DNA of 32,428 nucleotides from Mobula birostris (Eukaryota): positions 74,004,290 through 74,036,717 of the forward strand of contig NC_092402.1 of the NCBI RefSeq assembly GCF_030028105.1. Reading direction: 5' to 3'. The notes under the pieces are model-generated. The model saw nothing but the letters and a program-made list of their open reading frames with translations, was not told where the DNA came from and ran no database searches. The translations under genes were made by a program, and so were the position numbers. Below, one piece after another: positions 1 to 32,428 of this stretch. The number at the start of each line of letters is the position of its first letter. Within the stretch, counting starts at the first letter, position 1.

Positions 1-170
1 CTGCCAGTGCCTCAACTCCCCTATGGTCGCTCTGTTACTGCAGCTGCCCTGCCAGATTCAAATGAGGCCTGTAGCTTGTTTGCAGCCATATAACCAAGTG
101 ACTTGCATATTCAAAGTTCAAAAGTTCAAAGTAAATTTATTATCAAAGTATATACATGTCGCTATATACA

Positions 171-1770
171 TCATCATCATCACCATCATCAGGTGCCGTG
201 CCCAGTTTGAGCTTTGACTGCCATGGCCCACACACTCCTGTTTCGGGTCAAGTGGATCAATTCATTGGCATTCATTTCCAGTTCTCTGGCTGGGGTCTTC
301 ATCATCATTTGTCTTTGTCTTCTTCTTGCTTTCTTCTCTTCAATCTTTCCCATAATTACTGTGCATTCTAACTCCTTTTTCCTAATCACATGTCCAATGA
401 AGTTACGTTGCCTTTTCATGTTCTCATACATTATTTCTCTATTTGTGTTTGCTCTGTTCATGACATCCTCGTTAGATATTTGTTTCATCCATGATATTCT
501 TTCCATCCTCCACAAAAACCACATCTCTGCTGCTTCAATTCGTTTCCTCATGTTACTAGATATTGTCCAACATTCTGAGCCATATAACATAACTGGATAA
601 ATGTAACATTTCAGTACTCTGAGGCGGGTTGTCATGCCTAGTTTAGTATTGGTCAGTATACTCTTCATTCTCGTAAAGGTGTCTTTTGCCATCCCTATTC
701 TTCTTTTGATGTCCAAGTCGCACCTGCCATCTGATGTCACCCAGCTTCCTAAGTAGCAAAAGTTCTGTACTTGTTTTATGTCTTCCCCATTTATTCTCAG
801 CCTGCAGATAGGATTCTCCTTCCTTTTGGATATCACCATACATTCTGTCTTTTTGCAATTGATAGATAGACCCATTTTTGCACTTTCTTCAACAATTATA
901 TCAATTAAGTTTTGTAGTTCTTCCTCCATACTTGCAATTAACACAGTGTCATCTGCATATCTGAAATTATTGATGTTTTCACTGCCAACTTTGATTCCCA
1001 AGATGTCTCTTATTTTTTGTAATATTGTTTCACTGTACACATGAAATAAATCAGGGGAGAAAACACACCCTTGTCTAACTCCCCTCTTGATTTTCATAAA
1101 CTGACTCACCTCTCCATCTATTCTTACAGCGGCAGTTTGTTCCCAGTACAGATTTCTGATCAGGCAGAGGTCTTTCGAATCTAGATCTAGAATTTTCTGT
1201 AATATTTCTAATAACTTATTGTGCTTCACTTTATCAAATGCTTTTGTGGAGTTGATAAAACAAACAAACAAATCTTTTTGCACTTGAATAGCTCGTTCTG
1301 ATCGTATCCTTAACATCAATATTGCGTTTCTTGTACCTTTGTCTTTCACAAAACCACATTGTTCTTTACCTATTTCAGCGTGTATCTTACCTTTAGCTCT
1401 TGTCATCAAAATTCTTAGAAGTATCTTGGTGATATGACTCATTAAACTTATGGTCCTAAGTAATTCACATTCTATTGCTCCAGGTTTCTTAGGAAGAGTG
1501 ATAAATACTGATTTTTTTCATCTCTTCTGGTATTATTCCAGTCTCATAAATGTCATTGATTAAATCAGTAAGTTTTTCAATTCCATAATCTTTAAGAGTG
1601 ATAATTTGTTCTATTACTAATTCATCAGGACTTGCTGCCTTTCCTTTCTTCATCTTATTTATTGTATTACGAACTTCAGATTTTAAAATACTTGGACCTT
1701 CAACATTTTTCATAATTTCTGGTTTTTCACCTCGATTGTCTTCAAACAATTCCTGAATATACTCAGTCCA
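171..1770 (-). mobile_element. 5'-truncated RTE-clade LINE
   Basis: RT motifs GVRQGCVFSPDLF and YADD; RTE-type WTEYIQELF at the truncation point; (TGA)n tail. A 12-bp TSD with one mismatch flanks it: TCGCTATATACA 159-170 / TCACTATATACA 1771-1782. Confidence 0.9.
189..1770 (-). pseudogene. RTE reverse transcriptase, N-terminally truncated, one frameshift
   Basis: ORFs 1489-1749 and 189-1442 join through a frameshift in the T-run at about 1512-1519 (..EEMKK/KSVFITLPKKPGAIECELLRTISLMSH..). Confidence 0.85.
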
Positions 1771-2325
1771 TCACTATATACAACACTGCCAGTAAACTCA
1801 ATAAACCGTAATAGAATCAATGAAAGACTGCACCAACAGGGTGGACAGCCAGTGTGCAGAGCAAAATACAACAAACTGTGCAAATACAAACAGAAAAGTA
1901 ATAATAACAATGAATAATTCAGCCATAAAAATATCAAGAACATGAGATGATGAGCCCTTGAAAGTGAGTCCATAGGTTGTGGGAACAGTTCAGTGATGGG
2001 GCAAGTGATGTTGAGTGAAGTTATCCCCTTTAGTTCAAGAGCTTGATGGTTGAGGGGTAATAATTGTCCCTGAACTTGCTGTGTGGGTCCTGCATCTCCT
2101 GTACCACCTTCTTGATGGTTGCAGTGAGAAGAGAGCATGGCCTGGGTGGTGGAGTCCCTGATGACAGATGCGGCTTTCCTGTGACAACATTTCATGTGGA
2201 TGCGCTCAGTGGTGGTGAGGGCTTTACCCATAATGGACTGAGCTGTATCCATTACTTTTTGTAGGATTTTCCATTCAAGGGCGTTGGAGTTTCAGTCAGT
2301 GTTTGCACATTGTCCCTCTGATCGC

Positions 2326-2405
2326 AAGGGTTTCTCCCTGGTGCTCTGCTTGACTCCCATATCCTAAAGATGTGAAGATTGGTAGGTTAACTGGCCACTG
2401 TAAAT
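2326..2405 (+). mobile_element. V-SINE/HE1-like central fragment
   Basis: GGGTTTCTCCCTGGTGCTCTG..TCCCA..CCTAAAGATGTG..GGTAGGTTAACTGGCCACTGTAAAT resembles the V-domain consensus. Confidence 0.55.
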
Positions 2406-2464
2406 CAGTGGTAGAATAGGTATAGAGTTGATGGAAATGTGGACAGAATTAAAATTCAGATTAA

Positions 2465-2855
2465 TGTCATTCATTCGTTATGTGCTATGTTGTATGACAT
2501 GGGCGATTGTGGTCTTTCCATGTTCATGATTGTTCTTGGCAAGTTTTTCTACAGAAGTGGTTTACCATTGCTTTCTTCTAGACAGTGTCTTTAAAGGCGG
2601 GTGACCCCAGCCATTATCAATGCTCTTCAGAGATTGTCTGCCTGGTGTCAGTGGTCGCATAACTAGGACTTGTAATATGTAGCAGCTGCTCGTACGACCA
2701 GCCATCACCTGCTCCCATGGCTTCATGTGACCCTGTTTCCAGAGGGTTGGGGGAAATTTTGCTAAGCAGCTGCTACGCCTTGCCCAAGGGTGACCTGCAG
2801 GCCAGCAGAGGGAAAGAGCACCTTACACCTCCTTTGGTAGAGAAGTATCTCTACA
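2465..2855 (-). mobile_element. RTE-partner SINE/non-autonomous element, uninterrupted copy
   Basis: The reverse complement is colinear with 27760-27918 + 31837-32058. It has a BovA/Sauria-SINE-like GAAAGCAATGGTAAACCACTTC..TTGCCAAGAA motif and a (GAAT)n tail. Confidence 0.7.
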
Positions 2856-2879
2856 GATTGATGTAGGATTATCAGAGAT

Positions 2880-3255
2880 GAGCTTTGGGCCGATAGCGCC
2901 TGTCAGCTGATCCGGGAGAAGGAAAACTCTGATCTCAAACCTCCACTGCCTTGCAGCTATACCCACTCGTGGGAAAGGCTTCAGGAGTAAATCCTGAGGG
3001 AAAAATCCAGAGCTGGAGGTCCTAAGACAGTCCTACATTGAGTTCAACGCTGACTGGCAACCTCTGCAATGCTGCTGGTGCCAAACTGTGTCAGTCTCTG
3101 CTGTTCCTTTGGATTCATCGGATGCATGGAGAGGGGGAGCCTGCTACATGAGCAACAGCGTGCTCTCCATATTGTGCTGTCCTGGCTCACATATCACATA
3201 GACAGCTAGAACACAACATCCACGATCAACCCTGACTGACGGGGGCCTCAAAATA
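2880..3255 (+). mobile_element. Probable RTE-derived non-autonomous retroposon
   Basis: Contains GGAGAAGGAAAACTCTGATCTCAAACC, resembling RTE 5'UTR-derived sequence. Recognised by motif only. Confidence 0.4.
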
Positions 3256-4954
3256 AATGAGTAGAATCAGTGTTGACTTGGAGAGGGGGTGCTAAAAGGC
3301 TGTTTCAGTCCTGTATCTCTCTGTGGCTTTATGAGCAAGGCACACAGTGATGACTAAATAACTTAGTGATGCTTGCAGATGGTTACTAAACTGAAGATGA
3401 CAGCAGGTTTGTTCAGACCCCAGACCTTCAACTTAGAACCTAACACTAAAGAGGAAAATCTATTATAAGGAAATCTATAATTTATAAGGAAATCTATAAA
3501 TCTAAGGAAAATCTATCAGAATTCTCGAGAAGAGGAAAAATAAGAAGCAGCAGTAGTGAGCTTTATATTGTTAATGCAGCAAAGTGCTTTTACCATATAA
3601 CGAGCAGAAACAGTCAAATAAAACATATTGGAGTCAATTTTATAATGGTCTGTAAATAGTATTATGAATCTATTGGAAATCATTTTCCCAAAGCATAAAT
3701 GCCCAGAGATGGAACTAAATTTATAAAATCCATTTTAATGAAACCTTTAATTTACTAATGCAAGGGATATGTTATGGTTCGCCACACACATAGCACCTAC
3801 ATTTGCAATCACTAACACACATGCCTCATGCACATAAGCGATATTGAGTTAAATTTAGTTCTGCTGCCCTGTGCTTTATTGATGTAATAAAAGCAGATGG
3901 ACTGTTAATGAGTGCAAATACGTCACAGGTTTGAACCTGATTATTGATGAAAGCCCTAGGGTTCCTCAGAGAACATCACTAGCTTCTCTCATTGATCACT
4001 GCTTCTGCTGAGAATCTTGCGTGTTTGTTTTAATTTAGCTAAGGATTTATGCGACAATGAAAAGACAGCATTTAGTGCCCATACTCAAGGTACTGAATAG
4101 AAATCTTGTCCTGCTTCCTTCACTGACTGGTGCTTGGAGGTGAACTGAACATTTCAAAGCATGCATTGATGGATAAATTGAATGATGATTATTTTGGGGG
4201 GTAAGATTTTTAAAGGATAGCGAACTAAAATAGGGTTTAGAGTACAAACTGTCCAGAATCTGTCAGAATGGTGGAACAATCTGAAGGGAGCAGATGTCTC
4301 GTAGTAGTTAGCTACATAAAGATCGAAGAAAATAGGAGCAGCCATTTTCTATCTAGTCCCTAAAGTCTGTGGCATCATTCAATATGGTCATGGCTAATGT
4401 CATCTCATCTTCCATGTCATTTGCCATAGTCCTCAATTTACAAAGTTAAGAATTCCTTACATGAGTACACATATAAACTAGACTTGCTTCTTTTCCTAAA
4501 GGATTTCAGGTTTATCACCATAATCTGACAATTCCAGACACTGACTTTTATTTTCACATTTTATTTAAGTTGAATTTAAATTCCCAAGCAGTCCTGGCAG
4601 AGTTTGAACTCCTATCTCCCGATCTTTAGTCTGGTAAGACTCAGTGAACCTGACAGTATTTACATGGCTATTATACCTGCGTTAAAATAGCAAAGGAAAC
4701 ATCAAAGAGTCCATCCAAATTTAGGAATAATAGAGAGCGTCACACCCGTGAGGCTCCAAAAACAATATAGTTAACCTAACCTTATGGAAATATGCTGCCA
4801 GTACAACACAAAGGATCTAATGAAAATAGGCATGAATACTTAATCAGGACAAAAAAAGGAAGCAACTAACAAAAACTGATGATTGTTAGTCCTTAGGCAT
4901 ATGAACAATTGATAATCTGGTCATTTCTGGTGCCAAGTTACTTACAAATCCATT

Positions 4955-5125
4955 TATAGAGAAGATTTGTACGTATTATGAAATCAGGATGCCATAAAGC
5001 ATTCGGCATTCAATTAAATACTATTTGAAGTGTAATCACTGCAACACCGAGCAACATTAGAAGCACAGCCACCAAGATGCATGCTGAGACATGATTAATA
5101 GAGCAATGTGATAATGACCAAATAA
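4955..5125 (-). mobile_element. Deu-domain SINE (SacSINE1/AmnSINE-like) 3' fragment
   Basis: The reverse complement reads TGGTCATTATCACATTGCT..CAGTGATTACACTTCAAATAGTATTTAATTG..GCTTTATGGCATCCTGA, resembling the DeuSINE 3' part. Confidence 0.55.
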
Positions 5126-5389
5126 CCCAGAAGGTGCATCAAACCTTCTGCATGTTCTTGGCACAGTAGCGGAATGTCAGGCATTGGTACAATACGTGCA
5201 GTGATGTCCTTATGAGAATGCACATAATTTTCTGATTTAAATTCCAGACCAACATTGAGTCACAGTCCTAGTTAACATGCCTGTGCTTGCAAAATATATC
5301 TGCAGGACACTAAACAACAAAGAACAGCTTTAACTACAAATTTGTACTGCTTCAGAACACAATGTTCCCTCACAGAAGTGATACTCTGA

Positions 5390-5830
5390 GAATGAATATC
5401 GGATCTCATTGAAACATACCAAATTGCCAGGATAAATGAGTCAATGTTTTTCCTGGTGGGGGTGTCTTGAGCCAGAGGTCATGGAATCAAAATCAGGGCA
5501 GAGGTTAGAAGAAATTTACTCACTTGGAGAACAGTGAAACTTTAGATTTCAAAACAACAGACAATTTGCTGGAGGAACTCAGCAGATTGAGGAGCATCCG
5601 TGGAGGGAAAGGAACTTAGGGTTGAAGCTAACTCTGCATTGGTCCAATGCAAGGTTTGGACTCAAACCGTCAACATTTCTTTCCTCTCACGGATGCTGCT
5701 CAACCCACTGAGTTGCTTCAACAGATTGTTTGTTGTTCCCAGTTCTGGCATCTGCAACCTCTTGTGTCTCATTCAGAATTCCAAACTATAACAGGTTTGA
5801 GTAAATTCAAGAGAGGTTGGATAGGTTTAT
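5390..5830 (+). mobile_element. Old CR1 3' remnant split by a mini Penelope-type element
   Basis: Degenerate GATCTCATTGAAACATAC..AGAGGTCAT..AGAAATTTACTCACT..TTCAAGAGAGGTTGGATAGGTTT. Confidence 0.5.
5556..5771 (+). mobile_element. Miniature fold-back Penelope-derived element
   Basis: Inverted arms GCTGGAGGAACTCAGC..GCATCCGTG / CACGGATGCTGC..TGAGTTGCTTCAAC, homologous to the ends of the PLE at 7994-13508. Degenerate flanking duplication 5541-5555 / 5772-5786 (12 of 15 match). Confidence 0.65.
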
Positions 5831-5945
5831 ACCAAATTTCATATTCCGTCTGTGCTGCTGTTTCACCATTAATGCGACTAACATCCATAGAATAATTAGC
5901 AGGAAATTTTCACCTACAAGAGCAAAGGAGACTGCTGGGCAGAAG

Positions 5946-6205
5946 TCATGGTCATAGTCATACTTTATTGATCCTGGGGGAAATTGGTTTTCGTTACAGT
6001 TGCACCATAAATAATAAATAGTAGTAGAACCATAAATAGTTAAATAGTAATATGTAAATTATGCCAGTAAATTATGAAATAAGTCCAGGACCCGCCTATT
6101 GGCTCAGGGTGTCTGACCCTCCAAGGGAGGAGTTGTAAAGTTTGATGGCCACAGGCAGGAATGACTTCCTATGACGCTCTGTGCTGCATCTCGGTGGAAT
6201 GAGTC
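5946..6205 (-). mobile_element. Rex1-like LINE 3' end
   Basis: The minus strand reads LIPPRCSTERHRKSFLPVAIKLYNSS, followed by a (TATGAC)n-type tail. The same tail occurs at 21517-21563. Confidence 0.7.
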
Positions 6206-6504
6206 AAGAAGAACAAGTAACTACTTCTGAGGCAACAGCAGCATGTCATACACAACATGGGGCTGTCAAAACCATCAGAGATCTCGAATGTCTGCGGCAA
6301 TCACAGGCCTTGACAGATCTTTAATAACAATTAACAAATACTTGTGTTGTTGAAGAATGATTTCAAAAATATTTACCTACCAGACATGGCTCCTTGCGCA
6401 CAGAAGCTTGCTCTTGATCAGAGCGGTCCAGCACACTGCTAAGGCCTTCCTGCCAAAAGTACAAGCCTCACCTCTGGATTGATTTGACAGCCCATGCCAC
6501 AGAC

Positions 6505-6785
6505 ATAAAAATAGCTATAAATTACAATGAAAAATAAATCAATAAATAGTGCAAAAGAGGAATAGTGAGGTAGTTTTCATCGGTTTTTGGACCATTCAGA
6601 AATCCAATGGCTGGGGGAAACAGCTGCTCCTAAATCATTGAGTGTGCGTCTTCAAAGTTCAAAACTTCAATGTAAATTTATTATCAAAGTACATATATGT
6701 CACCACATACTACTGTGAGATTTATTTTTAGGCTCCTGTACCTCCTCTCTGATAGTAGTAATGAAAGAAGGGCATGTGATGGTGA
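6505..6785 (-). mobile_element. Rex-type LINE 3' end with a second Rex 3' tail nested at about 6653-6730
   Basis: HALLSLLLSERRYRSLK in the 6684-6923 ORF. The host sequence GTCTTC|AGGCTCCTGTACC is interrupted by a copy of the 108-170 tail. Confidence 0.6.
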
Positions 6786-6844
6786 GGTTCCTTTAAAAAA
6801 GGTTCCTTTTGAAGATACCCTTAATGGTGGGGATGCTTGTGGCT

Positions 6845-6990
6845 GTGAAGTTAACCTTTTGGGAATCTGCATGAGGATTCCGAAGTCTCCTTTGTACCTC
6901 TGATTTCTGAATTCTCTCCTCACTTAGAAAATAGCCTGCACCTTTACTCCTTCTACCAAAGAGCATAAACGTACACTTCTCTACACTGTC
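6845..6990 (-). mobile_element. CR1 RT C-terminal remnant
   Basis: VEKCTFMLFGRRSKGAGYFLSEERIQKSEVQR is homologous to VDKCEVIHFGGKNRKTGYYLNGGRLGKGEVQR of the intact ORF2 in this window. Confidence 0.7.
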
Positions 6991-8086
6991 ACACAATGTA
7001 GTATAATTTTCATTTTGCACTTTGAAATGATCATGTTTTCTTTGTTAAACCTTTTCAACATTAGTGCATGTTTTGTCGTGTTTTGTGCATATTTTAACTT
7101 TATATCTCAAATATATCCTTCATTTCCATCTCAAGAATGACTGAATTGGTATCTGGAAATTCATTCATCTGTTTGTGTGAGTATTGTATTTCTTCACTGA
7201 TCTCTTTAATATATGAAGCTAAATGGATAATCAGTGTCTGTTATTCATTGTCACATTAAGATTGGTTGATTTGATTAATTCACTCTTCTTTAGACTTTAA
7301 TATATTTAAGCGAAAGCTTAATCTGGATGTAGTGGTGGATGTGCTCTTAATAAACAAGTTAAGCAGCTCTTAGATAGATCTGTAGCTAAGGCATCAGCCT
7401 GCTAACTGCAGTGGAACCATTCTCCGTAGACAAGACCATGATCAGTTATAAGTATCACTGGCATAGCAAGAAGGAAATCTTTACTTGAGAATCTAAATCC
7501 TGATTATCAGATTGGCTTTATTGATTTTCTAAACTGAGAAAAAGGTTTGATTCTAAATTAGTAGCATTAGCTTCTATAATCATGTCTTGAATAAAATTTA
7601 ATCTCATGCAATATCCTTCCTTTCAGCAACTGAGCCCAACCAATTTCTAGATTTTCTTTGCGAAGGCAGGTGTTTAGTCCAAACCTTCACTAAGTGTTTG
7701 ACCACACTGATCGCTGCATTATCTAGATCCTGGGGCTATGGGATATTTTGAGAGTTCTTTGTCCACATAATACGTTTTTAATTCTAGTTTTGTAGAGGGT
7801 GCTGACATTTTTAGATATTGAGGAAGCCAATCCTCGATAGGGCAGAGATATATGTGAGGGACAGATTTGTGAAAATGCAAACTTCTGAAACTGACAAAGA
7901 TGTGCCTGCTTCTGGTCCAGCTGTGGCATATTTGGATAGAGCCAGGCATCCCATTTGGCCAAGAGTTGTCCATGGTACATTTGTTAATCACATAACCACA
8001 AAATAATCTGCAGATGCTGGGGTCAAAGCAACACTCACAACACACTGGAGGAACTCAGCAGGTCTGGCAGCATCCATGGAAACGAA

Positions 8087-8124
8087 CAGTCAACGTTTCG
8101 GGCCAGAACCCTTCGTCAGGACTG
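8087..8124 (-). ncRNA. Minimal type I hammerhead ribozyme motif
   Basis: Minus strand CAGTC-CTGACGA-AGGGTTCTGGCCC-GAAA-CGTT-GACTG: perfect stem I, both core boxes, GGG/CCC stem II and palindromic AACGTT stem III. Confidence 0.85.
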
Positions 8125-8388
8125 AAGAGGGAAGGGGCAGAGGCCCTATAAAGAAGGTGGGGGGAGGGTGGGAAGGAGAAGGCTGGTAGGTTCCAGGTGA
8201 AAAACCAGTACGGAGACAGATAAAGGGGTGGGGGAGGGGAGGCAGGGAGGGGATAGGCAGGAAAGGTGAAGAAGGAATAGGGGAAAACACAATGGGTAGT
8301 AGAAGGAGGCAGAACCATGAGGGAGGTGATAGGCAGCTGGGGGAGGGGGCAGAGTGAAACTGGGATGGGGGACAGGAGGGGGAGGGAA

Positions 8389-9617
8389 TTACCGGAAGTT
8401 GGAGAATTCAATGTTCATACCAAGGGGCTGGAGACTACCCAGATGGTATGTGAGGTTTTGCTCCTCCAACTTGAGCTTAGCTTCATCATGGCAGTAGAGG
8501 AGGCCATGTATGGACATATCTGAATGGGAGTGGGAAGCAGAGTTGAAGTGGGTGGCAACTGGGAGATCCTGTCTGTTGTGGCAGACGGAGCGGAGGTACT
8601 CGACGAAGCGGTCCCCCAATCTGCGTCGGGTTTTACCGATGTAGAGGAGGCCGCACTGGGAGCACCGGATGCAATAGGTGACCCCAACAGACTCAGAAGT
8701 GAAGTGTTGCCTCACCTGGAAGGACTGTTTGGGGCCCTGAATGGTGACAGGAGAGGAGGTGTAGGGACAGGTGTGGCACTTACGCTTACAGGGATAAATG
8801 CTGGGTGGGGATCCGTGTGGATCAGGGAGTCGCGGAGGGACCGATCCCTGGGGAAAGCAGAGAGGGGTGGAGAGGGAAAGATGTGCTTAGTGGTGGGGAC
8901 CTGTTGAAGGTGGCGGAAGTTGCGGAGGATAATGTGCTGGATCCGGAGGCTGGTGGGGTGGTAGGTGAGTACAAGGGGAACTCCGTCCCTGTTGTGGTGG
9001 TGGGAGGATGGGGTGAGGGCCGAAGTGCGGGAAATGGAGGAGATGCGGGTGAGGGCATCATTGATGACAGCAGAAGGGAAACCATGATCCTTAAAGATAG
9101 AGGACATTTGAGATGGCCTGGAAAGGAAAGCCTCATCCTGGGAGCAGATGCAGCGGAGACGGAGGAACTGGGAATAGGGAATGGCATTTTTGCATGTGGC
9201 GGGGTGGGAAGAGGTATAGTTGAGGTAGTTATGAGAGTCAATGGGCTTGTAGAAGATGTCAGTGGACAGTCTGTCTCCAGAGATGGAGACCGAGAAATCG
9301 AGAAAGGGGAGAGAAGTGTCTGAGATAGACCAAGTGAATTTGAGGGCTGGGTGGAAGTTAGAAGTAAAGTCGATGAAATTGATGAGCTCAGCATGGGTGC
9401 AGGAAGCAGCACCAATGTAGTCATCAATGTACTGAAGGAAAAGTTGGGGAGCAGTACCAGTATAGGTTTGCAGCATAGACTGTTCCACATAACCAACAAA
9501 GAGGCAGGCATAGCTGGGGCCCATGCGAGTGCCCATAGCTACACCCTTGGTCTGAAGAAAGTGGGAAGAGCCAAAAGAGAAGTTATTAAGTGTGAGTACC
9601 AGTTCCGCCAACCGGAC
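8389..9617 (-). pseudogene. PLE polyprotein remnant: RT C-terminal half, Cys linker, GIY-YIG endonuclease
   Basis: RT motifs GVAMGTRMGPSYACLFVG and QYIDD; thumb FYKPIDSHNYLNYTSSHP; after a frameshift, PCKRKCHTCP linker and VTYCIRCSQCGLLYIGKTRRRLGDRF GIY-YIG. Confidence 0.9.
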
Positions 9618-9884
9618 ACACAATACAGGATCTCCCGGTTGCCACCCACTTCAACTCTGCTTCACATTCCCATTTGGATATGTCCATACATGGCCTACTC
9701 TACTACCATGATGAGGCTAAACTCAGGATGGAGGAGCAACACCTCATATACCGTCGAGGTAGTCTCCAGCCCCTTGGTATGAACATAGAATTACATAGAA
9801 ACATAGAAAATAGGTGCAGGAGTAGGCCATTAGGCCCTTCGAGCCTGCACTGCCATTTATTATGATCATGGCTGATCATCCAAC

Positions 9885-12800
9885 TCAGAACACCGCCCCA
9901 GCCTTCCCTCCATACCCCCTGACCCCCGTAGCCACAAGGGCCATATCTAACTCCCTCTTAAATATAGCCAATGAACTGGCCTCAACTGTTTCCTGTGGCA
10001 GAGAATTCCACAGATTCACCACTCTCTGTGTGAAGAAGTTTTTCCTAATCTCAGTCCTAAAAGGCGTCCCCTCTATCCTCAAACTGTGACCCCTCGTTCT
10101 GGACTTCCCCAACATCGGGAACAATCTTCCTGCATCTAGCCTGTCCAATCCCTTTAGGATCTTATACGTTTCAATCAGATCCCCCCTCAATCTTCTAAAT
10201 TCCAACGAGTACAAGCCCAGTTCATCTATTCTTTCTTCATATGAAAGTCCTGCCATCCCAGGAATCAATCTGGTGAACCTTCTCTGTACTCCCTCTATGG
10301 CAAGGATGTCTTTCCTCAGATTAGGGGACCAAAACTGCACACAATACTCCAGATGTGGTCTCACCAAGGCCTTGTACAACTGCAGTAGTACCTCCCTGCT
10401 CCTGTACTCACATCCTCTCGCTATAAATGCCAGCATACCATTCGCCTTTTTCACCGCCTGCTGTACCTGCATGCCCACTTTCAATGACTGGTGTATAATG
10501 ACACCCAGGTCACGTTGCACCTCCCCTTTTCCTAATCGGCCACCATTCAGATAATAACCTGTTTTCCTATTTTTGCCACCAAAATGGATAACTTCACATT
10601 TATCCACATTAAATTGCATCTGCCATGAATTTGCCCACTCACCCAACCTATCCAAGTCACCCTGCATCCTCTTAGCATCCTCCTCACAGCTAACACTGCC
10701 ACCCAGCTTCGTGTCATCCGCAAACTTGGAGATGCTGCATTTAATTCCCTCATCCAAGTCATTAATATATATTGTAAACAACTGGGGTCCCAGCACTGAG
10801 CCTTGTGGTACCCCACTAGTCACCGCCTGCCATTCTGAAAAGGTCCCGTTTATTCCCACTCTTTGCTTCCTGTCTGCTAACCAACTCTCCACCCACACCA
10901 ATACCTTACCCCCAATACCGTGTGCTTTAAGTTTGCACACTAATCTCCTGTGTGGGACCTTGTCAAAAGCCTTCTGAAAATCCAAATATACCACATCCAC
11001 TGGTTCTCCCCTGTCCACTCTACTAGTTACATCCTCAAAAAATTCTATGAGATTCGTCAGACATGATTTTCCTTTCACAAATCCATGCTGACTTTGTCCG
11101 ATCATTTCACCACTTTCCAAATGTGCTGTTATCACATCCTTGTTAACTGACTCCAGCAGTTTCCCCACCACCGACGTTAGGCTAACCGGTCTATAATTCC
11201 CCGGTTTCTCTCTCCCTCCTTTTTTAAAAAGTGGAGTTACATTAGCCACCCTCCAATCCTCAGGAACTAGTCCAGAATCTAACGAGTTTTGAAAAATTAT
11301 CACTAATGCATCCACTATTTCTTGGGCTACTTCCTTAAGCACCCTGGGATGCAGACCATCTGGCCCTGGGGATTTATCTGCCTTCAATCCCTTCAATTTA
11401 CCTAACACCACTTCCCTACTAACATGTATTTCGCTCAGTTCCTCCATCTCACTGGACCCTCTGTCCCCTACTATTTCCGGAAGATTATTTATGTCCTCCT
11501 TAGTGAAGACAGAACCAAAGTAATTATTCAATTGGTCTGCCATGTCCTTGCTCCCCATAATCAACTCACCTGTTTCTGCCTGCAGGGGACCTACATTTGT
11601 CTTTACCAGTCTTTTCCTTTTTACATATCTATAAAAGCTTTTACAGTCCGTTTTTATGTTGCCTGCCAGTTTTCTCTCATAATCTTTTTTCCCCTTCCTA
11701 ATTAAGCCCTTTGTCCTCCTCTGCTGAACTCTGAATTTCTCCCAGTCCTCAGGTGAGTCACTTTCTCTGGCTAATTTGTATGCTTCTTCTTTGGAATTGA
11801 TACTATCCCTAATTTCTCTTGTCAGCCACGGGTGCACTACCTTCCTTGATTTATTCTTTTGCCAAACAGGGATGAACATTTGTTGCAGTTCATCCATGCA
11901 ACCTTTAAATGCTTGCCATTGCATATCCACCGTCAATCCTTTAAGTGTCATTTGCCAGTCTATCTTAGCTAATTCACGTCTCATACCTTCAAAGTTACCC
12001 CTCTTTAAGTTCAGAACCTTTGTTTCTGAATTAACTATGTCACTCTCCATCTTAATGAAGAATTCCACCATATTATGGTCACTCTTACCCAAGGGGCCTC
12101 TCATGACAAGATTGCTAATTAACCCTTCCTCATTGCTCAAAACCCAGTCCAGAATAGCCTGCTCTCTAGTCGGTTCCTCGACATGTTGGTTCAAAAAACC
12201 ATCCCACATACATTCCAAGAAATCCTCTTCCTCAGCACCTTTACCAATTTGGTTCAGCCAATCTACATGTAGATTGAAGTCACCCATTATAACTGCTGTT
12301 CCTTTATTGCACACATTTCTAATTTCCTGTTTAATACCATCTCCGACCTCACTACTACTGTTAGGTGGCCTGTACACAACTCCCACCAGCGTCTTCTGCC
12401 CCTTAGTGTTACGCAGCTCTACCCATATCGATTCCACATCTTCCCGGCTTATGTCCTTCCTTTCTATTGCGTTAATCTCTTCTTTAACCAGCAACGCCAC
12501 CCCACCTCCCCTTCCTTCATGTCTATCCCTCCTGAATATTGAATATCCCTGAACATTGAGCTCCCATCCTTGGTCACCCTGGAGCCATGTCTCTGTGATC
12601 CCAACTATATCATAATCATTAATAACAATCTGCACTTTCAATTCATCCACCTTATTACGAATGCTCCTTGCATTGACACACAAAGCCTTCAGGCGCTCTT
12701 TTACAACTCTCTTAGCCCTTATACAATTATGCTGAAAAGTGGCCCCTTTTAATGCTTGCCCTGGATTTGTCGGCCTGCCACTTTTACTTTTCTCCATAGT

Positions 12801-12917
12801 ACTTTTTGTTTCTACCCTCACTTTACACCCCTCTGCCTCTCTGCACTGGTTCCCATCCCCCTGTAGTGAACTAACCTCCTCACGCCTAGCCTCATTAATT
12901 TGATTTCCACCCCCCAA
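9885..12917 (-). CDS. CR1 ORF2 protein (APE endonuclease + reverse transcriptase)
   Basis: 1010 codons with no stop. EN motifs NARS, GITETW, YRPP, MGDFN, SDH; RT motifs QHGF, YLDFQKAFD, GVPQGSVLGP, FADD. The listed start is TTG, the frame is open from 12938, and the first in-frame ATG is at 12797. Confidence 0.95.
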   Translation of the reverse strand: MGGGNQINEARREEVSSLQGDGNQCREAEGCKVRVETKSTMEKSKSGRPTNPGQALKGATFQHNCIRAKRVVKERLKALCVNARSIRNKVDELKVQIVINDYDIVGITETWLQGDQGWELNVQGYSIFRRDRHEGRGGGVALLVKEEINAIERKDISREDVESIWVELRNTKGQKTLVGVVYRPPNSSSEVGDGIKQEIRNVCNKGTAVIMGDFNLHVDWLNQIGKGAEEEDFLECMWDGFLNQHVEEPTREQAILDWVLSNEEGLISNLVMRGPLGKSDHNMVEFFIKMESDIVNSETKVLNLKRGNFEGMRRELAKIDWQMTLKGLTVDMQWQAFKGCMDELQQMFIPVWQKNKSRKVVHPWLTREIRDSINSKEEAYKLARESDSPEDWEKFRVQQRRTKGLIRKGKKDYERKLAGNIKTDCKSFYRYVKRKRLVKTNVGPLQAETGELIMGSKDMADQLNNYFGSVFTKEDINNLPEIVGDRGSSEMEELSEIHVSREVVLGKLKGLKADKSPGPDGLHPRVLKEVAQEIVDALVIIFQNSLDSGLVPEDWRVANVTPLFKKGGREKPGNYRPVSLTSVVGKLLESVNKDVITAHLESGEMIGQSQHGFVKGKSCLTNLIEFFEDVTSRVDRGEPVDVVYLDFQKAFDKVPHRRLVCKLKAHGIGGKVLVWVESWLADRKQRVGINGTFSEWQAVTSGVPQGSVLGPQLFTIYINDLDEGIKCSISKFADDTKLGGSVSCEEDAKRMQGDLDRLGEWANSWQMQFNVDKCEVIHFGGKNRKTGYYLNGGRLGKGEVQRDLGVIIHQSLKVGMQVQQAVKKANGMLAFIARGCEYRSREVLLQLYKALVRPHLEYCVQFWSPNLRKDILAIEGVQRRFTRLIPGMAGLSYEERIDELGLYSLEFRRLRGDLIETYKILKGLDRLDAGRLFPMLGKSRTRGHSLRIEGTPFRTEIRKNFFTQRVVNLWNSLPQETVEASSLAIFKRELDMALVATGVRGYGGKAGAVF

Positions 12918-12922
12918 CCATT

Positions 12923-13126
12923 CTATTTTAAAGTCACCTCAGTAGCCCCCGCTAATCTCCCTGCCAGGATATTGGTCCCCCTAGGATTCAAGTGCAACCC
13001 GTCCTTTTTGTACAGGTCACGCCTGCGCCAAAAGAGGTCCCAATGATCCAAAAACTTGAATCCCTGCCCCCTGCTCCAATCCCTCAGCCACGCATTTATC
13101 CTCCACCTCATCGCATTCCTACTCCT
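12923..13126 (-). pseudogene. CR1 ORF1 C-terminus (SGNH esterase-like)
   Basis: INAWLRDW..FLDHW..YKKDGLHLN carries the DxxH catalytic motif and is homologous to 28990-29172. Confidence 0.9.
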
Positions 13127-13411
13127 AAATTCTCCAACTTCCAGTAATTCCCTCCCCCTCCCTTCCTCTATCCCTATGTCACTCTGCCCCCTCCCCCAGC
13201 TGCCTACCACCTCCCTCATGGTTCCGCCTCCTTCTACTACCCATTGTGCTTTCCCCTATTCCTTCTTCACCTTTCCTGCTTATCCCCTCCCTGCCTCCCC
13301 TCCCCCATCCCTTTATCTTTCCCCTTACTGGTTTTTCACCTGGAACCTACCAGCCTTCTCCTTCCCACCCTCTCCCCACCTTCTTTATAGGGCCTCTGCG
13401 CCTTCCCCCTA

Positions 13412-13449
13412 CAGTCCTGACGAAGGGTTCCGGCCCGAAATGTCAACTC
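13412..13449 (+). ncRNA. Minimal hammerhead motif in the inverted PLE repeat (stems partly decayed)
   Basis: CAGTC-CTGACGA-AGGGTTCCGGCCC-GAAA-TGTC-AACTC. The core is intact; stems I and III carry mismatches. Confidence 0.7.
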
Positions 13450-13805
13450 ATCGTTTCCACGGATGCTGCCCGACCTGCTGAGTTCCTCCAGTGTGTTGTA
13501 AGTGTTGCTTTGTTAATCACATGCCATGTGTCACAAGATCTCCCTCCTTCGTGGCCACAGGAACAATCAAGAACTCTGCTCATTCCCACCTCCCCCAAGT
13601 ATCAGGTCTATGGTCTTCAGGATTGTTAAGGAATGGGAGTTGAGGGATATGGTAAGAATGCTGCAGATACCACTGGGAAATGCAATAAGAAGCTTGGGAG
13701 AATGAGTTAAATGAATTACAGGTGAGATATTTAACTTCTTGGGCTTGATGTATTTACTTCTAATTGCATGGTATCTTCTGTTGTTTAACTTTTGGTTTAA
13801 CACAG

Positions 13806-13935
13806 GAAACTACATTGCACCAGGAACTACATCCACATGAACTTATTTATGTCCTTCATTCTGAGAGCCATCGCTGTGTTGATGAAGGATAGGGTGCTGT
13901 TTGACAATGGCTCTGACCAGTGCACCCTCTCCACG
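13806..13935 (+). CDS. Class B1 GPCR (VIP/PACAP/GHRH receptor group) exon: ICL1-TM2-ECL1
   Basis: cacag|G AAA CTA CAT..TCC ACG|gtaag, 130 bp, encoding (R)[43 protein letters not shown], the hallmark secretin-family motif. Confidence 0.96.
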
Positions 13936-14119
13936 GTAAGCAAGAGCTCACCATCCCCAGGTAAAGCCACCGTCACTATGTACAGAAACTTCATAGGCAA
14001 TTGCACAAGAGATCCTGTTCTTAGTACTCAGCTTAAATTAAAACAACAGAGAATCAAGGTCAGTTTTGTAATATTTGTTGTTCTGGTACGTGGAGCTTAG
14101 AAAAATAGAGGGCTATGGG

Positions 14120-14698
14120 CAGTCATCCCACCTCTCCTGGAAGTTCCGGGAGTCTCCCGCATATTAATAGTGGCTCCCTGATGCCCACAGATTATATAAA
14201 ATGTCCTGGAAATCAATTTTTTTGAGAGAGAAAGCAAGCGAGAGAGAGCGAGCACAAGAGAGACCACGAGAGTAAGAGAGACCACGAGAGCGAGAGAGCG
14301 AGCACGAGAGAGAGAGAGAGCGCGAGAGTGAGAGAGCGCGAGAGAGCCATGGCAGAGTGTTCCAAAAAACAAAAAGGTAAAATGTACATCACCCCAGACT
14401 ACACTAAAGTGTACCCCTGCCTAATAGGGGTCAAAAATAATGACAGTGTTGCTCGCTGCACTGTTTGCAACAGTGACTTTCTATTGCCCATGGTGGGTTA
14501 AAATGTAAAAGACATGTTGAGGTGAGTTTAACAGGTGCATTTGTTCATTAGCATAGCTAACGTTATTTAAACTAGCTGGCTAGCTGCTAAGGAGCTACTC
14601 TATTGCAGACATCCCGCCTCTCCCGGAAGTTCCGGGAGTCCCCCGCAAATTGCTGGTGCTGCCTCCCTGAAATGAGTTTTTGTAGGGTGGGATGTCTG
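14120..14698. mobile_element. Non-autonomous DNA transposon (MITE, possibly hAT-related) with 6-bp TSD
   Basis: 13-bp TIRs CAGTCATCCCACC / GGTGGGATGTCTG; TSD TATGGG 14114-14119 / TATAGG 14699-14704. The left ~60 bp is repeated at 14606-14669. Confidence 0.8.
14223..14346 (+). repeat. Degenerate (GA)n/GAGC microsatellite inside the MITE
   Basis: GAGAGAGAAAGCAAGCGAGAGAGAGCGAGC.. visible directly. Confidence 0.9.
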
Positions 14699-14947
14699 TA
14701 TAGGTAACCCTAGGTAATTTCTAAAGTAAGTACATGTTCGGCACAGCATTGTGGGCCGAAGGGCCTGTATTGTGCTGTAGATTTTCTATGTTTCCATGAT
14801 TTTTTTTTGTGTTTTCTATGAAACAGGAAACAGACATTAGAGATTGATACAACATCCTTTTCATTGTTTCTATTTACATTTTTCATCAAATACTTAGGCC
14901 ACACAGGATTAATTTCACAGAGTCTCCATCTCAAAGATACGGACTGG

Positions 14948-15200
14948 GCTTCTTCTTCTTGGGCGATCCCTCAGGGTCAAGGATTACTTGCCTCCACTCT
15001 GGTTTTGCTGCTTCTGAGGTGCCTGATGAGGGCAATGTGGACTCTCCCACAGATGGGAAGGGGTAGCCAAAGGAAACAGGGTAGTTTGTAAGGTGGTTCT
15101 TTTGTTCAACCACTTATGTAGGACCTCCATATGCCCCTGATGCATGGCCTATAGTTCTATATACCATAACAAATATTCTTTCTCTGCTTTGGGTAGAGAT
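14948..15200 (-). mobile_element. Probable degenerate RTE-family 3' end
   Basis: (CTT)n followed by GGGCGATCCCTCAGGGTCAAGGATTACTTGCCTCC resembles an RTE 3' terminus with a (GAA)n tail. The far boundary is uncertain. Confidence 0.4.
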
Positions 15201-16917
15201 ACTCTCAGAAGCCAGTGGGGACATTGCATGCTTTCAAGGAAGCTTTGAATCTTTTCCTGTAAATTCCTGGTAATTTCTTCCTTTGGCAGAACCCAGACTG
15301 CAACACCCATTTCAGGGCCCAGCAAGCTATTGTCATCTTGAGGCACTGGAGATGTATTACGGAACAATGTAAAATTTTCATACTGTACTGAAATGACTTT
15401 AATTGTGAACCCAGCAGCATATAGTTTTTAGGATCCAACATTGAGGAGGGAGGGAGCAGTTTAATTGGCGTCTGTGGGCACAAGTAATTGGGGAAGTTCA
15501 GGAAGTCAAGCTTCCAAAAAGGAAGTAGTACTGTCTCCCTGTTAGTTTAGAGAGGGAGTTCACTCATTGTCATTAAGTTGTACAACACAGAAGAAAGCCC
15601 ATTAGCCCATACTTGTCCATGCCAACCACGATTTATATTCATGCTTATCCTGTTTCCCAGCACTTGGCCCATAGCCCGCAAGGGGATTTTAGATAAGATG
15701 TAAGATATGGGAGCAGAATTAGGCCATTCGGCCTACCATGTCTGTTCCACCATTCAGTCGTCTTTTGCTTTTGGGAGTTTTTACTACATTAAAGTATACA
15801 ATACAAATGGCAGTGTGCCACGTTATTATTTTGCAATTGTGATTCACATTCTCCCATGAAACACACAACCACCAATGAATTTAGTTCTAAAATGAAACTC
15901 GGTATCTTTGTGGGATGAAAGTCTGCCTAATGCTCAGCTTCTTTGCTGCGATGGCTACAGATCAGGGTGACATGGAGGACGCAGAAAGTGACCTGAGTCA
16001 ACACTGCATGTGTTGGGGAGAAGAACACAGGACAGACAAAATTTTCGGTTTGTGCTCAATAAGATATACAGTATAAAAAAAGATATCCAGTTATCTGCCA
16101 AACTGAACTTTGACTCTGCAGTCTTTACACAGGAACGATGTTTTGGTGAAGCATAGCTCTTAATATAACTGACCCAGCTTCAGCACCAAATGCAGTGTCT
16201 GCATTTAACATTTTTTAAAATCTTTAATAATAAGCTGGAATTTCTCCCAGATAATGCCAACTCACTTAAAATATTGTGTCTTGGGATCCCTGATTTCTTG
16301 TGTAGGTCAAGGTCACTTGATTTGTAGGCCGTAGTCCTAAATTCAGTAAGGAGTGGATATCTCAGTTCATCCATGATTTCTGGTTCAGAAATACCTGGAT
16401 TTGATTTGATAACTAAGCATTTGCCTCCACATTAAACTTAGTGCTCAATAGACTTCAAATAGATGGGGACCAGCCAGTGCTTTATCACTTCCTTGCTTTT
16501 GTACCATCCACCATATAACTACAACCAATGATCCCACAAGGCTTTTCAGTAATCACCTCAACTTGTTCTGCTACCTTCCTAGATACGCTATTGGTTAATA
16601 CAGCTTCTCTTTTTCCTTCTGCCCTTTAACCATACCACTTAGTTCATTTTATCTCTACCCTCAAAATGTATTCACATTTCACATTCTCCACATTACATTT
16701 CATTTGCTGTGAGTTTGCCCATTTCAACAGTTTGTCATGTCTTCTTGAGGTCTGTCATTAATCCCCTCCCTGAATGCTGGGTTTCGTGTCATCTACCAAC
16801 TTTGAAATAAAGTCCGGGCTAACTAACTCCATGTATATCAATAACAGCAGTGATTCAGTAGGAGTCCTGGGAGCTCCCTATGTGCTCTCCACTGGTAAGA
16901 CACACAACCATTAATAA

Positions 16918-17440
16918 CACTGGAAAACAATTTTTTTTTTGGAAAATGCTGTTTCCTCAGAAATTTTTGTAGTTATGATAGACTGCTTGAAGCTCAACAC
17001 AAATATAATTTCAGACTTTTTGTATCATATAGGAATTTGGAGAAACAAGAAATTAACTTTTGTTGAATATAATGCATCTAATTGCATAGTGGTGCTGATC
17101 CTTTGCAATAGTTTAACTGAGCTAAAACTATTCTGTTGATGATTTTCATTTGTACTCAGTATCTGAGGCTTTTCACTTAAGTGTCCAACAATAATCAACC
17201 AGCATTGATGGATTCCAGTTGCCCTGATACCGGTTCTCCATGACTGCAATGTCCTGGTGAATCCTTTCACCATGCACGTCACTGACAGTGCCAAGATTTG
17301 CAGGGAAGAATTCTGAATGGGAATGCTGAAAACGAATCTTCAGTGACATGATGCATGTCATGGTTTTGAATGCTTGAAGCATGTTGTCAACCAGCTGCAT
17401 GTAGTTTGGTGCACTGAAATTTTTAACAACATCCTTGAAT
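16918..17440 (-). mobile_element. Chapaev3-like (CMC) DNA transposon, right end and transposase C-terminus
   Basis: Minus strand FKDVVKNF..MSLKIRFQHSHSEFFPANLGTVSDVHGERIHQDIAVMENRYQGNWNPSMLVDYCWTLK. The terminus CACTGGAAAACAA is preceded by TAA (TWA-type target). Confidence 0.7.
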
Positions 17441-18392
17441 GAAGTAGCTGGAGGGATTGTGGAGGTATTAATGATGATCTTTCAAGAATCAATAGATTCT
17501 GGCATTGTACCAGATGACTAGAAAATTTCAAATGTTACTCAGCTATTTAAGAAGGGTGGGAGGCAGCAGAAAGGAAACTTTAGACCTGTTAGCCTGACAT
17601 CAGTGGCTGGAAAGTTGTTGGAATTGATTGTTAAGGATGAGATTATGGAGTACCTGGAGGCACATGACAAGATAGGCCAAAGCCAGCATGGTTTCCTGAA
17701 AGGAAAATCCTGCCTGACAAACCTACTGCAATTTTTTGAGGAAATTACAAGCAGGGTAGACAAAGGAGATGCAGTTGATGTGGTGTACTTGGATTTTCGG
17801 AAGGCCTTTGACAAGGTGCCGCACGTGAGGCTGCTTGGAAAGATAAGAGCCCGTGGAATTACAGGGAAGTTACTAGCATGTGTGGAGCATTGACTGGTCG
17901 GCAGAAAACAGAGAGTGGGAATAAAGGGATCCTATTCTGGCTGGCTGCCGGTTACCAGTGGAGTTCCACAGGGGTCAGTGTTGGAACCGCTGGTTTTTAC
18001 GAGGTATGTCAATGATTTGGACTACAGTATTAATGGATTTTTGGCTAAATTTGCCAATGATACAAAGATAGGTGGATGAGCGGGTAGTGTTGAGGAAACA
18101 GGGAGACTTAGATAGTTCAGGGGACTGGGCAAGGAAGTGGCAAATGAAATACAATGTTGGAAAGTGTATAGTCATGCACTTTGGTGGAAGAAATAAACGG
18201 GCAGACTATTATTTAGATGGGGAGAGAATTCAAAATGTAGAGTTGCAAAGGGATTTGGGAGTCCTTGTGCAGGATACCCTAAAGGTTAACCTTTAGGTTG
18301 AGTCAGTGGTGAAGAAGGCAAATGCAATGTTGGCATTCATTTCTAGAGGTATAGAGTATAGGAACAGGGATGTGATCTGGAGGTATAGAATA

Positions 18393-19971
18393 CAGGTTTC
18401 CCCCGCTTTTTGAACGTTCACTTTACGAAACCTCAGTGTTACGAAAGACTGACATTAGTTCTCTGTTTTCGCTAACAGAAGGTGTTTTCACTGTTATGAA
18501 AAAAAAGCAGCGCGCGATAAAAGGCGGCGTGCACCCCGAGCAGCCGCTCTCCCCCAGATTCGGAACTGTATTCTAGTCGGCATTGCTTAAACATGTGCCT
18601 GTGAGCAGCCATTAGCAAGATGAGTTCTAAGATATCGGAAAAGCCTGAAAGAGCTTGTAAGGGTGTTACACTTAGCATAAAACTAGACATAATTAAGTGT
18701 TTTGATCGTGGTGAACGAAGTAAGGACAACGTGAGTTTGGCTTGTGGAAGCTGATGAACATGATGTCGAAGAAGTTTTGGCATCCCATTACCAAGAACTG
18801 ATAGATGAAGAGCTGATGCAATTGGAAGAGGAAAGGATAACAATCAAAACCGAATGCAGTAGCGAACTGAATGTGAAGCAACTGCATGAGATTTTCGCTG
18901 CAATGATAAAGTATGACTTTAATTTTAAAAGGGTACGTGGGTTCAGGGGATATTTGCAGGATGGTTTGAGTGCTTACAAAGAACTGTATGATAGAAAAAT
19001 TTGCGAGGCTCAGCAGTCAAACAAGCTTTCCACATCAGCCACAGCAGACAACGAACCTTGACATTCGACATCGAGGTGGGCAGTCATAGGAGAAGATGAG
19101 TTGCCTGCTCTACTGGAAACAGACGATGAGATGACACCCCAGTGTCCCACCACCCCAACTCCCGGGCCCCGGATAGATACCGATTCGCGGAGAATGCAGC
19201 GGTAGCCGGGACGCACCCAGCACATCCTTAAGAAAAAAGCCGAAATAAACATGCTAATTAATTAGGTGCCGCCCGACACGTAATTGTCAGCCCAGATCAG
19301 AGACGATGCAATCGGAAATCGGCATTGATCTGGGCCGACAATTACGTGCCGGGCGGCACCTAATTAATTAGCATGTTTATTTCGGCTTTTTTCTTAAAGA
19401 TGTACTGTGTGCCTCCTGGCTACCGCTGGATGCCTGCGTGCTTCACGTCAATGTATCGGTCGGCGGCCTGGAGGGTGGGATCCACTGCACCACCCAACCT
19501 GCAACGACTCAGTCTAACACACCATCATCAGTGTGCTCGGCGCTGAACCAATTCCGGTAAGTGATACATTATTTCTACTTTATATCGGCTGTGTATTTTT
19601 ACGTGTTATTTGGTATGATTTGGCAGCTTCATAGCTTAAAGGTTACCGGAGAGCGCTTGCACCGTGTTTTTGCCGATGGCGCTTGCGTGAGATTTTCACT
19701 ACGGAGAACAGTGCAATAATGATTGTGGAAAAGTATTTCTACTTTATATAGGCTGTGTATTTATCATATCATTCCTGCTTTTACTATATTTTACTGTTAT
19801 TTTAGGTTTTATTTGTTATTTGGCATGATTTGGTAAGTTATTTTTGGGTCTGTGAACGCTCACAAAATTTTCCCATATAAATAAATGGTAATTGCTCCTT
19901 TGCTTTATGACATTTCGGCTTACGAACCGTTTCATAGGAACGCTGTACCTTCGGATGGCTGGGGAAACCTG
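18393..19971 (+). mobile_element. Internally deleted Tigger/pogo DNA transposon
   Basis: TA TSD (18391-18392, 19972-19973); TIRs CAGGTTTCCCC / GGGGAAACCTG. ATG 18620 begins MSSKISEKPERACKGVTLSIKLDIIKCFDRGE (HTH start), which abuts the Tigger-like C-terminus DVEEVLASHYQELIDEELMQLEEE..YKELYDRK. No DDE core. Confidence 0.9.
19197..19428. repeat. Long palindrome, ~103-bp arms with a 26-nt spacer
   Basis: 19197-19299 is the reverse complement of 19326-19428, e.g. AAGAAAAAAGCCGAAATAAACATGCTAATTAATTAGGTGCCGCCCG / CGGGCGGCACCTAATTAATTAGCATGTTTATTTCGGCTTTTTTCTT. Confidence 0.95.
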
Positions 19972-20849
19972 TATAAGAGCAGGGATGTGATGTTGAGGCT
20001 CTATAAGGCACTCGTGAGACCACACTTGGAGTATTGTGTGCAGTTTTAGGCTCCTTATTTTAGAAAGGATATACTGACATTGGAGAGGGTTCAGAGAAGA
20101 TTCATGAGAATGATTTCAGGAATGAAAGGGTTACCGTATGAAGAACGTCTGGCAGCTCTTGGGCTGTATTCCCTGGAGTTCAGGAGAATGAGGGGGGAAT
20201 CTCATAGAAACATTCTGAATGTTAAAAGGCCTGAACAGATTAGATATGGCAAAGTTATTTCCCATGGTAGGGGAGTCCAGGACAAGAGGGCACGACTTCA
20301 GGATTGAAGGACGTCCATTTAGAACAGAGATGTGGAGAAATTACTTTAGTCAGAGGGTGGTAAATCTGTGGAATTTGTTGCCATGAGCGGCTGTGGAGGC
20401 CAAGTCAATGCGTGCATTTAAGGCAGAGATCGATAGGTTCCCGATTAGTCAGGGCATCAAAGGTTATTGGGTGAAGGCAGGGGAGTGGGGATGACTGGAA
20501 GAATTTGATCAGCCCATGATTGAATGGTGGAGCAGACTCAATGGGCTAAATGGCCTACTTCTGCTCCTATATCTTATGGTCTTATGGATATGGCAAGAAG
20601 GCAGGTGTATGGGGTTGAGTGAGATCCGGAATCAGCCATGATGGAATGGGCTAAATGGGCTAATTCTGCTCCTATGTCTTAGGGTCTTATGGTGTCCATT
20701 TAATCCTATGGGCTTCAGTTTTAATAGCTATTCTAACATGTGCGATTTTATCAAATACATTTGTAAATCCAAACATACAACTTCATCAGCACTCCCTCAT
20801 CTGGGCTCTCTGTTATCAAATTGCCTTCACCTTTTCCCAGAGCAGGAGT

Positions 20850-21160
20850 GCTTTACAGCACAGAAACAGGCCCTTCAGCCCACTAACCACCAACCACCAT
20901 TTACATCAATCCAGAACTAATGCTATTTGGTTCTCTCCACATTGCCATAATACCATCCAGGTTCTACCACTCACCGTCACCAGAGGCTACTTACTGTATC
21001 CAGTTAATCTACGCACCAGCCTGACCTTGGTGTGTGGAAACAAAAACGCACTGGGGAGAGCATGCAAAGATCTCACAGATGGCACCAAATGTCAGGATTG
21101 AACCTGGGTCACTTGAGCTTTGAAGCATTATCTCTACCAGCTGTGCCACCATGCCTGCCC
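20850..21160 (-). mobile_element. tRNA-derived SINE (HE1/V-SINE-like)
   Basis: The minus-strand head has an A box TGGCACAGCTGG and a B box GGTTCAATCC. The 3' end GGGCTGAAGGGCCTGTTTCTGTGCTGT is CR1-derived. Confidence 0.7.
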
Positions 21161-21516
21161 TTTTCTTGTCTCATTTTATAATATCAAGTTCAAATTCTAA
21201 ATTCTTGCCTTGGCTTTTTCAGTTTCTTGATGCAGAGTGAGTGAGACTTTAAGGCTTCATCAACACCTACTGAATTCTTACTGTCTTCTGAACAAACAGA
21301 ATTTTGCGTTACATCCACTTCTTCCTCTGTTTTACAGTTCTGTTGAAGACCACTTTCCACATTCCTCATTAGGGGCACTGAGATGCTTTCTCACGTTTAT
21401 GGCTATCTTTTTTTTTCACTGTATGCTCGCCAGCTCCACTGACGGAAGTGCGACTGACACAGGTAGCCATGTATTGGTTTGAAATTTCTGGGAGGTTCCT
21501 CAAGGAGCTTATTGAT

Positions 21517-21563
21517 ATAGTCATAGTAGTCATAGTCATACTTTATTGATCCCGGGGGAAATT
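21517..21563 (-). mobile_element. Extremely truncated Rex1-like 3' tail
   Basis: Near-identical to 5946-5985 (GTCATAGTCATACTTTATTGATCC.GGGGGAAATTG). Confidence 0.65.
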
Positions 21564-22044
21564 GATGTTGCAGTACTGATGATGTTGGGCCTATCATTTG
21601 GTTTACCTACTCAGCACCATTGCTTCGTCCACTAAAGGTGATGGAATTACTCAGGGAATTGAAATTTTGCTGAGTGTATTGTAGATTGCATAACACAACG
21701 TGTGTTCTTCTTCTCTGACACAAGACCATAAGCTCCAGCTGATTCTATAGCTCAATACAATCATGTCTGAACTTTTGTCTCAGAACTACTTCTCTGCACT
21801 AAACTTAATATATATTCTTTAATATATAAAAATGTGTTGATCTACATGTTGAATATACTGAGCAAATGATCATTACTTCTCTTCCTTCCATATTTATTTG
21901 CCTACTTGTGGTCTTCCCACGTTTCTTTTCAGCACTTGTACATAGCTTCAATATCTGCAATCAACACTTGTTCACCAACAAGGATACACTCTTTTTCCTT
22001 ACAACATAGAAGGAGGCCATTAGGCCCATTGAGCCTATAAAGCT

Positions 22045-22290
22045 ATTGGTGGTTAGCACGACATTATTACAGCTTGGGGCGTCAGAGTTCAGAGTTCAAT
22101 CCCAGCATCCTCTGTAAGGCATCTGTATGTCTGCGTGGGTTTTCCCTCGGTGCTCCAGTTTGTACGATTTGGGAGGTTAGTTGGTCACTGTAAATAGTCC
22201 CATGATTGTAAATCAGGGTTGTCAGGGGTTGCTGGGTGGCGTGGCTCAAGCAGCCAGAAGGCATTCTGTGCTGTTTGGCTAAATAAATAA
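22045..22290 (+). mobile_element. Degenerate V-SINE/HE1-like SINE
   Basis: GAGTTCAATCC B box, GCGTGGGTTTCCCTCGGTGCTCCAGTTT V-domain, CR1-like CCAGAAGGGC..TGTGCTGT end and (TAAA)n tail. Confidence 0.6.
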
Positions 22291-22712
22291 ATAAAACTCT
22301 CAGAATAAATATGCTTTGAACTTTGAAATTGATATCCCAGTGCCAGTTTGATGATCCTGCAAATGATGCTTGTTTCATTTTCTGGAGTCTTGATTATATC
22401 ATGTTTCTCATCCATGTAAAGGGTGTAATAGATTACTCAATTACACCTTCCACATCTTCACCCAGCTTCATTAAGGCTCACCCATTCAATCTGTTTATTA
22501 TTTGGTTGAGTTGTGGTTCATTTTGTCCATGAATTGAGTTCATCTTCCAATGGAAGGTCCTATTGGTGTTAGCCCTTTATTTGCAGGAATATTTCCTAAC
22601 TCACTTCAAGATTATTCCTTGGTTACTTGCTTGTTGCCTGTCTTTATAGTTTCTAGTCTGGTTGAGTTTTGGTCTTTGCCTACTTTCTGGTGAACTTAAT
22701 ATTTTTGTTACC

Positions 22713-22879
22713 GTCACAAGAGAAAATCTGCAGATGCTGAGAAATCCAGAGTAACGCACACAAAATGCTGGAGGAACTCAACAGGCCAGACAGCATCTAC
22801 GGAGAGGAATAAAGAGTTGACGTTTTGGGCCGAGACCCTTCAATAGGACCCGTTGAGCTCCTCCAGCATTTTGTGTATC
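22713..22879 (-). mobile_element. Miniature Penelope-derived element with inverted end and decayed hammerhead
   Basis: 11-bp TSD TTTTTGTTACC (22702-22712, 22880-22890). ACACAAAATGCTGGAGGAACTCAAC is inverted at the right end. Minus strand GTC-CTATTGA-AGGGTCTCGGCCC-AAAA-CGTC. Confidence 0.85.
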
Positions 22880-23556
22880 TTTTTGTTACCACTGCCTCTA
22901 TTGTTTCTTTCTAGCAGAGTATACCCATGCATTTTCCTGAACTATCTTTACATTGTAGCACAAGCTTTCAATGCAATGTCAAGAACTATAATCCAAAATT
23001 GTTTATATATTCCTCTTCCACGCAGTTATATATGTCTAGTATTGCTGTGATTCTGGTACCCAACTAATTTGTCTTCACCAATGTCTATCAATCTTACTGA
23101 TAGACCCTCATAATGATCTTTGATTCTACTTCTTACATCCATGACTATTCTAATGAGAAGAAGCATCTCCTGTCAGTGTCATTCACCTCATTGGAAACTG
23201 TTAAGAATGAGTGATGTTCTGGAAACTTTCCAGTCTTGTCAAGGTTTAATTAATCCGGTTTTGTGCGCTGTGTACACTGTGCACCTCAATTTTCAGAGAA
23301 AGTCTTACTGAGTTTGTACTGAGCTCAAGCTTCATTTGTTCATTGTCATTTCTCTTTGCTCCATATAGTTCATGTATTCTCAGACTGTCAATCCCAGGGC
23401 CAATTTCTGTGATTTCATGATTGAATCCATCTCAGTATTTGTCTGATTACATAACATTACATGGATGTGGATTTGTATAAAGGTCTCTGCCTCATCTCCT
23501 TCCTGAGTGATTTGATTCTTTCAGCAATAACTCAAACACATTAACTGGAAATAATT

Positions 23557-23696
23557 AAAACAACAGGAATTCTGCAGATGCTGGAAATCAAGCAACACAC
23601 ATCAAAGTTGCTGGTGAACGCAGCAGGCCAGGCAGCACCTCTTCCTACAGATGCTGCCTGGCCTGCTGCATTCACCAGCAACCTTGATGTGTGTAG
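23557..23696 (-). mobile_element. Miniature fold-back Penelope-derived element
   Basis: TSD GGAAATAATT (23547-23556, 23699-23708); 46-bp inverted arms at 23595-23640 and 23649-23694. Confidence 0.85.
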
Positions 23697-23958
23697 CCGG
23701 AAATAATTGTTCAGTTTTCAACCAAGAATTAACAAATTGTCAACTTGCTTTGTTGTGGATTATTAACTCCAAGGTTTTCTCCATAAATGTGAAATGAGTT
23801 GCTCCATTTATCACTCTCATTTGTGAATAAGGATGTAACATTTGGAGTCACTTTAAACAACCCTCCCCCTCCCTTATTTCTCGGAGATTTAGCAGATTAT
23901 GCCCAGATTTTCTGCAGTTTTCTTTGTGATTACCATAGCAAACTAATCTTTCCTAGAG

Positions 23959-24038
23959 CAGGAGTTTCCAACCTTTTTATGCTATGCATCCCTTCTATTA
24001 ACTGAAGAGCCACCCATACCCCAGGTTGGGAACCCCCA
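23959..24038. mobile_element. hAT-Charlie-type MITE
   Basis: TIRs CAGGAGTTTCCAACC / GGTTGGGAACCCC; 8-bp target TCCTAGAG / GTCTAGAG (NTCTAGAN-like). Confidence 0.75.
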
Positions 24039-24046
24039 GTCTAGAG

Positions 24047-24950
24047 CAACACACACAAAATGCTGGAGGAACTCAGCAGGTCAGGCAGCATCCATGGGAA
24101 TGAACAAACCATTGACATTTTGGGCCAAAACGGTTCATCGGGACTGGAATGGAAAGGGGAAGATGTCAGAATAAGAAGGTGAGGGAGGGGAAGGATGACA
24201 AACTAGAAGGTGATAGGTGAAGCCAGGTGGGTGGGGGAGGGGGGGTTGAAGTAAGAAGCTAGGAGGTGATAGGTGGAAAAGGTAAAGGACCGGAGAAGAG
24301 GGAATCTAATAGGAGAGGAGAGTGGATCATGGGAGAAAGGGAGTGAGGGGCACAGGGGGGAGGAGATAGGCAGGTGAGTAGAAGAGAAGAGGTAAGGGAG
24401 GCAGAGTTGGGAAATGAAGAAGACCGAAGGGGAAGAGGGAAAAGAATTACCATAAATTGGAGAAATCAGTATTCATGCCATCAGGCTGGAGGCTACCCAG
24501 ATGGAATATGAGGTGTTGCACCTTCAGTCTGATAGTGACCTCATTGTGGCAGTAGACGAACTTTATGGAATGGGAATGGTGATTGGAATTGAAATGGCCA
24601 CTGGGAAATCCTGTTTTTCGCAGATTGAGTGAGGGTGCTTGAGGGAGCAGTTCTCACCAATGCAGAGGAGGCCACATCAGGAGCATTGGGCACAGTAGAC
24701 GACCCCAGCAGATTCGCTGGTGAAGTGTTCTCTCACCTGGAAGGACAGTTTGGGGCTCTGAATGGAGGTGAGGGAGGAGATGAATGGGCAGGTTTAGCAT
24801 TTCTACCACTTAGGTGTATGGGCAGATGTGGAACTTTGGCCGCTTGGAGGAATAAGTGCCGGGGGGAGATTAGTGGGGAGAGACAAATGGACAAAGGAAT
24901 CATGGAGGGAGCCATCCCTACGAAAAGTGGAGAGCGACAGGGAGGGAGGT
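24047..24950 (-). mobile_element. Older degenerate Penelope-like fragment (3' repeat, GIY-YIG, linker)
   Basis: Colinear with 8025-8880; decayed hammerhead at ~24110-24148; many indels. Confidence 0.85.
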
Positions 24951-25646
24951 TTTCTTTTACCTATCTATATCCTGTTCAATATCACTTCCGCCACTCACTC
25001 CTGAATAAAGACCAAGTATTCAGGTAGTGTTTGCATAAGAGAATCTTAGCTTGGTCTCGAATTGGTACCACACTTCCTTCAACTACCTTCTGCTTATACT
25101 GTTCAACAACCTTAAGTGCCCCTCGTATATTAGCCATGAGTGTATTTCCTGCTGTCTCTTTGTTGTACTTTCTGGATCTCCTCTGTACTTGCAGTTATCA
25201 ACAGCAAATTCTGGCATTGACTATTTGTTGATGGTGTCATTGTGGGAGTTTTTCACACTGGGAAGTGTGGTGGATGAGCATGGTTAAAAGTAAAGCTGGT
25301 AACTGGGATAGGAGTGCAGGGTTGATCGGCAAGGAAAGCACTGTATTTCCACCTGCTTCTGAGATGCTTTGCTCCATCGCAGAGCGGGTGTGGCAGCCAG
25401 TGTGCAGTTGCAGTGAAAATCCAAAAATCCTCTACCCTCAGGACTCAGACACCAGACTATTGGATATTATTATATTGATATCTAAACACACTTCTCACTC
25501 ACTTAAATGAGTTTAAAGGGTGCACGGGAAACAGGACTCACTGGGTCAGATGCCAAGCCACTAGGATTTCTGGATAGCAAATTAATGAATTTGTTTACTC
25601 AGGACTAATGCTGAACCAAAGAGATAGGCATTGTTAAGCCTCTATA

Positions 25647-25726
25647 CAGGGGTTCCCAACCTGGAGTCCACAGACCCCTTGCTTAATGGTATTTGTCCAT
25701 GGCAGAAAAAGGGTTGAGAAGCATTA
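25647..25726. mobile_element. hAT-Charlie-type MITE, probably related to 23959-24038
   Basis: CAGGGGTTCCCAACCTGG..AAAAAGGGTTGAGAAGC, ~80 bp. Confidence 0.6.
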
Positions 25727-25866
25727 GATAGTAGAGCCAGAGAGAACAGAGTGTGTACACTTACTGTGGGGCCAAGTACATCTCAGCAGATGGAGGTGGT
25801 AGATGTGGGGTGGAAATGTGGGCAAGCATAAGAGGCCAAAACTAAAGTTCCTGTCTTCTTTTCCAG

Positions 25867-26017
25867 CCATTGTGCAAGGTTGCAATCGCCTTCTATCAGT
25901 TCAGCATCACGGCAAACTTCTTCTGGCTGCTGGCAGAAGGCATCTACCTCCATACGCTCATTGTGGTCTTCTTCACTGAGAGGAAGTACTTCTGGTGGTA
26001 CATCGTGACAGCCTGGG
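25867..26017 (+). CDS. Class B1 GPCR exon: TM3-ICL2-start of TM4
   Basis: ttccag|CCA TTG TGC..GCC TGG G|gtgag, 151 bp, encoding PLCKVAIAFYQFSITANFFWLLAEGIYLHTLIVVFFTERKYFWWYIVTAW(G). Phase 0 matches the previous exon. Confidence 0.96.
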
Positions 26018-26159
26018 GTGAGGCGCTTTCTGCTCAACCGTACTTTCACACACCAGAGGAACCACCCAGCTTGACCTGCCCGTTCTGACTCTTTCAGACT
26101 TTTTCTCTCTGCCTCTTACTTTTCTTATCCAGTTTCCTACTAGGAGTTAACTGTTGGAG

Positions 26160-26308
26160 GACCTCAGATGAGACCATATATAGGCCCTGAAACATTAACT
26201 ATCCATTCCACCCCACCCCCCAAAGATGCTGCCAGACATGCTGAGTTTCCTTCAGCAGTCTGACTTTGCTCCCAATTCCACAGCACATCTACAGTCTCTT
26301 GTGTTCTT
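26160..26308 (+). mobile_element. Degenerate Penelope 3' repeat fragment
   Basis: CAGATGA..CCCTGAAACATT..GATGCTGCCAGACATGCTGAGTTTCC..CATCTACAGTCTCTTGTGT. Confidence 0.6.
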
Positions 26309-26799
26309 TCTGAAAGTTACTGTTCACTCAGCTTCTAACACCTTTCGGCAGTGCATTGCTAAGCAACAGCTCACAGTCTAAGAAATATTTACCCTGAAAT
26401 TTAATCGCATAATGCTGTATTTTTCAGTATCGCCCCCTCCCCCCCCCCCGACCCCTGCAAAGTAAAATGCAACACAACCATTTCTGGGACGTCCCATGTC
26501 AGACCCCACAGATTCAGCAGTCAGGGTTACATTAACCTTGCATCCCTGTCACCTGGGGTGGCACCGTTCTCCCTTTAGACAGAATGCAGACTTATGCTGG
26601 GGGAGCTCATCATTGCCACTTCTGGGACAACTATGGTTTTCTACCCTAGATGGGACTTCTATCAGGCCGTTGATCAGACTAGTGATCCTCAACACAACAC
26701 TGACAATCATTCCCTGCCTCAGCCCCACACTGTGTCTTGGCTCAGCTGACAGCAAATCTCCTCAGCATTAGATAATTATGAAATTACTGTAAGTCCTTC

Positions 26800-27015
26800 T
26801 TCAGAAACTTGAGTATATTATCTACTCTGCCACCTCAGTGCAGTTCCACACTGTTGGAGATGCAGTTTTTTCAGTGGAAGTGTTAAACAGAGGTTCCACT
26901 TGCTCTCTTGGGTGGATGTACAAGATCCCAGGATACTCACTTTTAAACCCCATTCCTGGATGATGTGGCATGTGCTTGAATTGCCTGCTGCATTTCCTAA
27001 ATTGTCATAATGACC
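26800..27015 (+). mobile_element. Deu-domain SINE remnant (SacSINE1/AmnSINE1-like)
   Basis: CACTGTTGGAGATGC..TGTTAAACAGAGG..CTCTCTTGGGTGGATGTACAAGATCCCA and later AATTGCCTGCTGCATTTCCTA resemble the Deu-domain and downstream consensus. Confidence 0.65.
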
Positions 27016-28121
27016 AAGTAATGATGAGAGGTGTCAGGAGTTTTAGTTCGCGTGGAAATATCAGCCAAGACCAGTTGGACCACATGGTGTGCTTCCTCAC
27101 TATAAGTTCTATATGGCTCTATATATTTCATTGGTTGTGGAGTGTCCTGAGATGCTGGAAAGTGCTTTGTTCTTTTCATTTGCTTCAGGAGAGCTTCTTT
27201 CCTCTGAGTAAATACCCACTGTAGCCAAGAGGTCAAGGAGATGGACAATTTGAATTAGTTTGCTGAGTAAACAAAGAAAATATTAGATGTGACAGAGCAG
27301 CTTGAAATTTGTTCTCCCGAAAACCCTAGTCCCCTCGTCCTTCACTACATTGTACTTTGACCATTCACTGTATGATTGAATTATATCTGAGTGCAGTGAT
27401 GTGCTGTCTATTTCACAGATCATTCTCCCTATTGAAAAGAATAATCCTACACTCTGGAAAAGGCACTGGAGAAGAGTTGAGTTCTTCTAGAACAACAATG
27501 GGAAACAACATTAGGCCTAGGAGTAAATCCACCCAATATTGTGGAAATCCCATGTAGGAAATTGGACTGAAATTTCTATCAAGCTTTCAAATTTAACATT
27601 TTGTAAGGAACTCACTTGTTGCCCTTGAAAAGTGAAGAACCACCTTTTTGAATCACTCTTAGATACTAAAGGGTCATCTATTTCCCTTAATTCTGTCATA
27701 AAGATTGTCACTACTACCCAGGGCTGTGGAAAACAATTTGGCACCATAATGTGGAAATTGGGTGGTGGGGCGGAGATACGTCTTTAACAGAGGAGGTGTA
27801 AGGTGCTCCTTCCCTCTGCTAGCCTGCAGGTTTTCTTGGGCAAGGTATAGCACCTGCTTAGCCCCCAGATCAGGGTCACGTGAAGCCATGGGAGCAGTTG
27901 GTGGAAGGTTGTATGAGTGGAAGCTCGGGGTAAAGAGAGGCAAAACTGATGTCAGCCAGTAGAGCGGGAAAAGTTTAAAAAGAAGACCGTCATATTCAGC
28001 GGGCAGCGTTTGGAGCTGGCAGCGGAGTGAGAGGGTAGCAGAGTGATAGGGCTTTGGCTCAACAGGCTTAGGCGGTAATGAGGTGAGGCAGATTTACCTG
28101 TGTTAATTGCGGAAAGGAGGT

Positions 28122-29172
28122 ATGTGTGTGAGGCCGGTGTTCTGTTCTAGGTGTCAGATGTGGGAAGTCCTGGAGTCTCCCAGCCTCCCGGACAGCCATA
28201 TCTGTACCCGGTGTGTCGAGCTGCAGCTCCTAAAGGACCGCATTAGGGAACTGGAGTTGCATCTCGATGACCTTCGTCTGGTCAGGGAGAAAGAGGAGGA
28301 GAAAGGAGTTATAGGCAGGTGGTCACATCGGGGCCACGGAAGACAGATATGTGAGTCACAGTCAGGAGAGGGAAGGGGAAGAGTCAGATACTAGAGGGTG
28401 CCCCTGTGGCTGCCTCCCCCCCCCTTAACAATAAGTACTGTTGGGGGGGAGACGGCCTACCTGGGGGAAGCAACAGTGGTCACACCCCTGGCACAGAGTC
28501 TGGCCCAGTGGCCCAGAAGGGTAGGGAAAGGAAGAGGATGGCAGTAGTGACAGGGGACTCTATAGTTAGGGAGTCAGACAGACGATTCTGTGGATGCATG
28601 AAAGAAACACAGATGGTAGTTTGCCTTCCAGGTGCCAGTGTCCAGGATGTTTCTGATCGTGTCCATGATATCCTGAAGTGGGAAGGAGAACAGCTAGAGG
28701 TTGTGGTACATATTGGTACCAACGACCTAGGTAGGAAAAGAGAAGAGGTCCTGAAAACAGACTACAGGGAATTAGGAAGAAGGTTGAGAAGCAGGACCAC
28801 AAAAGTCCTCACTAAGGGTCTCACCCCGAAACGTCGACTGTACCTCTTCCTATAGATGCTGCCTGGCCTGCTGTGTTCTACCAGCATTTTGTGTGCGTTG
28901 CTTGAGTTTCCAGCATCTACAGATTTTCTGGTGTTTGCATTTGTAAAGGTAGTAATCTCGGGATTACTGCCTGTGCCACGCGACAGTGAGTATAGGAATA
29001 GAATGAGGTGGAGGATAAATGCGTGGCTGAGGGATTGGAGCAGGGGGCAGGGATTCAGATTTGTGGATCACTGGGACCTCTTTGGGGGCAGGTGTGACCT
29101 GTACAAAAAGGACAGGACCCCAATATCCTGGTGGGGAGGTTTTCTAAGGCTATTGGGGAGAGTTTAAACTAG
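28122..29172 (+). pseudogene. CR1 ORF1 (Zn finger/leucine zipper + SGNH esterase), frameshifted
   Basis: CSRC..CTRC, LKDRIRELELHLDDL, VVTGDSIVR, VVHIGTND. It ends NILVGRFSKAIGESLN-TAG at 29170-29172. Confidence 0.88.
28806..28944 (+). mobile_element. Short Penelope 3'-repeat insertion (hammerhead-led) inside CR1 ORF1
   Basis: AGTC-CTCACTA-AGGGTCTCACCCC-GAAA-CGTC-GACT followed by GATGCTGCCTGGCCTGCTG..CCAGCATCTACAGA. AAAG flanks both sides (28802-28805, 28945-28948). Confidence 0.85.
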
Positions 29173-31749
29173 AATTGTTGGGGGGTGGGAACCGAACTGA
29201 GGAGACTGGGGAAGAGGCGGTTGACTCACAAATAGAGAAAGTTGGAGACAGTGCGAGAGGGAGGATAGGTAGGTGATAGAGAAGGGACGTGCTCAGACGG
29301 GCAGTTTGAGATGGAGAATTGTGAACAAAGCGGATGAGCTTAGAGTATGGATCAGTACTTGGAGCTATGATGTGGTGGCCATTACAGAGACTTGGATGGC
29401 TCAGGGACGGGGATGGTTACTTCAAGTTTTAGATGTTTCAGAAAGGACAGGGAGGGAGGAAAAAGAGGTGGGGGCGTGGCACTGTTGATCAGAGATAGTA
29501 TCACGGCTGCAGAAAAGGAGAAAGTCATGAAGGGATTGTCTATGGAGTCTCTGTGGGTGGAGGTTAGGAACAGGAAGGGGTCAATAACTCTAATGGGTGT
29601 TTTTTATAGGCCGCCCAATAGTAACAAGGATATCGAGGATCAGGTAGGGAAACAGATCCTGGAAAGGTGAGTAAGGGGAATTATGAGGCTACCAGGCAGG
29701 AACCTGGAAGCTTAAATTGGGAACAGATGTTCTCAAGGAAAGGTACAGAAGAAATGTGGCAAATATTTAGGGGATATTTGTGTGGAGTTCTGCATAGGTA
29801 CGATCCAATGAGACAGGGAAGTTATGGTAGGGTACAGGAACCGTGGTGTACAAAGGCTGTAGTAAATCTAGACAAGAAGAAAAGAAAAGCTTACAAAAGG
29901 TTTAGAGAGCTAGGTAATGTTAGAGATCTAGAAGATTATAAGGCTGACAGGAAGGAGCTTAAGAATGAAATTAGGAGAGCCAGAAGGGGCCATGAGAAGG
30001 CCTTGGTGGGCAGGATTAAGGAAAACCCCAAGGCATTCTACAAGTATGTGAACAGCAAGAGGATAAGACTTAAAAGAATAGGACCAATCAAGTGTGACAG
30101 TGGGAAAGTGTGTATGGAACAGGAGGAAATAGCAGAGGTACTTAATGAATACTTTACTTCAGTATTCACTATGGAAAAGGATCTTGGTGATTGTAGTGAT
30201 GACTTGCAGCAGACTGAAAAGCTTGAGCATATAGACATTAAGAAAGAGGATGTGCTGGAGCTTTTGGAAAGCATCAAGTTGGATAAGTCACTGGGACCGG
30301 ATGAGATATATCCCAGGCTACTGTGGGATGTGAGGGAGGAAATTGCTGAGCCTCTGGTGATGATCTTTGCAGCATCAATGGCGACGGGAGAGGTTCTGGA
30401 GGATTGGAGGGTTGTGGATGTTGTTCCCTTATTCAAGAAAGGGAGTAGAGATAGCCCAGGAAATTATAGGCCAGTGAGTCTTACTTCAGTGGTTGGCAAG
30501 TTGATGGAGAAGATCCTGAGAGGCAGGATTTATGAACATTTGGAGAGGTATAATATGATTAGGAATAGTCAGCATGGCTTTGTCAAAGGCAGGTCATGCC
30601 TTACGAGCCTGATTGAATTTTTTGAGGATGTGACTAAACACATTGATGATGGTAGAGCAGTAGATGTAGTGTATATGGATTTTAGCAAGGCATTTGACAA
30701 GGTACCCCATGCAAGGCTTATTGAGAAAGTAAGGAGGCATGGGATCCAAGAGGACATTACCTTGTGGATCCAGAACTGGCTTGGCCACAGAAGGCAAAGA
30801 GTGGTTGTAGACAGGTCATATTCTGCATGGAGGCCAGTGACCAGTGGTGTGCCTCAGGGATCTGTTCTGGGACCCTTCGTGATTTTTATAAATGACCTGG
30901 ATGAGGAAGTGGATTGATGTGTTAGTAAGTTTGCTGATGACATTAAGTTTGGGTGTGTTCTGGATAGTGTGGATGGCTGCCAGAGGTTACAGCAGGACAT
31001 TGATAGGATGCAAAACTGGGCTGAGAAGTGGCGGATGGAGTTCAAGCCCAGATAAGCGTGAAGTGGATCATTTTGGTAGGTCAAATATGATGGCAGAATA
31101 TAGTATTAATGGTAAGATTCTTGGCAGTGTGGAGGATCAGAGGGATCTTGGGGTCCGAGTCCATAGGACACTCAAAGCATCTGCACAGGTTGACTCTGTG
31201 GTTAAGAAGGCATATGGTGTATTGGCCTTCATCAATCATGGAATTGAATTTAGGAGACAAGAGGTAATGTTGCGGCTATGTAGGACCCTGGTCAGGCCCC
31301 ACTTGGAGTACTGTGCTCAGTTCTGGTCACCTTACTATAGGAAGGATGTGGAAACCATAGAAAGGGTGCAGTGGAGATTTACAAGGATGTTGCCTGGATT
31401 GGGGAGCATGCCTTATGAAAACAGGTTGAGTGAACTCGGCCTTTTCTCCTTTGAGCGACAGAGGATGAGAGGTGACCTGATAGAGCTGTATAAGATGATG
31501 AGAGGCGTTGATCGTGTGGATAGTCAGAGGCTTTTTCCCAGGGCTGAAATGGCTAGCATGAGAGGGCACAGTTTTAAGGTGCTTGGAAGTAGGTACAAAG
31601 GAGATATCAGGGGTAAGTTTTTTCACACAGAGAGTGGTGAGTGTGTGGAATGGGCTGCGGCAACGGTGGTGGAGGCAGATACGATAGGGTCTTTTAAGAG
31701 ACTTTTGGATAGGTACATGGAACTGAGTAAAATAGAGGGCTATGGGTAA
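29163..31749 (+). pseudogene. CR1 ORF2 (EN partly deleted near 29667, RT), with frameshifts and stops
   Basis: VAITETW, FYRPP, QHGFVKGRSC, YMDFSKAFD, GVPQGSVLGP and FADD distributed over several ORFs. Confidence 0.9.
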
Positions 31750-32113
31750 CCCTAGGTAATTTCTAAGGTAGGGACATGTTCGGTACAACTTTGTGGGCGG
31801 AAGGGCCTGTATTGAGCTGTAGGTTTTCTGTGTTTCTATGAATAGCTGGTGCATACTACAAGTCCTGGTTATGCAACCATTAACGCCAGGCAGACGATCT
31901 CTGGCTGGGGTCAACCGTCTTTCTTGTAAAGATACTGTCCAGACGAAGGCAGTGGCAAATCACTTCCGTATAAAAATTTGTCAAGAACAATCATGGTCAT
32001 GGAAAGGCCATGATTGGCCATGTCTTAGTATAATGCATATAATGAATGAGTGAATGGGGAAATCACAGGCTTTTTCCTCAATGTTCTTTGTATTTCCATT
32101 TCTGCCTCTGTAG

Positions 32114-32174
32114 GTACACCACTGTTGATCACCATCAGCTGGGTTCTTGCTATGCTGTATTACAATGATATTGG
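32114..32174 (+). CDS. Class B1 GPCR exon: TM4-start of ECL2
   Basis: ctgtag|GT ACA CCA..ATT GG|gtaag, 61 bp, encoding (G)TPLLITISWVLAMLYYNDI(G). Phase 1 completes Gly from the previous exon. A polypyrimidine tract lies upstream. Confidence 0.92.
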
Positions 32175-32428
32175 GTAAGAAGAAAAATTCCCGTTTGTTA
32201 AATAGAGCAGCATGAATGGCTTATTCTTGACTCATTCTTGCTCATTTTGGTTGCAAATGCCTGTCTCCTGTATCTCATCCAAGCACCATTCTTTATTATA
32301 TTTAGTAAGTTGAACATTGGTCAAATGTTTGGCAAACAATGTTGTTAAAAATGAACTTGATTCCAGCTACAAACTGAGGGCTGCACCTGCACTCATGCAT
32401 ATGCATACAGGACACAGATTATAATACA

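What the first reader, a model, noticed from the sequence alone, without database searches (positions are those of the whole stretch)
12895..12941. Candidate -1 programmed ribosomal frameshift joining CR1 ORF1 to ORF2 (copy 1)
Seen: ORF1 ends ACT TTA AAA TAG. The X_XXY_YYZ heptamer U_UUA_AAA (12932-12926) is correctly phased and directly precedes the stop. A -1 slip gives TTT AAA ATA GAA TGG TTG GGG GGT GGA AAT (FKIEWLGGGN), exactly the intact ORF2 frame, which opens only two codons earlier. The first ORF2 AUG is about 40 codons downstream (12797). Known: such heptamers drive gag-pol and coronavirus -1 frameshifts, whereas ORF2 of studied LINEs such as L1 and SART1 is attributed to reinitiation or translational coupling. 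Inference: CR1 may make a gag-pol-like ORF1-ORF2 fusion. I cannot confirm whether this has been published, and I see no convincing stimulatory pseudoknot, only a G-rich tract downstream.
Basis: partly seen in the sequence, partly recalled or inferred. Interest (0 to 1): 0.8.

Follow-up and report, generated by a model that had tools for sequence, protein, structure and literature searches.

The report
Ribosome slip site in CR1 retrotransposons
A very common jumping gene of rays, birds, reptiles and some invertebrates ends its first gene on the same seven-letter 'slippery' signal that coronaviruses use, which suggests it makes its copying enzyme by a programmed ribosome slip; I found no report of this for such elements.

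Summary
Observation confirmed. The window copy is dead (5'-truncated, inside a Penelope element) and its U_UUA_AAA is private: 29 of 30 family loci read U_UUA_AAC, then the stop. The signal is family-wide. 133 of 187 ORF1 homologues end Leu-Asn, 11 Gly-Asn (9 Gln-Gly-Asn), 3 Lys-Asn, fitting U_UUA_AAC, G_GGA_AAC and A_AAA_AAC (codons of the last two classes not seen). In 19 hand-picked lineages the codons are TTA-AAC in 19, while other conserved Leu columns use one codon in 20-71%. ORF2 is in the -1 frame in 62 of 74 scoreable copies, and five lineages have no in-frame AUG before the endonuclease. No stimulatory fold was found (mean z about 0); a G-run starts 10 nt behind the heptamer at wobble positions. 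Best reading: -1 programmed frameshift giving an ORF1-ORF2 fusion (0.8), inferred, not assayed. Ten searches found no paper saying this; key older CR1 papers were not readable. This scan noted a like junction before on other DNA (e1-7814081).

The parts
12926..12932 (-). Slippery heptamer U_UUA_AAA (family form U_UUA_AAC), last codons of ORF1
12923..12925 (-). ORF1 stop (TAG; TAA in 4 of 19 lineages) directly after the heptamer
12910..12915 (-). G-run starting 10 nt after the heptamer; position conserved, candidate stimulator
   Evidence: G at stop+10 in 18 of 18, +11 to +13 in 17 of 18 each; wobble positions
12923..13124 (-). Remnant of ORF1 (end of the SGNH esterase); the copy is 5'-truncated at 13124
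9885..12938 (-). ORF2 frame, 1017 codons: 82-codon linker, AP-endonuclease from about 12680, reverse transcriptase
12795..12797 (-). First in-frame AUG of ORF2 in this family; not conserved in other families
9782..9813 (-). 3' tail of 8-bp repeats (3.9 copies)
13128..13512 (+). Part of the inverted terminal repeat of a Penelope-like element into which copy 1 inserted (other part 9617-9792)
   Evidence: self-alignment; frames 8389-9650
29163..29172 (+). Copy 2 (another family, 77% identical around the junction): U_UUA_AAC then TAG, G-run at 29180-29185

Best explanation
Esterase-type CR1 elements express ORF2 by -1 programmed ribosomal frameshifting. Ribosomes translate ORF1 to its last two codons (UUA AAC). 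Most terminate at the adjacent stop and release ORF1p. A minority slip back one base on U_UUA_AAC, read the stop as part of a Leu codon, and continue through an unconserved linker of 35-106 codons into endonuclease and reverse transcriptase, giving an ORF1p-ORF2p fusion in a fixed ratio, as in gag-pol. Shown: heptamer, phase, synonymous-site constraint, open linker, no conserved AUG, positioned G-run. Inferred: the slip, the fusion, and that slow termination and the G-run (bound by a protein, or acting on the ribosome) supply the pause.
For: Codon fixation: TTA 19 of 19, AAC 19 of 19, T before them 18 of 19 (the 19th is G_UUA_AAC, a form Atkins 2016 lists for equine arteritis virus); other conserved Leu columns top out at 20-71% one codon, background TTA 0.14, AAC 0.31. 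Copies chosen by an HMM that omits the ORF1 end: 93 of 112 strict heptamers. Proteins: 145 of 187 ends are compatible with a strict heptamer against 1-63 of 187 at 29 shifted positions; among 133 Leu-Asn enders the residue before is K/E/Q/M/W (no U-ending codon) in 2, against 49 one place earlier; Gln is at that place in 9 of 11 Gly-Asn enders and 0 of 133 Leu-Asn enders. Leu-Asn stays terminal though its distance from the esterase core varies from 5 to 22 residues. The three classes match three of the four shiftiest eukaryotic heptamers named in PMC5009743. Phase -1 in 62 of 74; no AUG before the endonuclease motif in ray family B, L126, L063, L066, L068; 0 stops in 394 codons between stop and first Met in 15 picked lineages, while the other two frames hold 132 stops over 799 linker codons. 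Set found through ORF2: 12 esterase loci, 11 TTTAAAC-TAG, 1 TTTAAAG-TAG (about two families).
Against: No experiment. No stimulatory structure: mean folding z -0.01 (60 nt, 18 loci) and 0.28 (100 nt, 17 loci); a quadruplex is predicted in 3 of 18; no recurring long-range partner. 42 of 187 homologue ends are not heptamer-compatible (clade and DNA unknown). 12 of 74 copies are out of phase, including 5 of 21 rows of one family that share a 16-nt linker deletion between direct repeats. Three bird-like lineages have an in-frame AUG three codons after the slip site and L094 has an overlapping UAAUG, as reinitiation would use. Representatives were hand-picked from copies with an intact end and are related, so the counts are not independent. 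No in-frame ORF1-ORF2 fusion among 5 longer hits (weak). Related non-esterase elements L199 and L203 have ORF2 in +1.
Confidence: 0.8

Rival explanations
1. Termination-reinitiation (SART1- or L1-like): ribosomes stop at the ORF1 stop and restart in the -1 frame, with or without AUG; the TTTAAAC-stop-N7-G-run motif is the reinitiation signal and ORF2p is a separate protein.
For: The mechanism reported for the studied LINEs (passages of PMC2881922; PMC3708506); L1 ORF2 tolerates loss of its AUG (PMC1965478 passage). AUG at codon 2-3 in L061, L064, L071, L094. No fold downstream.
Against: Gives no reason for the X_XXY_YYZ pattern or for its exchange between U_UUA, G_GGA and A_AAA forms; AUG is absent or up to 44 codons away in most lineages, yet the frame is open from the heptamer on; the -1 frame opens upstream of the heptamer in all 19 lineages.
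Confidence: 0.12
2. The conserved end is a protein constraint (a C-terminal Leu-Asn needed by ORF1p), and the heptamer is a by-product of shared descent.
For: Asn is last in 155 of 187 homologues; the Leu could close the last esterase helix.
Against: Synonymous fixation, exclusion of residues without U-ending codons one place upstream, Gly replacing Leu together with Gln before it, and variable distance from the fold.
Confidence: 0.04
3. The motif works at RNA or DNA level outside decoding: a splice acceptor, polymerase slippage that restores frame in the mRNA, or a protein-binding or packaging site.
For: TAG-ending forms look like YAG acceptors; nucleotide-level conservation fits any RNA element.
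Against: 4 of 19 lineages have TAA and no AG there; strict codon phasing to ORF1 and exchange among slippery heptamers point to decoding. RNA could not be tested.
Confidence: 0.04

Closest known systems
-1 programmed frameshift of retroviral gag-pol and coronavirus 1a/1b (IBV U_UUA_AAC; PMC5009743, passages)
   Same: X_XXY_YYZ heptamer at the end of a structural/RNP ORF, polymerase ORF in -1, zero-frame stop close behind.
   Different: Host is a non-LTR element; no pseudoknot or hairpin 5-9 nt downstream; an unstructured G-run at 10 nt; no protease in ORF2 to cut the fusion (none in Pfam scan).
Protein-stimulated frameshifts of arteriviruses (nsp1beta with PCBP) and cardioviruses (PMC5009743, passages)
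   Same: Short conserved motif at a long spacer (11-14 nt quoted there; 10 nt here).
   Different: Motif here is G-rich; no binding protein is known; only a lead.
ORF2 translation of L1 and SART1 (PMC2881922, PMC3708506, passages)
   Same: Bicistronic LINE RNA, ORF2 dependent on ORF1 translation.
   Different: Those use reinitiation (UAAUG or AUG-independent) and give a separate ORF2p; here a heptamer and a constant -1 phase are conserved, AUG is not.
Frameshift mentions in other non-LTR elements: HeT-A gag (PMC5009743); Paramecium groups 1-2, +1 shift or reinitiation suggested (PMC5405496)
   Same: Frameshifting invoked in a non-LTR element.
   Different: Not CR1, not a -1 heptamer joining ORF1 to RT.
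CR1 subgroup with type IV esterase ORF1 (PMC4120745, PMC3905857, passages)
   Same: Zinc finger/leucine zipper plus SGNH esterase ORF1, APE-RT ORF2.
   Different: The word 'frameshift' occurs 0 times in PMC3905857; the passages of PMC4120745 that I saw do not discuss ORF2 translation. Esterase-type relatives also turn up in invertebrate-like contigs here.

Membership tests
-1 programmed ribosomal frameshift | X_XXY_YYZ heptamer in phase with the upstream ORF | tested here: met
-1 programmed ribosomal frameshift | Downstream ORF in -1 frame, open across the heptamer | tested here: met
   (62 of 74)
-1 programmed ribosomal frameshift | Conservation at synonymous positions | tested here: met
-1 programmed ribosomal frameshift, structure-stimulated subtype | 3' pseudoknot or stem-loop 5-9 nt downstream | tested here: not met
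   ViennaRNA does not model pseudoknots, but no stable stem was seen
-1 programmed ribosomal frameshift | Some stimulator (structure, protein-bound motif, slow codon) | tested here: inconclusive
   positioned G-run and adjacent stop are conserved; function unknown
-1 programmed ribosomal frameshift | Trans-frame product and measurable shift rate | not testable with these tools
   needs reporter, MS or ribosome profiling
CR1 LINE, esterase type | ORF1 with Cys motif, coiled coil and SGNH esterase | tested here: met
   family copies; the window copy keeps only the end
CR1 LINE, esterase type | ORF2 with APE and RT | tested here: met
CR1 LINE, esterase type | 8-bp repeat tail instead of poly(A) (feature recalled) | tested here: met
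CR1 LINE, esterase type | RT phylogeny with named CR1 references | tested here: inconclusive
   groups with bird-like loci at SH-aLRT 99 in a quick tree; no named reference was in the tree
Termination-reinitiation (SART1 type) | Conserved overlapping or adjacent stop-start | tested here: not met
   Met within 3 codons in 4 of 19 lineages

The most novel reading that the evidence does not exclude
Probability: 0.25. Interest if true: 0.9.

Novelty: new variant of a known kind. Interest (0 to 1): 0.75.

Why it matters
How LINEs translate ORF2 is described as unclear in the reviews I read, and reinitiation is the only tested answer. A -1 frameshift in CR1 would add a second, retrovirus-like solution: the RT would be tethered to the esterase ORF1p in a fixed ratio, which bears on particle assembly and cis preference. 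It would move the true start of CR1 ORF2p, so constructs that begin at the first AUG would be truncated or, in five lineages, lack the first endonuclease strand. The signal is about 25 nt long and directly testable in a reporter, and the structure-free G-run may be a new kind of stimulator.

Tried and rejected
Local stimulatory fold: none. Long-range partner for the G-run: top duplexes fall at different places in 13 elements; a C-rich stretch about 650-690 nt upstream in ORF1 recurs in L005, L158, L061, L071 but not in L063, and may only reflect Pro codons. Quadruplex: 3 of 18, and invertebrate-like loci have a single G-run. DNA for Gln-Gly-Asn elements: not obtained (searches found nothing; one search gave no names), so G_GGA_AAC and the Lys-Asn class rest on protein only. 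No ORF1 relatives in viral contigs or phages; 5 distant RT hits in viral contigs were not analysed. RNA: no RNA holder on record listed; four contig sets of uncertain kind showed no listed indel at the heptamer and only scattered joints, which I do not count either way. Splice acceptor: rejected on TAA lineages. Literature: searches gave no paper on a CR1 frameshift; Kojima 2005, Kapitonov and Jurka 2003 and a recalled DOI for the 1997 turtle CR1 paper were not held; Haas 1997 seen only as a reference title; Repbase not available. The careful tree did not finish; the quick tree was used. Rows dropped: 67 of 254 proteins (52 without the esterase end, 15 ending outside 5-25 residues); 14 of 126 domains; L089 (frame-broken end) left out of the 19; 24 of 98 copies had no scoreable endonuclease motif.

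Full report
Observation. On the - strand ORF1 ends ACT TTA AAA TAG (12934-12923), with the heptamer at 12932-12926. The -1 frame runs open from 12938 to 9885 and encodes AP-endonuclease and RT. The window lies in a 4.0-Gb genome; the nearest named ORF1 is from a ray, 95% identical. A strict heptamer precedes 11 of 3258 stop triplets in the window, and occurs in phase once in ORF1 (its last codons) and never in ORF2.

State of this copy. It matches a full-length sibling at 98.6% only from 13124 down, ends in an 8-bp repeat tail, and sits inside the inverted terminal repeat of a Penelope-like element. It cannot translate its own ORF1. Its AAA is private: 29 of 30 loci read TTT AAA C-TAG. Copy 2 in the window, another family, has the same heptamer, stop and G-run; 24 of the 26 siblings printed do too (many are duplicates on one contig).

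Protein-level test. ORF1 homologues came from two searches and include named sharks, rays, coelacanth, frogs, turtles, squamates and a bird. Of 254 proteins, 187 end 5-25 residues after an esterase HMM that omits the terminus. 133 end Leu-Asn, 11 Gly-Asn, 3 Lys-Asn; 145 are compatible with a strict heptamer, against 1-63 at shifted positions; 42 are not. The residue before Leu-Asn avoids K/E/Q/M/W, which lack U-ending codons (2 of 133, against 49 of 133 one place earlier), while Gly-Asn is preceded by Gln in 9 of 11. This is the covariation that U_UUA_AAC against G_GGA_AAC predicts. I could not get DNA for the Gly-Asn class.

DNA-level test. Junctions came from five ray query families and from host DNA in metagenomes. 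93 of 112 copies with an intact end have a strict heptamer. In 19 representatives that I picked, the last codons are TTA AAC in all, and the base before is T in 18 and G in 1; other conserved Leu columns use their top codon in 20-71%. The stop varies (15 TAG, 4 TAA). The representatives are related, so p-values are only indicative.

Phase and linker. Of 98 copies with the core motif, 74 could be scored: 62 have the endonuclease motif in -1, 8 in +1, 4 in 0. Five rows of one older family share a 16-nt deletion between direct repeats in the linker; they carry mixed subfamily alleles, which suggests recurrent loss (my reading), and the deletion lies behind that family's AUG, so it breaks both models alike. 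The linker is 35-106 codons and unconserved but open from the heptamer. First Met falls at codon 2-44, and is missing before the endonuclease in ray family B, L126, L063, L066 and L068. In 15 picked lineages the other two frames hold 132 stops over 799 codons.

Independent set. An ORF2 query in prokaryote assemblies returned animal contaminant contigs. Of 25 loci with the ORF2 start and upstream DNA, 12 have an esterase: 11 end TTTAAAC-TAG and 1 TTTAAAG-TAG; 10 are in -1 phase, and 2 are shifted by a changed G-run length. They amount to about two families. Non-esterase relatives are mixed: L200 ends A_AAU_UUA-UAG in -1, L201 A_AGU_UUU-UAA in -1, L183 has A_AAA_AAC 23 codons before its stop with a Met-free -1 frame leading into the endonuclease, while L199 and L203 are +1. 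In a quick tree the esterase-heptamer elements fall in one 13-row group (support 91) that also holds L183.

Stimulator. No stable fold follows the site and no partner recurs at long range. A G-run begins 10 nt after the heptamer: G at stop+10 in 18 of 18, always a third position (CAG, AAG, TTG, AGG, GGG), followed by GGG in 15 of 18, against 30% third-position G further on. That is nucleotide-level constraint. Atkins 2016 gives 5-9 nt spacers for structures and 11-14 nt for arterivirus and cardiovirus shifts, so a protein-bound motif is a fair guess and no more. That an adjacent stop slows the ribosome here is inference.

Mechanism. Most ribosomes terminate and make ORF1p; some slip -1 on U_UUA_AAC and make an ORF1p-linker-EN-RT fusion (0.8). 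Reinitiation (0.12) is the main rival: it is the tested route in SART1 and L1, and four lineages have a Met within three codons. Protein-only constraint and RNA-level roles get 0.04 each.

What is in print. I saw passages only (term look-ups) of PMC5009743 (first 300,000 of 449,034 characters; 'CR1' 0 times, LINE ORF2 put down to unusual initiation), PMC11835228 (first 300,000 characters), PMC2881922, PMC1965478, PMC5405496, PMC3708506, PMC4120745, PMC3905857, PMC5408684 and PMC4255032; no supplements. None of these passages links CR1 to frameshifting. Ten searches found no such paper, but the library lacks the original CR1 descriptions and Repbase, where an overlap or a frameshift may have been suggested.

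Verdict. Real, family-wide and far beyond chance; it works like a gag-pol -1 frameshift by sequence evidence, fails the test for a structure-stimulated site, and awaits an assay. New variant of a known kind; interest 0.75.

Noticed in passing
window 8024-9792 and 13128-13512: Copy 1 inserted into the inverted terminal repeat of a Penelope-like element, at a site that itself resembles the CR1 8-bp tail, with a possible 4-bp duplication.
   Followed up: partly
window 28807-28944: Copy 2's ORF1 is interrupted by a short repeat-derived insert with matches at 22721-22840, 23558-23640 and 24045-24100.
   Followed up: no
L183 3265-3271: CR1-group element with a non-esterase ORF1 has A_AAA_AAC in phase and a Met-free -1 frame running into the endonuclease; no significant fold behind it.
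   Followed up: partly
L200 2425-2434; L201 2152-2161: Two related elements with Cys-rich (PHD-like, by eye) ORF1 end on A_AAU_UUA-UAG and A_AGU_UUU-UAA with ORF2 in -1; sister loci L199 and L203 are +1.
   Followed up: partly
P0115, P0196, P0215, P0247, P0195, P0254, P0212: Some ORF1 homologues that do not end in Asn have FF, FL, DF or GF within their last residues, which could be U-rich heptamers a few codons before the stop; DNA not available.
   Followed up: no
L149, L150, L151, L154, L160: Shared 16-nt frame-breaking deletion between direct repeats in the ORF2 linker of one ray family.
   Followed up: partly
L169-L248; P0020: Many prokaryote assemblies, including named isolates, hold animal CR1-type DNA, and one ORF1 is labelled Pseudomonas aeruginosa: host or laboratory contamination.
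   Followed up: no
L061-L103, L171-L239: Esterase-type ORF1 occurs in contigs that look invertebrate, whereas PMC4120745 found this ORF1 type only in vertebrate subgroups; hosts not identified.
   Followed up: no
window 189-1517 (-), 17522-17893 (+), 17173-17481 (-): Other decayed repeats: an RT frame of a different LINE type, a further CR1-like ORF2 piece, and a transposase-like frame (labels by eye).
   Followed up: no

Follow-up and report, generated by a model that had tools for sequence, protein, structure and literature searches.

A candidate −1 frameshift site at the ORF1/ORF2 junction of vertebrate CR1 elements

How LINEs translate their second open reading frame is described as 'not clear' (PMC3708506). 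In L1 and SART1, ORF2 relies on the translation of ORF1 on one bicistronic RNA (PMC2881922, PMC3708506), and the products are separate proteins, not a fusion; in SART1 the two frames meet at UAAUG. The APE-type non-LTR elements TRE5-A and TRE3-A of Dictyostelium are said, in a figure legend that names no slippery site, to need a −1 frameshift for ORF2 (PMC5911963); they differ in host and in ORF1. A +1 shift, reinitiation or readthrough has been proposed for ORF2 of Paramecium LINEs (PMC5405496), and the zebrafish L2 element ZfL2-1, like CR1, carries an esterase ORF1 (PMC3905857). Outside LINEs, coronavirus ORF1a/1b and retroviral gag-pol combine the UUUAAAC heptamer considered below with the same −1 phase and a downstream polymerase (PMC8499926), and on mammalian ribosomes U_UUA_AAC ranks with the heptamers most prone to shifting (PMC5009743). 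Our literature search found no report of frameshifting in CR1; CR1 papers from 1997–2003 lay outside its coverage and may already note an overlap or frameshift.

The ORF1/ORF2 junction in two CR1 copies of a ray

We analysed a window of 32,428 nt of the Mobula birostris genome that holds two CR1 copies, copy 1 on the minus strand and copy 2 (28122-31840) on the plus strand. With vertebrate CR1 (chicken CR1, turtle PsCR1, shark and ray CR1) they share the two-ORF layout (PMC11835228), an SGNH esterase in ORF1, APE and RT in ORF2, and octamer-like 3′ repeats with no poly(A).

Copy 2 is a decayed, dead copy of a ray-type CR1 LINE. Its ORF1 (28122..29172; Cys motif and SGNH esterase, delimited by tblastn to P0001/P0005) ends Leu-Asn-TAG and is damaged by a frameshift near 28300, a 19-nt loss near 29114 (a gap relative to copy 1) and an inserted, unrelated repeat fragment at 28804..28940 (ends approximate), which has 73-91% matches elsewhere in the window. 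The ORF1 fragments of the window match Pfam Lipase_GDSL_2 and OSK, both below cut-off; P0001, which is near-identical to the window ORF1, matches PDB 4C1B, which we take to be ZfL2-1, at 9e-28. Past a linker (29172..29314), the remains of ORF2, a partly deleted EN and the RT, occupy 29315..31749 in several frames (tblastn to P0019/P0022, 55-70%). The RT matched RVT_1 (PF00078) above cut-off, at 4e-23, and the EN pieces were recovered by tblastn; the best RT matches include stork, turtle and Xenopus proteins at 37-64%, none labelled CR1. The 3′ UTR (31750..31840) ends in octamer-like repeats (31824-31840) without poly(A). These 8-nt tandem units, two in copy 2 and three in copy 1, are presumably CR1-type, judging from the CR1 consensus.

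The preliminary description of this locus had ORF1 of copy 2 read NILVGRFSKAIGESLN* and close with AGT TTA AAC TAG. This is what the DNA holds at 29161-29172: the heptamer T TTA AAC at 29163..29169, followed immediately by the stop TAG at 29170..29172. The heptamer has the form X XXY YYZ in the zero frame, and its identity to the coronavirus slippery site U_UUA_AAC is borne out by PMC8499926. Coronaviruses have a pseudoknot and an overlap of 7-31 nt past the heptamer (PMC8499926), whereas at the CR1 junction the stop follows at once. The −1 frame reads FKLELLGGGN in copy 2 and FKIEWLGGGN in copy 1, as had been claimed. In copy 2 this frame is closed by a TAA at 29145..29147, five codons 5′ of the heptamer, which restricts where a shift can happen. 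A run of six G residues, Gly in the −1 frame and a candidate stimulator, begins 10 nt past the heptamer (29180..29185).

In copy 1 the junction reads T TTA AAA TAG (12932-12923), so that the heptamer is U UUA AAA and not, as had been implied, U_UUA_AAC in both copies; the G6 run lies at 12915-12910. The AAA is probably private to copy 1, because the closest protein, P0001 (Mobula, 98%), ends Leu-Asn. ORF2 of copy 1 (9885..12938, minus strand) is open in the −1 frame for 1017 codons through EN and RT, with PF03372, PF14529 and PF00078 above cut-off. The −1 frame opens two codons 5′ of the heptamer and continues from the heptamer to EN for 83 codons, a length matched by 0.25% of shuffles, and the other frames have 2-9 stops. 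The first ORF2 AUG lies 45 codons past the start of the heptamer; the 42 open codons between the heptamer and this AUG are matched by 5% of shuffles.

The second copy had been offered as independent support for frameshifting. It is not, since the copies are homologous, 77% identical over 249 nt spanning the junction, and copy 1 reads AAA. At that identity, at least six of the seven heptamer bases would be kept with a probability of 0.50, so the two window copies alone do not separate frameshifting from another situation: that Leu-Asn is kept for the function of the ORF1 protein, with codons inherited or arising by chance, and that ORF2 starts in each lineage at its own AUG or weak start. The frequency of the heptamer in the window fits this explanation as well, being at chance level (7 matches to TTTAAAC against 5.38 expected, with at least 7 reached in 28/100 shuffles); the remaining five matches were set aside, as they lie outside ORF1 ends.

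TTTAAA could also be a TATA-like box, or the TAG a 3′ splice site, so that ORF2 would come from an RNA of its own or from a spliced one. TTTAAA and YAG fit such short motifs by eye and nothing more. The sequence 5′ of the junction is rich in purines and has no pyrimidine tract, and such an RNA would still leave two families with no AUG (see below). No site at which many molecules begin or end was seen in the contigs described below, although contigs do not reveal such sites. Of the explanations that we considered, this is the most improbable.

The copy-2 family and distant relatives

The stronger support comes from distant relatives (a sturgeon-like locus, stork ORF2 models and a Leu-Asn-stop conserved across a clade), and not from the pair of copies in the window. 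The −1 frame of the copy-2 subfamily had been expected to be continuous with EN. In copy 2 itself it is broken: it meets a stop at 29274, and EN is encoded in a different frame. The linker of copy 2 is short of 1 nt at 29241 and of 18 nt near 29313, and its stop at 29270 is private. We reconstructed the phase of its family from contigs of three public sequencing runs (X1, X6 and X16); X16, which may be an RNA run, served for sequence and not as evidence of expression. An extra base behind 29241 is present in 60, 69 and 22 contigs of X1, X6 and X16, respectively, and loose contig ends at 29241 likewise carry it. The base at 29270 differs from copy 2 in ~98% of the depth, so that the family has no stop there, and the family has 18 additional bases near 29313. 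One X16 contig covers 29147-29355 in 228 nt, a net gain of 19, that is, 1 + 18. The family thus owns the base missing in copy 2. With this base, its −1 frame, at position mod 3 = 0, passes into the frame of EN, at mod 3 = 2, and runs on into the domain. This reconstruction was the check proposed with the preliminary description, and it places ORF2 of the family in the −1 phase.

It had also been noted that no in-frame AUG precedes EN. Between 29163 and 29310 copy 2 holds no ATG, and the one at 29311 does not belong to the ORF2 frame; in the family, the first in-frame AUG is at 29396, within EN, so none stands ahead of the first EN motif. The frameshift model thus passes the refuting test set in the preliminary description, which was an ORF2 in another phase or a conserved AUG start. 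No variant of the heptamer at 29163..29169 was seen among the 40 of 64 variants listed; a minor variant of the heptamer, or one creating an AUG (for example at GTG 29273), may exist beyond these 40.

A metagenome search gave 40 loci, eight of which we examined (L027-L034); the other 32 had 23-31% identity or a single very short match. L027 is sturgeon-like, its ORF1 being 97% identical to Acipenser P0283 and 45% to Mobula P0001. Its intact junction reads A TTT AAA CTA G, with the same heptamer and the same stop as copy 2. Its −1 frame opens five codons before the heptamer and extends to the EN motif without a Met; by itself this open frame is weak evidence, being seen in 30% of shuffles. Three DNA junctions were thus read directly (copy 1, copy 2 and L027), two of them close relatives, and the G6 run stands at an equal 10-nt spacing in all three. 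Searches of viral contigs (with A2, A3 and P0099) returned no loci and a plasmid search no match; 26 GTDB loci were rejected as prokaryotic-type distant matches (24-32%).

Of 162 ORF1-like matches, 45 have Leu-Asn as their end where it is expected, preceded by residues that vary, and a further 7 contain Leu-Asn but run on; alignments A1-A4, drawn from Leu-Asn-ending proteins, were kept out of the counts. In a quick tree built without the last eight residues, from which 65/162 proteins were left out because they aligned over too short a length, one ORF1 clade (SH-aLRT 92) has the Leu-Asn-stop end in 33/45 proteins versus 0/52 outside it; most of the 12 members without it appear to be shifted or cut short. 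The clade includes Mobula, Leucoraja, Acipenser, Synaphobranchus, Paramormyrops, Chrysemys and Lepidochelys. The peptide FKL in the −1 frame dictates the bases T TTA AAY TR. Of the 120 ORF2 proteins listed, 5 contain it; all are stork models, in which it lies 95 aa ahead of the EN motif and in the same frame. It also occurs in 5/162 ORF1-like matches, one of them ambiguous. The bird evidence consists of gene models, and the turtle evidence of protein ends only.

These results bear on the proposal that Leu-Asn is kept for ORF1 protein function. AUGs before EN in copy 1 and in stork and turtle ORF2s, at differing positions, are in its favour. However, none of the 52 esterase ORF1 homologues that fall outside the clade has the Leu-Asn end. 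TTA is scarce among Leu codons (13/93 in copy 1 ORF2, 4/25 in L027 ORF1), yet T-TTA is observed or implied in elements of ray, sturgeon-like and stork origin, between which ORF1 identity is 35-45%. In two families, moreover, no AUG stands ahead of the first EN motif. We therefore regard this proposal as improbable.

A −1 frameshift at the heptamer, yielding an ORF1-ORF2 fusion, is in our judgement the best and a probable reading. It builds on what is observed: the phase, the heptamer with its stop, a −1 frame open from the heptamer (in copy 1, L027, the copy-2 family and the stork models), conservation across the clade and, in two families, the missing AUG.

RNA downstream of the heptamer and reinitiation at the stop

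We compared folds 3′ of the heptamer, allowing nested structures and a G-quadruplex option, and found no stable fold shared by the three junctions. The downstream RNA of L027 is predicted to be nearly unfolded (-1.7 to -3.5 kcal/mol), and that of copy 1 has fold z-scores of +0.8 to +1.3. In copy 2 a hairpin begins ~30 nt downstream, and its z is -2.3 in just one of three window lengths. A long hairpin across the copy 2 junction was rejected, as it uses bases beside the private deletion and is not shared. Rfam gave no match at the junction, only a single chance match. The likeness to coronaviruses ends at the heptamer, because no conserved 3′ stem-loop is predicted.

The lack of 3′ structure is also what may be expected of the main rival to frameshifting, AUG-independent termination-reinitiation, in which ribosomes would terminate at the UAG and begin again a short way 3′, at a near-cognate codon in the −1 frame. 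The conserved bases would then be part of the signal, and ORF2p would be a separate protein, as proposed for L1 and SART1, whose ORF2 depends on ORF1 translation (PMC2881922, PMC3708506). A TTG lies in the ORF2 frame 6 nt past the stop in copies 1 and 2, replaced by CTG in about half of the contig depth. At this place, however, L027 has no TTG, CTG or GTG (it has AGG and AAG). Coupling of the SART1 type is not apparent, as none of the three junctions has an in-frame ATG near the stop or a stop-start AUG overlap. Reinitiation, moreover, leaves unexplained a correctly phased heptamer that fits X XXY YYZ perfectly, the FKL of the stork models, and a −1 frame that is open from the heptamer even where a later AUG exists (copy 1 and stork). 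We consider it unlikely, though less so than the other alternatives.

Under the frameshift reading, copy 2, although dead, would preserve the ORF1/ORF2 junction that is ancestral to the CR1 LINEs of jawed vertebrates. On the RNA of an active element, the majority of ribosomes would terminate at the UAG and release ORF1p, and a minority would slip back one base on U_UUA_AAC. It is possible that both tRNAs slip, or that the Asn-tRNA slips while the adjoining UAG awaits release factor. Slipped ribosomes would translate the variable linker and then EN and RT, and their product would be an ORF1p-ORF2p fusion comparable to Gag-Pol. The slip itself, the fusion protein and a stimulatory role for the stop or the G-run are what we infer from these junctions.

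A possible fusion in esterase LINEs and its meaning for CR1

In the other ORF1 clade (L028-L034), ORF2 lies in the same frame as ORF1 behind a TGA in 7/7 loci, unlike the −1 frame of copies 1 and 2 and L027, an arrangement that would likewise give a fusion. ZfL2-1 uses stop suppression. When we used a profile to look for long proteins joining ORF1 to ORF2, three matches were returned, none a clean fusion; the search is uninformative either way, because gene callers would not predict the fusion. Taken jointly, these observations allow a tentative and rather doubtful proposal: that jawed-vertebrate CR1s share one ancient, structure-free −1 signal (the heptamer, the adjoining stop and, at a constant spacing of 10 nt, a G-run to which a stimulating factor would bind), leading to an esterase-EN-RT fusion like Gag-Pol, that L2 relatives with an esterase obtain this fusion through readthrough of UGA, and that covalent ORF1p-ORF2p is a shared need of esterase LINEs.

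The interest of the finding lies in the family and not in the dead copy 2 locus. In chicken, CR1 makes up 11.8% of the genome, more than any other interspersed repeat (PMC11835228). Annotators begin CR1 ORF2 at the next Met, a practice that would remove the first EN motif in two families. If frameshifting is true, the junction would be a further recoding signal of vertebrate cells, one that may lack a pseudoknot. If the −1 site is conserved, the true CR1 polymerase would be an ORF1-ORF2 fusion, and its ratio to ORF1p would be set by the site.

The two CR1 copies and their junction motif

The window is animal DNA with many retroelements, among them two CR1-type LINE copies that cross the ORF1/ORF2 junction. 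Copy 1 (about 13123 to 9784, minus strand) retains no more than the final 65 codons of ORF1, together with an unbroken ORF2 of 1017 codons containing EN and RT; its nearest named ORF1 relative is a Mobula hypostoma protein, P0001 (98% identity), which makes a ray the probable host. Copy 2 (28122-31840, plus strand), studied here, is nearly full length and decayed: its ORF1 has a frameshift and carries a repeat insertion, and its ORF2 contains stops as well as deletions and frameshifts. Judged by domain content and 3′ repeats alone, the element is an ordinary CR1-type LINE.

ORF1 of copy 2 indeed ends AGT TTA AAC TAG, the heptamer TTTAAAC occupying 29163-29169; FKLELLGGGN is the −1 frame translation, and both are as first described. 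The motif is real and its −1 phase is upheld; what is not upheld is the claim of the preliminary description that copy 2 independently supports −1 frameshifting in CR1. The copies are homologous (77% identical over 249 nt about the junction), and the chance of keeping at least six of seven heptamer bases at this identity is 0.50, so the two-copy comparison carries no independent weight. TTTAAAC is also common in the window (7 found versus 5.38 expected; 28 of 100 shuffles reach 7). The copy 1 heptamer is TTTAAAA; its AAA is probably private to that copy, because P0001 ends with Leu-Asn, the last two residues of ORF1 in the zero frame.

Several other features were seen in the window. The copies are 77% identical near the ORF1 end (28993-29222 versus 13121-12873) and 67% in RT (30393-30955 versus 11267-10700), a reversal of the usual order that suggests an exchange of modules between families, or else additional constraint. 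The repeat inserted in copy 2 ORF1 (28804-28940) has relatives near 7994-8123, 13413-13510, 22721-22840, 23558-23680 and 24045-24100. A further TTTAAACTAG lies at 14566-14575, outside any ORF1 context; some 120 nt downstream of it is a fragment of a CR1 3′ tail (14699-14799) with 88% identity to the copy 2 tail. More CR1 RT fragments lie near 17438-18373 and 19971-20586. ORFs adjoining the 3′ end of copy 1 (8389-9650, minus strand) resemble, by eye, a Penelope-type RT with a GIY-YIG-like end, and an RT-like ORF of 442 codons at 189-1517 (minus strand) belongs to another LINE type.

Phase of ORF2 and its start

Contigs of four runs were aligned to 29020-29480 at 80% likeness; three runs gave 14,789, 17,502 and 1,355 contigs and the fourth gave none. 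Compared with copy 2, the family carries one extra base behind 29241 (60, 69 and 22 contigs, 30-55% of the depth there; loose contig ends at 29241 likewise carry it). At 29270 about 98% of the depth has a sense codon, and there are 18 additional bases near 29313, which provide the first EN motif, and 7 more at 29425. A single contig covering 29147-29355 has 228 letters, net +19. With these indels, the −1 frame, whose codons begin where position mod 3 = 0, runs into the EN frame (mod 3 = 2), and the first in-frame AUG, at 29396, is well within EN. Among the 40 of 64 variants listed, none falls within 29154-29175 and none makes an AUG. In these contigs, as far as the listed variants show, ORF2 is in no other phase and has no conserved AUG start.

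Eight (L027-L034) of the 40 loci recovered by a metagenome scan were read. ORF1 of L027 ends CAT TTA AAC TAG and shares 97% identity with an Acipenser protein, against 45% with that of Mobula; the −1 frame of L027 opens 5 codons ahead of the heptamer and continues to the EN motif without Met. In-frame scanning of the junction sequence found no AUG before EN in L027 or the copy 2 family. Pre-EN AUGs do occur in copy 1 (45 codons past the heptamer start), stork and turtle (13 and 24 residues ahead of the EN motif), at unrelated positions. In copy 1 no stop interrupts the −1 frame between the heptamer and the first AUG, as happens in 5% of shuffles, or between the heptamer and EN (0.25%), and the other frames contain 2-9 stops; applied to L027, this test carries little weight (30% of shuffles). 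At all three DNA junctions the −1 frame is closed 2-5 codons upstream of the heptamer, and therefore any shift would occur at or beside it. Production of ORF2 from a separate or spliced RNA seems to us highly improbable.

ORF2 could also be reached by AUG-independent reinitiation, as proposed for L1 and SART1 (PMC2881922 and PMC3708506). A TTG or CTG lies 6 nt past the stop in the ray copies, but L027 has neither there, and we consider this route unlikely.

Conservation among relatives

Of 162 ORF1-like proteins, 45 terminate in Leu-Asn where expected and 7 continue beyond a Leu-Asn; another 43 have other endings, 46 run on (3 of these reading FKL, the −1 frame peptide, at the expected position) and 21 are short. 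A quick tree of 97 of these proteins and 6 loci, for which the last 8 residues were removed, placed all 33 Leu-Asn proteins in a single clade of 45 proteins plus L027 (SH-aLRT 92), and none of the 52 proteins outside it ends so. The clade's named sequences belong to rays, skates, sturgeon, eel, a mormyrid and turtles. In the −1 frame, FKL dictates T TTA AAY TR in the DNA. It is present in 5 of 120 ORF2 proteins listed, all stork gene models, in the same frame and 95 residues before EN, as well as in P0012, P0159, P0186 and P0187, and ambiguously in P0201. Only a minority of the Leu codons in these elements are TTA (13/93 and 4/25); that protein-level constraint plus chance accounts for the junction bases appears very unlikely.

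From these comparisons the junction looks conserved across jawed-vertebrate CR1s. Cartilaginous and bony fish split ~450 million years ago, and the signal spans that split if inheritance was vertical. CR1 sequence was also seen in P0022, labelled bacterial (Carnobacterium), and as C-terminal parts of turtle and bird gene models (P0211, P0295 and P0297; shisa-4 isoform, zinc-finger protein, PDE10A-like); these are probably contamination or mis-joined models.

Probable recoding at the junction

The best reading, which we hold to be probable, is −1 ribosomal frameshifting at U_UUA_AAC. We infer that the ribosome would slip either in tandem or with promotion by the neighbouring UAG, yielding ORF1p and a less frequent ORF1p-EN-RT fusion. 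This heptamer is among the most shift-prone on mammalian ribosomes, according to PMC5009743.

Folding predictions that covered nested folds and a G-quadruplex option found no stable downstream fold common to the three junctions: L027, at 83% purine, has almost no structure there, the copy 1 fold is no more stable than those of shuffled sequences, and a hairpin predicted about 30 nt downstream in copy 2 is significant in one of three window lengths. Of three sequence features expected of a canonical −1 element, two are present, and the third, a downstream structure, was not predicted; the junction would thus act like such an element without being classed as canonical. All three junctions share a stop immediately 3′ of the heptamer and a G6 run beginning exactly 10 nt past it (29180-29185, plus strand, in copy 2; 12915-12910, minus strand, in copy 1; 1142-1147 in L027). 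The residues that follow FKL in the stork models, and in shifted proteins, would allow for such a run, which may simply encode Gly. Since arteriviruses have a protein-stimulated frameshift (PMC5009743), we count the run as a lead, a candidate stimulator.

A −1 shift is stated for Dictyostelium TRE5-A/TRE3-A in PMC5911963, and recoding is suggested for Paramecium LINEs in PMC5405496. Our literature search found no report of CR1 frameshifting; the founding CR1 papers lay outside it and may mention one. The portion available of a 2016 frameshifting review never names CR1.

L028-L034 are L2-type esterase LINEs (L028 ORF1 matches PDB 4C1B at 3e-33); five of them were placed in the tree and belong to the other ORF1 clade (support 96). 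Their ORF1 stop is TGA in 7/7 (near 2610 in L028 and 1320 in L029), followed by C in 6/7, with ORF2 behind it in the same frame, open as far as the EN motif in 5/7; L028 and L033 are near-identical. Stop readthrough has reportedly been described for zebrafish ZfL2-1, and these in-frame TGA junctions fit it. If so, both clades would make ORF1-ORF2 fusions through differing recoding routes.
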